From Chloroflexota bacterium (lineage in GTDB: Bacteria; Chloroflexota; Limnocylindria; Limnocylindrales; CSP1-4), in NCBI GenBank assembly GCA_017881915.1, contig JADGQK010000006.1, forward strand, positions 1 to 61,240: 61,240 nt of DNA, written 5' to 3'. Shown in pieces: positions 1 to 61,240 of this stretch. Position numbers and translations under genes: made by a program. A model generated the notes under the pieces. That model searched no databases. It was not told the DNA's origin and worked only from the letters and a program-made list of their open reading frames with translations. Position 1 is the stretch's first letter. Every line of letters begins with the position of its first letter.

Positions 1-37
1 GCATCTCGCCAGCCTGGCATTAAGAGGAGAGCACGCC

Positions 38-229
38 ATGCAGGTTCCACGTCGTCAATTTCTGCAGCTGTCAGCCGGCGCTGCCGCGCTCGCCGTGTCG
101 CGCTTCGCTTGGGCGCAAGCCTATCCATCGCGACCGGTGCACCTGATCGTGCCATTTCCGCCTGGCGGCGGCGCGGAGATCAGTGCTCGCCTGATCGGTC
201 GATGGCTATCTGAGCGACTGGGCCAGCCA
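38..229 (+). pseudogene. N-terminal fragment of a Bug/TctC-family tripartite tricarboxylate transporter substrate-binding protein
   Basis: RBS AGGAG then [18 protein letters not shown]...[39 protein letters not shown] (Tat-like signal plus the classic Bug N-terminus); similarity ends abruptly at ~229. Confidence 0.75.
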
Positions 230-674
230 GGCAGTACGCCTGGTCCGGCTGGACGACGAAGGCGGCGGGATCGACCGGGCCGACGAGGGCGGCGGATTCT
301 CGATCATCTCGAGTGGCTCCCTGATGGCACTGGCCGGCGCCGCGGGGCTGGATCAGCCGCTCGATCCACGGCGGTTCCGAATGTCAGCCGTCGTGAGCGG
401 GATCGAGCCGTACGCCGAAGATGCCTGGCTCGGGCGGCGGGTCCAGCTCGGCGAGGTGGTCGTCGAGGTCCGCGGCAACGTCGGGCGGTGCGCCGTCACG
501 ACCCACGACCCGACCACGGGGCGGCGCAGCCTGGATACGCTGAAGCTCCTGGCCGAGACCCGTGGGGGCCTCGAGTCGACGGAAGCCTTGCCGTTCGGCG
601 TGTTTGCCGATGTCCTCGTCCCGGGCACGATCCGCCTGGGCGATGAGGTGACCGTCCAGGACGACGGATCCTAG
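228..674 (+). CDS. MOSC-domain protein, C-terminal part (5' end missing)
   Basis: Frame open from ~228: QAVRLVRL...[22 protein letters not shown]...[13 protein letters not shown]...[19 protein letters not shown], typical MOSC motifs. Confidence 0.8.
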
Positions 675-2119
675 TGCGGGTGGCCGTGCTCGGCGGGGAC
701 GGCCGGCTGCTCGACTGACCGGCCGTTTGAACCTCGCTCGAGGGGGAGGCCGTGCGCGCTCCAGGCATCCATGCCGCCGGCGACCCAGCTCACCCGGCCG
801 AAACCGGCCGCGTCGAGGATCGAGGCGGCGACGCTGGCCCGGTAGCCGGCGGCGCAGATCGTGGCAATCGAGCGGTCGCGAGGCAGATCCTCGAGACGCC
901 CCAGCAGGTCGCCCGCGCCAACGTGCCAGGCGCCCGCCACATGGCCCGATTCGTACTCGCTGGCCTGGCGCACGTCGACGACGAGGGGTGCCTCCACGCC
1001 ACCGCGCTCGACCGCCTGGGCCAGCTCGTTGACCGTCAGCCGGCCGTTCGATTCGGTCGGCAGGCCGGCGCCGACCCAGGCGCCCAGGCCGCCCTCGAGG
1101 TAGCCCACGACCGACTCCTGGCCGATCCGCAGCGACTGCCGGATCGCGTCATCCCAGTCCCCGATCTCGGCCAGCACGAAGACGACCGGCCGATCGAGGT
1201 CCACCACCCAGCCGAGCCACGTGCCGAACGATGAGCCGGCCGGGATCGACAACGAGCCGGGGATGTGAGCCTGGGCAAACGCCCCGGGCTCACGCAGGTC
1301 CACGACCACGGCGCCCTGGCCTGCCCGGCCGCGCAGCTCGCCGAGCGAGACCGGCGTCGATGCCGGAATCCCACCCAGGATGCGCGGGCCGGCCTGGTTG
1401 ATCGTGCGCATCCGGGCGAAGTAGCGGGGTACGGCCGGCTGGCCGGCCAGGAGCAGCCGGGCGAACGTGTCGACATCGGCCGGCCGAAGGAGCGGGTTGT
1501 AGCGGCGCTCGAAGCCGATCGTCGAGCTCGGCGTCGAACCGATCCCGGTCGAGCACAGCGAGCCGGCGCCATGGGTCGGGAAGATGCCCACGAAGTCCTC
1601 GTTGGGCAGGATCGCGTCGTGGAGCGAGTGGAACATCGCCTCGGCATACGGGCGAGCGTTCGCCGCGCCGAGCAGGTCCGTCCGGCCGACCGCGCCGACG
1701 AGGAGCGAGCCGCCGGTGAACATCAGCACCGGCTCCTCGGCCCGGCTCGTGTCGGCGACCGTGTAGGCGACGTGCTCGGGGGTGTGCCCGGGCGTGTCGA
1801 GGACCCGGAATCTGAGCCCGCCCACCGAGCTGAAGTCGCCGTCGCGAACGGGGTGGTGCGCGTAGGCAAGCTCCGCTCCGGCCCCGATGACCACCTCCGC
1901 GCCCGTGGCGGCGGCCAGTTCCCGGGCACCCGAGACGTAATCGTTGTGGAGGTGCGTCTCGATCGCATGGCTGATCCGCAGGCCGCGCTCGCGGGCAGCA
2001 TCGACGTAGATGTCGACGTCGCGGCGCGCGTCGATCACGGCGGCCAGCCCGGCCTCCTCGTCGCCGATCAGGGTCGAGAGGTGGCCAAGCCCTTCGATCT
2101 GGAACTGCCGAATGAACAT
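671..2119 (-). CDS. MBL-fold persulfide dioxygenase / tandem rhodanese fusion (CstB-like)
   Basis: THLHNDY, TPGHTPEH, HGAGSLC motifs; two rhodanese domains, the last with CAAGYR active loop; ATG at 2119. Confidence 0.85.
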   Translation of the reverse strand: MFIRQFQIEGLGHLSTLIGDEEAGLAAVIDARRDVDIYVDAARERGLRISHAIETHLHNDYVSGARELAAATGAEVVIGAGAELAYAHHPVRDGDFSSVGGLRFRVLDTPGHTPEHVAYTVADTSRAEEPVLMFTGGSLLVGAVGRTDLLGAANARPYAEAMFHSLHDAILPNEDFVGIFPTHGAGSLCSTGIGSTPSSTIGFERRYNPLLRPADVDTFARLLLAGQPAVPRYFARMRTINQAGPRILGGIPASTPVSLGELRGRAGQGAVVVDLREPGAFAQAHIPGSLSIPAGSSFGTWLGWVVDLDRPVVFVLAEIGDWDDAIRQSLRIGQESVVGYLEGGLGAWVGAGLPTESNGRLTVNELAQAVERGGVEAPLVVDVRQASEYESGHVAGAWHVGAGDLLGRLEDLPRDRSIATICAAGYRASVAASILDAAGFGRVSWVAGGMDAWSAHGLPLERGSNGRSVEQPAVPAEHGHPH

Positions 2120-2192
2120 CTTCCGCACCGTAGCACGAGGAGGACCTCCGGCAGGGGGTGAATACCCGCGGGTGGCCGCCAGGCCCAGCGAG

Positions 2193-2942
2193 CTACATCA
2201 TCACCAGGCCGCCGTCGACGGCCAGCACCTGGCCGGTGATGTAGGCCGCCTCGTCCGACGCGAGGAAGGCCACGGCATTGGCAACCTCGTCGGCCGTGCC
2301 GAAGCGGCCGAGCGGCGTCGCGGCGGTGATCTGGGCGAGCAGCGCCTCAGGCAAATCCTGGGTCAGCTCGGTCAGGACGAAGCCCGGCGCCACCGCATTA
2401 GCCGTGATCCCGCGGCTGGCCAGCTCGCGCGCCGTGGCCTTGGTCAGGCCGATCAACCCCGCCTTGGCCGCCGAGTAGTTCGCCTGGCCGGTCTGGCCGG
2501 CCTGGCCGGAGACGCTCGTGATGTTGATGATCCGGCCACGCCTGGCCTTGAGCATCGACCGGGTGACCGCCTTCGTCGCGTAGAACGCCCCGAACAGGTT
2601 CGTCTCGAGGACCTCGCGCCACGCGTCGACGCTCATCCGCATGATCAGGTCGTCCCTGGTGATCCCGGCGTTGTTGACCAGGATGTCGACCTTGCCGTAT
2701 GCCTCGAGCGCGGCCTTGACCAGGCTCTCGGCCGCCGCCGGATCGGCGACGTCGCCCTGGTGGGCGATCGCCCGGCGACCGATGGCCTCGACCGCGGCCA
2801 CCGTGTCGGCCGCCGCCAGGGCGTTGCCGCGGAAGCTGAAGGCGATATCGGCACCCTGCCCGGCGAGCCGGAGGACGATCGCCCGCCCGATCCCGCGTGA
2901 GCCCCCGGTGACCACGGCGCAGCGGCCGGACAGATCGATCAT
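2193..2942 (-). CDS. fabG: 3-oxoacyl-ACP reductase
   Basis: TGGSRGIG, NNAGITRD, YSAAK motifs; ATG at 2942 after AGGAG. Confidence 0.95.
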   Translation of the reverse strand: MIDLSGRCAVVTGGSRGIGRAIVLRLAGQGADIAFSFRGNALAAADTVAAVEAIGRRAIAHQGDVADPAAAESLVKAALEAYGKVDILVNNAGITRDDLIMRMSVDAWREVLETNLFGAFYATKAVTRSMLKARRGRIINITSVSGQAGQTGQANYSAAKAGLIGLTKATARELASRGITANAVAPGFVLTELTQDLPEALLAQITAATPLGRFGTADEVANAVAFLASDEAAYITGQVLAVDGGLVMM

Positions 2943-2976
2943 GGCTGATCTCCTCGAGGAGCTGCCGGGTCGCCGC

Positions 2977-4176
2977 TCAGCGCGGCGTCGGGTGGGCCGC
3001 CGGTTCGGGTTCGCCGGGGACGACGTCGGACAGGTCGAGCGGGACGGGACCGGGTCGGGCAAGGATCTCGGCAAGGGCGTCAGGGATCGGGTCGACCGAG
3101 TCCCAATCGACCGGCGGGCGGACCCGGATCGAGTCCGGCGACACGGCTTCGCCGAGGGTGCCGCGGGCAGGATCTGCGGTCCACTCGATCGCCACCGCGC
3201 CGGAGGTGAAGCCCGCCCCGAAGGCAACGATGACGATCCGCCCGCCCTTCCTGATCCGGCCGCTGTTGGCCGCCTCGGCCAGGGCAATCGGGATCGAGGC
3301 GGCAGAGGTGTTGCCGTAGCGGTCAACGTTCACGAACATCCGGTCCATCGACAGGTCGAGGCCCCTGGCCACCGCCTCGATGATCCGCACGTTGGCCTGG
3401 TGGGGAATGATCAGGTCGATGTCGGCCAGTTGCAGGCCGGCGTGGTCGATCGCGGCCAGCGCCGTGCTGACCAGGGTCCGCGTCGCGAAACGGTATGTTT
3501 CGCGACCCTCCATCCGGATGTAGTGCTCGCCCCGGGCGATCGTTTCGGCCGACGGCGGGCTCTTCGAACCGCCTGACGGCAGCCAGATCATGTAGGCGCC
3601 CTGGGGTTCGGTGGTCAACTCGATTCCGAGGCCGCCGCCGGGCTCGTTGGACGCCGACAGGACCACCGCCCCGGCGCCGTCGCCGAACAGGATGCAGGTG
3701 TTGCGGTCCGTGTAGTCGAGGAAGCGCGTGAGCAGCTCCGCGCCGATCACGAGGACGTGACGGGCCATCCCGCTCGTGATGTAGGCCTGCGCCGTCGCAT
3801 AGCCGTAGACGAAGCCCGAGCAGGCGGCCGCGATGTCCATCGCCACGGCGCGGGTGTTGCCGATCGCCTCCTTGACGAGCGCGGCGGTGGCCGGCATCCA
3901 GTAGTCGGGTGTGAGCGTGGCGAGCAGGATCAGGTCGATCTCATCCGCGCCGATCCCGGCCACCGCGATGGCCCGTTTCGCGGCCACGGCCGCCATCGAG
4001 GCCGTGGTCTCGTGGGCCGCGGCGACCCGCCGCTCACGAATACCCGTCCGGCTCACGATCCACTCGTCGGACGTGTCGACCATCCGCTCGAGATCGGCGT
4101 TGGTCAGGACGCCGGCCGGGGCATACCGGCCCCAGCCGGTCAGGTGGGCGAAGCGGGGGCGCGAGTCCACGGTCAC
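2977..4176 (-). CDS. fabH: beta-ketoacyl-ACP synthase III with C-terminal extension
   Basis: AACSGF, PHQAN, GNTSAAS triad motifs. Confidence 0.95.
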   Translation of the reverse strand: MTVDSRPRFAHLTGWGRYAPAGVLTNADLERMVDTSDEWIVSRTGIRERRVAAAHETTASMAAVAAKRAIAVAGIGADEIDLILLATLTPDYWMPATAALVKEAIGNTRAVAMDIAAACSGFVYGYATAQAYITSGMARHVLVIGAELLTRFLDYTDRNTCILFGDGAGAVVLSASNEPGGGLGIELTTEPQGAYMIWLPSGGSKSPPSAETIARGEHYIRMEGRETYRFATRTLVSTALAAIDHAGLQLADIDLIIPHQANVRIIEAVARGLDLSMDRMFVNVDRYGNTSAASIPIALAEAANSGRIRKGGRIVIVAFGAGFTSGAVAIEWTADPARGTLGEAVSPDSIRVRPPVDWDSVDPIPDALAEILARPGPVPLDLSDVVPGEPEPAAHPTPR

Positions 4177-4730
4177 AGGGGCTCCACCTCGACGAGTGGC
4201 TGGCGAGCCTTGACCAGCTGGCCGCTCTCCGCGACCACCTTGACGACCCGTCCGGCCAGGTCCGACTTGATCTCATTGAACAGCTTCATCGCCTCGATCA
4301 GGCCGATCACCTGCCCGATCGCAACCTCGCCCCCGGCCTGGACGTAGGCTGCCGAGCCGGGAGCGGGCGAGGCATAGAAGATCCCGGTGAGCGGCGCCTT
4401 GACCGACGGGCGGGCGACGTTGGCACCTGTTCCAGCCGAGCCCCTGGCTCCGTCGGCCACGGGAGGCGCCACCTCGGCCGAGCCGGGATCGCCGGCCGAG
4501 GCGGAGAGCCGCAACGCGGCCGGCTTGCGCAGGACCAGGCCGGTCCCGCCAGCCTCCACTTCGAGCTCGGTCAGCTCGCTTCGTTCGAGCAGCGCAGCGA
4601 GCCGATCGACCAGGCCCAACAGCGATCGATCGGCGCCGGCCAGCTCGGTGGCCGCCGGTGTCGCCGACCCGGCTGGGGTCGCTGCGGGTCCGGCAGCGAC
4701 TGCCGTGTCCGGGGCGCGGTCGTCGGTCAT
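4173..4730 (-). CDS. accB: Biotin carboxyl carrier protein
   Basis: APLTGIFY and EAMKLFNEI biotinylation motif. Confidence 0.92.
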   Translation of the reverse strand: MTDDRAPDTAVAAGPAATPAGSATPAATELAGADRSLLGLVDRLAALLERSELTELEVEAGGTGLVLRKPAALRLSASAGDPGSAEVAPPVADGARGSAGTGANVARPSVKAPLTGIFYASPAPGSAAYVQAGGEVAIGQVIGLIEAMKLFNEIKSDLAGRVVKVVAESGQLVKARQPLVEVEPL

Positions 4731-5986
4731 CCCGCGTACCGGGTGAAGATCAGGGCCGTGTTCTGGCCACCGAATCCGAACGAGTTGCTGAGGGCCGTCC
4801 TGATCTCACGATGGCCCGCCACGAGGGGCGTCAGGTCGAGCCCTTCGGCCAGTGGGTCGGGGTCGGTCAGGTTGACCGTCGGTGGCACGATCCCGGTCCG
4901 GATCGACTGGATCGTGACCACGGCCTCGATCGCTCCGGCGGCGCCCAGGGTGTGGCCGAGCATCGACTTGTTGGCGGTCACCGCCACCTCCGGCGCCCGG
5001 TCGCCGAAGATCGTCCGGATGGCCATCAGCTCGGCCTTGTCGCCCTCCGGCGTCGAGGTTGCGTGGGCATTGAGGTGATCGATCGCGGCCGCCGTGAGGC
5101 CCGCCTTCTCGAGCGCTCGGCGAGCGGCGCGGACGGCGCCGCTGCCACCGGCGGCCGGCAGGGTCATGTGGGAGGCGTCTGCGGTCGCGCCGTAGCCGAC
5201 CAGCTCGGCCAGTGGTTCGGCACCACGAGCCTGGGCGTGCTCGAGCTCTTCGAGGACGAGGATCCCGCAGCCCTCGCCGATCACGAAGCCATCACGCCCG
5301 GCGTCGAACGGGCGCGAGGCCCCGGCCGGGTCGTCATTCCGGGTGGACAGGGCGCGCATCGCGCAGAAGCCGGCGACGAGCGCCTCCTGGACCCCGGCCT
5401 CGGCACCGCCGGCGACCATCACGTCAGCGTCACCACGCCGGATGATCTCCCACGACTCACCGATCGCGTGACCGCCGGTGGCGCAGGCCGACACGATCGC
5501 GAAGTTCGGCCCAAGGGCTCCGAACGTGATCGACAGCTGACCGGCTCCGACGTTCGGGATCGCCATCGGCACGAAGAATGGGCTGACCCGGTCGGGACCG
5601 CGGGTGGCGTTGATCGTGATCTGTTCGCACAGCGTGTTCACGCCGCCGAGCCCGGTCCCAAGGATGATCCCGGTCGCCTCAGCGAGGCTGCCTTCGAGGC
5701 GGCCCGGCAGCCCGGCCGAATCGAGAGCCTCGCGGGCCGCGACCAGGCCGAACTGGGTGTAGCGGTCCGCGCGGCGGATCTCCTTGCGGTCAAGGACATG
5801 GCTGGGGTCGAAGTCCAGCACCGAGGCGGCGATCTTCGAATCGGTCCGCTCAGGGTCGAACGAATCGATCCGGCGGACGCCTGAGCGGCCGGCCACGAGA
5901 CCGGTCCAGGTGGCCTCGACGCCGATCCCCACGGCCGACACGACGCCCATCCCGGTGACGACGACGCGGCGCTCGGACCGGCTCAC
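4727..5986 (-). CDS. fabF: beta-ketoacyl-ACP synthase II
   Basis: SACATG, NAHATST, GHTLGAAG, SNSFGFGG. Confidence 0.95.
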   Translation of the reverse strand: MSRSERRVVVTGMGVVSAVGIGVEATWTGLVAGRSGVRRIDSFDPERTDSKIAASVLDFDPSHVLDRKEIRRADRYTQFGLVAAREALDSAGLPGRLEGSLAEATGIILGTGLGGVNTLCEQITINATRGPDRVSPFFVPMAIPNVGAGQLSITFGALGPNFAIVSACATGGHAIGESWEIIRRGDADVMVAGGAEAGVQEALVAGFCAMRALSTRNDDPAGASRPFDAGRDGFVIGEGCGILVLEELEHAQARGAEPLAELVGYGATADASHMTLPAAGGSGAVRAARRALEKAGLTAAAIDHLNAHATSTPEGDKAELMAIRTIFGDRAPEVAVTANKSMLGHTLGAAGAIEAVVTIQSIRTGIVPPTVNLTDPDPLAEGLDLTPLVAGHREIRTALSNSFGFGGQNTALIFTRYAG

Positions 5987-6726
5987 CGGACGAGCTTCCC
6001 GGTGCGCACCGTGGCCGCCCGATAGACGTCACCGGGCAGGCCTCGAACCGACAGCGCGTTGCTCACTGCCAGGGCGTCGAACTCGGCCCGTCGGATCTCG
6101 CCGCCGACCTGCCCGGCATCGACATCGACCAGGGCCCATGACGCCGTCGGCTCGCCGTCGAAGACGTAGCCGGCGCTGCCGGCATTGACGATCAGCTTCC
6201 AGCCCAGGTCGCGGACCTCGGGCAGGTGGGTATGGCCGCAGCAGATGACCCGGGCATCGGTCCGCGCTGCCCGCTCGATCGTCACGTTCGGGTCGAGGGC
6301 ACCGTCGAAGCCCTCGGTCTGCGAGCCGGGCGAGGCGTGGGTCGCCAGGAGGAGCATCTCCCCGACCCGCAGCCGGCGTTCGGACGGCAGGCGGCGGAGC
6401 CAATCGATCCGCTCCTGGCCAAGCTCGTCATGGGCCCACTCGGCCGCGGATCGGATCGACTCGGGAACGCCATCCATCAGCGACGGGAAGGCCGCCGCGT
6501 AGTCGAAGTCGGCCACGGCGATGTCGGTATTGCCGGCCACGACGAGCGCGCCCTCGGATTCGAGCTCGCGGATCGCGTCAACGACACCGACCGGGTCGGG
6601 GCCGTTGAGGACGAGGTCGCCGCAGATCATCACGCCGTCGGGCTGTTCCTTCTTCAGCGCAGCCCGGACCGCCTCGAGCGCGAGAAGGTTGCCGTGGACG
6701 TCGCTGAGGACCGCGATCCGGGCCAT
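5983..6726 (-). CDS. Calcineurin-like metallophosphoesterase
   Basis: SDVHGN, GDLV, GNTD, HASP, GHTH, NAGS motifs. Confidence 0.9.
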   Translation of the reverse strand: MARIAVLSDVHGNLLALEAVRAALKKEQPDGVMICGDLVLNGPDPVGVVDAIRELESEGALVVAGNTDIAVADFDYAAAFPSLMDGVPESIRSAAEWAHDELGQERIDWLRRLPSERRLRVGEMLLLATHASPGSQTEGFDGALDPNVTIERAARTDARVICCGHTHLPEVRDLGWKLIVNAGSAGYVFDGEPTASWALVDVDAGQVGGEIRRAEFDALAVSNALSVRGLPGDVYRAATVRTGKLVR

Positions 6727-7235
6727 CAGCGCAGCACCGAGGCATCCGGGATGATGAAGCTGAGCGTGGCCTGGCAGGCGACCTCACCGTCCACGGTGGC
6801 CGTCCCCAGGCCGCGGCCGAAGCGTCGTCCGAGCTTGTCCATCGTGACCTCGAGTCGGAGGATGTCGCCCGGGCTGACGACGCGCTTGAAGCGGCAGTCG
6901 TCGATCCCGCCGAACAGGCCGATCCGGTCACCGAACCCGGGTTGCTTGGCCACGAAGACGGCCATCGTCTGGGCCAGCGCCTCCACCTGAAGCACGCCGG
7001 GCATCACCGGCAGCCCGGGAAAGTGGCCCTGGAAGAACCACTCCGTGGCCGTCACCGCCTTGATTCCGACGATCCGGCGGGCCGCCTCGTCGTACTCGAC
7101 GATCCGGTCGACAAGCAGGAACGGCCAACGATGCGGAATCAGTCCCTCGATCTCACGGATCGTATGGACGATGGCAGGCGAGGTTTCGGTCACGGGCGGC
7201 TCCATGGGACTGGCTTGGGGAAGTGTGCCGGGCAC
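6726..7235 (-). CDS. fabZ: 3-hydroxyacyl-ACP dehydratase
   Basis: IPHRWPFLLVDRI, FQGHFPG, PGVLQVEALAQ; exact start uncertain. Confidence 0.95.
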   Translation of the reverse strand: MPGTLPQASPMEPPVTETSPAIVHTIREIEGLIPHRWPFLLVDRIVEYDEAARRIVGIKAVTATEWFFQGHFPGLPVMPGVLQVEALAQTMAVFVAKQPGFGDRIGLFGGIDDCRFKRVVSPGDILRLEVTMDKLGRRFGRGLGTATVDGEVACQATLSFIIPDASVLR

Positions 7236-7279
7236 GCGTCGCCTCGTGCGGGGGATTCAGTGCAGGTCTGCAACGCGGC

Positions 7280-8647
7280 TCATCGTGCAGCTGCAGCCAG
7301 GAAGGCGGCCGAACCGACCCGGTCCACGAAGTTCGTGGTCATCTGCCCGGCCAGGAAGATCTCATTGCGGAGGAGGGCCTGGTGGATCGCGATATTCGTG
7401 ACGACGCCGTCGACCACCAGCTCGTCGAGGGCAACCAACGAACGGGCAATCGCAGTCGGACGGTCCGGTCCCCACACGATCACCTTGCCCAGGAGCGAGT
7501 CGTAGAACGATGGCACTTCGTAGCCGGTGAACAGATGGCTGTCAACCCGGACGCCCGGGCCGCCGGGGGCCACATAGCGCTCGACAACGCCAGTGCTCGG
7601 CCGGAAGTCGTGCCGGCTGTCCTCGGCATTGATCCGGAATTCCAGGGCATGGCCGCGCACGCTCACGTCAGCCTGGCTGAAGCCGAGGGGCTCCCCCGCT
7701 GCGATCCGGATCTGGGTCACGACGAGGTCGATCCCGGTCAGCATCTCGGTCACCGGGTGCTCGACCTGGATGCGGCAGTTGATCTCGATGAAATAGGCGT
7801 TGCCGACGGGATCGACGAGAAACTCGAGGGTACCCACGTTCTCGTAGCCGGCCGCGACGACGGCCTTGAGGGCCCGCTCTGCGAGCTCCTTCCGGGCGGC
7901 GTCGCCGAGAGCCGGCGTGGGGGCCTCCTCGAGAAACTTCTGGTGACGACGCTGGACGGAGCAGTCGCGCTCGCCCAGATGGACCCCGTGGCCGAACCGG
8001 TCGACCGCCACCTGGACCTCTACGTGGCGGTTGTCGTCGAGCCATTTCTCCAGGTACAGCGAGTCGTCGCCAAACGCCGCGCGGGCTTCCGAGCGGCAGA
8101 TCTTGAGGGCGGCCTCGAGCTCGCGCGGCGTGCGCACCATGCGCATGCCCTTGCCACCACCACCGGCCGACGGCTTGATCAGGACCGGATAACCGATCCG
8201 TTGCGCCTCTTCCAGCCCATGGAGGTCGTCGCGGAGCATCCCGTTCGAACCGGGGATCGTGGCCAGGCCGTGGGCGCCGAGCAGCCGGCGGGTCGCCTCC
8301 TTGCTGGCGAAGCGCTCGAGGACCTGGGGCGGTGGTCCAATGAACGTGAGGCGATGGGCGCGGACCACCTCGGCAAACCCTTCGTCCTCGGACAGGAAGC
8401 CGTAGCCGGGATGGATCGCGTCGCAGCCGGAGACGATCGCGGCGCTGATCACCGCCGGCGCCAGCAGATAGCTCCGCTTGGCATCGGCCGGGCCGATGCA
8501 AATCGCCTCGTCCGCCTGCTGCACCGCGAGGCTCTCGCGGTCGGCTTCGCTGTAGGCCACGACCGCCTCCACGCCAAGGGTCCGGCAGGCGCGCAGGATC
8601 CGGACGGCGATCTCGCCCCGGTTGGCGATCAGGATCTTCGAGAACAT
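7280..8647 (-). CDS. accC: Acetyl-CoA carboxylase biotin carboxylase subunit
   Basis: ANRGEIA, HPGYGFLSE, GGGGKGMR, ERDCSVQRRHQK. Confidence 0.95.
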   Translation of the reverse strand: MFSKILIANRGEIAVRILRACRTLGVEAVVAYSEADRESLAVQQADEAICIGPADAKRSYLLAPAVISAAIVSGCDAIHPGYGFLSEDEGFAEVVRAHRLTFIGPPPQVLERFASKEATRRLLGAHGLATIPGSNGMLRDDLHGLEEAQRIGYPVLIKPSAGGGGKGMRMVRTPRELEAALKICRSEARAAFGDDSLYLEKWLDDNRHVEVQVAVDRFGHGVHLGERDCSVQRRHQKFLEEAPTPALGDAARKELAERALKAVVAAGYENVGTLEFLVDPVGNAYFIEINCRIQVEHPVTEMLTGIDLVVTQIRIAAGEPLGFSQADVSVRGHALEFRINAEDSRHDFRPSTGVVERYVAPGGPGVRVDSHLFTGYEVPSFYDSLLGKVIVWGPDRPTAIARSLVALDELVVDGVVTNIAIHQALLRNEIFLAGQMTTNFVDRVGSAAFLAAAAR

Positions 8648-9183
8648 CAGGCGTCCCGCCCGGTTCGCTCGACCGGTGTCGAGATCAGCTCGATCCAGAC
8701 GAGCTGCTGGCCGTACTCGACCGCGTCGCCGCTCTCGACGAGCCCGGCGCCGACGATCCCGTTCACCGGCGCAACGACCTCCTGGGTGATGCCCAGCACA
8801 TCGACGCTGCCGATCCGGTCACCGGTTCGCACCCGCGACCCCGAGCTGATTTCGGGCCGCGGATGGAAGATCCCGACGGCCGGCGAGGTGGCTGCCAGGC
8901 GGTATGGACCGTGGGCCACATCGGCACCTGCCGAATGAGCGTGGTCGCCATGGCCGGCCTGGCCGGGTGCGGGTTTCGCGCCGCGCCCGGAGGGAGCCCT
9001 GGGGCCCGCCGTCGAAGCATCGGCCGACCGGCGGAGGCGAACCTTCCAGTCGCCCTCGCGTACCTCCAGCTCGGCCAGCCCGGTCGCGCCGAGCTTGGCA
9101 ATCAGCGCAGGCAGGAGCTCGTCGGCAAGCCCCTCGATCTGGGCGTGGTCGGTGAGGCGGGCGACCTCATCGCGGTTGGGCAC
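8647..9183 (-). CDS. BCCP-like biotinyl/lipoyl-domain protein lacking the biotinylated lysine
   Basis: BCCP architecture (LAELEVREG N-terminus, SPAVGIF, GDAVEYGQQL) but DVLG in place of EAMK. Confidence 0.8.
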   Translation of the reverse strand: MPNRDEVARLTDHAQIEGLADELLPALIAKLGATGLAELEVREGDWKVRLRRSADASTAGPRAPSGRGAKPAPGQAGHGDHAHSAGADVAHGPYRLAATSPAVGIFHPRPEISSGSRVRTGDRIGSVDVLGITQEVVAPVNGIVGAGLVESGDAVEYGQQLVWIELISTPVERTGRDA

Positions 9184-9186
9184 GGA

Positions 9187-10218
9187 TCAGACCTCCTCGC
9201 GAGCCGGCGGCTCGTCGTATGATCGCGCTGGATTGGGACCCGTCCCGGTGGCCGCTCGGGTCGCGCCTCCGAGCAGGTTTCGAAGGCGATCGGTGAAGCC
9301 CGGCCGTTCGGGGATCGCGGCTGGCTCGACGTCGATGGTGGTGAACGCGCCCAGGGCACGATAGCGCCGATAGCGCGCCTCGACCAGCTCATCGAGCGGC
9401 CGGCGCTCAAGCGCGTCAAGGTGGCGCAGGACCGCGGCCTTGACCATGGCCGCCGTCGCCGGATGATCCGTGTGGGCGCCGTTGTGCGGTTCCGGAATCA
9501 CCTCGTCCACGACACCCAGCTGGAGCTGGTCCGCCGCCGTCATGCGCATCGCCAGGGCGGCCGCGGGCGCCTGGTCGGGCGTCCGCCACAGGATCGAGGC
9601 ACAGCCCTCCGGGCTGATCACCGAGTAGACCGCATTCTCCAGGGCGAGCACGACATCGCCGACGGCGATCGCCAAGGCGCCACCCGAGCCACCTTCGCCG
9701 GTGATCACGGTCACGATCGGGGTGCGCAGCCGGGTCATCAGCGCAATCGAGCGGGCAATCGCCTCGGCGATGCCGCGCTCCTCCGAATCGGCCCCGGGAT
9801 GGGCGCCGGGCACGTCGACGAACGTCACGATCGGCAATCCCAGCCGCTCGCCCAGCTCCATCACCCGCATGGCCTTGCGATAGCCCTCGGGGTGGGGCAT
9901 CCCGAAGTTGCGCCGAATGTTCTCGTCCGTCTCGGCGCCCTTCTGCTGGCCGACGACCACGACCCGTCGGCCGTCGATCCGGGCCAGTCCGGCGACGATC
10001 GCCGGGTCATCGCCGAAGAAGCGGTCGCCGTGCAGCTCGACGAAGTCGGCGGCGATCAGGGCCAGCAACTCCAGCGTGCGCGGGCGGTGGAGATTGCGAG
10101 CGAGCTGGACCCGCGCCCAGACGGCGGCCGTCGGGTCGGCTGGGGACTCCGGCTCGCGCGGAAGATCGGTCGCCGAACTCCCCCTGCGTCCGGTCCGGCC
10201 GATCAGGCGGTCAACCAC
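9187..10218 (-). CDS. accA: Acetyl-CoA carboxylase carboxyltransferase alpha subunit
   Basis: ELHGDR, RNFGMPHPEGYRKA, GEGGSGGALA, YSVISPEGCA. Confidence 0.95.
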   Translation of the reverse strand: MVDRLIGRTGRRGSSATDLPREPESPADPTAAVWARVQLARNLHRPRTLELLALIAADFVELHGDRFFGDDPAIVAGLARIDGRRVVVVGQQKGAETDENIRRNFGMPHPEGYRKAMRVMELGERLGLPIVTFVDVPGAHPGADSEERGIAEAIARSIALMTRLRTPIVTVITGEGGSGGALAIAVGDVVLALENAVYSVISPEGCASILWRTPDQAPAAALAMRMTAADQLQLGVVDEVIPEPHNGAHTDHPATAAMVKAAVLRHLDALERRPLDELVEARYRRYRALGAFTTIDVEPAAIPERPGFTDRLRNLLGGATRAATGTGPNPARSYDEPPAREEV

Positions 10219-11152
10219 GGTCCGCCTCGCCTGACTCGGGGATCACCCGTTCGGCCAGGGCGCTCAGGAACGACAGCGGCCGGAACGCCGGGATGTTGCC
10301 ATTGTCCGCGGACGCATCGGGCACCTCGGGAGCCATCAGGGCGACCAGCCGGATCAGCTCGTCGCGCAGGTCGGAGCGATGGACGACCCGGTCGACGAAG
10401 CCGTGGTTGAACAGGAACTCGGAGCGCTGGAAGCCCTCGGGCAGCTCGCCCTGGATCGTGCCGGCACTGACCCGTGCCCCGGCGAAGCCGATCAGCGCAT
10501 TCGGCTCGGCCAGGTTGACGTCGCCGAGCGCGGCAAATGAGGCGAAGACGCCGCCCGTCGTGGGGTCGCTCATCACCGAGATCAGGGGCACGCCGGCGAG
10601 GCGCAGCCGTTCGGTCGCGGCGACCGTCTTGACCAGCTGCATGAGCGAAAGCGTGCCTTCCTGCATCCGGGCTCCACCAGAGGCCGACACGATGACGAGT
10701 GGGACGCGCCGATCAAGTGCCGCTTCGGCCGAGCGGGCGACCTTCTCGCCGACGACGCTGCCCATCGAGCCGCCCATGAACGAGAAGTCCATGACGCAGA
10801 TGACGACCTGCCGGCCACCGATCGAGCCGAGGCCCCAAACCGCCGCGTCGCGCAATCCGGTCGTCGCCTGGGCGGCCGCGACCCGATCGGGATACGCCTT
10901 GAGGTCGACGAAGCCGAGCGGATCGAGCGACTGGAGGCCCGGGTCCTGCTCCACGAAGCTGTCCGGGTCGAGCAGCAGGTTGAGCCGGACCGGGGCAGAC
11001 AACCGGAAGTGGTGGCCGCAATTCGAGCACACCCGGAGGGCCTTCTCGAGCTGCTTGTTGAAGAGCATCTCCTGGCACGCCGGGCACTGGGTCCACAGGT
11101 CGGATGGGTAGGTGTCTCGACGTTGGCGAAACGAAGGGAGCTTGATCGGCAT
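10211..11152 (-). CDS. accD: Acetyl-CoA carboxylase carboxyltransferase beta subunit
   Basis: C4 zinc finger, GGSMGSVVGEK, SGGARMQEG, PTTGGV. Confidence 0.95.
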   Translation of the reverse strand: MPIKLPSFRQRRDTYPSDLWTQCPACQEMLFNKQLEKALRVCSNCGHHFRLSAPVRLNLLLDPDSFVEQDPGLQSLDPLGFVDLKAYPDRVAAAQATTGLRDAAVWGLGSIGGRQVVICVMDFSFMGGSMGSVVGEKVARSAEAALDRRVPLVIVSASGGARMQEGTLSLMQLVKTVAATERLRLAGVPLISVMSDPTTGGVFASFAALGDVNLAEPNALIGFAGARVSAGTIQGELPEGFQRSEFLFNHGFVDRVVHRSDLRDELIRLVALMAPEVPDASADNGNIPAFRPLSFLSALAERVIPESGEADRG

Positions 11153-11685
11153 CAGGCAAGACCACCCTGGTGGCCGGCCCGTCCATGGGCGGCCCGGATC
11201 GCCCGGACCATGGGATGGACCGGCCGGCTCAGGCGCCAGGCGACGAGCGCCGCACCGGCCAGTGAGATCGCGGCTGAGGTCAGGGCCCCGCCGATCAGCA
11301 GTGGCCGGGCGCGGATCCCGAAGGGATCGTCGTCGTCGATGAGGCGGACGGGATCGAGCAGATCGACCGGGTCGAACGCACCAGTGCGAGTCGCGACCGG
11401 CGGTTGGGGAATCCTCAACCCAGCCCCGGCAGCGGCCGGCAGCCGCAGGGCATCGCCGGCATCGGCCAGTCGGCGGGCGAGACGCTCCTCGAAGCGGAAC
11501 GACGGGTGGACCCGAACGAGATGGGACGATAGCCGCTCCGCGGTCGCGCGAAGCTCGGCGTCGAGTCGCGGATCGTGCAGCACGGCCACGGCGCCCCGTT
11601 CGCGGGCAACGAGGATCGATTCGAGATAGCGATCGACCCGGAGTGCCTCGACCTCGGGCTCGCCGCGATCGGCCTCGAGGGTCAC
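11152..11685 (-). CDS. Hypothetical single-pass membrane protein, probable anti-sigma factor
   Basis: Overlaps the ECF sigma stop; PSFRFEERLARRL helix and C-terminal hydrophobic segment. Confidence 0.55.
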   Translation of the reverse strand: MTLEADRGEPEVEALRVDRYLESILVARERGAVAVLHDPRLDAELRATAERLSSHLVRVHPSFRFEERLARRLADAGDALRLPAAAGAGLRIPQPPVATRTGAFDPVDLLDPVRLIDDDDPFGIRARPLLIGGALTSAAISLAGAALVAWRLSRPVHPMVRAIRAAHGRAGHQGGLA

Positions 11686-12302
11686 CAGCGTCGGCCGCCG
11701 AGGTCCCGGGCGACAGCGCGCAAGCCGCGGTGGATCAGGACCCGCACGGCGCCCTCCGAGCGGCCCAGGACGCCGGCGATCTCGGCCGTGGACATCTCCT
11801 CGACGAAGCGCAGGACGAGGGCCCGCCGTCGCTCGGGCGGCAGCCTCCCGACGGCGGCCCAGGCCGCGCCGGCCTCCTGGCGGCGGCTGACGTCGCCCTC
11901 CAGGTCGAGCGGATCGGCCACGATCGCAGCGTAGTCGAGCGGTGCGACAGGGTGGCGCCGCCGGCCGCGCTGGATATTGGCCACGACGTTGCGGGCGATC
12001 CGGAAGAGCCAGACCCGGAACGTCGAGGCGCCTTCGCCATCGACCGGCCGGGCCCGCTCCTCGAAGCGCGACAGGGCGCCGAGGGCGAGCAGGAACGTCC
12101 GCTCAGCGGCATCCTCGGCGTCGTGATGGCTGCCGAGCTCGTAGTAGGCGTAGCTGTACACCTGGGCCAGGTACTTCCGATAGAGGGCGTCGAACGCCGC
12201 CGGGTCGCGCAGGGCGGCCTCGACGAGGGCTCGATCGCGATCGAGATGGACGAGGCGGTGTTCCTCCTCCGCCTTCACTCTCCTGAACACCGGACGGGCC
12301 AC
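11682..12302 (-). CDS. ECF RNA polymerase sigma factor
   Basis: DAEDAAERTF, FRVWLFRIARN (region 2); EIAGVLGRSEGAVRVLIHRG (region 4). Confidence 0.92.
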   Translation of the reverse strand: MARPVFRRVKAEEEHRLVHLDRDRALVEAALRDPAAFDALYRKYLAQVYSYAYYELGSHHDAEDAAERTFLLALGALSRFEERARPVDGEGASTFRVWLFRIARNVVANIQRGRRRHPVAPLDYAAIVADPLDLEGDVSRRQEAGAAWAAVGRLPPERRRALVLRFVEEMSTAEIAGVLGRSEGAVRVLIHRGLRAVARDLGGRRW

Positions 12303-12306
12303 TGCG

Positions 12307-13239
12307 TTACACCCCGGCCGCGGGCACGTGCGGGCTCGCCGCCAGCCTGACGTGGCGGATCTCGCCGGTCAGGATCGTCCGTTCGCCGCCAGGCGCGGCA
12401 CGATCCTCGATCACGAGGCCGCCCGATCCTGCATCGACCCCGAGGGCGCGCGTGTCAAGCGACGTGCCGTCGGGCAGCTCGACCCGGATCGGCCGGCCGC
12501 TGGTGAGCTGGCGGCCGACCCAGTCGGCGATGTCGAAGTGGCCGCCGCGCAGGGCGATCGTACGTGCCTCAACCCGGTCGATGAACGCGGCGAACAGCGC
12601 CGGGAGGTCGATCGGCCGGCCGTTCGAGGCTACCTGCAGGCTGGTCATCGAGCCGGCCAGCTCGGCCGGGAAGTCGACTGCCGCCCAGTCGCCGTTCAGG
12701 CCGAGGCCGATGATCACCCGCGGGTCCGCCGTTCCAAGCCCGATCGTCTCGCCCAGGACACCGCCCAGCTTACGCACGTCCGACGGCTCGTCGAGGAGCC
12801 GGCCGGCGGCGGCGCCCGTGGCGTTGGCCAGGCGGACGCCGGTCGGGCCGGTCGTTTCGATCACGAGGTCGTTCGGCCACTTCAGCCGGATCGCCCGATC
12901 CGGCAGGCCGGCGACCTCCTCCGCGGCGTCGGCCATCGCCAGCGAGACGATCGCGGCCAGGCGCCAGGCCTTGTCGGGCTCGAGCCAGGTCGGCCGAAAC
13001 CCGATCGAGCAGAGCAACCCTGCGCCGCGCGGCGCCAGCCAGGTCCGCCCGTTGCGGCCGCGGCCGGCGGTCTGCTCATCCGCGACGGCCAGGCAGACCT
13101 CGGGCGTGCCCTCGGCCAGCCAGGCTCGGACGACGTCATTCGTCGAAGCTACGCTCGGGAAGCGCTGCTGGCGGCTGGTGAACGGAACGTCCCCGGCCGG
13201 CCTGGCAGCCGTCGTCGGCTGCGTCTCGACGTTGCTCAA
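12307..13239 (-). CDS. birA: Biotin--[acetyl-CoA carboxylase] ligase (no N-terminal HTH)
   Basis: [28 protein letters not shown]. Confidence 0.92.
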
Positions 13240-14582
13240 GCCGCGCCGGACGTCGGCGCGCCGCCGGCCGGCTGGGCGGCGGCATCCGCCTCGATCACTT
13301 CCGGTCGCTCCAGGGCGAAGGCGGCGTGAAGCGCCCGGACGGCGGTCTCGACCTGGTCCTCGGCGATGATGCAGGTGATGCGCACCTCGCTCGTCGAGAT
13401 CATCTCGATGTTGACCTGGGCGTCGGCCAGCGCCCCGAACATCCGGGCGGCGTAGCCGGGCGCGTTGTGGATGCCGGCGCCGACGATCGACACCTTGGCC
13501 ACGGCCGAGTCGGCAGTCATCTCGCGGAAGCCCACCTCGCGGATGATTGGCTCCAGGATCCGCTTTGCCCGGGCCAGCTCGAACGAGGCGATCGTGAAGC
13601 TCATGTCGGTCGAGCCGCCGTGGCCGACGTTCTGGACGATCATGTCGACGTTGATTCCGGCGTCGGCCAGCGGCGCGAAGATCTGGTGGGCGACACCGGG
13701 CCGGTCCGGAACGGCGACCAGGGTGATCTTGGCCACGTTCCGGTCGTGGGCCAGGCCGCGAACCTTGTTGCGCTGCTCCACGAACGGATCCTCCTTGATC
13801 AGGGTCCCCGGGGCATCCTCGAACGAGCTGAGGACCTCGATGACGACCTCATTGACCCAACCCAGCTCCACGGCTCGAACCTGCATCACCTGGGCGCCCT
13901 GGTGAGCGAGCTCGAGCATTTCCTCGTAGCCGATCAGGGGCAGCTGCCGGGCATCGGGCACGATCCGGGGGTCGGCGGTGTAGATCCCGCGGACATCGGT
14001 GAACACCTGGCAGCGGTTCGCCCCGAGCCGCGCCGCCAGGGCGACGGCGGTCGTATCCGAGCCGCCCCGGCCGAGCGTCGTCGTCTCGGCTCGCTCGGGG
14101 TCGGTCTGGCTGACGCCCTGGAAGCCCGCTACGATCACCACCCGCCCATTAGCCAGCTCCTGGTGGACCCGGCGGGGGTCGACGTTGGCGATCCGGGCGC
14201 GACCATGGCGGCCATCGGTGGTGATCCCGGCCTGGGCCCCGGTCAGGCTGATCGCGGGGACGCCGAGTGCCTGGAGCGCCATCGAGACGAGGGTCGCGCT
14301 CTGGTGCTCGCCGGTCGCCAGGAGCATGTCGAGCTCGCGCGAATCGGGCTCATCGGTAATTGCGGCGGCGAGCGCCAGCAACTCATCGGTGGTGTCGCCC
14401 ATCGCCGAGACGACCACGACGAGGTCGGACCCGGCCGCTCGCTCGCGGGCGATCCGCCGGGCGACGCGCCGAATCCGGTCAGCGTCGCCGACCGACGACC
14501 CGCCGAACTTCTGGACGACGAGAGGGCGTGCAGCAGCCGGGGCGGACGGCTCGGACGTGGGCTCGGAGCTGGGTGCGAACAT
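13236..14582 (-). CDS. lysC: Aspartate kinase
   Basis: [22 protein letters not shown], two ACT domains; ATG at 14582. Confidence 0.95.
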
Positions 14583-14667
14583 CCGGCCGATTCTAGCAGC
14601 GAGATCGGGAGCGTCCCCGACGACGCGCCGCGCTACCCTTCGGAAGCCCAGACATGGAGGCCCGTTC

Positions 14668-15432
14668 ATGTGTTTCGATCTCGACAGCCAGCCGCCGATC
14701 GCGCCGATCGCCGGGGGCGCGCTCGACCACGCGGACCTGACCCTGCGAGCCGCCGACGGCAACGAGTTCGCCGCGTTTCGGACGCGAGCCAGCCAGCCGA
14801 CCGGGGCCGGCGTGGTGATCCTGCCCGACGTGCGCGGCCTCTATGCGTTCTACGAGGAGCTCGCCTTGCGCTTCGCCGAGGCGGGCATCGACGCCCTGGC
14901 GATCGACTACTTCGGGCGGACCGCCGGGGTCGCGAAGCGTAATGCGGACTTCAGCTATATGGAGCACGTCCAGCAGACCAAGCTGCCCGAGCTGCGGGCC
15001 GACGTGACCGCCGCGGCCGAAGAGCTGCGCAGCGATGGCCGGGTCAAGGCGACGTTCACGATCGGCTTCTGCTTCGGCGGACGGCTGTCGTACAGCAGCG
15101 CGACCTTCGGGCTCGACCTGGCCGGATCGATCGCCTTCTACGGCATGCCCGTCGGCGACCGGCCCGGCTACCCGGCCCCGGCGACCGTCGCCCCGGCAAT
15201 GGCCAACCCGATCCTGGGGCTGTTTGGCGCTGCCGACCAGGCGATCTCACCGGAGGCGATCGCCGAGTTCGAAGCGGCCCTCCACGCTGCCGGCGTCCAG
15301 CACGACCTGGTCTCCTACCCCGGCGCCCCGCACAGTTTCTTCGACCGCAAGGCCGCCGACTTCGCCGACGCGGCCGCCGATTCGTGGACCCGCAGCCTGG
15401 CCTTCATCGCGGCCCATACCCCACCTGGCTGA
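14668..15432 (+). CDS. Dienelactone hydrolase family protein
   Basis: GFCFGG nucleophile motif, YPGAPHSF; GGAGG RBS before ATG 14668. Confidence 0.9.
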
Positions 15433-15448
15433 GCAGGCTGACACCTCC

Positions 15449-16405
15449 ATGACCGTGGCTGGCGCGGGCGGCGGCTGGTCGTCGCGGCCGTACGAGACAC
15501 CGGCCGATCTGCGCCTGATGCAGGCGCTGTGCTCGACCTGCTGGCGCGCGGATTGGCCCGCCCCGCTCGCCCATCCGGGCGACCTCGACTGGTGGTCGCG
15601 CGACGCGGGCGACGGTGGGCTGGCCCTCTCGGAGCGAATCCAGCTGTGGTTCGCGGGCGAGGCCGACGCCTCGGACCTGATCGCCTGGGCCTGGTTCAAC
15701 CTGCCCAGTGACCTCGACCTGATGATTCGGCCCGACCGGCGCGGCCCGGAGCTGGTCCGCTCGATCGTCGAATGGGCGACGGCCCGGGCCGCCTCGGTCG
15801 TCAACGACGGCCTGCCCGTCGAGGCGGTCCAGGCCTTTGCGCCCGATTCGCAGCCGGCGGTGGTGGCCGGCCTGCGCGAGCTCCAGTTCGAGCCGGTCGA
15901 GGGCCGCACCCTGGCCCACTTCACCCGCCGATTCGACGGCTGGCAGCTTCCGGAGATCAGCCTGCCGGCCGGGTTCACACTTCGGACGCTGGCCTCGGCC
16001 GCCGACGTCGAGGCCCGGGTCACCTGCGGTCGAGCCGCCTTTCCAGCGTCGCGGATGACCGTCGAGAAGTACGAGGCCGCGCGCCGGACGACGCTCTATC
16101 GGCCGGCCCTCGACTGGTTGCTGATCGCCCCGGACGGCGGGGTGGCGGCCTTCGCGCTGGGCTGGCTCGACCCGGTCACCCTGGCGGTCGAGCTCGAGCC
16201 GGTCGGCGTCCATCCGGACTTCCAGCGACAGGGCTTCGGGCGAGCTGTCTGTCTCGCCGCGATCCGCGCCGCCCGCTCGATGGGCGCGAGCCAGGGCCTG
16301 ATCTGCGCCGAGGGCAACAATCCCGCTGCGCTGGGGCTGTACGCCAGCCTCGGCTACGAGATCGCGACCTGGACCCGGCCCTATCGGCGGCCACTGCGCG
16401 CCTGA
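15449..16405 (+). CDS. GNAT family N-acetyltransferase
   Basis: VGVHPDFQRQGFGR motif A; NPAALGLYASLGY. Confidence 0.85.
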   Translation: MTVAGAGGGWSSRPYETPADLRLMQALCSTCWRADWPAPLAHPGDLDWWSRDAGDGGLALSERIQLWFAGEADASDLIAWAWFNLPSDLDLMIRPDRRGPELVRSIVEWATARAASVVNDGLPVEAVQAFAPDSQPAVVAGLRELQFEPVEGRTLAHFTRRFDGWQLPEISLPAGFTLRTLASAADVEARVTCGRAAFPASRMTVEKYEAARRTTLYRPALDWLLIAPDGGVAAFALGWLDPVTLAVELEPVGVHPDFQRQGFGRAVCLAAIRAARSMGASQGLICAEGNNPAALGLYASLGYEIATWTRPYRRPLRA

Positions 16406-16424
16406 CCCACGCGGGCCGGCGGGC

Positions 16425-16616
16425 TCAGTGCCGGATCAAGCTGACGAAGACCAGCGCCAACACCACGAAGGCGACGATCGCTACGATCGGGAAACCGTCC
16501 GGCATGGCCCGGCTGGTGTTGTCGATGATCGAGCGGATCGTGCCCGAGATCGAGTGCACGGCGCCCCCGACGACGCTGCCAATCCCGTTGCCGAGGGACT
16601 GGAGCAGGCCGCCCAT
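16425..16616 (-). CDS. Small membrane protein
   Basis: Coupled to the thrB stop; 63 aa with C-terminal hydrophobic helix. Confidence 0.6.
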   Translation of the reverse strand: MGGLLQSLGNGIGSVVGGAVHSISGTIRSIIDNTSRAMPDGFPIVAIVAFVVLALVFVSLIRH

Positions 16617-17578
16617 CAGGCGTTCGCGACGACCCGCGCGCCGGCGTTCCGGGGCGCGGCGATCGCCACCCGGCCTGGAACGTCGAGGTCGGCCGCCACA
16701 GCGCTGAAAGCGCCCTCGATCCGGCTCAGCGTCGCGAGGCCGTCGGAGAAGGCGATCACCGACGAGCCGGCCCCGGACAGGCAGGCGCCGACGGCGCCGG
16801 CGTCGCGGGCGGCCTGGATCAGCGCCGGGAACTGGGGATAGGCGGCGGCCCGGTACGGCTCGTGGAGCCGGTCGTGGGTCAGGGCGTCGAGGTGCTCGTA
16901 CGTGCCCGACGCGATCCCGGCCACGCCGATCGCGACCCGGCCCAGGTTCGCGATGGCGTCCTCCAGTGGCACCGTCTCCGGCAGGACCTCGCGCATCGTG
17001 GCCGTCGACAGGCGCAGCTCGGGGATGAACAGGACCACCTTCAGGTCACGTGGGACGTCGAACCGGATCGCGGTCGGTGGACTGGCCGAACAGTCGACGA
17101 CCACGAAACCGCCGTGCAGGGCGGCCGCGGCGTTGTCTGGATGACCCTCGATGCCGGTCGCCAGCCGGAGCAGGTCGCCCGGACTGAGCGGCCCGCCGAG
17201 CAACGCGTTGCCGGCCAGCAGGCCGCCGATCGTCGCGGCCGCCGACGAGCCGAGGCCGCGGCTGAGCGGGATCCGGTTGTGCATCGAGATCCGCCAGCCG
17301 ATCCGGTCGGGCAGCTCGCCGCGGACCGCGACGAGGGCGGCCTCGAGACCCTGGACAAAGCGGTTCTGCTTGTCGTCGGCCAGCTCGTTGGCGCCCTCGC
17401 CGTCGATCTCGAGCTCAATCGCACCGGGGCTCCAGCCGCGGACCTCGAGGTCGATCCGGTCGACCAGGTCGAGGGCCAGGGCGACGCAGTCAAAGCCCGC
17501 CCCGAGGTTGGCGGACGACGCCGGAACCTCGACCGTGACCCGCCGCCCATCGAGCTCCGCCAGCCAGTTCGTCACCAT
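16616..17578 (-). CDS. thrB: Homoserine kinase
   Basis: PASSANLGAGFD, RGLGSSAA, EGHPDN, SGAGS. Confidence 0.95.
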   Translation of the reverse strand: MVTNWLAELDGRRVTVEVPASSANLGAGFDCVALALDLVDRIDLEVRGWSPGAIELEIDGEGANELADDKQNRFVQGLEAALVAVRGELPDRIGWRISMHNRIPLSRGLGSSAAATIGGLLAGNALLGGPLSPGDLLRLATGIEGHPDNAAAALHGGFVVVDCSASPPTAIRFDVPRDLKVVLFIPELRLSTATMREVLPETVPLEDAIANLGRVAIGVAGIASGTYEHLDALTHDRLHEPYRAAAYPQFPALIQAARDAGAVGACLSGAGSSVIAFSDGLATLSRIEGAFSAVAADLDVPGRVAIAAPRNAGARVVANA

Positions 17579-17582
17579 CGCC

Positions 17583-18668
17583 TCACCATCCCAGGATCGC
17601 AGTCACGGCCGCGGCAGTCGGCTCCGCGACAAGCAGTTCGCCCACGCTCGCCGCAGCGGTCGTTGGGTCCTTCAGGCCGGAACCGGTCAGGACGCAGACA
17701 GTTGTCGCGTCGCGCTCCAGCCGGCCCTCGTTTGACAATCGGCGAATGCCGGCCAGGCTCGCCGCCGAGGAAGGCTCGCAGAAGATGCCCTCGAGCCGGG
17801 CGAGGTCCCGCCAGGCCGCCAGGATCTCGTCGTCGCTGACCGCCTCGATCAGGCCATCCGATTCGTCGCGCGCGGCGGTCGCCTTCGTCCAGCTCGCCGG
17901 GTCACCGATCCGGATCGCGCTGGCGATCGTCTCGGGCGCCTCGACCCGGTGACCCAGGACAATCGGGGCGGCACCCGCGGCCTGGAAACCGAACATCCGG
18001 GGGAGTCCGGCACTCAACCCGGCCGCCTGATAGTCCCGGAACCCGGCCCAGTAGGCGCTGATGTTGCCGGCATTGCCGACCGGGATCGCCAGGATCTCGG
18101 GCGCTCGACCGAGATCGTCGCAGACCTCGAAGGCGGCGGTCTTCTGGCCCTCGAGCCGGAACGGATTGACCGAGTTCACGAGGGTGATCGGGTGGCTGGC
18201 CGATTCGGCCAGCTCGCGGACGACCCGCAGGGCCAGGTCGAAGTTGCCCTCGACCGCGACCACCCGGGCGCCGGTCACCTGGGCCTGGAGGAGCTTGCCG
18301 GCGGCGATCTGGCCGCGCGGCAGGACGACGACCACCTCGAGGCCGGCTGCCGCGCCGTAGGCCGCGGCCGACGCCGAGGTGTTGCCGGTCGAGGCGCAGA
18401 TCAGCGCCCGGGCGCCTGCTTCGAGCGCCTTGCTGACGGCCACGACCATGCCCCGGTCCTTGAAGCTGCCGGTCGGGTTCTGGCCTTCGACCTTGGCGTA
18501 CAGGTTGGCAAGACCGAGGTCCTGGCCGATCCGGCCGAGGCGCACGAGCGGGGTGAAGCCTTCGCCCAGGGTGAGCACCGGCGTCGAATCGGTCAGCGGC
18601 AGGAATTCGCGATAGCGTTCGGTGAGGCGGGGACGGCCGCGACCCAGTTGGGCTGCCGGCATGTTCAC
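17583..18668 (-). CDS. thrC: Threonine synthase
   Basis: NPTGSFKDRG, ASTGNTSAS, PVGNAGN. Confidence 0.95.
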   Translation of the reverse strand: MNMPAAQLGRGRPRLTERYREFLPLTDSTPVLTLGEGFTPLVRLGRIGQDLGLANLYAKVEGQNPTGSFKDRGMVVAVSKALEAGARALICASTGNTSASAAAYGAAAGLEVVVVLPRGQIAAGKLLQAQVTGARVVAVEGNFDLALRVVRELAESASHPITLVNSVNPFRLEGQKTAAFEVCDDLGRAPEILAIPVGNAGNISAYWAGFRDYQAAGLSAGLPRMFGFQAAGAAPIVLGHRVEAPETIASAIRIGDPASWTKATAARDESDGLIEAVSDDEILAAWRDLARLEGIFCEPSSAASLAGIRRLSNEGRLERDATTVCVLTGSGLKDPTTAAASVGELLVAEPTAAAVTAILGW

Positions 18669-19939
18669 GCGGCGTCCTCGATCGGGTAGAGCGTCGCCTG
18701 GACGCCCAGCGCGACCAGCCCGGAGCGCAGGTCGTCGAGCGACTGGGCCACCGTGACGAAGCCGTCGGCCGCCGCGGCTTCGAGGTCGAGCTGGTCGCGG
18801 ATCAGCTGGTCCGGCAGGACCGACTGGAAGAACCAGCGTCGTGCCTGCCCGTCATCGGGGAGGCTCGCGTCGGAGGGCTGCTCGGCCGCCGGCGGCAGGC
18901 CCGCCCAGGTGCTGCGGCCGCCGCGGGCGATCGCGATCAGGTCGCCCAGGATCGCGCTGCCGGTCGGGCCGCCACCGGCCCCCGGCCCATTCAGCTCGAG
19001 CCGGCCGAATGGTTCGGCGTCGACCTCGATCCGGTTGACCACGCCACCCGTCCGGCCGAAGCCCGAATCAGCTGGCACGGCGACGGGCTGGACGGACCCC
19101 TCGATCCCCTCAGCCCCGATCCCCTGGGCGCGCCGCCCGTCGACGATCAACTTGAGGCGCAGGCCGTGGACCGCGGCGGCGGCGACCTCCTCCGCGGTCA
19201 CCCCGGTGATTCCCGGCAGTCCCAGCCCGTTGGTCGTCGCCGGACGGCGTTCGATCGAGGCCGGCCGGAGCCACTGTCCGAACGCCAGGCGGACGAGGAT
19301 GACCAGCTTGTTGAGGGCATCGTCGCCCTCGACATCACCGGCCGGGTCCGCCTCCGCGTAGCCCGCCCGTTGAGCGTCGAGGAGGGCGGCGTCGTAGGCC
19401 CGCTTGCGGTCGGTCATCGCGCTCAGGATGTAGTTCGTCGTGCCGTTGACGATGCCCCGGACACGCTCCACCCGGTTCGAGGCGAGGTCCGCCGCGATCA
19501 CGTCGAGGATCGGGATCCCGGCCGCGACCGCGGCCTCGAAACGGAGCGCTGTTCCAGTCGAGCGAGCCAGCGCCTCGAGCGCCGGGCCATGGTGGGCGAT
19601 CACGTGCTTGTTCGCCGTCACGACCGGCTTGCCGGCTGCGAGCGCGGCCGCGATCAGTGTTCGGGCCGGCTCGTCCCCGCCGATCAGCTCCACGATCAGG
19701 TCAACCTCGGGCGAGGCGACGAGGTGGGCCGGAGCGTCGGTCAGGAGCGCCTCGGGGATCCCGGCGGCGGCGGCTTTCGCCGTGTCGCGGACGGCCACGC
19801 CGGCGAGGACCAGGCGCGCGCCGTCGAATGGCGCGAGCCGCTCGGGGGCCTCGAGGAGCGCCCGCGCGACGGCGCCGCCGACGGTGCCGGCGCCGAGCAG
19901 GCCGACACGCAGGGGCGAACGGGGCGATGGGCCGGGCAT
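18665..19939 (-). CDS. hom: Homoserine dehydrogenase
   Basis: GAGTVG, VTANK, FEAAVAAGIP, NGTTNYIL, GPGAG; ATG at 19939. Confidence 0.92.
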   Translation of the reverse strand: MPGPSPRSPLRVGLLGAGTVGGAVARALLEAPERLAPFDGARLVLAGVAVRDTAKAAAAGIPEALLTDAPAHLVASPEVDLIVELIGGDEPARTLIAAALAAGKPVVTANKHVIAHHGPALEALARSTGTALRFEAAVAAGIPILDVIAADLASNRVERVRGIVNGTTNYILSAMTDRKRAYDAALLDAQRAGYAEADPAGDVEGDDALNKLVILVRLAFGQWLRPASIERRPATTNGLGLPGITGVTAEEVAAAAVHGLRLKLIVDGRRAQGIGAEGIEGSVQPVAVPADSGFGRTGGVVNRIEVDAEPFGRLELNGPGAGGGPTGSAILGDLIAIARGGRSTWAGLPPAAEQPSDASLPDDGQARRWFFQSVLPDQLIRDQLDLEAAAADGFVTVAQSLDDLRSGLVALGVQATLYPIEDAA

Positions 19940-20039
19940 GGCCAAATGGTAGCCGACGCCCAAGCCCGGCCGTTGGGCCGGCGGCCCGGGTGTCACCTCG
20001 GCGGCACCGCGGGTCGAGCGGCCGTTACACTCGGTGGCA

Positions 20040-21059
20040 ATGGCCCTTGAGCTTGCTCCAGCCCCCGCCGTGGCGCCCATGGCCACCGGCCGGCCCCGGA
20101 TCTTCAGCGGAATCCAGCCCTCCGGGATCGTCCACCTCGGCAACGACCTCGGCGCGGTGCGCAACTACGTCCGGCTGCAGTTCGACTACGAGGCGATCTA
20201 CTGCATCGTCGACTACCACGCCCTGACCACGACGCACGACGGTGCCCTCCTGCGCGAGCGGACACGCGAGATGGCCGCCTCACTGCTGGCGCTGGGCGTG
20301 GATCCGGAGCGCTGCACGCTCTTCGTCCAGAGCGATCGGCCCGAGCACACCGAGCTGGCCTGGCTCCTGGCGACGGTCACCCCGGTGAGCTGGCTCGAGC
20401 GGACGCCGAGCTACAAGGAGAAGAAGCTCAACCAGCCCGACGACGTGAACCACGGCCTGCTCACGTATCCCGTCCTGCAGGCCGCCGACATCATCATCTA
20501 CAAGGCGTCGGTGGTGCCCGTCGGGCGCGACCAGGCCGCCCACCTGGAGCTGAGCCGGGAGATCGTCCGGGCGTTCAACGCCCGCTACGGCGAGACGTTT
20601 CCGGAGCCGCAGGCCGTGTTCACCGATGCGCCCGTCGTGCTTGGCACCGACGGCGTCAAGAAGATGAGCAAGTCGATCGGCAACACGATCGACATCTTCG
20701 CCCCGCCCGACGTCATCCGGAAGCAGGTGATGTCGATGGTCACCGACACGAAGCGCATCCTGCGCACCGACCCGGGCCGGCCGTCGATCTGCAACGTGTG
20801 CCAGCTCCACCGCCATTTCGGCCCCGATTACGAGGCGATCTGGGAGGGCGAGCGCACGGCCCGAACCGGCTGCGTCGACACGAAGCGGCTGTTGGCCGAG
20901 CGGATCATCGCCCACTACGCGCCGGCCCGCGAGCGCTATCTCGAGCTGATCGCCCGACCCGCCGAGGTCGACGAGATCCTGACCGCCGGTGCCGCCCGGC
21001 TCAAGCCGCTGGCCGAGGCAACCCTGGCCGAGGTCCATGCGAAGATGGGGCTCCGCTGA
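20040..21059 (+). CDS. trpS: Tryptophan--tRNA ligase
   Basis: SGIQPSG, HLGN, YPVLQAADI, KMSKS. Confidence 0.95.
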   Translation: MALELAPAPAVAPMATGRPRIFSGIQPSGIVHLGNDLGAVRNYVRLQFDYEAIYCIVDYHALTTTHDGALLRERTREMAASLLALGVDPERCTLFVQSDRPEHTELAWLLATVTPVSWLERTPSYKEKKLNQPDDVNHGLLTYPVLQAADIIIYKASVVPVGRDQAAHLELSREIVRAFNARYGETFPEPQAVFTDAPVVLGTDGVKKMSKSIGNTIDIFAPPDVIRKQVMSMVTDTKRILRTDPGRPSICNVCQLHRHFGPDYEAIWEGERTARTGCVDTKRLLAERIIAHYAPARERYLELIARPAEVDEILTAGAARLKPLAEATLAEVHAKMGLR

Positions 21060-21069
21060 GGGTCAGGCC

Positions 21070-22356
21070 ATGACCGAATCGGATCAGCAGCAACGGCACG
21101 AGTCGCCGGGTGACGGCCGACCGGGCGCCCTCGGAGACACCACCGCGGAGATCAGCCGGATCCTGGGCCGGGACCCGCGCTGGTTCGCGGCGCTCCTGGT
21201 CAGCGTCACGGTGATCGCCGTGATCTTCGCGATCGAGGTCGTCGGCTCCGCGATCTTCGCCTTCGGCGACATCGTCCTGATCTTCTTCATGGCCTGGTTG
21301 ATCGCATTCATCGTCAGCCCGTTCGCCTCGGCCCTCAAGCGGATCGTCCGGCCGCTGCCCCAGACCGCCGCGGTCCTGATCGTGTACCTGGTGGCGATCG
21401 GCGGACTGCTCCTCGCGATCTTCGTGGTCACCGCCAACCTGGCCAGCTCGATCGGCCAGTTCGTCCAGTCGATCCCCCAGATCGAGCAGAACCTCGGCCA
21501 GTACCTGGCTCCCTGGCAGGAACGCCTGAATGGTCTGGGCCTGTCGGTGGATCTCGTGGCCCTGGTCCACGCGGTGCTGGGCAATCTGCAGACCGGCGCG
21601 ATCGACGTGGTCGGACCGATCCAGCAGGTCGCGGTCGCCAGCATCAGCGTGATCGGCACGGTCCTGATCATCTCGATCATGTCGATCTACATCGCGATCG
21701 ACCGCAAGCGGATCCTGGCCTTCCTGTTCCGGCTCACACCGAGCGCCTACCGGACCGAGGCCGAGCTGCTGCGGGTCAGCGTCAACCGCTCGTTCGGCGG
21801 CTTCCTGCGCGGCCAGGTGATCATGGGTGCGGTCTACGGCGTGATCACGGTGGCCGTCTCGGTCGTGTTCGGACTCAAGCTGGTCCCGATCACGGCGACC
21901 GCCGCCGGGGCCCTCATGGCCATCCCGTTCTTCGGCCCGTTCGTGGCCTGGCTGCCGCCCGTCCTCGATGCCCTGATCTTCACCCCCGACCTGCTCCTGC
22001 CGGTCGCGATCCTGATCGGAATCGGCTGGTTCGTCGTGATGAACGTCCTGCAGCCCCGGCTGATGGCCGGCGCGGTCGGCCTCCACCCGATCGTGGTCCT
22101 GGGTTCGGTCCTGGTGGGCGGCAAGATCGCCGGGGTCGCCGGGGCGATCTTCGGGATCCCGATCGCGGCGATCGTGACGGCCTTCTTCTGGCACTACCTC
22201 GAGGAACAGACCGGCGAGACGGTCGCCCAGCGGGCCGCAAGGCGGGTCGAGCGCCGGGAGGGCCGGCCGGTCCGGATCCCCACCGAACCGCGACCCGGGA
22301 TCGACCCGGAGGTCGAGGACGAGGGGATCAGCGCCGGCGTTTCTTCCAGTCGCTGA
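21070..22356 (+). CDS. AI-2E family transporter
   Basis: Multiple TM helices; FLRGQ, IPFFGP, QPRLM-GLHP, IPIAA motifs. Confidence 0.88.
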   Translation: MTESDQQQRHESPGDGRPGALGDTTAEISRILGRDPRWFAALLVSVTVIAVIFAIEVVGSAIFAFGDIVLIFFMAWLIAFIVSPFASALKRIVRPLPQTAAVLIVYLVAIGGLLLAIFVVTANLASSIGQFVQSIPQIEQNLGQYLAPWQERLNGLGLSVDLVALVHAVLGNLQTGAIDVVGPIQQVAVASISVIGTVLIISIMSIYIAIDRKRILAFLFRLTPSAYRTEAELLRVSVNRSFGGFLRGQVIMGAVYGVITVAVSVVFGLKLVPITATAAGALMAIPFFGPFVAWLPPVLDALIFTPDLLLPVAILIGIGWFVVMNVLQPRLMAGAVGLHPIVVLGSVLVGGKIAGVAGAIFGIPIAAIVTAFFWHYLEEQTGETVAQRAARRVERREGRPVRIPTEPRPGIDPEVEDEGISAGVSSSR

Positions 22357-24013
22357 GGATCTCGCGCGCGGCGTTCTGGCCGGGGATCCCGGTGATCCCA
22401 CCACCAGGATGGGCGCCCGATCCGGCGAGGTACAGGCCGTCGACCGGCAGCCGATAGCGGGCGCTGCCGAGGAGCGGCCGCCACATGAAGAAGCTGTCGA
22501 GGCTGGGCTCGGCGTGGTATGGGTGGCCACCGGTCAGGCCGTAGTCGTTCTCGAGGTCGAGCGGACTGAGCACTTGCCGGCCTACGACCAGCCTGGTGAT
22601 CCCCGGGGCGTACGCCTCGAGCGTCCTCAGGGCGAGATCGCCGAGCTCATCGCGACGGGCTGCCCAGCTGCCCTCCCGGAGGGTGTACGGCGCGTACTGG
22701 AGGTGGATGCTCATGACCTGGCGAGCGGCCCGCCGCGCGCCCGCCGGCGGGTCATCGACGAGCGTCGGATCGATGAGTGACGGGATCGTCGCCTCGAGGT
22801 AGGGCGCCGGGCTCAGCTCGCCGTACTTCGATGCATCGAAGGCCCGCTCAACGTAGTCGATGCCCGGGGCGATGACGATCCGGCCGCGCAACAGGCGCTC
22901 GGCCTCGGGACCCTTGCCGGCCGCCGTGAAGACGGGCAGCCCGGCGAGGGCGAGGTTGACCTTGGCCACCGTGCCCGGGGTCCGGATGTTGACGGCTCGC
23001 CAGCGCAAGCCCGGCCCAAGGGTGACCGGATCAACCAGCCCGGTCAGGACCTGCTTCGGGTCGATCCCCGCGACCACGATCCGGGCCGGGATCTCCTCGC
23101 CTGACGCGAGCACGACGCCGCTCGCCCGTCCGTCGTTGGTCGTGATGTGGACGACCTGGGCGCCGGTCCGGATCCGGCCGCCGGCGGCCTGTACGGCCGC
23201 CGCGAGCGCCGCCGACAGGGCGCCCGGGCCACCCCTGGCGTAGACCGTCTGGCCGGCTGCTCCCCCGTCATTGCCGGCCGAATCGGCCAGGAAGACCGCG
23301 GTCGTGCCGGCCGACCAGGGGCCCATGGCCGTGTTCTGGATGCCCCGCGCCGCGAGGACCCCGCGCAGGCCGTCGGTCTCGAATGACTCCGCCACGAAGT
23401 CGGCGACCGCCATCGGCAGGACCCGCAGAACCGAACGCGCGTCGTGCTTGCCGAGGCCCCGGAATGCCCGGGTGAGCTTCAGCCCGGTCAGCGCGTCGCC
23501 GAACGATGGCGCATGGATGTCCGGCGGGGCGGCGCCGCCCAGCTCGGCCAGGAAGCGTCCGATCGAGCGGACGAGCCGATCGAAGCCGGCGTAGGTCGCG
23601 GCGTCGTGGCCGGAGCGCACCCGCAGCCCGTCGGCGGTCCGTTCCACGTCGTCGTACAGCGTGATCGCCGACCCATCCGGGCTCGGCGCAAAGACGCGCA
23701 CATCGGGTGCGACGAAGGTCAGCCCGTGGGCGCGCAGGCCAAGCTCGCGGACGACCGACGGCTTGAACCGGCCGACGGTGTGGGCGACGGCGGGCACCCG
23801 CGCGCCAGACTTGACCTCGTCCGTCGCCGCGATCCCGCCGACCTGCTCGCGCCGCTCCACGACGAGGGTCGCCAGGCCGGCCCTGGCCAGGTAAGCGGCG
23901 GCCACCAGGCCGTTGTGCCCGGCACCAATCACGATCGCGTCCCAGCTCTGGCCGCTGGGGACCACGCCCTGCACCTCTGGCGCGGGCGCCGTCGTTCGCT
24001 CGGCGATCACCAT
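22328..24013 (-). CDS. Phytoene desaturase-family FAD oxidoreductase (second copy)
   Basis: IGAGHNGL dinucleotide fold; GAHPGGGITG C-terminus. Confidence 0.88.
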   Translation of the reverse strand: MVIAERTTAPAPEVQGVVPSGQSWDAIVIGAGHNGLVAAAYLARAGLATLVVERREQVGGIAATDEVKSGARVPAVAHTVGRFKPSVVRELGLRAHGLTFVAPDVRVFAPSPDGSAITLYDDVERTADGLRVRSGHDAATYAGFDRLVRSIGRFLAELGGAAPPDIHAPSFGDALTGLKLTRAFRGLGKHDARSVLRVLPMAVADFVAESFETDGLRGVLAARGIQNTAMGPWSAGTTAVFLADSAGNDGGAAGQTVYARGGPGALSAALAAAVQAAGGRIRTGAQVVHITTNDGRASGVVLASGEEIPARIVVAGIDPKQVLTGLVDPVTLGPGLRWRAVNIRTPGTVAKVNLALAGLPVFTAAGKGPEAERLLRGRIVIAPGIDYVERAFDASKYGELSPAPYLEATIPSLIDPTLVDDPPAGARRAARQVMSIHLQYAPYTLREGSWAARRDELGDLALRTLEAYAPGITRLVVGRQVLSPLDLENDYGLTGGHPYHAEPSLDSFFMWRPLLGSARYRLPVDGLYLAGSGAHPGGGITGIPGQNAAREILSDWKKRRR

Positions 24014-24015
24014 TG

Positions 24016-25611
24016 TCAGGCCACCTTCCGACCGGCGGCGCGGAGAACTTCCATCGCCGCGATCCGGCCATTTGCGCCCATGATCCCGCCGCCGGGATGC
24101 GTCGCCGAGCCGCACAGCCAAAGGTCCCGGATCGGGGTCCTGAAGCGGGCGTAGCCGGGCACCGGCCGGTTGAAGAAGAGCTGCTCCAGGCTGAGCTCAC
24201 CCTGGAAGATGTTGCCCTCGGTCAGCCCGAAGCGGCGCTCCATGTCGAGCGGGGTGAGGACCTGGCGGTGGAGGATGATTTCCCGGATGTTCGGGGCGAC
24301 CTCGGCGATCCGATCGATCACCGCGTCGCCGAAGGCTTCCCGATTGTCGTCCCAGCTGCCCAGGCTCGGGTCCAGGCGGTAGGGGGCGTACTGGACGAAG
24401 CAGCTGATCACGTGCTTGCCGGGCGGCGCCATCGACGGGTCGACCAGGGTGGGGATGATCATGTCGATATACGGGCGCCGGCTCCAGTGGCCGTATTTCG
24501 CGTCGTCGTAGGCCCGCTCCATGTCCTCGATCGAGGCGCTGTAGCTGATCGCGCCGCGGAGGTGCTCGCCCTCGCCCGGCAGGCAGGTGAAGTTGGGCAG
24601 CCGATCCACGGCCAGGTTGACCTTGCCCGATGAGCCCCGGAACTTGAACCGGCGAACCTCGTCCTCGAACTCGGGCTCGAGGGTGCCGGGCTCGATCAGG
24701 CCGAGGTAGGTCAGGCGCGAATCGACCGACGAAAGGACGTGCCGGGCGTAGATCTCCTCGCCCGACTCGAGGGCCACACCGACCGCCCGGCCGGCACGGG
24801 TCATGATCCTGGCCACCGGCGCCTCGAGCCGGATCTCGGCACCCTGGGCCTGGGCCGCGCTGCCGATCGCATTCGAGACGCCGCCGGTCCCACCGCGCGG
24901 GATCCCCCAGGCACGGAAGGCGCCATCGATCTCGCCCATGTAGTGATGGAGCAGGACGTAGGCGGTGCCCGGCGACTTCACGCCCTGGTAGGTCCCGATG
25001 ATGCCCGAAGCCGACATCGTGGCCTTCAGCGGATCGGTCTCGAACCACTGGGCCAGGAAGTCAGCCGCACTCATCGTCATCAGCTGGACGAACACAGCCT
25101 GCTGCTTCTCGGGCAGGCGCTGGAACGATCGGGCGAGGCCGGCTAGGGGTCCGAACTGGCGCGGGTCAAGGCCGGTCGGATCAGGCGGCACGATCGACAG
25201 GATCGGCTTGATGAAGCGGGCCATCTCGACCATGAGCTGGCCGTACTCCTCGTATGCCTCGGCGTCCAGCTTCGACCAGCGGCGCAGTTCGCGAATCGTC
25301 CGGCCGTGGTCGTTGACCCGCCACAGGTAGTCACCCTGGAGCGGCGTGAACGTGCCGTCGAGGGGCAGGATGTCCAAACCGTGGGCCGGCAGATTCAGCT
25401 CGCGGATGATCTCGGGACGGAGCAGGCTGACGACGTAGGACGCCACCGAGAAGCGGAACCCCGGGAAGATCTCCTCGGTAACGGCCGCCCCGCCCAGCAG
25501 CTCGCGCTTCTCGAGGACCAGCGTGCTCATCCCCGCCCGCGCCAGGTAGGCGGCGCTGACCAGGCCGTTGTGGCCCCCGCCGATGATCACCGCGTCGTAC
25601 GTTCGGGCCAC
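24016..25611 (-). CDS. Phytoene desaturase-family FAD oxidoreductase (PYROXD2-like)
   Basis: IGGGHNGL, GGAAVTEE, EGNIFQG, THPGGGIMGANG. Confidence 0.9.
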   Translation of the reverse strand: MARTYDAVIIGGGHNGLVSAAYLARAGMSTLVLEKRELLGGAAVTEEIFPGFRFSVASYVVSLLRPEIIRELNLPAHGLDILPLDGTFTPLQGDYLWRVNDHGRTIRELRRWSKLDAEAYEEYGQLMVEMARFIKPILSIVPPDPTGLDPRQFGPLAGLARSFQRLPEKQQAVFVQLMTMSAADFLAQWFETDPLKATMSASGIIGTYQGVKSPGTAYVLLHHYMGEIDGAFRAWGIPRGGTGGVSNAIGSAAQAQGAEIRLEAPVARIMTRAGRAVGVALESGEEIYARHVLSSVDSRLTYLGLIEPGTLEPEFEDEVRRFKFRGSSGKVNLAVDRLPNFTCLPGEGEHLRGAISYSASIEDMERAYDDAKYGHWSRRPYIDMIIPTLVDPSMAPPGKHVISCFVQYAPYRLDPSLGSWDDNREAFGDAVIDRIAEVAPNIREIILHRQVLTPLDMERRFGLTEGNIFQGELSLEQLFFNRPVPGYARFRTPIRDLWLCGSATHPGGGIMGANGRIAAMEVLRAAGRKVA

Positions 25612-25653
25612 GGGTCCTCCGGTTTGCGCTGCGTCGCTGTTCGAGGCGCCAGC

Positions 25654-25689
25654 CGATCATGCAGGCTGCATATCTTTCATGCATGATCG
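25654..25689. promoter_or_regulatory. Inverted repeat, probable transcription-factor operator
   Basis: CGATCATGCA-N16-TGCATGATCG in the AT-richer divergent intergenic region. Confidence 0.55.
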
Positions 25690-25753
25690 TACCGCATACT
25701 GGACGGACAACGGGCGCGCTGGAGGCGTCGGCCGGTCGATCGGAGGAAGCACC

Positions 25754-26947
25754 GTGAGCGTCGGCACCGCGTTCCATTCCCGGACCGAGCCGCACAACCG
25801 GAAGATGCAGTGGCGCGAGTGGTCGGGCTATTTCGCGGCCAGCGTCTATGCCGATTTTCACGACATCGAGTACAACGCGATCCGCGAGCAGGCCGCCCTG
25901 ATCGATGTCTCGCCGCTCTACAAGTACGAGATCCGGGGGCGCGACGCGGAGCGGCTCGTGGACCGGGTGATCACCCGCGACGCGACGAAGCTCAAGGTGG
26001 GACAGGTCTACTACACGCCGTGGTGCGACGAGGCCGGCAAGGTCGTCGACGACGGCACGATCCATCGCCTGGGCAGCGCGTCCTTCCGTTGGACCGCGGC
26101 CGACCCGCAATACCGCTGGCTGAAGATGAACGCGTCCGGGCTCGAGGTCGAGGTCGAGGACATCAGCGAGTCGACGGCCGCCCTGGCCCTCCAGGGTCCG
26201 CTCAGCCGGGCCGTCCTGGAGGCCGCCACCGGCGAGAGCTTTATCGACCTGCGCTATTTCCGCCGGCGGGCCGCGACCGTCGCCGGGATCGCGATCGACG
26301 TCAGCCGAACCGGCTACACGGGCGACCTCGGCTACGAGCTATGGGTGGCGGCCGACAAGGCGGTTGAGCTGTGGGACGCGATCGTCGCCGCCGGCAAGCC
26401 GTACGGGATCCGGCCGGCCGGCATGATCGCCCTCGACGTGGTCCGGCTGGAGGCTGGCCTGATCCTCCTCGAGGTCGACTACACCAGCGCCAGGCACGCG
26501 ATGAACAGCGAGCAGGCCTACTCGCCGGGCGAGATCGGGCTGGGCAAGCTGGTCGATTTCGACAAGGGCGACTTCGTGGGCCGGCGGGCGCTGCTCGACG
26601 AGCGCCGCGCTGGCGGGCCTCGCCGCCGGTTGGTTGGGCTCGAGATCAGCTGGCCCGACATCGACGCGATGTACAACGCCCGGGGTCTCCCGCCGAGCGC
26701 ACCGGCGGTGGTCGATCGTTCAGCCATCCCCCTGTTCGACACGGGCGGCCGGCAGGTCGGCCGGATCACCAGCCACGGCTGGAGCCCGATCCTGAAGAAG
26801 CCGATCGCTCTTGCCTCCGTGCCCGCTTTCTTCGAACGGCCCGGCACGCGTCTCCAGGCCGAATGGACGGTCGAGGCGCGCCGGGGCCGCGTCGGTGCAA
26901 CCGTCGTCGAGACGCCATTCCTGGACCTGCAGCGCAAGCGCGCCTGA
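25754..26947 (+). CDS. Aminomethyltransferase (GcvT-like folate-binding) family protein
   Basis: LIDVS, LQGPLS, SRTGYTGDLGYEL, RLEAG; GGAGG RBS before GTG 25754. Confidence 0.88.
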   Translation: MSVGTAFHSRTEPHNRKMQWREWSGYFAASVYADFHDIEYNAIREQAALIDVSPLYKYEIRGRDAERLVDRVITRDATKLKVGQVYYTPWCDEAGKVVDDGTIHRLGSASFRWTAADPQYRWLKMNASGLEVEVEDISESTAALALQGPLSRAVLEAATGESFIDLRYFRRRAATVAGIAIDVSRTGYTGDLGYELWVAADKAVELWDAIVAAGKPYGIRPAGMIALDVVRLEAGLILLEVDYTSARHAMNSEQAYSPGEIGLGKLVDFDKGDFVGRRALLDERRAGGPRRRLVGLEISWPDIDAMYNARGLPPSAPAVVDRSAIPLFDTGGRQVGRITSHGWSPILKKPIALASVPAFFERPGTRLQAEWTVEARRGRVGATVVETPFLDLQRKRA

Positions 26948-26976
26948 AGCGGGCCCGGCCCGAGCCACGCCCGCGC

Positions 26977-28104
26977 TCAGGTCGTCGCGAAGCGTTCGAG
27001 GCCGGCCATGGCTTTGGGTAGATCGACTCGGCCGAAGCCCAGGCGGACGTGGTTGCCGGGCTGGCCGAAAGTTGAGCCGGGCAGCAGCAGGACGCCTTCG
27101 GCCTCGACCAGCTCGGCCGCAAATCGGTCGGCGTCCCAGCCCGCGAAACGGCCGGCCAGGGTCAGTGCCGGGTAGCCCACCGAGCCGGCCCGCGGCCGAA
27201 CCCAGGTCATGACATCCGGATGCTCGGCCATGAACCGATCCAGGTAGGCCAGGTTGGTCGAGATGATCCGGTGCGAGCGTCGCAGGACCGCGCCGCGGGC
27301 GCGCAGGCCGATCAGGCTCAGGATCTCCGCGGGAGCAGACGGGCAGATCGTGGTGTAGTCCTTGAAGGCAGCGCAACGGTCGAGCAGGGCGCGGTCGTGG
27401 CTTGCCAGCCAGCCGATCCGGAGGCCCGCCATCGCGAAGGATTTCGACATCACCCCAAGGCTGATTCCCATGGGGAGCGCGTCGGCCCCGGCCGTCAGTC
27501 GATCCGCGTCGGCGTACTCGAGGAAGCGGTAGACCTCGTCCGCGAACAGGTGGATGCCCGCTTCGGTGCATAGCTCGATCAGCGCGCGCCACTCCGCCTG
27601 GCCGGGCAGCATCCCGGTTGGGTTGTGCGGCGCGTTGACCACGATCAAGCGGGTCCCGGCGCGCACCGCCGCCCGGATCCGGTCGACGTCGAGGGCCCAG
27701 CCATCCCCCTCGCGGAGCTCGTGCAGGGTGACTTCGGCTCCCGCCGCGCGGGCGACCTCGGACAGGCTCTGGTAACCCGGCCAGGTCACGATCGCGTGAT
27801 CGCCGGGCTCAACGACGACGTTCAGGAGGCAGAAGATCGCCTCCTCTGCGCCGGAGAAGACGAGCACCTCGTCCGGGCTGACCGTGTCGTAGAGCGCGGC
27901 GATCTCCGCCCGCAGGAGGGGATGCCCGCTCGACTCGGTGTAGCCCAGCCGCAGGCCTTGCCACAATCCGCGGGACTCGTCGTCGGCGAGCTCCAGGAGC
28001 TCAGCCATCGGGTAACCCTCGAGGTCGGACGCACACAGGAGGTGTCGAACGGCAAACTCCCACCTGGCGAAGTAGCGCTCGAGCTCGAAGTCCGCGATCT
28101 TCAT
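26977..28104 (-). CDS. PLP-dependent aminotransferase class I/II
   Basis: NAPHNPTG, DEVYR, MSKSFAMAGLRIGW. Confidence 0.9.
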   Translation of the reverse strand: MKIADFELERYFARWEFAVRHLLCASDLEGYPMAELLELADDESRGLWQGLRLGYTESSGHPLLRAEIAALYDTVSPDEVLVFSGAEEAIFCLLNVVVEPGDHAIVTWPGYQSLSEVARAAGAEVTLHELREGDGWALDVDRIRAAVRAGTRLIVVNAPHNPTGMLPGQAEWRALIELCTEAGIHLFADEVYRFLEYADADRLTAGADALPMGISLGVMSKSFAMAGLRIGWLASHDRALLDRCAAFKDYTTICPSAPAEILSLIGLRARGAVLRRSHRIISTNLAYLDRFMAEHPDVMTWVRPRAGSVGYPALTLAGRFAGWDADRFAAELVEAEGVLLLPGSTFGQPGNHVRLGFGRVDLPKAMAGLERFATT

Positions 28105-28119
28105 CCGGCTGAGACCCGG

Positions 28120-28839
28120 CTAGGTGATCGCGTGGAGGGTCGCCGTCAGGGCGAGGAATGTGGCCTGGTCCAGGCCGTTGCTCGTCGCCAGCCAGCTTGG
28201 CTTCTCGCCCTTGGCCACGACCAGGGCAAAACCACTCGTTGTCTGGACGAGGCTCCCGCTCAGATCGCCATATGGACCAGTGCCGGCCGGCGAGCCGCTC
28301 GGGACACAGCCGGAATCGTCGGCGCAGAACGAGCCTTCGTCGAGCTCGAACGTCGCACTGTCGGCCCTCCGCCGGAAGCTGATCGTGATGTGCCCGCCAC
28401 TGGCCAGGCGGTACGTGCCCGAGACGAGCGACCAGCCGGCAGGCAGGACGGCACAGTAGACGGGGAAGTTCACCGCCCCGGCGAACGACTCGTAGAAGTC
28501 CGGCGTGTCCTTGGCGCCCGAGCAGACGGACGCCGAGCTCGGGGCAGTCGGTGTGGGCCCGGTCGAGCCGGAAGGCGTCGGCTCAGCGCTCGGCTCCGTC
28601 GAATCGGTCGGGCTCGGTCCGCTCGAATCGGATGGGCTGGGCGGGACGGACGCAGAAGAAGTTGGTCCGACGCTTGGCCCCAGGCTCGGGCTCAGACTTG
28701 GGCCCAGGCTGGCCGGGCTCGCGTCCGACGGCGCGGCCGAGGAGGTGCCCAGGCCACAACCGGCCAGCACGAGCACCGCGGCGGCAAGGAACAGGGAGAG
28801 TCGAACGGTCCCGGCCGTCCGCGGGCGCATGGGCGTCAC
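28120..28839 (-). CDS. Lipoprotein with Ser/Pro-rich linker
   Basis: LVLAGC lipobox, low-complexity linker, Cys-containing C-terminal domain. Confidence 0.7.
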   Translation of the reverse strand: MTPMRPRTAGTVRLSLFLAAAVLVLAGCGLGTSSAAPSDASPASLGPSLSPSLGPSVGPTSSASVPPSPSDSSGPSPTDSTEPSAEPTPSGSTGPTPTAPSSASVCSGAKDTPDFYESFAGAVNFPVYCAVLPAGWSLVSGTYRLASGGHITISFRRRADSATFELDEGSFCADDSGCVPSGSPAGTGPYGDLSGSLVQTTSGFALVVAKGEKPSWLATSNGLDQATFLALTATLHAIT

Positions 28840-28904
28840 CGGCCAAGCGTAGCCGCAGCCGGTGACAGCGGTCAACGCTCCACTCCCGTGCCCCGCTCCT
28901 GTGC

Positions 28905-29669
28905 TCAGACCGCGGCGAGCGGCACCGAACGGCGGACGAAGGCCGGATCGACGCCGTAGACAAGCTGGATCCGCTCATCGGCCAGAACGTCGTCGGGCGG
29001 TCCGTCGGCCACGACCGCACCTTTGTCGATGAGGATCAGGCGCGGGAAGAAGTGGCCGGCGAGGCCAAGATCGTGGAGCACGGCCACAACCGTTGTTCCG
29101 TCACGCTCGTTCAGGTCGACCAGGAGGGCCATCGTCTCGACCTGGTGCCGGAGGTCCAAATGGACCGTTGGCTCGTCGAGGACCGTGACCGGCGCCGCCT
29201 GGGCGAGGGCCATCGCGATGAGCACGAGCTGCCGCTCGCCGAGGGACAGCTCGCGAACGTCACGACCGGCCAGCGCGCCGATGCCGACCCGCTCGATCGC
29301 AGCCGACACCGCCGCCCGGTCGGCCGCCCGCTGGCCCCGGAACGGGTCCTCGTGCGGCAACCGCCCCAGCCCGACGACTTCCTCGACGCGAGCCGCGAAC
29401 GGGAGAGCCGGCGCCTGGGGCACGACGGACAGCCGCCGCGCGATCGCCTGGCGATCGAGGCGCGCCAGCGCATCACCACCAAGGCGAACCGTGCCCACCC
29501 GCGGCCGGAGGGTGCCGTTCATCGCCCGCAGCAGGCTCGACTTGCCGGCCCCGTTCGGGCCGATGATCGCGACTCGTTCGCCGGGGTCGATCCGGAGGTT
29601 GATGTCCACCAGGACATCACGCGCCCGGTAAGCCGCCCAGACCCCTTCGAACTCGATCATCGCGGTCAC
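28905..29669 (-). CDS. ABC transporter ATP-binding protein (BtuD/FecE-like)
   Basis: GPNGAGKS, LSLGE, LDEPT. Confidence 0.9.
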   Translation of the reverse strand: MTAMIEFEGVWAAYRARDVLVDINLRIDPGERVAIIGPNGAGKSSLLRAMNGTLRPRVGTVRLGGDALARLDRQAIARRLSVVPQAPALPFAARVEEVVGLGRLPHEDPFRGQRAADRAAVSAAIERVGIGALAGRDVRELSLGERQLVLIAMALAQAAPVTVLDEPTVHLDLRHQVETMALLVDLNERDGTTVVAVLHDLGLAGHFFPRLILIDKGAVVADGPPDDVLADERIQLVYGVDPAFVRRSVPLAAV

Positions 29670-30748
29670 AGCTCGTACGCCGATCGGGTCTGGCGCAGCA
29701 GGATCAGGAAGAACGGGGCCCCGATCACGGCCGTCACGACTCCCACCGGGATCTCGCCGAGCATCCGCGCCACGAGATCCGCGGCGACCATCAGGCTGGC
29801 GCCCAGCACGGCGCTCAGCGGCAGAACTCGGCGCGCATTCGGCCCGACCACGAGGCGGACGAGGTGGGGCACGACGAGGCCGACGAAGCCGACGAGGCCG
29901 GCGACCGACACGGCGGCTGCGGTCACGAGGGAGCCCAGGCCGAGCAGGATCACTCGTTCGCGGCGGACGTCAACGCCGAGGTTGGAGGCGGTCTCCTCGC
30001 CGAGCAGGAACCCGTTGAGGGCCCCGGCCCGGAGCATGATCAGCAGGCTGCCACCGAGGATCAGGGGCGCGGTGCCGGCGAGCTGTAGCCAGGAGCTCCC
30101 GTCGAAGCCGCCCAGCAGGAAGAAGAAGATCTGGCGGAGGTTCGAGCCGGACACGTACATCGTCAGGGCCAGGCCGGCCGCGAGGAGCGAGCCGACGGCA
30201 TAGCCCGTCAGGAGCAGACCGGTCAGCGGGGCCAGCGAACTCGTCCGGCTGAGCCGGTAGACGACGCCCACCGCGAGGAGGGCCCCGGCGAACGCAAACA
30301 CCTGGACGATCCCGAACTCGAAGAGGGCAATCCTGATCGGGATGAGGATCCCGATCGCGGCCCCGAGGGCAGCCCCTGACGCCGTCCCGAGCACGTACGG
30401 GTCGGCGAGGGGGTTCCGGAGCAGGCCCTGGAACGTAGCGCCGGCAACCGACAGGCCGACCCCCACGACCATCGCCGAGAGCACCCGCGGCAGGCGCAGC
30501 TCGAAGACGATCGTCTCGGTGGCCACCGACCAGTGGCTCCCGAGGTCGAGGCCCAACAGCCGGTGGGCCAGGATCGCCAGCGTGTCTCCGGGAGCGATCG
30601 CGACCGTTCCGAAGCCAACCCCGAGGACGAGCGTGACCACGAGCGCAGCAAGGCCTACGCCGAACAGCAGTCCCGGCCGGGACCGGGCGCGATCCAGCCG
30701 ACCCGCAGTCGCGAGTCGGATCCGTCCGGCCTCGGCCCGGGTTGCCAT
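29666..30748 (-). CDS. FecCD/BtuC-family permease
   Basis: LRLPR, RNPLADP, GFVGLVVPH, GAPFF. Confidence 0.92.
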   Translation of the reverse strand: MATRAEAGRIRLATAGRLDRARSRPGLLFGVGLAALVVTLVLGVGFGTVAIAPGDTLAILAHRLLGLDLGSHWSVATETIVFELRLPRVLSAMVVGVGLSVAGATFQGLLRNPLADPYVLGTASGAALGAAIGILIPIRIALFEFGIVQVFAFAGALLAVGVVYRLSRTSSLAPLTGLLLTGYAVGSLLAAGLALTMYVSGSNLRQIFFFLLGGFDGSSWLQLAGTAPLILGGSLLIMLRAGALNGFLLGEETASNLGVDVRRERVILLGLGSLVTAAAVSVAGLVGFVGLVVPHLVRLVVGPNARRVLPLSAVLGASLMVAADLVARMLGEIPVGVVTAVIGAPFFLILLRQTRSAYEL

Positions 30749-30753
30749 GCGGA

Positions 30754-31905
30754 TTACGGCGTCGCCGACCCGGACGGAAGGGCTGGCGGTGCTGCCGAGG
30801 GCGCCTGGGAAGCACCCGCTGGAGCGAGTGATGGCAGCACGAGATCGGGATGGATGGCCAGTGCCAGGAGGCGCAGACCATCCACGAGGCGCGGCCCGGG
30901 CCGGCTCACGATGAGGTCATCGATCGGCTCGATCGCGCCGTCCCTGACCGCCGTCATCGCGTTCCAGCCGGGTCGAGCGGCAACGATCGCCGCGGTCGTG
31001 CCATAGGCCGAGTCACCCAGCACGATCACCTGGGGGTCGGCCGCGACGAGCTTCTCGAGCGGAATGCTGAAGAGCGCCGGATCACCGGTGGTGATCGGGT
31101 CGCCACCGGCGTCGTCGATCTCCTGGGCCAGGAATGAATCGGGCGCCGGGCCATAGATGTCCTTCGTCGCGTCGAGCTCGTAGAACGTACGCGGGTGGGG
31201 CAGGCCGCTGGTCGCAGCCCTCACCGCGTCGATCCCAGCCTGCATCGAAGCCGTGAGCCGGCGGGCGTTCGCGCTGGCACCCACGGCATCCCCGATCAGG
31301 TTGATATCCGCCAGGACGCCGCCGATGTCCGGCGCGTAGACGACCAGGACGGGCACACCCAGGCTGCGCAGCTGGGTCACGGCCGCGGGCTTGTTGAAGC
31401 CGTTGCCGCCGGCGATCACGAGGTCCGCCCGCAGGCCGACGATCTTCTCGACGTCAACCGAGGAATACGTCGCGACGTGTGGCAGGCTCTTCACCTGGGC
31501 CGGGTAGTCGTCGAAGTCGCCGTCCGCGGCAACCCGATCGCCGGCCCCGATGGCATACAGGGTCTCCGTGGCGGCGGGAGTCAGCGAAACGATCCGGCGC
31601 GGCTCTGACTTGAGGGTGACCTGGTTGTGCTCGTCGTCGGTCAGCGCCAGGGGGAAGCTGGGGCCGGCGCTTGAGCTGACGACCGGGCTGGAGTTCGGCG
31701 CGACGCCGGCGGACGTCGATCCGCTCGGAGCCGCTGTGGCGGCCGGGTTCGCGGTCGGGCCAGGGCTGAACCCGGACGAGGCGCCGGTGCAGGCGCCGAC
31801 GACCAGTATCGTTGCGACGGCCAGCGCCCCGATCCGGGCGAGTGTCCGGCGACGAAGAACACGAGGCCCCTCGCCACGCATGGGAGGGGCAACGGACGGG
31901 TTCAC
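30754..31905 (-). CDS. Cobalamin ABC transporter substrate-binding lipoprotein (BtuF-like)
   Basis: VGAC lipobox, RIVSLTPAATE, RPGPR; GTG at 31905 downstream of the riboswitch. Confidence 0.85.
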   Translation of the reverse strand: MNPSVAPPMRGEGPRVLRRRTLARIGALAVATILVVGACTGASSGFSPGPTANPAATAAPSGSTSAGVAPNSSPVVSSSAGPSFPLALTDDEHNQVTLKSEPRRIVSLTPAATETLYAIGAGDRVAADGDFDDYPAQVKSLPHVATYSSVDVEKIVGLRADLVIAGGNGFNKPAAVTQLRSLGVPVLVVYAPDIGGVLADINLIGDAVGASANARRLTASMQAGIDAVRAATSGLPHPRTFYELDATKDIYGPAPDSFLAQEIDDAGGDPITTGDPALFSIPLEKLVAADPQVIVLGDSAYGTTAAIVAARPGWNAMTAVRDGAIEPIDDLIVSRPGPRLVDGLRLLALAIHPDLVLPSLAPAGASQAPSAAPPALPSGSATP

Positions 31906-31947
31906 TGGATGCCTACCCTTTCTCTCGAAGGTTCGAGCACGAACCGA

Positions 31948-32045
31948 AGGGTCGGCGACCGGACTCGCGCGGTCGCTCCTGGGGAGGAGCGCCGCGACCA
32001 CCGTAGCGGGACTGTGCCGGGATCTCACCGGCTTCGCGACCCAGC
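31948..32045 (-). ncRNA. Cobalamin riboswitch (short class)
   Basis: Minus strand GGGTCGCGAAGCCGGTGAGATCCCGGCACAGTCCCGCTACGGTG...GAGTCCGGTCGCCGACC matches the cobalamin riboswitch core; sits upstream of a Btu-like operon. Confidence 0.85.
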
Positions 32046-32242
32046 GGTCTGGCGATGATGTTGGTTCCCTGAGCCTAGCAGACGACCCGCCGAATCGCAG
32101 GTGAGTCGCAGCTAAGCGTGGCCTGTGATCCTGCGAGTCCGCTTGGACCCAGAAGAGCCGCCCTTCGCTCAACGCCGCCGGCAGCGCCGCCGTCCAGCTT
32201 CGCCGTGCAACTCCGCCCTGGACTCCGCCGGAGGAGGTCCCG

Positions 32243-33007
32243 ATGGATTTTGGCGTTCGTTGGCGACGGGCGGTCGCCCTGCCCCTGCTTGCGATCGTGG
32301 TGGTGCTCGGACCGGGGGCGAGCCCAACGCGGGCCGCCTACCAGGCCAGCGCCGACTCGAACGTTTCGGCCTTTCGCAGCCCATGTGTCGGCTTCCAGGA
32401 CAGCCACCCCGCCCAGATGCTGGCGCTCGCCGTCAGCGGCCTCCGTTCACTCGGCTACGCGGTGGCGGGCTACTCCGGGGCGGCTTTCACCCGAAGCGCC
32501 GTGCTCAGCCGGACGGTCAGCGACTTCGGCTTCTACGTCCATTCCCATGGCGACAACTACTGGTACGCGCCGGACCAGCGACGCTACAACGGCTTCCGGG
32601 AAGACTCGGGCGACTGCAGCCAGGCGGTGATCTTCTCGCCCCAGATCGCCGCCGCCCGGGCCGGCCGCTTCACGAACCTCGTGGTCGTCTCCACGTGCCA
32701 CAATGCCGATCCCTCCACCACCCTCCCGGCCGCCTTCGGAATCAATCGAACCAAGGTCCAGGCCGGAGCCAGCCATTTCTTCCTGGGCTACCTCGGGATC
32801 GCCTACGACAACGACGAGCAGGCATTCGAGACCGCCTTCTGGTCGGCTCTCGAGCACGGCCGGAGTGTCGGCGCAGCGTTCGACCTCGGCCTGCTCCAGA
32901 ACTTCAGCCACTCGCTCGATGCCGACTGGTGGGGCACGTATGGCTGGTCCGGGCGAGCGGGGGCGGCAACGTTCTGTCCGCGCTGCAACGTGGCGGGCGG
33001 GCGATGA
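32243..33007 (+). CDS. Secreted protein, putative clan CD (caspase/gingipain-like) cysteine peptidase fold
   Basis: GGAGG RBS, signal peptide, FYVHSHG and LVVVSTC motifs. Confidence 0.55.
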   Translation: MDFGVRWRRAVALPLLAIVVVLGPGASPTRAAYQASADSNVSAFRSPCVGFQDSHPAQMLALAVSGLRSLGYAVAGYSGAAFTRSAVLSRTVSDFGFYVHSHGDNYWYAPDQRRYNGFREDSGDCSQAVIFSPQIAAARAGRFTNLVVVSTCHNADPSTTLPAAFGINRTKVQAGASHFFLGYLGIAYDNDEQAFETAFWSALEHGRSVGAAFDLGLLQNFSHSLDADWWGTYGWSGRAGAATFCPRCNVAGGR

Positions 33008-33900
33008 ACCGCTCCGGCGATTCGCGACGTCGCGTCGCGCTGCTCTCCCTTGTCGCCCTGGGAGGTGGCTTGATGACCGTGGGGTTCAGCCGGTCGACGC
33101 CAGGTCTGGCAAGCACGGAGGTCCAGGGTCGCCTCGCTGCTTCCCACGTGGCGGCGACGGTCGTCGCCCTGTCTGCCGAGGTCGAGACCCATCTTGGGAT
33201 CCCGGCACCGGCCAGCCGATCGGTCGAACGAACGACGGACGCCCTCACGGGCCTCGTCCTGGACGAGGTCACAGATCTCGATGCCGGTGGCACGCCCACC
33301 GCGATCTCGCGCTTCGACCCGGGAGGCCAGCTCGTCTCATCGGTTCGACTTGGGTTCGTCGCATCGGCCGGCCCGTCGGTCTCGGCAGGAAGCGCGGCCA
33401 GGATCGCGAGCGGGATGCTGGCCGGCCTGCACATGGCGGCGCCCGGGAATGCGGCGGTCACGCCCCGGGCCGCCGGCGGGTGGCTGGTCCGCTGGGTGCG
33501 CCTCGTCGGGGCGATTCCCGTGCCGGGCGATGGCGTGGCGGTGCAGCTCGCGGGCGACGGATCGTTCCACGGAATCGTCCGGACCCAGCACGCGTTGGCG
33601 AAGATGCCTGCGGTGCTCATCGACCCGGCCCGGGTCCGGGTCCTGACCGGGGCACGACTCGACCGGTGGTTCACGGCCGACGTACGTGCAGATGCCTCGG
33701 TCTCCGCGCCGGCCCTCGCCTGGATCGCCCCGAACGAGACGTTCGGGGACGCGATCCCGGCTGGCGCAGGGGGCACGATCCGGCTGGCCTGGATCGTGCG
33801 GGTCACGACAAGCGGAGCCCTGGCCGAACGGCTGGCCGGCCTCGAGCTGGCGTTCGACGCCGGCGACGGAGCACCCCTCGGTGGGGACATCCTGGAGTGA
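33004..33900 (+). CDS. Exported protein with FTP-like and PepSY-like segments
   Basis: ATGA overlap; RRR plus hydrophobic N-terminus; VRWVRLVGAIPVPGDGVAVQL and LAWIV...FDAGDG. Confidence 0.55.
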   Translation: MNRSGDSRRRVALLSLVALGGGLMTVGFSRSTPGLASTEVQGRLAASHVAATVVALSAEVETHLGIPAPASRSVERTTDALTGLVLDEVTDLDAGGTPTAISRFDPGGQLVSSVRLGFVASAGPSVSAGSAARIASGMLAGLHMAAPGNAAVTPRAAGGWLVRWVRLVGAIPVPGDGVAVQLAGDGSFHGIVRTQHALAKMPAVLIDPARVRVLTGARLDRWFTADVRADASVSAPALAWIAPNETFGDAIPAGAGGTIRLAWIVRVTTSGALAERLAGLELAFDAGDGAPLGGDILE

Positions 33901-34874
33901 TCCGACCCAGCCTGCTCCTCGCGAGTCTCGCCCTCGTCGGCTGCACGGTTGTGCCGACCGTGCCGTCGCCGGGCGGGACCACCGCCCCCGAGCGCGCCGA
34001 TCGGATCGTCGCGCTCGTCGGTAACGTCGGGGCAATGAGCCTGGTGACCCCCGGCCCGGGCGGTAGCCTGCGGCCCCTGGACGAGGCGGGGCTGCCGCCT
34101 GATGCAGCCTGGTTGTCGAGCAGCGGCGGGCTGCTTCTGGCCACGACCCTGGCCGGCCGGATCGTGTTGGGTGCGACCGGCCCGGGCATCGGCAGTGCCG
34201 GCTCCCGCGGCGGGATCGCCTGGAGCGGCGCCCTGGGCGACCTTGGCGGCAACCATCCGGAACGGGCCTTCGGGTCGCTCGAGCCGGCGGCCGTGCCGGC
34301 GGCCGGCGGCAGGCCCACTACCCGCCGCGTCGCATTCGTCGAAGGCGATCCCGGCTCGGGTGCCGCCGCCCGGCTGATCGTCGAGACCCTGGCCGGGACC
34401 GAGGTCCGACCCATCGACCTGCCCCGAGCGGCCGAAAGCGCGCCCGCCTGGCTACCGGATGGCCGGATCGTGATCGTGGTCCGGGACCAGGCCGACCGGC
34501 CGATGGCGTTGCTGGCCGACCCGGCGAGTGGACGGCTGGCCTCAACCGGCCCGGGGACGCTCCGCTCGGTCGCGATCGGCGGTGCGGCCGTGGCCACGAT
34601 CGGAGCCGACGGGATCGTCCGGATCGGCCCGATCACGACCTGGCTCGGTGGTCAGCCGGGCGAACCCGTCACGGGCATCGGCGCAGACGAGCCGATCCTC
34701 CAGGCACAGCCCTCGGCTGAAGGCGACGAGCTCGCCCTGGTCGTCGCCGACCAGGCCGGGGATGCTGCGTCCATCCGGATCCTCGCGGGGACCGGCGGCT
34801 GGCACGAAACCGCCCGGTTCGGGCTCCCGCCTGGGGCGAACCGGGCGGTCGTGGGCTGGCTCGTGGGGCCCTGA
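33897..34874 (+). CDS. Lipoprotein, possible beta-propeller
   Basis: GTGA overlap; LVGC lipobox; PAWLPDGR and PSAEGDELA repeats resemble TolB/WD40 blades. Confidence 0.6.
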   Translation: MIRPSLLLASLALVGCTVVPTVPSPGGTTAPERADRIVALVGNVGAMSLVTPGPGGSLRPLDEAGLPPDAAWLSSSGGLLLATTLAGRIVLGATGPGIGSAGSRGGIAWSGALGDLGGNHPERAFGSLEPAAVPAAGGRPTTRRVAFVEGDPGSGAAARLIVETLAGTEVRPIDLPRAAESAPAWLPDGRIVIVVRDQADRPMALLADPASGRLASTGPGTLRSVAIGGAAVATIGADGIVRIGPITTWLGGQPGEPVTGIGADEPILQAQPSAEGDELALVVADQAGDAASIRILAGTGGWHETARFGLPPGANRAVVGWLVGP

Positions 34875-34900
34875 CGCGCCCGAGGGGCGCGCCGCGCGGT

Positions 34901-35176
34901 TCAGGCGCTGACGGCCTGGCGCTCCCCGATCAGAACGGCCTCGGGTTCCTCGGGCACCATCGCGCCCAGGATCTTGTGAATCGTGAGCAGATGGACGCAG
35001 CTGCCCCAGCTCTCGAAATAGTGGCAGGTGCAGCGCCACACTCCGGCAGTCAGGCTCACCCGATGGGTGTCGTTGTCGCCACGGAACGTCAGCGAGAGCT
35101 CGTCGATCGAGACCCGATCGTGCTCGCGAGCGTAGCGATTTGCCTTTTCGACCTTGCCGATGAGCGAGCTGTGCAT
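34901..35176 (-). CDS. Small SWIM-type zinc-finger protein
   Basis: AGGAG RBS; MHSSLIGKVEKA...CTC...CVH. Confidence 0.8.
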   Translation of the reverse strand: MHSSLIGKVEKANRYAREHDRVSIDELSLTFRGDNDTHRVSLTAGVWRCTCHYFESWGSCVHLLTIHKILGAMVPEEPEAVLIGERQAVSA

Positions 35177-35283
35177 GCTCCTGGACCTCCATCGCCCTGA
35201 CCTGGGCGCTGTCGAGGCCGCCGTCCGATCCTGCACGATCGACCGGTGATGGCGGTCGCTGGAGCGACCATACACCCGCCGGT

Positions 35284-35688
35284 CTAGGGGGCGCTGGTCC
35301 CTTCGCGGCCGAAGTCATCCTCGAGTCGGATCACGTCGTCGAGCTCCGGCGTGGACACCTCGACAAGCTCGGTCCGATCGATCGCCTCGAACCGGTGGAC
35401 GCGTCCGACGGGCACCCGCCGGTGGTCGCCCGGGCCCAGCTCGATCTGTGCGATCGTGCCGTCAGCAGCCTCCAGGTGGAGGCGCATCCGGCCCGAGATC
35501 ACCAGGATCGACTCGTCCTTGTGGAGGTGCTTCTGGAGCGATAGCCGGCGGCCGGCCTCGATCACGATCAGCTTCCCGACGTAGCGATCGGTGTGCGTCC
35601 AGATCAGCTCATGACCCCAGGGCTTATCGACACGCCGGCTGGCGTCGGACCCGGATTCGTGCGCCGGCCCGCCCGGCTCAGGCAGCAC
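35284..35688 (-). CDS. Cupin domain protein (mannose-6-phosphate isomerase type II C-terminal-like)
   Basis: KPWG, LSLQKH, HRF, EVSTP, RLEDDFGR; start uncertain. Confidence 0.85.
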   Translation of the reverse strand: MLPEPGGPAHESGSDASRRVDKPWGHELIWTHTDRYVGKLIVIEAGRRLSLQKHLHKDESILVISGRMRLHLEAADGTIAQIELGPGDHRRVPVGRVHRFEAIDRTELVEVSTPELDDVIRLEDDFGREGTSAP

Positions 35689-37159
35689 GGACGAGTGCCT
35701 CGCCGGCCTGGACCATCGCGTCACGCGCCTGGGGCGAGACCGCCTCGGTATAGACCCGGACCAGCGGCTCGGTGCCGCTGAACCTGATGAGCAGCCACGA
35801 TCCGTCCGGGGTGAAGAACTTGAAGCCGTCGTTCGTCGTGAGCGCGTCGGTTCGGCTGACCGGCTCCCCGGCCAGCGACTGCGGAGCATTCGCCTTGAGC
35901 TCCACCATGAGCCGATCCTTGAGCGCGGGGTACAGGTTCTGATCCACGTGGACGTCGATCCGGCGGTAGAAGGACGGACCGGCCAGCTCGTGGAAGGCGG
36001 CGATTGCCTTCGAGACAGGCCAGCGCCCGGCGGCCTTCTCGCGCAGGAACAGGTCGAGCAGGAGCAGGTTGGCATAGACCCCGTCGCGCTCCGGCAGGTG
36101 CATCCCGAAGCCGTAGCCGCCGGACTCCTCGGCGCCCATCATCGCGCCGGTCTCGATCATCTTCGGGCCGATGTACTTGAACCCGACCGACGTCTCGTAG
36201 ACCGGGATGTTGTAGTGCTTCCCGAGGCGCAGGGCCATTGACGTGTTGTTGACGCTCTCGACGATCGGGTCGCGCAACCCGAGATGCTCGGCGAGGTAGT
36301 ACATCAGCAGGCCGGTCACTTCGAGTTGGTGGATGAACGTACCCCGCTCATCGGCTGCCCCGGCCCGGTCGGCATCCCCATCGAGGAGCAGGCCCAGGTC
36401 GTAGCCGCCCGCGGCGAGGATCCCGAGCGCCTCATCCACATTCGGCCGGATCGGCTCCGGATTGATCCCGCCGAAAAATGGGTTCCGCTCGGTGTGGATC
36501 TCGTGCACCCGGATCTTTCCGCCGGACAGCAGGCGCGGCAGCCAGCCGGCTCCGGCACCGTACATCGGATCGACCAGGACGCTCACGTCGGCGGCCTTGA
36601 GGGCGTCGATGTCGACGGTCCGACGGACGTACTGCTCGTAGCCCGGATACGGGTCGTACCAGTCGACGAGCCCGGCTGCCTCGGCATCGGCGAATGGGCG
36701 CCGTGGGATCGCCGTTCCGCCGTTCGTCGCGATCGTCGCCTCGAGGACCGCCAGGATCTCGGGTCCCGCCGCGGAGCCGGTCGGGGCTTTGACCTTGAAG
36801 CCGTTGTCCGTCCAGGGGTTGTGGCTGGCGGTGATCACGATGCCGGCGGCGCTGCCCCGCTCGACGACTTCGTACGAGGACATCTGGGTGGGCACCGCGT
36901 GGCGGGCAAAGGCGACCGGGATGTCCTGGGCCAACAGAACCTCGGCCGCGGCCGCGGCAAAATCCTCGGAGGCGAACCGCCGGTCATAGGCGATCACCAC
37001 GCCCTTGGCCTGTTGGCCGCGGCTCACGACGTAGTGGGCCACCCCATCGGCGCAGCGTCGGACGTTCTCGAAGGTGAAGTCATCGGCGACCCGGGATCGC
37101 CAGCCATCGGTGCCGAAGACGATCTTCGATGGCTGGGGAACCTGGCTGATCGTGGTCAC
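35678..37159 (-). CDS. Phosphoglucomutase/phosphomannomutase
   Basis: FGTDGWR, TASHNP, DGDADR, RFSGTEP. Confidence 0.95.
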   Translation of the reverse strand: MTTISQVPQPSKIVFGTDGWRSRVADDFTFENVRRCADGVAHYVVSRGQQAKGVVIAYDRRFASEDFAAAAAEVLLAQDIPVAFARHAVPTQMSSYEVVERGSAAGIVITASHNPWTDNGFKVKAPTGSAAGPEILAVLEATIATNGGTAIPRRPFADAEAAGLVDWYDPYPGYEQYVRRTVDIDALKAADVSVLVDPMYGAGAGWLPRLLSGGKIRVHEIHTERNPFFGGINPEPIRPNVDEALGILAAGGYDLGLLLDGDADRAGAADERGTFIHQLEVTGLLMYYLAEHLGLRDPIVESVNNTSMALRLGKHYNIPVYETSVGFKYIGPKMIETGAMMGAEESGGYGFGMHLPERDGVYANLLLLDLFLREKAAGRWPVSKAIAAFHELAGPSFYRRIDVHVDQNLYPALKDRLMVELKANAPQSLAGEPVSRTDALTTNDGFKFFTPDGSWLLIRFSGTEPLVRVYTEAVSPQARDAMVQAGEALVRAA

Positions 37160-38235
37160 GAATGGCCCTCCGGCGTTGAGCAACGATCGAGGAGCGTGTC
37201 GATCCGCGGTTGGAACGTCCGTGCGCCGTGGAGTACAGCAACGGGTCCCGTGGTCGCGACCATCGTAGCGTCAGCGCCGGGCGACGCGGTCAGCCGTCCG
37301 ACGTTCGAACGCCACACCACGAGGTCGTCGGAGGTTGCCTCGAATTCCTTGCCGGTCGGGTCGATCGTCGCTTCGATTCGCGGCATTCCCAGCTCGCTGA
37401 GCAACGAGGTCCAGCTCCCGAGATCGTTCCAGCCGACATCGATGGGGAGGACGACGACGTCGCCGGCCAGCGATGCCGGCTCCAGCACGGCATAGTCGAT
37501 CGAGGTGGCCCGGACACGGTCATAGGCGTCACTCAGGTCGCCGGTCAGGCCTTTGGTCACCGTGGCCAGGATGTCCGGCGCATCGCGCTCGAAGGCGGCT
37601 CGGATCGTGGACCGCTGCCAGACGAAGATCCCGGCATTCCAGCTTGCGAGGCGGTCCTCGAACATCGATTCGGCCATCACGAGGTCAGGCTTCTCGGTGA
37701 ACCGCTCGACTCCATAGACCCTGCGCGGTCCTGGAGCCTGTGCATCGACCGTTTCGGCCGGCCCGGTTGGCAGGATGTAGCCGTATACCGTGGCGGGATA
37801 CGTCGGCTTGATGCCGAGCGTCACGATCGGTCGGGCCACCCCCGGGACGCCAGCCGCAGCGGCCCCGGCCGTGCGCAGGGCGGCCCGAAACTCGTCGCCG
37901 CGCTCGACGGTCTGGTCGGCCGGCAGGACGAGCATCACCTCGTCGTCAGGTCGGTCGATCGCCACGGTCGCCAGGGCGATCGCCGCCGCGGTATTTCGCC
38001 CCTGGGGCTCGGACAGGACATTCGCCAACGGCAGCTGGGCGGCGACGAGATCCGCATAGCGGCGGTCCGTGACGACGAAGATCGAGGCCGGTTCGACCAG
38101 TCCGACCAGGCGCTCAGCACCGAGCTGGAGGAGCGTGCGCTCGCCGAGCAGCGGCAGGAACGGCTTGGGGCGCTCCGGCGACGACAGCGGCCAGAGCCGG
38201 GTACCGCCGCCGCCGGCCAGGATGACGGCGTACAC
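37156..38235 (-). CDS. manC: Mannose-1-phosphate guanylyltransferase
   Basis: LAGGGGTRLWPLS, GRNTA, FTEKP, WNDLGSW. Confidence 0.9.
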   Translation of the reverse strand: MYAVILAGGGGTRLWPLSSPERPKPFLPLLGERTLLQLGAERLVGLVEPASIFVVTDRRYADLVAAQLPLANVLSEPQGRNTAAAIALATVAIDRPDDEVMLVLPADQTVERGDEFRAALRTAGAAAAGVPGVARPIVTLGIKPTYPATVYGYILPTGPAETVDAQAPGPRRVYGVERFTEKPDLVMAESMFEDRLASWNAGIFVWQRSTIRAAFERDAPDILATVTKGLTGDLSDAYDRVRATSIDYAVLEPASLAGDVVVLPIDVGWNDLGSWTSLLSELGMPRIEATIDPTGKEFEATSDDLVVWRSNVGRLTASPGADATMVATTGPVAVLHGARTFQPRIDTLLDRCSTPEGHS

Positions 38236-38288
38236 GGCCCGATTCTACAGCCCGCGGGTGGTCCGCCTCGGGGGTTGGCAGACCCCGC

Positions 38289-39518
38289 TCAGATCGCCTC
38301 TGCGACCGGCTCGGGCAGGGCGACCCCGGCGCCGTCGGCGAGGATGGCTGCCCGGTCGGTGCGTTCCCAGGGCAGGTCCAGGTCCGGCCGGCCGAAGTGG
38401 CCATAGGCGGCGGTCTGGCGGTAGATCGGGCGGCGCAGGTCGAGGGCCTCGATGATCGCGGCGGGTCGCAGGTCGAAATGCTCGGCGATCAGTTGCTGGA
38501 TCCGCTCGTCCGGGATCTTGCCGGTGCCGAACGACTCGACGGAGACGCTCAGCGGGTGGGCAATCCCGATCCCGTAGGCGAGCTCGATCTCGAAGCGATC
38601 TGCGAGGCCGGCGGCGACGACGTTCTTGGCCACCCAGCGGGCGGCATACGCGGCCGACCGGTCGACCTTCGTCGGGTCCTTGCCGCTGAACGCGCCTCCA
38701 CCATGGCGGGCCATCCCGCCGTACGTGTCGACGATGATCTTGCGCCCGGTCACGCCGGCGTCGCCCATCGGGCCGCCGGTCACGAACCGGCCGGTCGGAT
38801 TGATGTGCATGACCGGGTCGACGTCGCGCAGATGGCGGGGCAACATCGGCAGGATCACGGCCTCGGCGATGTCGTCGCCAATCTGCTCGACCGTCACGTC
38901 CGGATCGTGCTGGGTGCTGACCACGACCGTCTTCACCCGGCGCGGGATCCCGTGCTCGTACTCGAGGGTGACCTGGGTCTTGCCGTCCGGCCGGAGGTAG
39001 GGCAGCTGGCCGCTCTTGCGCAGCTCGGCCAGGCGCCGGGCCATCCGATGGGCGAGGGCGATCGGGAGGGGCATCAGCTCGGGCGTCTCGCGGCAGGCGA
39101 AGCCAAACATCATGCCCTGGTCACCCGCGCCGAGCTCGTGGCCGGATGCGCCCGTCGCGCGGTTCTCGAGAGCGGTATCGACGCCCATCGCAATGTCCCG
39201 CGACTGTTCCTTGATGCTGACGAGCACGCCGCAGGTCTGATAATCGAAGCCGTACTCGGCCCGGGTGTAGCCGATGTCGCAGACAGTATCCCGGACGATC
39301 GACTGAAAGTCGGCGTAGGTAGTCGTCGTGATCTCGCCGAGCACCACGACCAGGCCCGTGGTCGTCGCCGTCTCGCAGGCAACCCGTGCATCCGGATCCT
39401 CGCGGATGATCGCGTCGAGGATCGCGTCACTGATCTGGTCGCACATCTTGTCGGGATGCCCTTCGGTCACCGACTCGGACGTGAACAGGTACTCGGCCGC
39501 GTCGAGGATCGTGGTCAT
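38289..39518 (-). CDS. metK: S-adenosylmethionine synthetase
   Basis: [26 protein letters not shown]. Confidence 0.97.
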
Positions 39519-39602
39519 GGAGCTCCTTTTGTGCTCGGGCAGGGTAGCACAGGCCTCGTCATCGGCCGTTCGGCAGGTCCCGCGGACCGGCTCCCGGGGG
39601 GT

Positions 39603-41827
39603 TCACTCGGCCTCGAGGACGAACAGCTGGGCCCAGTAGTCGCCGTGCGTGGCGACTTCGTGGCGATCGACGTCGAGGAACAGGCCGATCTCGGTCAACT
39701 CGTCACCACCCCGGACGAGCGCGTTGTCGCGCTCGATCGTGTCGGCCCGGGCCGGCCAGGTCGTCACCCGGTAGCGGAGGGCCGCGTCAAGCTCCCGCAG
39801 GCGGAGCCGGTTCACGCCCGGATTCGGCCGGGTGAGGGTCCGGTAGAAGCCGACGATCGCCTGGCGACGATCGTCCGAGACGGTCATCCAGGCCGTCTCG
39901 TTGCCGTCGCCCTCGAACGGGCTGCGCAGCCGGACGAAGCGTCCCCGTTGGAGCAGCTCACGATGGTCCTTGTAGAAGGCGACCTGGTCCGCAACCTCGG
40001 CGCATTCGGCAGGCGACAGGCTCGTGGCGTCGAGCTCGTAGCCGAAGACCCCGAAGAAGGCGACCGCGGCACGCATCCCGATCGGGGTCAGCCGGCCCGT
40101 CTGGTGGTTGGGCACGGCCGAGACATGGGCGCCCATCGAGGACAAGGGGTAGATCAGCGAGGCGCCCCACTGGATCCGCAGCCGCTCGATCGCGTCGGTG
40201 TCGTCGCTCGTCCAGGCCTGTGGGGCATACGCCAGGAGGCCGGGGTCGAACCGACCGCCGCCGCCCGCACAGGATTCGAACAGAATCTCGGGAAAGGCGG
40301 TCGTGAGCCGGGCGTACAGGTCGTACACACCCAGGATGTAGCGGTGGAAGAACTCGCCCTGGCGATCCGCCGGCAACCCCAGGCTGCCCGGCTCGGTGAT
40401 GTTCCGGTTCATGTCCCATTTGATGTACGAGATCGGCGCACTCGCCAGCAGCTCGGACAGAACTGCGAAGAGGTGGTCGACGATCTCCGGCCGGGACAGG
40501 TCGAGGACGAACTGGTCGCGGCTCTCCGTCCGCGACCGGCCCGGAATCCCGATCGCCCAGTCGGGGTGGGCGGCGAACAGCTGGCTCCGCTGGCTGACCA
40601 TCTCGGGCTCGATCCACAGACCAAAGCGAAGACCCAGGGCCTCGATCCGGCGGGCAAGGCCGTCGATCCCGTTGGGCAGCTTGCGCCGATCCACGAACCA
40701 GTCGCCGAGCGAGCTCGTGTCGTCGTCGCGGGCGCCGAACCAGCCGTCGTCGAGTACGAACAGCTCGATCCCCAGGTCGCGGGCGACCGTCGCGATGTCG
40801 ACCAGCTTCGTCTCGTCGAAGGCGAAGTAGGTTCCTTCCCAGTTGTTGATCAGGACCGGCCGGGCACGGTCGCGCCAGGTGCCCCGGGCCAGGCGCTCGC
40901 GGTACAGCCGGTGGTAGGCAAGGCTCAGGCCATCCAGGCCCGCCTCCGAGAAGGCGAGGACCGCCTCCGGTGTGGCGAAGTCGGCGCCCGGCTCCAGGAT
41001 CCAGGCAAAGCCCTCGGGGTTGATCCCCAGGCGGACCCGGGTCGTGCCGAATGGACCGACCTCGGCCTCGGCCAGGAAGTTGCCCGAGTAGACGAGACTG
41101 AACCCGTAGGCCTCGCCGGCGGTCTCGGTCGTCGAGGCGCGCCGCAGGATCAGCGACGGATCGTGCTCGTGCCCCGATGCTCCCCGAAGGCTGGCGGTGG
41201 ACTGGCGGCCAGGAGCCAGCCGGCGGTTGGTGATGTGCCGCTCGCGCGCCCACGCACCGCTCAACTGGACGAGCGTCCAGTCGTCATCGGGCAGGTCGAG
41301 CGAGGTGCTCATCGCGGTCGTGATCCGCAGGCGCGACGTACCGCCATTGCGGATCCGGACTCGACGGGAGACGATCGGGTGGTCGCGGAAGATCGTGTAC
41401 GAGAGGGTGACCCGGGCCTTGCTCGGGCCGTCGGCCAGCTCGATCTCGAGGCTCGTCGCCTCGTCGTCGGCCTCGACGTAGGTGGATGGCAAGCCCGGAA
41501 TCCCCGCTTTGCCCGGGAAGATCCGGTGGCTGACGTAATCGAGCCGGAGCATGCTCGAGCCGTCGGCCTGCTCGATCGTCAGGGCCGGCATCCGGTAGTC
41601 GCCGCCGCCGGCGGTCGGGTATTCAAGCGCGATCGGGTCGTCGAGCCGATTCGAGAAGCCCGCGAATCCGGCCCGTCCAAGGTGTCGATACGAACGTCCG
41701 CGGGCAAGTGGAGCGCCGAAGTGGAGTTGCCCGATCGAGCCGTTCTCGAGGACCCGAACGACGTAACTGACCTGCTTGTTGTGGAGGTGGAGCTGACCCG
41801 AGGACGCATTCCATTCGATGCCCATCA

Positions 41828-41828
<1 letters not shown>
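39603..41828 (-). CDS. Alpha-galactosidase (GH36)
   Basis: NNWE, LDDGWF, YIKWDMNR, SDDTD. Confidence 0.95.
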
Positions 41829-45197
<3,369 letters not shown>

Positions 45198-45299
45198 TCC
45201 AGCGCGTCCGCCCGCCCGCCGAACTCGGGACGAATGTCGCTACCAGACGCGCTAGCCTGCGGCCGCGATCTCGAGCCTCCGACCGGTTACCCTCGCTGC

Positions 45300-46184
45300 G
45301 TGGAAGCCGACGATCCCGATGTGCGACCAGCGACCCCCGCCGAGGCGACGGACGTGCGCGCGATGCACGCCGCGACGGGCGTCGCCTGGGATGAGGCGGC
45401 GGAGCGCTACGAAGGCTGGCTCGACGAGGCGATCGAGCTGATCCGTGGCGGCGGGAGCAACCTCTTCCCAGAGGAGGTCGAGCTGCTCGGCGACCTCCAC
45501 GGGCAGTGCCGGCGCGCGATCCACCTCCAATGCGCCGGCGGCCGGGACACGCTGTCGCTCTGGCGACTCGGTGCCGACGAGGTGGTTGGCGTGGACCTGA
45601 GCCCACGGATGATCGACCTCGCCCGGCGTCTCACGGCGGCAACCGGCGCCCCGGCCAGTTGGTTCGTGTCAGACGTGCTCGACACGCCGCACGAGCTGGA
45701 CGGCACCGCGAACCTCGTGTACACCGGCCGCGGCTCATTGCTCTGGCTCCAGGATCTGGATGCGTGGGCAGCAGTCGTGGCGCGGCTGCTCGTGCCGGGC
45801 GGCCGGCTCGTCCTGTTCGAAGGTCATCCGTTCGAGTGGCTCGTCGATGGCGACGAAGACGGTCGCTGGGCCCTGACCGACTACGACTACTTCGCCCGCC
45901 CCGAGGCCTCGCGCGGCTGGTCACCCGGATTCATCGACCACCTCTCGATCCCCGATGGCCAGCAGCACTGGAAGTTCTCACGCGCCTGGACCCTCGGCGA
46001 GGTCGTCACGGCCGTCGCGGGAGCCGGCCTCCGGATCGAGCGCCTCGTCGAATCGCCTCGTGACTGGTGGAGCGGCCACAGCGACATTGCCCCCGGAGAG
46101 CGGGGGCGCCTGCCCCTTTCGTTCGGACTGATCGCAACAATTACATCGAGGCCCGCTTCTCCCACAGGTCGTGGGCAAGCATGA
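45300..46184 (+). CDS. Class I SAM-dependent methyltransferase
   Basis: HLQCAGGRD, GVDLS, LVPGGRL motifs. Confidence 0.88.
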   Translation: MEADDPDVRPATPAEATDVRAMHAATGVAWDEAAERYEGWLDEAIELIRGGGSNLFPEEVELLGDLHGQCRRAIHLQCAGGRDTLSLWRLGADEVVGVDLSPRMIDLARRLTAATGAPASWFVSDVLDTPHELDGTANLVYTGRGSLLWLQDLDAWAAVVARLLVPGGRLVLFEGHPFEWLVDGDEDGRWALTDYDYFARPEASRGWSPGFIDHLSIPDGQQHWKFSRAWTLGEVVTAVAGAGLRIERLVESPRDWWSGHSDIAPGERGRLPLSFGLIATITSRPASPTGRGQA

Positions 46185-46265
46185 GCACCACGGGGCTACG
46201 TCCGTCGCGGGCCCAGATGCGTGCCCGAGCTCCGACCACTGGACGTCGTCAATGCCGTGCGTCAG
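46170..46265 (-). pseudogene. Remnant of an actinobacterial-type HEAT-repeat protein N-terminus
   Basis: GIDDVQWSELGHASGPATDV resembles the LDxVDWxxLxHAYGxAxDVP motif; then frameshifts and ends. Confidence 0.5.
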
Positions 46266-46338
46266 TTCGCTAGGCTCAGCCCGCCAGACGCCGGGCTCGA
46301 TCGGGGTTCGGGGGCCGAGAGCCGACCTAGCCTCGACA

Positions 46339-46538
46339 GATTCCGCGTGCATGGTCGCTCTGAGCACAGGGGCCTAGCTCTGGGTGCAGTTCGCACCCGA
46401 CGGCGCGGGTCGCTCGGGCAAGAATCCGCCACGCCACGCCCAGACGGTCAACGACTCCCCTCTGCCGAGCCCCTTCGCGCCGCAATTTGAGGCGCTCAGG
46501 CTTGGCGTTGTGCTCACAGCGACCATGCACCAAGAATC
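46339..46538. repeat. Long-palindromic element B
   Basis: GTGCATGGTCGCTCTGAGCACA (46347-46368) / TGTGCTCACAGCGACCATGCAC (46509-46530), 21/22 complementary, extended by GATTC/GAATC. Confidence 0.7.
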
Positions 46539-46617
46539 GGCCGGGCCAAGGAGCGTGGGTCGATCCAGAGGCCCCGGCCCAAGCGACGTGGGACGAGCCG
46601 CGCCGCGCCGCCGAACG

Positions 46618-47898
46618 TCAGGTGCCGTGCTCCCAGGACGCCATGTAGGCCACCTGCTCGGGCGTCATGGGGTCGAGGGTGATCCCGAGCGCCGCAAGCT
46701 TGAGCCGGGCGACCTCGGCGTCGATCTCCTCGGGCACGACGTAGACACCCGGCTTGAGCTCGGCATGGTGTTTCGCCGCGTACTCGGCCGACAGGGCCTG
46801 ATTGGCAAAGCTCATGTCCATGACCGCCGCCGGGTGACCCTCGGCCGCGCCCAGGTTGACCAGCCGGCCCTCGGCGATCAGGTTGACCCGCTTGCCGCCC
46901 AGGTCGAACTCCTGGACGTTGTGGCGGACTTCGCGGACGTGGCCCTCGGCCATTTCACGCAACGCGTCCAGGTCCAGCTCAGCATCGAAATGGCCCGAGT
47001 TGGCCATGATCGCGCCCTCGCGCATCGCCGCGAAGTGCTCGCGCCGGAAGACGTTGACGTTGCCGGTGGCAGTGATGAACAGCTGGCCCCAGGGCGCAGC
47101 CTGCGCCACGGTCATCACCTGGAAGCCGTCCATCAGTGCCTCGAGCGCCCGGATCGGATCGACCTCGATCACCGCGACGTGGGCGCCGTGGCCGGACATC
47201 CGGGCCGCGATTCCCTTGCCCACCCAGCCGTAGCCGGCAACGACGACCTGCCGCCCGGCGATCAGGATGTTCGTCGCCCGGAGGATCCCGTCGAGCGTGG
47301 ACTGGCCCGTGCCATAGCGGTTGTCGAAGAGGTGCTTCGTCTGGGCCTCGTTGACGGCCACGACCGGGAACAGCAGCTTGTTCTTGGCGGCCATCGCCTT
47401 GAGCCGGATCACCCCGGTCGTCGTCTCTTCGGTCCCGGCCTTGACCTCGGCGAGCTGAGCGGGCCGATGCTCATGGAGAAGGTTGACCAGGTCGCAGCCG
47501 TCGTCCATCGTGAGCTCGGGATGGGTGTCGGCAACCGCGTTGAGGTGGCCGTAATACGTGGCGTCGTCCTCGCCGTGGCGCGCGTAGCAGCTGATCCCGT
47601 AGGCGGCGACGAGGGCCGCGGCGACGTCGTCCTGGGTCGAGAGCGGGTTCGAGGCTGCCAGGGTGACCTGCGCACCGCCGGCCTTGAGCGCCCGCATGAG
47701 ATTCGCCGTCTCGGTCGTGACGTGGAGGCAGGCGCCGATGCGCAGGCCCTCGAGTGGACGCTCACGCTCGAAGCGTTCGCTGATCAGGCGCAGGACGGGC
47801 ATCTCGCGGGCCGCCCACTCGATCCGGCGGACGCCCTCATCGGCCAGGCCGAGGTCGGCGACATCGTGATCCGGCAGGTCAGTGGTGGGGGTGGTCAT
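46618..47898 (-). CDS. ahcY: Adenosylhomocysteinase
   Basis: [35 protein letters not shown]. Confidence 0.97.
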
Positions 47899-48766
47899 CA
47901 GGGTCGGTCTCCTTGCGGGCTGAGAGGAAACGCCGGAGCGGGCCGGGCAGGCCGGGCCATGGCGCCCCGACCCGGTGGACGAGTCGCTCCTCGAACCGGA
48001 CGTGCTCCTGGTAGCCGAGCCGGCGATAGGCCTGCAACGCGGGCGGGTTGTCGGCCCGGACGTTGAGCACGACCTGGTCGCAGAAGCGGAGCAGCTCGGC
48101 GGTGACCGCCCCGGTGGTTGCCGTAGCGTAACCCCGGCCGCGGTACTCCACCTGGGTCAGGACGTTGCCCACGACGGCCAACCTGGCCGTCGGGCTGACG
48201 ACGTGGGTCCCGGCAGCGGCCACCAGACGACCGTTGACCCGGACGCCGAAGTAGACGCCGTCGGCGATCGAGCTCGAGCCGAGCCACGATGCAAACCCAA
48301 GCTGGTACAGCCGGTTCAGCTCGCCGACCTCGATCGGCAGCAGCCGGCGGGTATCCGCGGGGTAGGGCCGGAACGTGGAGCGATCGACCCACATCCGGAC
48401 CATCTGCGGCCCGGGATCCAGGCGATAGCTCGTCCCGACGGCCGGCAAGGCTGCCGGGAGGGCCGCTACGTAGGCGGCGCGCGGCTTGACCAGGTCGCGC
48501 AGGGCAGCCTCGATTCCGTCGTTCCGGCCCATCACGAAGAGCGGCTGTGGCGACAGGCCGGCGTACTCGAGGGCAACCGCCACCAGGTCTGTCCCGACGA
48601 AGGCGCCACCCCAGCGGGTCCGGCTGAACTCGCGATCGTCGAGATCGCAGATGGCATAGGCCGCGAAGAGGCGGTCCTGCTCGAGGAACTGGCGCAGGAG
48701 CACCCGGTCGGTCGTGGTCCGGGTAACGAGCCCGGCCTCGCGCCGCGACACGACGATGCTGGCCAT
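47879..48766 (-). CDS. GNAT family N-acetyltransferase
   Basis: [26 protein letters not shown]. Confidence 0.85.
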
Positions 48767-50301
48767 CAGCCGGCGACCTCCGCCGCGGCAGGTGGGCCGA
48801 CCGCATCCCCGGGCAATGGGCCGGGCGCGTCCGCGGCGGGTGCGCCGTCGCGGTCCGCGTACTGGGCGAGGTGGGCGGCCGCCTCGTGCTCGGACTTCGC
48901 GGCGACCGCCGTCGCCAGGGCAGGTCCGAAGGGCGCCCGAAGCACCCCCTCCTCGGTCACGATCGCGCTGATCAGCTCCGCCGGCGTCATGTCGAAGGCG
49001 GGGTTCCAGGCCTTGCCGAAGCGCGGCGCGATCCGGGTCTGACCAACGTGGAAGAGCTCGTCTTCGGAGCGCAGCTCGATCGGGATCGCGGAGCCGTCGG
49101 CCGTCGCCACGTCGACCGAGCTGAGCGGCGCGCAGACGTAGAAAGGCACGCCATGGCGAGCGGCCAGGACCGCCAACGGATAGGTCCCGATCTTGTTCGC
49201 GGTATCGCCGTTGGCGGCGATCCGGTCGGCGCCCACGAGGACGGCATCCACCCGGCCGGAAGCGAGCAGCGAGCCGGCCGCGCCATCGGCGATCAGGGTG
49301 TAGGGCACGCCGGCCTGGACCAGCTCCCAGGCCGTGAGCCGGGCGCCCTGGAGATACGGCCGAGTCTCGTCGACGAAGATCTCCAGCCGGCGGTTGGCCG
49401 ACCAGGCCGCCTGAACGACGCCCAGGGCGGTCCCGAACTGGCCACAGGCGAGCGGCCCCGTGTTGCAGTGGGTCAGCAGCCGGAGCTCCCGGTCGGGCGT
49501 CGCCGGCAGGATCGCCAGGCCGTACTCGGCCAGCGCGGCGTGATCCCGGGTTGCCTCGGCGCAGATCGCGTCGGCCTCGGCCCGAAGGACGTTGGCGACG
49601 ACCTCGCCGTCATCGCCCAGGTCCCCCAGCCGCTCGACCCGGGCGAGCATTCGATCGACCGCCCAGGCGATGTTGACGGCGGTCGGCCGGCTCTGGCGGA
49701 GAGCCGTTGCCGCGCCCCGGAGCAGGGCCCGTCGCTCCGATGGGGGCTGGCTGCGCGACTGCTCGGCCGTCAGGGCCAGGCCGTAGGCAGCCGCCTGGCC
49801 CAGTGCCGGCGCACCGCGAACCACCATCTCCCTGATCGCGACGGCGACCTGGCCGCCGTCGCTGCAGGGGTACTCGAGCAGCTGGCCAGGCAGCTTGCGC
49901 TGGTCGATGAACAGGATTCGATCCGCCTCCATCCGGAACGCCGTCCGGAACCCGCGCGACTCCCCGGGGGCCGGGTTGGCCAGGGCCGGTGCGGTCACGA
50001 CCGCGCCGTCAGCCAGGGCGGCTGTCGCCGTGATCATCGGATTGACCGGCGCGACGGGCTGGTTGAGGCCCAGCGCCGCTTCCGGGTTGAGCAGGACTCC
50101 CGCGGCATCCGAGGCCGCTCGTTGGAGCGCCCCGGCCGCGCCGGCGGCCGTCGCCGCCGTGTGGATCACCTCGACCGCAAACTGGCGGAAGAAACGGCGC
50201 CGGCCCAGGTCCACCTCGGCGCCTGGGTCCGGGGCGGCGGCAGAGGGACTGGCCGGGAGGCCTTCCCGGTCGGACGAATCGCCGTTGGTTGGGTCGCTCA
50301 C
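48766..50301 (-). CDS. mtnA: S-methyl-5-thioribose-1-phosphate isomerase with N-terminal extension
   Basis: VRGAP, RPTAVN, THCNTG, ETRPYLQGARLT, NKIGTY; GTG at 50301. Confidence 0.92.
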   Translation of the reverse strand: MSDPTNGDSSDREGLPASPSAAAPDPGAEVDLGRRRFFRQFAVEVIHTAATAAGAAGALQRAASDAAGVLLNPEAALGLNQPVAPVNPMITATAALADGAVVTAPALANPAPGESRGFRTAFRMEADRILFIDQRKLPGQLLEYPCSDGGQVAVAIREMVVRGAPALGQAAAYGLALTAEQSRSQPPSERRALLRGAATALRQSRPTAVNIAWAVDRMLARVERLGDLGDDGEVVANVLRAEADAICAEATRDHAALAEYGLAILPATPDRELRLLTHCNTGPLACGQFGTALGVVQAAWSANRRLEIFVDETRPYLQGARLTAWELVQAGVPYTLIADGAAGSLLASGRVDAVLVGADRIAANGDTANKIGTYPLAVLAARHGVPFYVCAPLSSVDVATADGSAIPIELRSEDELFHVGQTRIAPRFGKAWNPAFDMTPAELISAIVTEEGVLRAPFGPALATAVAAKSEHEAAAHLAQYADRDGAPAADAPGPLPGDAVGPPAAAEVAG

Positions 50302-50311
50302 CGTGTGCGGC

Positions 50312-50833
50312 TCAGTAGCGGACGACGCTCTCGACCCGGATGCCCTGGAGCCGCTCGCGTCCCTTGAGGAACTCGAGCTCGACGAGGAAGCCCAGGCCGA
50401 CCACCTCGCCCTGCAACCGCTCGACCAGGTCGATCGTGCCGCGGACCGTCCCGCCGGTGGCCAGGAGGTCGTCGACGATGAGGACCCGCTGGCCCGGTTG
50501 AATCGCGTCGCGGTGGATCTCGAGCGTGTTCGAGCCGTACTCCAGGGCGTATTCAACGGTGATCGTCTCGGCCGGCAGCTTGCCCAGCTTGCGCACGGGC
50601 ACGAGTCCGGCCTTGAGCAGGTAGGCCATCGGGGCGCTGAAGATGAAACCACGCGATTCCATGCCCACGACCAGGTCGACCTTGTCCCCGCGCCACGGCT
50701 CGAGCATCAGGTCGATCGACTCCAGGTAGGCAGCCGGGTCCTTCAGCAGCGTGGTGATGTCGTAGAACAGGATGCCTGGCTTCGGGAAATCGGGAATCTC
50801 GCGAATCCTGGCGCGGAGTTCCTCGGCGGACAT
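50312..50833 (-). CDS. apt: Adenine phosphoribosyltransferase
   Basis: PDFPKPGILFYD, RKLGKLP, VDDLLATGGT. Confidence 0.96.
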   Translation of the reverse strand: MSAEELRARIREIPDFPKPGILFYDITTLLKDPAAYLESIDLMLEPWRGDKVDLVVGMESRGFIFSAPMAYLLKAGLVPVRKLGKLPAETITVEYALEYGSNTLEIHRDAIQPGQRVLIVDDLLATGGTVRGTIDLVERLQGEVVGLGFLVELEFLKGRERLQGIRVESVVRY

Positions 50834-50898
50834 TCGGCTTGGGGCCTCCGGTGAGGTGGCTGGCTCAATCGCAGGAGTGCACCTGCGGAGGTTGCAGT

Positions 50899-52326
50899 CT
50901 ACCGCGCCTCCAGCGCCGCGCGAGCCCGGGTTAGCGGGCCGCCCAGCCGGCCTGACAGGCCGAAGCCGACGAGACCAACCAGCGCCCCGACCGCGAAGGC
51001 GGCGAGCAACCCGCCCCAGGCTGGTTCGCCGACCCGGGCGGCGATCGCGATCAGGGCGCCGGCCACCCCGGTCCCCAGGGCAGTGCCCAGGACATCGCTG
51101 AGCTGGAGTGCCGCAGTTGCCGCTCCCTGGCCATCGAGCGGGGCCTCGGCGAGGACGATCAGCGAGAGCGGCGCGTAGCTCAGGCCCATGCCCAGGCCGG
51201 CGATCGCCCAGGCGAGCATGGCCACCACCACGGGCACGCCGGGCGACAGGACCAGGGCCAGGATGGCGATGCCGAGCAATACCAACGCGAAGCCCCAGGC
51301 GACAAACCGGCGCACCCCAAGGCGATCGACGTGGCGGGCCTGGATCCAGGCGCCGACCGTCCAGGTCAGGGTCGCCACCGTCAGCGCGAGCCCGGCCGCG
51401 CTGGCGTCCATGCCACGCCAGCTGATCAGGGCCAGCGGCACGTAGGCGTCAACGCTGAAGAAGGCGAAGGTCAACAGTCCGCGAACGAGGATGGCGGCAG
51501 GCAGGCCGGGTTGGGCCACGAGCGTCCCGGCCGGGGTCAGCCGCTGGAATGCCGGGAGGCCGATCGCGATCCCCAGCCCGATCAGGGCGAGACCTGGGAA
51601 GAGGGTCGCACTCGTCAGGCCCACGACCAGCAGGCCGGCGCCACCGGTCAACAACAACGCCCAGGTCAGGCGCCCGCGGAAGAGCCCCGCGGCCGGACGG
51701 ATCCCCTCCGCCTCGGGCACGACCGGCTCAGACGCTACCCGGGCGATTGCCGGAATCGTCAGGAGCCCGGCGATCACGACGAGAGGCAGTAGCCCGAGGA
51801 AGACGAGCCGCCAGCTGGCGTGCTCGGCAATCAGGCCACTGATCGCCGGGCCGATGATCCCGGGCACGACCCAGGCCGTCGACAGGACGGCAAACATCCG
51901 GGGCCGAAGGGCCGGCGGCAGTGCCCGGGCGATCGCGACGTAGGCCACCGGCGCGATCCCGCCGGCCCCGAAGCCCTGCAGCAGTCGAGCGCCGACCAGG
52001 ACCGCCATCGACGGGGCGAGCCCGCCGATCAGCAGGCCGGCGGCAAACAGGCCGAGGCCGATCGTCAACGGGCGGACCAGGCCGCCCCGGTCGATCAGCC
52101 CGCCCAGGATGACGATCCCGACGAGGTCGCCCAGGAAGAACGAGCTGAAGACCCAGCCGTACAGCTCGATCCCGCCCAGCTCCCGGGCGACGATCGGCAT
52201 CGCCGTCGCGACCGCCAGCGATTCGAACGCCACGAGCGTGATCGTGAGGACGAGGCCGACCGAGATGGCCCGCCGTCCGGCCGAGAACAGGCCGCCTGCC
52301 TCGACCGGCCAGGCCGCCTCAGGCAT
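50899..52326 (-). CDS. MFS transporter
   Basis: Many TM helices; ARLLQGFG, GP motifs of drug:H+ antiporters. Confidence 0.88.
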   Translation of the reverse strand: MPEAAWPVEAGGLFSAGRRAISVGLVLTITLVAFESLAVATAMPIVARELGGIELYGWVFSSFFLGDLVGIVILGGLIDRGGLVRPLTIGLGLFAAGLLIGGLAPSMAVLVGARLLQGFGAGGIAPVAYVAIARALPPALRPRMFAVLSTAWVVPGIIGPAISGLIAEHASWRLVFLGLLPLVVIAGLLTIPAIARVASEPVVPEAEGIRPAAGLFRGRLTWALLLTGGAGLLVVGLTSATLFPGLALIGLGIAIGLPAFQRLTPAGTLVAQPGLPAAILVRGLLTFAFFSVDAYVPLALISWRGMDASAAGLALTVATLTWTVGAWIQARHVDRLGVRRFVAWGFALVLLGIAILALVLSPGVPVVVAMLAWAIAGLGMGLSYAPLSLIVLAEAPLDGQGAATAALQLSDVLGTALGTGVAGALIAIAARVGEPAWGGLLAAFAVGALVGLVGFGLSGRLGGPLTRARAALEAR

Positions 52327-55300
52327 CGTCGCCGGCGGGGTTCACCTCGGACAGGCGGGCGACGACGGCCTGGGTCAGTCCCCAGCCCAGCCGCGGATCA
52401 CGAGGCAGGCGGATCCGGACCTGGTTGCTGGCGAACGTCACATCGCCCGGACGCACCCCAGGCAGGCCCAGGCCGGCCGCCCGCTGCCCGCCCCCGGCCG
52501 GTCCGAGCAGGCGCATCGCCGTCGCCCGGCTCAGGGCGCCGAACCGGACGACAAGCTGGCCGTCCTCGCGCGAGATCGAGGCGATCCCCGCCGCCTCGGC
52601 CGCGAGGCGCAACTCGGCCACCTCCACCAGGCGCACGACCGGCAGGGGCAGCGGACCGAATCGATCGGCCGCCTCGCGCCGGAAGGCGCTCAGGTCGTCG
52701 GCATTGCGGGCCCGGGCGAGGCGCCGGTAGAGCTCCAGCTTCTGGGCTACGTCGGGCACGTATTCGTCAGGGAGATGGGCCTCGATCGGCAGGTCGAGGA
52801 CTGCCTGGGTCGGCGGCAGGTTCGGCTCGCGCTCCTCACGCCGGGCCTTGACCTCCTCGACGGCATCGGCCAGCAGCCGGCTGTACAGGTCGAAGCCCAC
52901 CGCGGCCATGTGGCCGGACTGCTCGCCGCCGAGGATGTTGCCGGCACCCCGGATCTCGAGGTCGGACAGCGCGATCTGGAAGCCGGCCCCCAGCTCGGAC
53001 GCATTGAAGATCGCCTGGAGCCGCTTGCGCGCCTCGTCCGACAGGCGCTCACGGCGGCGATAGAGGAGGTAGGCGAACGCCCGTCGGCTGGACCGTCCCA
53101 CCCGGCCCCGGAGCTGGTAGAGCTGGGCCAGCCCGAGCGTGTCGGCCCGGTCGATGATGATGGTGTTCGCGTTCGGGATGTCGAGCCCCGACTCGATGAT
53201 CGTGGTGCACACGAGGACGTCAGCCGCTCCGCCGGCGAAGGTGATCATCACCTGCTCCAGGCTGCCTTCGGGCATCTGGCCGTGGCCGACCACGATCCGA
53301 GCGTCGGGCAGCATCCCGCGCAGTTGCTGGGCCTGGGCCTCAATCGTCTCGACCCGGTTGTGGACGTAGAAGACCTGGCCACCCCGGTCGAGCTCACGCT
53401 CGATCGCGTCCCGGACGAGCCCGGCGGTGGCCTCGGCGACGCGCGTCTGGATCGGCAGGCGATCCTCCGGCGGCGTCTCGATCACGCTCAGGTCGCGCAC
53501 CCCGGCCAGGGCCAGGTTGAGCGTCCGCGGGATCGGCGTGGCCGACAGGGTCAGGACGTCAACCTCGCGCCGGAGCCGTTTCAGGCGTTCCTTGGCCGCG
53601 ACGCCAAAGCGCTGCTCCTCGTCGACGACGACCAGCCCCAGGTCGCGGAAATGAACATCCCTGGAGAGCAGTCGATGGGTGCCGATCACCAGGTCGACCG
53701 AACCGCTGGCCAGGCCGGCGATCGTCGCCGCCTGCTCTCGGGCCGGGACGAACCGGCTGAGCAGCCGTACGGTCAGCGGGAACGCGGCGAATCGCTGCGA
53801 GAACGTGGTGTCGTGCTGGGCGGCGAGCACGGTCGTCGGCACGAGGACGGCCACCTGGCGGCCGCCCTGGATCGCCTTGAACGCAGCCCGGATCGCCACC
53901 TCCGTCTTGCCGTAGCCAACATCGCCAACGACCAGGCGATCCATCGGCCGGCGCGACTCCATGTCGGCCTTCGTCTCCGCGACCGCCCGGAGCTGGTCGA
54001 CCGTCTCCTCGTACGGGAAGCTCGCTTCCATCTCGCCCTGCCAGGGCGTATCGAGCGCAAAGGAGTGGCCCTCAGCACCGGCGCGGGTCGCGTAGAGCTC
54101 GAGGAGCTCCTCGGCCAGGTCGTCGACGGCCTTCTTGACCCGCTGCTTCGTGCGCAGCCAGTCGGTGCCCCCGAGCCGGCTGAGGGCCGGGTGTTCGCCA
54201 CCGGAGTAGCGGCTCACCCGGGCAATCTGCTCGACCGGCACGTAGATCCGGTCGCCACCGGCGAAGCTCAGCTCGAGGTAGTCGCGTTCCTCGCCCGAAG
54301 CACCGCGCCGGAGCATCTGCTCGTAGCGGGCGATGCCGTGGTCGATGTGGACGACGAGGTCGCCTGCCGCGAGCCGCTCCAGGATGTCCCGCGGAACGAC
54401 CCGCCGGAGGGCCTTCGGACGGCGGACGCGAACCGAGCCAAAGAGCTCGCGATCGGTGATCACGAGCAGGCCGTCCGGGCCGCCACTGAAGCCACCGTTC
54501 AGGCTGCGCTCGATCAGGGTGATCGTACCGGGCGGCGGGGCGACAAGCAGCTTGTTCGTGACCCCAACCGGCCGGCCGGCCTCCGAGAGCAGCTCGGCCA
54601 GGCGGGGTGCCTGATCCGAGGCCAGGATGATCCGGACACCCTCCGCGCTCCATCCCTCGAGCGACTCGGCCAACCGGCCGGTCCGGGCGGCCGGCACGAC
54701 CGGCTCGCGCCAGCCGAAGAGATCACCCGACGACAGGCCCCGGGCGGCCATCGACGTGCCGGCGGCCTCGCTCGCCTCGGACTCCCAGGTGAGCTCCAGG
54801 GTCCGCGACCGGACCAGCCGGCTCTTCCAGTCGCGCGGCCCCAGGTACGTGACCGGCCAGTCCTTCGGCAGCTCGCCCGCGGCCACGAGCTCGGTCCGGC
54901 GCTCGTCCGCCTGGCGCCACAGGAATTGAGCCGCCTCGGCCAGGTCGCCCGGCTCGTCGAGGATGACCAGGGTCTCTGGGGCGATGTGGTCCAACCCGGT
55001 GGCCGGGCAGATGATGCCGGCCCAGATCTCGGCAGCATCCCCCGCATGGAGCGCCCGTCCTCCCTCGGAACGCGCGGTTGCCGCATGCGCCCCTTCGCTG
55101 CGCGTCCCCTCGAACCGGGCGAGGTCGACCACAAGGCGCTCGGGCAAACGCGCCACCGCCTTGCCCAACCCGGTCCGGATCAACTCTGCGCCGCCGGCCG
55201 GGATGAGGAATTCGGTGGCCGGCAGGAGCTCGATCGAGCCGATCCGCTCGGTCGTACGCTGGTCGGTCGGGTCAAAGCTGCGCAGCGAATCGACCTCGTC

Positions 55301-56161
55301 GCCGAACAGCTCGATCCGGACGGGCAGGGCCGAGCCGGGCGGGAAGACATCGACGATCCCACCCCGCCGGGCGAACTCGCCCCGACCGGCCACTTCGATG
55401 ACCGGCTGGTAGCCGAGACCGAGCAGCTCGAGCAGGAATCGGTCGAGCACGAGCCGATCGCCGGGCACGAGGCGGCGCGGCTGTGCGGGCAGATCGGCCG
55501 CGGTCAGGGTGTGCTGGAGGAGTGCCTGGACGCTGGCGACCAGGACCCGGGCAGTGCCGCTGCGCCAGGCCGCCAGCGCCGCGACCCGGGCGGCGGTCTC
55601 ATCGGGGACGAGCTCACTCCGCTCGTAGGCCAGGGCGGTCCGCGGCTCGAGCACCACGACCAACCCGGGGTCACCCAGCCAGGCCCCGAGCTCCTCCGCC
55701 AGGCGGTCGCCGATCTCGGAATCGCGGGCGATCCACAGGAGGCGCTCGCCGGTCGCCACCAGGGCCGCCCCGAGGAAACTCTTCGCCCCGTGCGGGATCG
55801 TCGTCAGGCCCGCGTGGCGCCCGCTCGAAGGGAGGGCCCCAGTCGCCAGCCCGATGCGCTCCCGAAGGGCGCCGAACGAGCCCGTGGCCACGAGGAGTGG
55901 CGGCAGGGCCGAGAGGTCGGGCACACGGCGCGCTGCTCGGGACACTGCCGCCTGCACGGTGGCCCTGGCCGCGGCCGACCTGACGACTTCGGCTGCCTCA
56001 AGGCGGCGAGCGTCGTCCACCTCGGCATCGACCGCTGCAACGTCGAAGTCGACGGCCGTCGATTCGGTCTTCGCCTTGCGCTCGGCGTACTCGCTCGAGA
56101 TCCGCTCGACGAGCCGGCGCTCGGCACCGCGTTTGCCCCGGAACGGCGGACGCTCGTTCAT
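52319..56161 (-). CDS. mfd: Transcription-repair coupling factor
   Basis: RGGIVDVF, VHIDHGIA, GDVGYGKT, DEEQRFG, QLRGRVGR, DLEIRGAG. Confidence 0.97.
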   Translation of the reverse strand: MNERPPFRGKRGAERRLVERISSEYAERKAKTESTAVDFDVAAVDAEVDDARRLEAAEVVRSAAARATVQAAVSRAARRVPDLSALPPLLVATGSFGALRERIGLATGALPSSGRHAGLTTIPHGAKSFLGAALVATGERLLWIARDSEIGDRLAEELGAWLGDPGLVVVLEPRTALAYERSELVPDETAARVAALAAWRSGTARVLVASVQALLQHTLTAADLPAQPRRLVPGDRLVLDRFLLELLGLGYQPVIEVAGRGEFARRGGIVDVFPPGSALPVRIELFGDEVDSLRSFDPTDQRTTERIGSIELLPATEFLIPAGGAELIRTGLGKAVARLPERLVVDLARFEGTRSEGAHAATARSEGGRALHAGDAAEIWAGIICPATGLDHIAPETLVILDEPGDLAEAAQFLWRQADERRTELVAAGELPKDWPVTYLGPRDWKSRLVRSRTLELTWESEASEAAGTSMAARGLSSGDLFGWREPVVPAARTGRLAESLEGWSAEGVRIILASDQAPRLAELLSEAGRPVGVTNKLLVAPPPGTITLIERSLNGGFSGGPDGLLVITDRELFGSVRVRRPKALRRVVPRDILERLAAGDLVVHIDHGIARYEQMLRRGASGEERDYLELSFAGGDRIYVPVEQIARVSRYSGGEHPALSRLGGTDWLRTKQRVKKAVDDLAEELLELYATRAGAEGHSFALDTPWQGEMEASFPYEETVDQLRAVAETKADMESRRPMDRLVVGDVGYGKTEVAIRAAFKAIQGGRQVAVLVPTTVLAAQHDTTFSQRFAAFPLTVRLLSRFVPAREQAATIAGLASGSVDLVIGTHRLLSRDVHFRDLGLVVVDEEQRFGVAAKERLKRLRREVDVLTLSATPIPRTLNLALAGVRDLSVIETPPEDRLPIQTRVAEATAGLVRDAIERELDRGGQVFYVHNRVETIEAQAQQLRGMLPDARIVVGHGQMPEGSLEQVMITFAGGAADVLVCTTIIESGLDIPNANTIIIDRADTLGLAQLYQLRGRVGRSSRRAFAYLLYRRRERLSDEARKRLQAIFNASELGAGFQIALSDLEIRGAGNILGGEQSGHMAAVGFDLYSRLLADAVEEVKARREEREPNLPPTQAVLDLPIEAHLPDEYVPDVAQKLELYRRLARARNADDLSAFRREAADRFGPLPLPVVRLVEVAELRLAAEAAGIASISREDGQLVVRFGALSRATAMRLLGPAGGGQRAAGLGLPGVRPGDVTFASNQVRIRLPRDPRLGWGLTQAVVARLSEVNPAGDDA

Positions 56162-56844
56162 TCCTCGGTGTCGGCCGGGCGGGGCTTGCGCCAGCCGGTC
56201 TTCGTCCGGCGCACGCCATCGCTGCCCGGCGGTCCGTCGACCTCGCCCGGCGCGGCCAGTCGCTCGGCATCGGCCGGGCGGAGCAGGAAGCTGTTGAAGC
56301 GGTTGGCGGCCTTCGAGGTGCCATCTCGGGCCCAGGCCTCGACGGCGTCCGCGGCTGCCTCGAGGAACTCATCGAGGCGTCCCTGCTCATCGGCGCTGAA
56401 CGCGGAGAGAACGTGGTCGAGCGCGCCGTGATCGGGATCGCCGATCCCCACCCGAAGCCGGCTGAAGCCCTCGTTCGAGAGCTCGTCGATGATCGAGCCC
56501 AGACCGTTGTGGCCACCCGCGCCCCCACCCTCGCGGAAGCGCAGCTTGCCGAACGGCAGCGCGAAATCGTCGGCCACGACGAGCAGGTCGACCAGCGGCG
56601 CGTGCTCGCGAGCAAGGACCTTGCGGACGGCCAGGCCCGAGTCGTTCATGAACGTCAGGGGCTTGACCAGGATGAGATCGAGGCCCCGGAAGCGACCCTG
56701 GACGACCGAGCTCGCATCGCGCGTCCGGCCGCGCCCTGACCAGCCGGCCCGATCGGCAATCCGATCGAGCACCATCCAGCCGGCGTTATGGCGGGTCTTC
56801 GCGTACTGGCTGCCTGGGTTCCCCAGGCCAACGACGATCTTCAC
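56158..56844 (-). CDS. pth: Peptidyl-tRNA hydrolase
   Basis: GLGNPG, TRHN, KPLTFMN, GGHNG, RLRVGIG. Confidence 0.97.
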   Translation of the reverse strand: MKIVVGLGNPGSQYAKTRHNAGWMVLDRIADRAGWSGRGRTRDASSVVQGRFRGLDLILVKPLTFMNDSGLAVRKVLAREHAPLVDLLVVADDFALPFGKLRFREGGGAGGHNGLGSIIDELSNEGFSRLRVGIGDPDHGALDHVLSAFSADEQGRLDEFLEAAADAVEAWARDGTSKAANRFNSFLLRPADAERLAAPGEVDGPPGSDGVRRTKTGWRKPRPADTEE

Positions 56845-56998
56845 CGATGCTCCGTGGCATGCCGAAGGGGCCCAAACCGTCCTCGGCGGGCCACGCCCCG
56901 ATGGTATCAGCGTCGTGCGACCCGGGCCTGACCCGGCCCGCGTCCCTGGCCCAAGGTTCGGCCGCCGCGCCAGGCTGTCGGGCGGCCTGGTGGCGGCC

Positions 56999-57106
56999 TG
57001 GTCCGAGCCCTGGTCCGAGGCCTGGTCCGAGGCCTGGTCCGAGGCCTGGTCCGAGGCCTGGTCCGAGCCCTGGTCCGAGCCCTGGTCCGAGCCCTGGTCC
57101 GAGCCC
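56999..57106. repeat. 12-bp tandem repeat TGGTCCGAG(C/G)CC x9
   Basis: Nine contiguous units in the order C,G,G,G,G,C,C,C,C; no spacers. Confidence 0.95.
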
Positions 57107-57109
57107 TTG

Positions 57110-57297
57110 CCGTCGCTATATACATCCCAGGTTTAGTGGACGCGCCTGCGTGCCGGAATCGGTGCTCGCGGAGCTCCCCGGTGACCCTCGGGCCACCGGT
57201 CCATGCACGAAACCCGGTCAGCGGACCAGCCCAGACCTGCCCGGACCGGCAATCGACGCCGGAAACGTGCTCGCTAGACCTGGGATGTCTGCGGCGG
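57110..57297. repeat. Long-palindromic element C
   Basis: ACATCCCAGGTTTAGTG (57122-57138) / CGCTAGACCTGGGATGT (57272-57288), plus outer CCGTCGC/GCGGCGG. Confidence 0.65.
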
Positions 57298-57656
57298 ACG
57301 TCGGCGCAGATCGGACCTGGTCTTCTCATCCGCACGGCGACCCACCTCGTCGGCGTCGAGATCGAGGGCCCGAGCCAGCCCTTCCTGCTCGTCAGCTCTG
57401 CGGAGCGCGATCGCGGCCAGGACAGCCTCGACCGGGCTGGCACTCCACCTTGCGTTGAGGACATCAACGTGACGATTCATGTGGCTCGGCGTGCATCGAC
57501 GACTGCCTTGACCCCGCTGGCGTCCTGGTCGGCTTCACCCTTGACAGGCCGATGGGGCGGGCGCACGTTTGCCTCATGGGAGTACAGCCTCCTGGGATAG
57601 CCGCCGATGCGGCGCGCAAGGCTCTCCCTGCGAACCAGGTGGCCAGGATCGGCTCG

Positions 57657-58514
57657 ATGTTCTTGCCCAGGTTCCGTGTCCGCCGGGCCGCGGCGCGATT
57701 CCTTGCGGCCCTGTTCGTGGTGCTCGGCCTGGCGGGCTGTTCAGCGACGCCCGGTGCGACCGTCCCGGCTGCGACGACGCCCGGCGTGACGGCCCCACTT
57801 GCGACGACTCCGGTTGCGACGTGGCCGGTGTCGCCCGAACCGCTCCCAGAGGCCACGTCGGGCAGCGCGGATGCGAGTCTCACCTGTGGCGGGCGGACGT
57901 TTCCCGCATCCGGGCTGGAGGCTCCGACGGGCGCGGAGAAGGCGTCCGGCCCGGAGTTCGACGCCTTGCGGGCAACTCTGGCGAAGCTCGCCAGCGAGTT
58001 TCCCGGCGCCTCGGGCTGGTCGTGGCGATTGGCCGGTCGCGATGCGAGTGGCGCGATCTTTCTGGCCCAGACCAACGCGCTCGAGCCTCCCGTCTGGGTC
58101 TCGGTCGAAGTGACTACCGGTGCGAACGGCTGGCAGCCGGGGAGCATGGGCCAGTGCAACCTGCGGGTCGTCCTCTCAGCGGAATACGGACCGGCGAGCT
58201 GGGCGCTCGACCCAGCATTCCCGGCTCCGACAGCCGACACGACCGAGCTCCACCTCCTGGTCTGGGAGGTGGCATGCTCGAGCGGGTCGCCAGCGACCGG
58301 GCGGATGTCGGCGCCAGTCATCGAATCCACCTCCTCAACATTGACCATTACCATCGGGGTCCGACCACTCCCGGCTGCCCCCGGGACCGCATTCACCTGC
58401 CCAATGCCAAAGGGGACGCCGGCAAGCCTGCGCCTGTCAGAGCCGCTCGGGAATCGGACGCTGCTCGATGGCGGAACCGTGCCGCCAGCCCCGCCGTCGC
58501 CAGCGTTCGGCTGA
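57657..58514 (+). CDS. Lipoprotein of unknown function
   Basis: LAGC lipobox, Thr/Pro linker, C-terminal CSSG...EPLGNRTLLDG domain. Confidence 0.75.
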   Translation: MFLPRFRVRRAAARFLAALFVVLGLAGCSATPGATVPAATTPGVTAPLATTPVATWPVSPEPLPEATSGSADASLTCGGRTFPASGLEAPTGAEKASGPEFDALRATLAKLASEFPGASGWSWRLAGRDASGAIFLAQTNALEPPVWVSVEVTTGANGWQPGSMGQCNLRVVLSAEYGPASWALDPAFPAPTADTTELHLLVWEVACSSGSPATGRMSAPVIESTSSTLTITIGVRPLPAAPGTAFTCPMPKGTPASLRLSEPLGNRTLLDGGTVPPAPPSPAFG

Positions 58515-58631
58515 CTCCTGTCGCCTTCGGGTGGCCAGCCGAAGCGGGCACGTCGCGCCCCGTTGGCCGGGAGTTGGAAATGTCACTCGACGACGATCGC
58601 GGCTTCGCCCGATGCCGAGCTCATCCCATCC

Positions 58632-59483
58632 TTACGAGGGCCGGTTGAGCACGTCCTTGTCCGCGGTCACGGGATCGGCCGGCGATGCCGGCCACGCCTC
58701 TAGCCGGCTGTCCGCGAGCAGATCGTTGATCAGTTCCGTCGAGCCGCCGACAAAGGTCGAGTCGAGGTCGATCTCGCTCGCCACGAACCAGCTCCGATCA
58801 GCGGGCCAGATGAGGTTGGGTGATTCCCGGTGGAGGGTGGCAGCCGATGGCGCTGGTGGTCGATGGCTCACCTTCTCGGTCTTTTTCGGCCACACGAAGG
58901 CCCGCGCACGCTCGCGAAACCCGATGGACCTTCTGTCGAGGGCCCTCATTCGAAGGGAACCGTCCGAGAGATCCTCCCGCCACCCGAGATCCGAGATCGC
59001 GACCAGCGGTCCCTCGAACAACAGGTACGTCCTGTTCGGCAGCCCGAGCTTCGCCGCCAGCCGCATTTCAACGGCCATCCAGTCGATCCAGCCGTAGCCC
59101 TCCCACAGGCCGAAATGGCATCGGTCGGGCATCGTCGTGTGTCGGGCAAGGACATCGGACAGGGCCTCAAGCGTGGCGGGCGGTAGTGCTCCGTCATGCG
59201 GAGGCGCGGTGAAAGGCCTCGGCACGGAGGGACGCCCTCGTTCGCGCGCCATCGGCTCGAACTCGGCCATGGCATGCGCCGATCCGCCGGACCAGGCGGC
59301 AACCGTGGCCCACCGAACCGGCGCCCCATCGGCCGCCCAGGCCGGATGCAGGATCCGCGCATAGGCCTCGAAGACCGGCGGGACGAGCGCTCGAACGCCA
59401 CTACCGAAAGGGCCGATCGTCTCCTCAATCCAGGACGCAGCCGAGTCGTCGTTGGCAGGGCGGAGCATTCCGTCCGTTCTCAT
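58632..59483 (-). CDS. Conserved hypothetical protein
   Basis: FEAYARILHP, GLWEGYG, SPNLIWPADRSWFVASEIDLDSTFVGG resemble an actinobacterial hypothetical family. Confidence 0.75.
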   Translation of the reverse strand: MRTDGMLRPANDDSAASWIEETIGPFGSGVRALVPPVFEAYARILHPAWAADGAPVRWATVAAWSGGSAHAMAEFEPMARERGRPSVPRPFTAPPHDGALPPATLEALSDVLARHTTMPDRCHFGLWEGYGWIDWMAVEMRLAAKLGLPNRTYLLFEGPLVAISDLGWREDLSDGSLRMRALDRRSIGFRERARAFVWPKKTEKVSHRPPAPSAATLHRESPNLIWPADRSWFVASEIDLDSTFVGGSTELINDLLADSRLEAWPASPADPVTADKDVLNRPS

Positions 59484-59691
59484 CTCGGCATTCTGACCGG
59501 CCTCCGGGGTTCCATCACGCAGCACGCCAGGGCCTCCCGGCGGGTCCCGGCGTCCGCGCTCGTGAGCACTGACAAGGTTCACGGAATGGGCATTACACCT
59601 GGGGTACTCAGCCCTTGACGGCCGGGAGGGTTCGGCGCAGCGTTGGACTCGGATCGCCGTCGGTCTCGACGGTGGACTTCAGAGGAGCGAG

Positions 59692-59907
59692 ATGCCCGAA
59701 CCCAAGCCCAAGCAGGCGGTCCGCAACGCCGGGGCGTTCCTCAATCCCGACTCGTACTCGATGATCCCCGTGCCGATGAGCACGCTCAGCGACGAATACC
59801 ACGATGCGCCCACAGAGCCTGAGGACTCCGAGCGAGTCCCGGAGCCGGAGCCGCCGAGCCGCATCCGTCGCGTCGTCGATCGGCTGGTGCGTCGCCCGAA
59901 CCCGTAA
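59692..59907 (+). CDS. Small hypothetical protein
   Basis: AGGAG RBS, GC3-rich codons, 71 aa. Confidence 0.55.
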   Translation: MPEPKPKQAVRNAGAFLNPDSYSMIPVPMSTLSDEYHDAPTEPEDSERVPEPEPPSRIRRVVDRLVRRPNP

Positions 59908-59979
59908 CCGGCGGTCAGGTACAACGGCCTCGGGCGTACCTCCGCGTGTGATACAGCCAGGTACGCGGAACGGCGGACC

Positions 59980-60471
59980 CTACGGCATCGACCAGCGTGC
60001 AGGCGGAATCTCGAAGGCCACAACCGTGGCGGCGGTCACTGGGCCGCCCCTCTGGGTGCCGATTTCCACTGCGGCGACCTTGTCCGTGCCCACGAACCTC
60101 ACATAGGCACCCTGGAGAGGTCCTGCGACGGCCGGGCAGCTGTACACCCCCGACGGGAACGGGCCGCCACAGTTGAAGCTGAACGGGCCGATCGTGACAG
60201 CCTTCACCGGGTAGCCGAGGCTCATTACCGCGTTGAGGACGGCGTTCTCAGAGGAGGTCGAACAATAGGCGGGGGGCGGGGAGGAAGCTCCAAGTCCGCT
60301 CGTGATCGGTAGGCACACGAAGACGATGCTCGCCATCGGAGACGGGCTCGGCGTCGTGGAGAGCGTGGGCACACTCGTCGGCGAAGGCAAACCGGTCGGC
60401 GTCGAGGACGGCAGCGGCATCGCGCATCCCGCGAGCAGGACACAGAGCAGGGCGGCGGCGAACGTCCTCAT
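59980..60471 (-). CDS. Lipoprotein of unknown function
   Basis: MRTFAAALLCVLLAGC lipobox, S/T/P linker, four further Cys. Confidence 0.7.
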   Translation of the reverse strand: MRTFAAALLCVLLAGCAMPLPSSTPTGLPSPTSVPTLSTTPSPSPMASIVFVCLPITSGLGASSPPPAYCSTSSENAVLNAVMSLGYPVKAVTIGPFSFNCGGPFPSGVYSCPAVAGPLQGAYVRFVGTDKVAAVEIGTQRGGPVTAATVVAFEIPPARWSMP

Positions 60472-60614
60472 CGTCACGCAGACGGTGCACGGGCCCCGCT
60501 GGTTGCGCCAGGGCAACTCGTCGACTGCCTGCGCCAGCCAAGGTGTGGTATGGCGACCTTCGCTGAACGACTCGGATCGCCCGCTGCCTGGACTTGGTTG
60601 ACGCCGGGACGGGC

Positions 60615-61240
60615 TTACGGCGCGGACGACCCCCCGCCCCGGTCCTCCAGTTCCCACGCGTGATCCATGACGTGCTGGGCGGTCCGGCGCACGAGGAACT
60701 GGATCGGCCAGGTCCGCGCGGGCTTGCCTTCGGCGTTGTAGGCGCGGATCGCAGCGAGGTACGCCTGCCGGTGGGCCGTGAGGCCGTCCGGGGTGAGGAC
60801 GATCTCGCGCGGGGTCCGGACCTCGACCTTGCGCGAGAACTGATCGGCCTCGCTGGCGTACACGTGGCGGATGATCTGGTCGCGACTGCGCCCGGCGCTC
60901 CGCAGGCCAGCGCGGAGCTCGGCCGAGACGCGGCTCGCGATGTCGTCGAACTCGGCCCAGCAGGCGCATAGGAGGTCGAGCCGCCGTTCCAGGTCGGCCG
61001 GAGACAGCACCTCGCCCTCGATCTGCGACGGCACGTGCGCGATGCCCCAGAAGTCGGTCGAGCTCGACCCGGGGACGCGTTCGACGACCATCATGTCGCG
61101 CGCCCGTGCGAAGGCGTCCTCCGTGCCGGCCCGCTCGGCGACGCCCGCGTACCTCGGGTGGTACGTCGATAGCTTGTCGAGTGCCTCGTCCTCCGACGTC
61201 CCCCAGCGATCGAGGCCGGGCCAGTCCATTGCACCCGCAA
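60615..61240 (-). CDS. Hypothetical protein (5' end outside window)
   Basis: DWPGLDRWG...IIRHV...RRTAQHVMDHAWELED; His pattern reminiscent of DinB-like proteins. Confidence 0.7.
   Translation of the reverse strand, partial: AGAMDWPGLDRWGTSEDEALDKLSTYHPRYAGVAERAGTEDAFARARDMMVVERVPGSSSTDFWGIAHVPSQIEGEVLSPADLERRLDLLCACWAEFDDIASRVSAELRAGLRSAGRSRDQIIRHVYASEADQFSRKVEVRTPREIVLTPDGLTAHRQAYLAAIRAYNAEGKPARTWPIQFLVRRTAQHVMDHAWELEDRGGGSSAP

Follow-up and report, generated by a model that had tools for sequence, protein, structure and literature searches.

Non-biotinylated look-alikes of BCCP (biotin carboxyl carrier protein), the BADCs, are treated in the literature consulted as a peculiarity of the plastid ACCase of plants and algae, and the available text of one such paper calls them 'unique to the plant htACCase' (PMC11926652). 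They are reported to bind both BC and BCCP, as 'glue' or as an inhibitor (PMC11926652; PMC13585458), and whether they activate or inhibit ACCase is disputed. For the canonical bacterial protein, the accessible parts of the structural reports describe E. coli BCCP bound to BC helix aa 64-73 in 4HR7 (bioRxiv 10.64898/2025.12.30.697075) and, in filaments of E. coli ACC, parked at a non-catalytic site; for its first 30 residues an oligomerising alpha/beta/beta motif is predicted (PMC11160672). In the literature searched, which came mostly from outside the subscription journals, no bacterial precedent for a Lys-less BCCP was found. Here, we describe such a protein, termed X, which is encoded between accA and accC in a Chloroflexota genome of the class Limnocylindria.

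The window, that is, the whole stretch of DNA analysed (61,240 nucleotides; contig JADGQK010000006.1), carries X within a string of acc and fab genes. All genomes of this class that were examined are metagenome-assembled. The genes, all on the reverse strand, are as follows.

12307..13239 (-): birA-like biotin protein ligase with no long N-terminal extension (Pfam BPL_LplA_LipB, residues 28-182)
11682-12302 (-): ECF-type sigma factor (Pfam Sigma70_r2/r4), between birA and accD
11152-11685 (-): putative anti-sigma, between birA and accD
10211..11152 (-): accD, carboxyltransferase beta with an N-terminal Zn ribbon (Pfam Carboxyl_trans and Zn_ribbon_ACC)
9187..10218 (-): accA, carboxyltransferase alpha (Pfam ACCA, 379 bits)
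9192..9198 (-): GAGGAGG, a Shine-Dalgarno-like motif in the sequence of the accA end, 8 nt before the GTG of X
8647..9183 (-): gene X, a Lys-less BCCP paralogue identified by BCCP homology, GTG start, 178 aa
7280..8647 (-): accC, biotin carboxylase, 455 aa (Pfam), the sole stand-alone BC in the genome
6726-7235 (-): fabZ (Pfam)
5983-6726 (-): metallophosphoesterase (Pfam)
4727-5986 (-): fabF (Pfam)
4173..4730 (-): true accB, 185 aa, with EAMKLF, between fabF and fabH (TIGR00531, 97.4 bits)
2977-4176 (-): fabH (Pfam)
within 2193-3326 (-): fabG (Pfam); the downstream fatty-acid genes span 2193..7235

The sequence-only reading had placed X directly before accC, in the usual accB slot, and a biotinylatable accB about 4 kb downstream. 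Both placements hold: the TGA of X and the ATG of accC overlap by 1 nt at 8647, and the distance to the Lys-bearing accB is 3.9 kb. The accA stop lies 3 nt ahead of the X start, a start position common to the orthologues in the alignment, and accD and accA overlap by 8 nt. X is apparently translationally coupled to accC. The gene order accD-accA-X-accC-fabZ...fabF-accB(K)-fabH is conserved, and in the 46 loci with all 12 genes present these are colinear. The birA-like ligase heads the conserved string, and the position of the sigma and anti-sigma genes between birA and accD is also conserved across loci. Directly upstream of X, accA was found in 78 of 80 loci, the other two being contig ends. 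Downstream, accC lies within 300 bp in 71 of the 80 loci and is separated from X by about 1 kb in seven, and fabD stands between X and accC in one sister-family locus. Evidence for expression of X is weak. Of the 24 listed runs, three were RNA libraries, and their shares of the sampled words were small; they gave a contig of 234 nt on X (8668-8901, 3 differences, depth 2) and one of 88 nt at 9118-9205 (2 differences), which extended over fewer than 31 letters of the accA side and was not counted as bridging. These low-depth contigs possibly come from DNA in the libraries and do not demonstrate transcription; the remaining parts of X were not covered, a gap that carries no weight.

X is a full-length BCCP homologue, and its parts were delimited as follows.

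9028..9183 (-): residues 1-52, alpha/beta/beta motif at the N-terminus, with homology to the N-terminal domain of BCCP (AF2 model and alignment with 4hr7_B)
8908..9027 (-): residues 53-92, disordered, length-variable linker rich in His, Gly, Ala and Pro
8686..8907 (-): residues 93-166, biotinyl-domain-like barrel-sandwich without Lys and with a shortened thumb (AF2 and Foldseek)
8791..8793 (-): codon GGC of Gly131, at the biotinyl-Lys position in the hairpin VDVLGI (alignments)

In the AF2 model, the N-terminal motif consists of a helix (residues 4-34) and a hairpin (38-51) with strands 38-43 and 46-51, and many of its columns are invariant in the orthologue alignment. Linker residues 55-88 have a pLDDT below 50, and linker length differs across alignments; 138 of 266 members of the X family have at least three His in the linker. 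The barrel-sandwich (residues 95-166) was modelled with a pLDDT above 94, and its top fold match in the PDB by Foldseek was 1bdo (TMt 0.82, rmsd 1.3 A), to which the biotinyl domain is 36% identical. TIGR00531 matched residues 26-165 with 48.5 bits, under its cut-off of 115.2; the Lys-bearing accB of the window is also under this cut-off. PF00364 (Biotin_lipoyl) gave 22.0 bits against a cut-off of 22.1 by hmmscan and 23.5 bits, over the cut-off, in the genome search; as modelled, X is clearly of the PF00364 fold. The TIGR00531 match, the 4hr7_B alignment, AF2 and Foldseek all agree with the earlier view that the full BCCP architecture of N-terminal domain, linker and biotinyl fold is kept.

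The biotinyl-Lys of the (E/V)-A-M-K-(M/L) hairpin is absent from X. By BLASTP, residues 20-165 of X align with residues 33-183 of the neighbouring true AccB (29% identity, E 4e-09), which places RIGSVDVLGITQEV opposite VIGLIEAMKLFNEI and VDVLGI opposite EAMKLF, and so confirms that Gly131 stands in place of the biotinyl-Lys. The same register was obtained against E. coli BCCP (4hr7_B; query residues 26-165, E 1.8e-09), with EAMKM opposite VDVLGI. Compared with both proteins, X has a six-residue deletion at the 'thumb', which the sequence-only reading had missed; a loop of thumb length is kept in the alignment of some distant Lys-less relatives. Judged from these residues, X cannot be biotinylated and would be unable to shuttle carboxybiotin.

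Gly occupies the acceptor column in 119 of the 120 best homologues, down to 44% identity, and in 79 of 79 informative genome loci, which puts the Gly131 observation far beyond chance; Lys is absent in 148 of the best 150 representatives of 50% clusters. The median dN/dS of X, taken over 12 non-overlapping pairs, was 0.20 over the full gene and 0.125 in each of the two folded domains, compared with 0.09 for accC, 0.12 for accA and 0.25 for accB (n=7), so that the folded domains of X are near accA and accC. One alignment was made without rows L073 and L066; a row had a stop codon. These results give good support for X as a conserved paralogue of BCCP that is kept by purifying selection.

Two rival readings were considered at this point. 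One, raised as a risk together with the original observation, is that orthologues retain MK and this copy is a decaying accB duplicate, a pseudogene in the making. The sub-threshold scores against TIGR00531 and, marginally, PF00364 speak for this reading, but the reading frame is intact, X is conserved across the whole class and beyond, its motifs are invariant and both folded domains are constrained. With the Gly counts, the near absence of Lys from the cluster representatives and the low dN/dS, the pseudogene reading is refuted, and we give it practically no credence. The other reading is that X is still a carrier, with a prosthetic group or another modification at a different residue. We considered it only since the carrier fold of X is intact, and found no support for it: X has no Lys in residues 93-166, hairpin Lys is absent in 265 of 266 X-family members and C-domain Lys is absent in 197 of the 266, while Lys does not exceed 11% of the members in any C-domain column. 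In addition, the thumb of X is truncated. An alternative acceptor Lys is rejected on the lack of any conserved Lys column, and a carrier function at another site is very improbable.

Modelling of X with AccC had been suggested as a check on a role in the complex. The AccC-X prediction scored 0.79, compared with 0.00 for the best of three controls; among solved complexes 116 of 157 attain this mark, among mismatched pairs 2 of 215. At least 51% of contacts were shared between the runs, with a partner pLDDT of at least 61. The predicted interface comprises residues 102-105, 129-130, 132 and 154-159 of X, including the family-invariant V103, G104, L130, V155, E156, G158 and Q159, and residues 34, 49-53, 59, 64-73 and 98 of AccC. 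The model docks X at the site used by E. coli BCCP, but since the similar complex 4HR7 has been solved, the prediction may echo the known BCCP-BC complex rather than binding retained by this copy.

Lys-less relatives of X occur phylum-wide in Chloroflexota. Outside the class of the window they are found in the slot pepP-efp-X-xseA; in this respect, the description of X as lying inside the acc operon stands for Limnocylindria but not for the rest of the phylum. In five Chloroflexota families the same efp-xseA slot holds a Lys-bearing accB, which indicates that the slot marks 'accB' and not another pathway. True accB genes are commonly linked to efp. The window's own genome has xseA immediately after efp, with the slot empty; X appears, from this synteny, to have moved into the acc operon from the efp slot. 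In each of the five wholly searched genomes where the slot gene is Lys-less, a fabF-linked accB with Lys is present as well, and none of the five wholly searched genomes with Lys in the slot gene has a fab-linked copy. The fab-cluster accB keeps EAMK(L/V)F, with the Lys present in 60 of 60 loci, and its products form their own clade (SH-aLRT 99, 15 rows), nested among the Lys-bearing BCCPs and apart from the Lys-less group. For this tree, two over-extended accB rows (628 and 792 aa) were cut to the last 200 residues, and L115, P0316 and P0387, three Lys-less rows that were long or odd, were left out. At the acceptor column, different residues are found in different parts of the phylum (G, N, R, A, M or Q), so the hairpin tip may not be under one common constraint. 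Among the clusters and genome contigs searched, Lys-less matches to X came from Chloroflexota only. A query with P0267 (IEAMRL) returned, among the 120 matches listed, 89 BCCPs with Lys, which come from many phyla, and 31 Lys-less proteins, and one of the Lys-less matches listed, P0291 (EALRK), is labelled Armatimonadetes.

These distributions can be joined into one history for many Chloroflexota, in which a dead carrier would have become an obligatory fifth subunit of the heteromeric ACC. The gene in the place of the canonical efp-linked accB, its positional orthologue, would have lost its Lys after a second, fab-linked accB took over catalysis, would then have persisted for hundreds of millions of years in a structural or regulatory role, as a BC-binding subunit, and would have been re-inserted between accA and accC in one class (Limnocylindria). 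As a joint claim this is tentative, and we rate it somewhat short of an even chance.

For X itself, we lean slightly towards a non-catalytic ACC subunit that would hold or organise the BC-BCCP sub-complex, a functional reading that draws only on synteny, translational coupling and complex prediction. X is made from the accD-accA-X-accC string, with apparent coupling to accC translation. Its C-domain would dock on the non-catalytic BCCP 'parking' site of AccC, at N-domain helix 64-73, and its N-terminal motif may co-oligomerise with that of the true AccB; docked in this way, X would keep the sub-complex together or ordered but shuttle no carboxyl groups. Stoichiometric assembly, as a scaffold, seems the most likely role, and attenuation, through competition with holo-AccB, would be a close alternative. 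As an outright negative regulator, X would follow the inhibitor model, one of the two proposed for plant BADC in the available text (PMC11926652; PMC13585458), and would compete with holo-AccB for AccC and lower ACC flux; the His-rich linker, responding to pH or metal, or relative abundance could provide the control. The predicted docking of X on the BCCP site of AccC and the frequency of linker His in the family agree with this. However, the tight coupling to accC and the fixed operon position suggest constitutive, roughly stoichiometric synthesis of X rather than conditional control, and the AccC docking site is non-catalytic in E. coli, so its occupancy need not block catalysis. We regard negative regulation as a minority possibility.

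A function unrelated to heteromeric ACC is also to be weighed against the assembly role: X might partner a fused BC-BCCP, act as a ligase decoy, be a transcriptional autoregulator through its N-terminal domain, or have a role tied to efp and xseA. Across most of the phylum X stands in pepP-efp-X-xseA and not with acc genes, and outside the class of the window, where X adjoins efp and xseA and no acc gene, such a role is possible. In addition, the window genome has two further biotin carboxylases, both fused to carrier domains, and birA heads the gene string. Against this, the efp slot also houses Lys-bearing accB genes, and in the class of the window X lies between accA and accC in 78 of 78 loci with upstream room. 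Since only 27 residues precede the catalytic domain of the ligase, a DNA-binding repressor form of it is unlikely, and so is a decoy or repressor link for X. Overall, a function apart from heteromeric ACC is unlikely. The original interpretation survives in its structural and evolutionary half, a conserved non-biotinylatable BCCP paralogue in the acc operon beside a Lys-bearing accB, while the family as a whole is not confined to that operon.

If X is a true bacterial, operon-encoded counterpart of the BADCs, the pseudo-carrier principle would have evolved at least twice and would not be a plant invention. The acc operon with X offers a four-plus-one-gene system that could be reconstituted in E. 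coli to test scaffold against inhibitor, that is, glue against brake. X also fits the recent structural work on the E. coli enzyme and would retain the two features stressed there for BCCP, the non-catalytic parking site and the oligomerising N-terminus (PMC11160672). There is also a systematic annotation error: homologues of X are named 'acetyl-CoA carboxylase biotin carboxyl carrier protein' yet are unable to carry biotin, which matters for metabolic reconstructions of Chloroflexota.

Among known systems, the canonical bacterial BCCP (AccB; E. coli 1BDO and 4HR7) shares with X the three-part architecture, the fold and, in the predicted complex, the same BC helix, whereas X has no acceptor Lys, a shortened thumb and a score below the family cut-off. 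The fab-cluster AccB of Chloroflexota is a paralogue in the same genome whose N-terminal motif aligns over residues 20-52 of X; it differs in its retained acceptor motif and its separate clade. The epsilon subunits found in acyl-CoA carboxylases of actinobacteria differ from BCCP in fold and family and are not its homologues. They are small, non-catalytic and described as 'glue' for holoenzyme assembly (PMC11926652, citing Gago et al.), and X may be likened to them by that description only. In the same phylum, the ACC of Chloroflexus aurantiacus, with a fused BC-BCCP (BC1), also partitions carrier functions in an unusual way, but only Lys-bearing carriers are described in the available text of that report, in which we found no passage on a Lys-less BCCP (PMC11077971). 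The closest likeness is to the BADCs of plants and green algae: like X, Arabidopsis BADC1-3 of the plastid heteromeric ACCase are BCCP homologues without the biotinyl-Lys motif beside a true BCCP, and in X, too, BC binding is predicted, at the BCCP site. In contrast to the BADCs, X is bacterial, is encoded in an operon between accA and accC, and has so far been seen in Chloroflexota, with Gly at the Lys position (elsewhere N, R, A, M or Q) and the thumb lost in the class of the window. The earlier label 'BADC-like' is apt for a Lys-less BCCP homologue beside a true BCCP, but the Chloroflexota-only matches make common descent with plant BADCs unlikely; X probably arose independently, and 'BADC-like' is best read as an analogy.

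The BCCP paralogue without the biotin-accepting lysine (hereafter X) lies in a tightly packed string of genes, all on the minus strand, as defined by ORFs and Pfam matches.

Genes of the acc/fab string in the window
12307-13239, minus strand: birA-like biotin ligase
11682-12302, minus strand: ECF-type sigma factor
11152-11685, minus strand: putative anti-sigma factor (weak DUF6251 match)
10211-11152, minus strand: accD
9187-10218, minus strand: accA
8647-9183, minus strand: X (GTG start, 178 aa)
7280-8647, minus strand: accC
6726-7235, minus strand: fabZ
5983-6726, minus strand: calcineurin-like metallophosphoesterase
4727-5986, minus strand: fabF
4173-4730, minus strand: accB (true AccB, Lys-bearing)
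2977-4176, minus strand: fabH
After fabH, last of the string, minus strand: fabG

This gene order confirms the sequence-only reading, which had placed X directly before accC with a separate Lys-bearing accB 4 kb downstream. The GTG of X follows the end of accA by 3 nt, with a GAGGAGG motif 8 nt upstream of the GTG, and the TGA of X and the ATG of accC have one A in common; the evidence for expression of X is weak. Three biotin carboxylases (BC) were found in the genome of the window, of which this accC is the only stand-alone one, and the fab-linked accB is the sole stand-alone Lys-bearing carrier. Each of the other two, on contigs C77 and C17, is fused in one open frame with carrier domains (696 and 781 aa) and presumably belongs to acyl-CoA or other carboxylases. 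All 46 fully colinear loci keep the sigma/anti-sigma pair where it stands in the window (11152-12302, after the biotin ligase gene and before accD), a placement which suggests that the acc/fab string has transcriptional control of its own.

BLASTP aligned residues 20-165 of X with residues 33-183 of the neighboring AccB (29% identity, E 4e-09), and in this register VDVLGI lies opposite EAMKLF, with Gly in place of the biotinyl-Lys as had been read from the sequence. The best PDB match of X was full-length E. coli BCCP (4hr7_B; query 26-165, E 1.8e-09), with the register unchanged, and the BCCP model TIGR00531 matched residues 26-165 at 48.5 bits versus a cut-off of 115.2 (97.4 for the true AccB). 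In an AlphaFold2 model built from an alignment of 23 family members (mean pLDDT 76.6), residues 4-34 form a helix and 38-51 a beta-hairpin, 55-88 are disordered, and 95-166 fold into a barrel-sandwich domain whose pLDDT exceeds 94. A Foldseek comparison with PDB structures put the E. coli BCCP biotinyl domain 1bdo at the top (TMt 0.82, rmsd 1.3 A, 36% identity), ahead of further biotinyl domains. The claim that the rest of the BCCP architecture is kept therefore held by BLASTP, TIGR00531 and the predicted fold, but a six-residue gap was found in X at the BCCP 'thumb' in the alignments to AccB and E. coli BCCP. Residues 93-166 of the window's protein contain no Lys at all; among 266 family members, the C-domain is without any Lys in 197 and the hairpin in 265. 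The linker (window 8908-9027) is His-rich in many members; in the window's family, for example, a GHAGHGH-like stretch recurs. At least three His were found in 138 of the 266 linkers and a loose His motif in 68, and the linker could act as a pH or metal sensor.

The sequence-only reading had named retention of the Lys in orthologues as a sign that this copy is simply decaying. A word-indexed protein search with X gave 1628 proteins at E <= 0.001, and Gly occupies the Lys column in 119 of the best 120, down to 44% identity; the single exception (P0043) looks frameshifted. When one genome per species was scanned, at least 600 stretches matched, 584 of them encoding a relative. Among the best 80 of these at least 600 loci, Gly was present in 79 of 79 covering the position (L075 is cut by a contig end), and the downstream accB was Lys-bearing in all 60 that reach it. 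A profile of 27 Lys-less members was also run over 1.84 billion cluster representatives (50% clusters), and the best 150 of 164 matches (E <= 1e-30) had Gly in 145, Arg in 3 and Lys in 2. The two Lys cases are longer proteins matched in several stretches (P0140, 546 aa; P0252, 281 aa), which may be tandem or fused carrier forms. Median dN/dS (Nei-Gojobori, 12 pairs with no locus in common) was 0.20 for X and 0.125 for both its N-domain and its C-domain, compared to 0.09 for accC, 0.12 for accA and 0.25 for accB (7 pairs), and the invariant columns of X concentrate in the N-terminal motif, ATSPAVG, GD..G.VD.LG and VEYGQ. Taken together, the conserved Gly, the invariant columns and the low dN/dS rule out a decaying gene, and X is a real, conserved gene.

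The position of X is conserved as well. In the best 80 loci, accA is directly upstream in 78 (the remaining 2 lack contig room). In 71 loci accC begins no more than 300 bp downstream, in 7 a gap of about 1 kb precedes it, and 2 lack room. The whole run of 12 genes, birA to fabH, is colinear in 46 loci. The gap of about 1 kb occurs in L068, L072, L073 and L076-L079; an intervening fabD was read only in the sister-family locus L105 (1713-2678, between X and accC; Acyl_transf_1, 153 bits). The metallophosphoesterase between fabZ and fabF is kept in loci of the window's family and of a sister family with genomes of only 1.1-1.4 Mb, and in seven loci of a third family, those with the gap of about 1 kb, fabF comes next after fabZ without a metallophosphoesterase match. 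The small genomes (G128, G261, G301 and G349; L111-L114), whose family belongs to the same taxonomic order as the window, keep Lys-less X between accA and accC, with no sigma/anti-sigma pair between birA and accD. Three contigs are labelled Verrucomicrobiia (L016), Methylomirabilota (L045) and Solirubrobacterales (L071); in L016 and L045 X is flanked by the gene order of the window's class, upstream and downstream alike, and L071, a short contig, reads accD-accA-X, so faulty binning or labelling probably explains these names.

A sample of 401 Chloroflexota genomes included 23 others from the window's family, and every one of them matched X, 21 at 150-281 bits and two (G373 and G074) in two pieces only; the genomes seen from the window's class are all metagenome bins. 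The inspected loci of sister families in this class likewise have Lys-less X adjoining accA, and accC follows in 11 of 13; among these 13, no accC was seen in L115 and no X match in L116. Outside the class, all 11 loci inspected carry a Lys-less BCCP-like gene, 10 of them in the order pepP-efp-X(-xseA) and one without efp. A second set of 40 further loci was split, with 24 Lys-less (N, G, R, A, M or Q in the Lys column; pepP, efp or xseA beside 21) and 16 Lys-bearing, of which 2 are fabF-linked and 12, from five families, lie in the efp/xseA slot. The latter identify the pepP-efp-_-xseA position as an accB slot, whose occupant, judged from these sequences, has lost its Lys in many lineages. 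Whole-genome searches showed a Lys-bearing AccB linked fabF(-accB-)fabH in five of five genomes with a Lys-less slot and in none of five with a Lys-bearing slot; four of the latter have no other stand-alone BCCP, and the fifth has two short Lys-bearing carriers beside carboxyltransferase-like genes. In the genomes searched, a biotinylatable copy thus always accompanies the Lys-less one. In the window's own genome (L229; contig C154, 1501-3516), efp (1501-2055) is followed directly by xseA (ORF start 2068, similarity from 2260), which shows that the slot is empty there, X being in the acc operon.

It is position, not the tree, that suggests X to be the orthologue of the slot accB. In a quick-method, unrooted tree of short domains (123 rows, three long or odd rows left out), a single branch divided all 64 Lys-less rows from the Lys-bearing side; its support is weak (SH-aLRT 25; 87 for the Lys-bearing side). 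The fab-linked AccBs formed a clade of 15 rows (99), and 9 of 10 Lys-bearing slot proteins shared a clade (96) placed amid BCCPs from other phyla. With no root and such short domains, the tree is compatible with one loss of the Lys but does not establish it. The Atlas neighbors of X were from Chloroflexota only. A Lys-less relative labelled Armatimonadetes (P0291) reads EALRK, and some Lys-less matches of the P0267 search (P0267, P0270, P0316 and P0387 among them) have the otherwise canonical motifs IEAMRL, IEAMRI, VEAMNL and IESMRL; in another tree, P0316 and P0387 were nested within Lys-bearing BCCPs, and P0267 and P0270 grouped with the Lys-less proteins. Additional independent losses of the Lys, or errors in sequencing, may account for these near-canonical proteins and P0291.

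When the complex of AccC with X was predicted (alignments of 21 and 23 rows), each of three runs scored 0.79, versus 0.00 for the best of 3 controls. Of 157 solved complexes, 116 reach that mark, as do 2 of 215 mismatched pairs; the runs shared at least 51% of their contacts, and partner pLDDT was at least 61. Because a similar complex has already been solved, this pass points to likeness, which the predictor may have taken from that structure, rather than to proof that X binds. The confident predicted contacts are residues 102-105, 129-130, 132 and 154-159 of X, which take in the invariant columns V103, G104, L130, V155, E156, G158 and Q159, and residues 34, 49-53, 59, 64-65, 67-69, 71-73 and 98 of AccC. 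According to a preprint, the BC helix aa 64-73 is bound by E. coli BCCP in 4HR7 (10.64898/2025.12.30.697075). A second preprint, on the E. coli ACC filament, has BCCP resting at this non-catalytic site and also against the N-terminus of AccD; the first 30 residues of BCCP are predicted there to adopt an alpha/beta/beta motif and, through it, to oligomerise into a barrel (PMC11160672). Both the predicted BC-docking site and the N-terminal alpha/beta/beta motif are kept in X. X is best read as a putative non-catalytic, BADC-like ACC subunit, which would sit on the BCCP docking site of AccC and/or join the N-terminal oligomer together with AccB. An assembly subunit would be the most likely role, and a competitor of holo-AccB a less likely one; we infer both the step from predicted docking to binding and that from binding to a scaffold.

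Full-text searches of a literature with few subscription journals turned up no description of a bacterial Lys-less BCCP, nor did passages of a paper on Chloroflexus ACC (PMC11077971). X lacks the acceptor Lys, the feature by which a BCCP is defined. Its nearest known counterparts are the BADCs of plants and algae. These BCCP homologues lack the biotinylation motif and bind both BC and BCCP, and their role, as 'glue' or inhibitor, is disputed (PMC11926652, PMC13585458, PMC11889953); one of these papers calls BADCs unique to the plant enzyme (PMC11926652). Compared by description, descent aside, X is likewise a BCCP homologue without a biotinylation motif.
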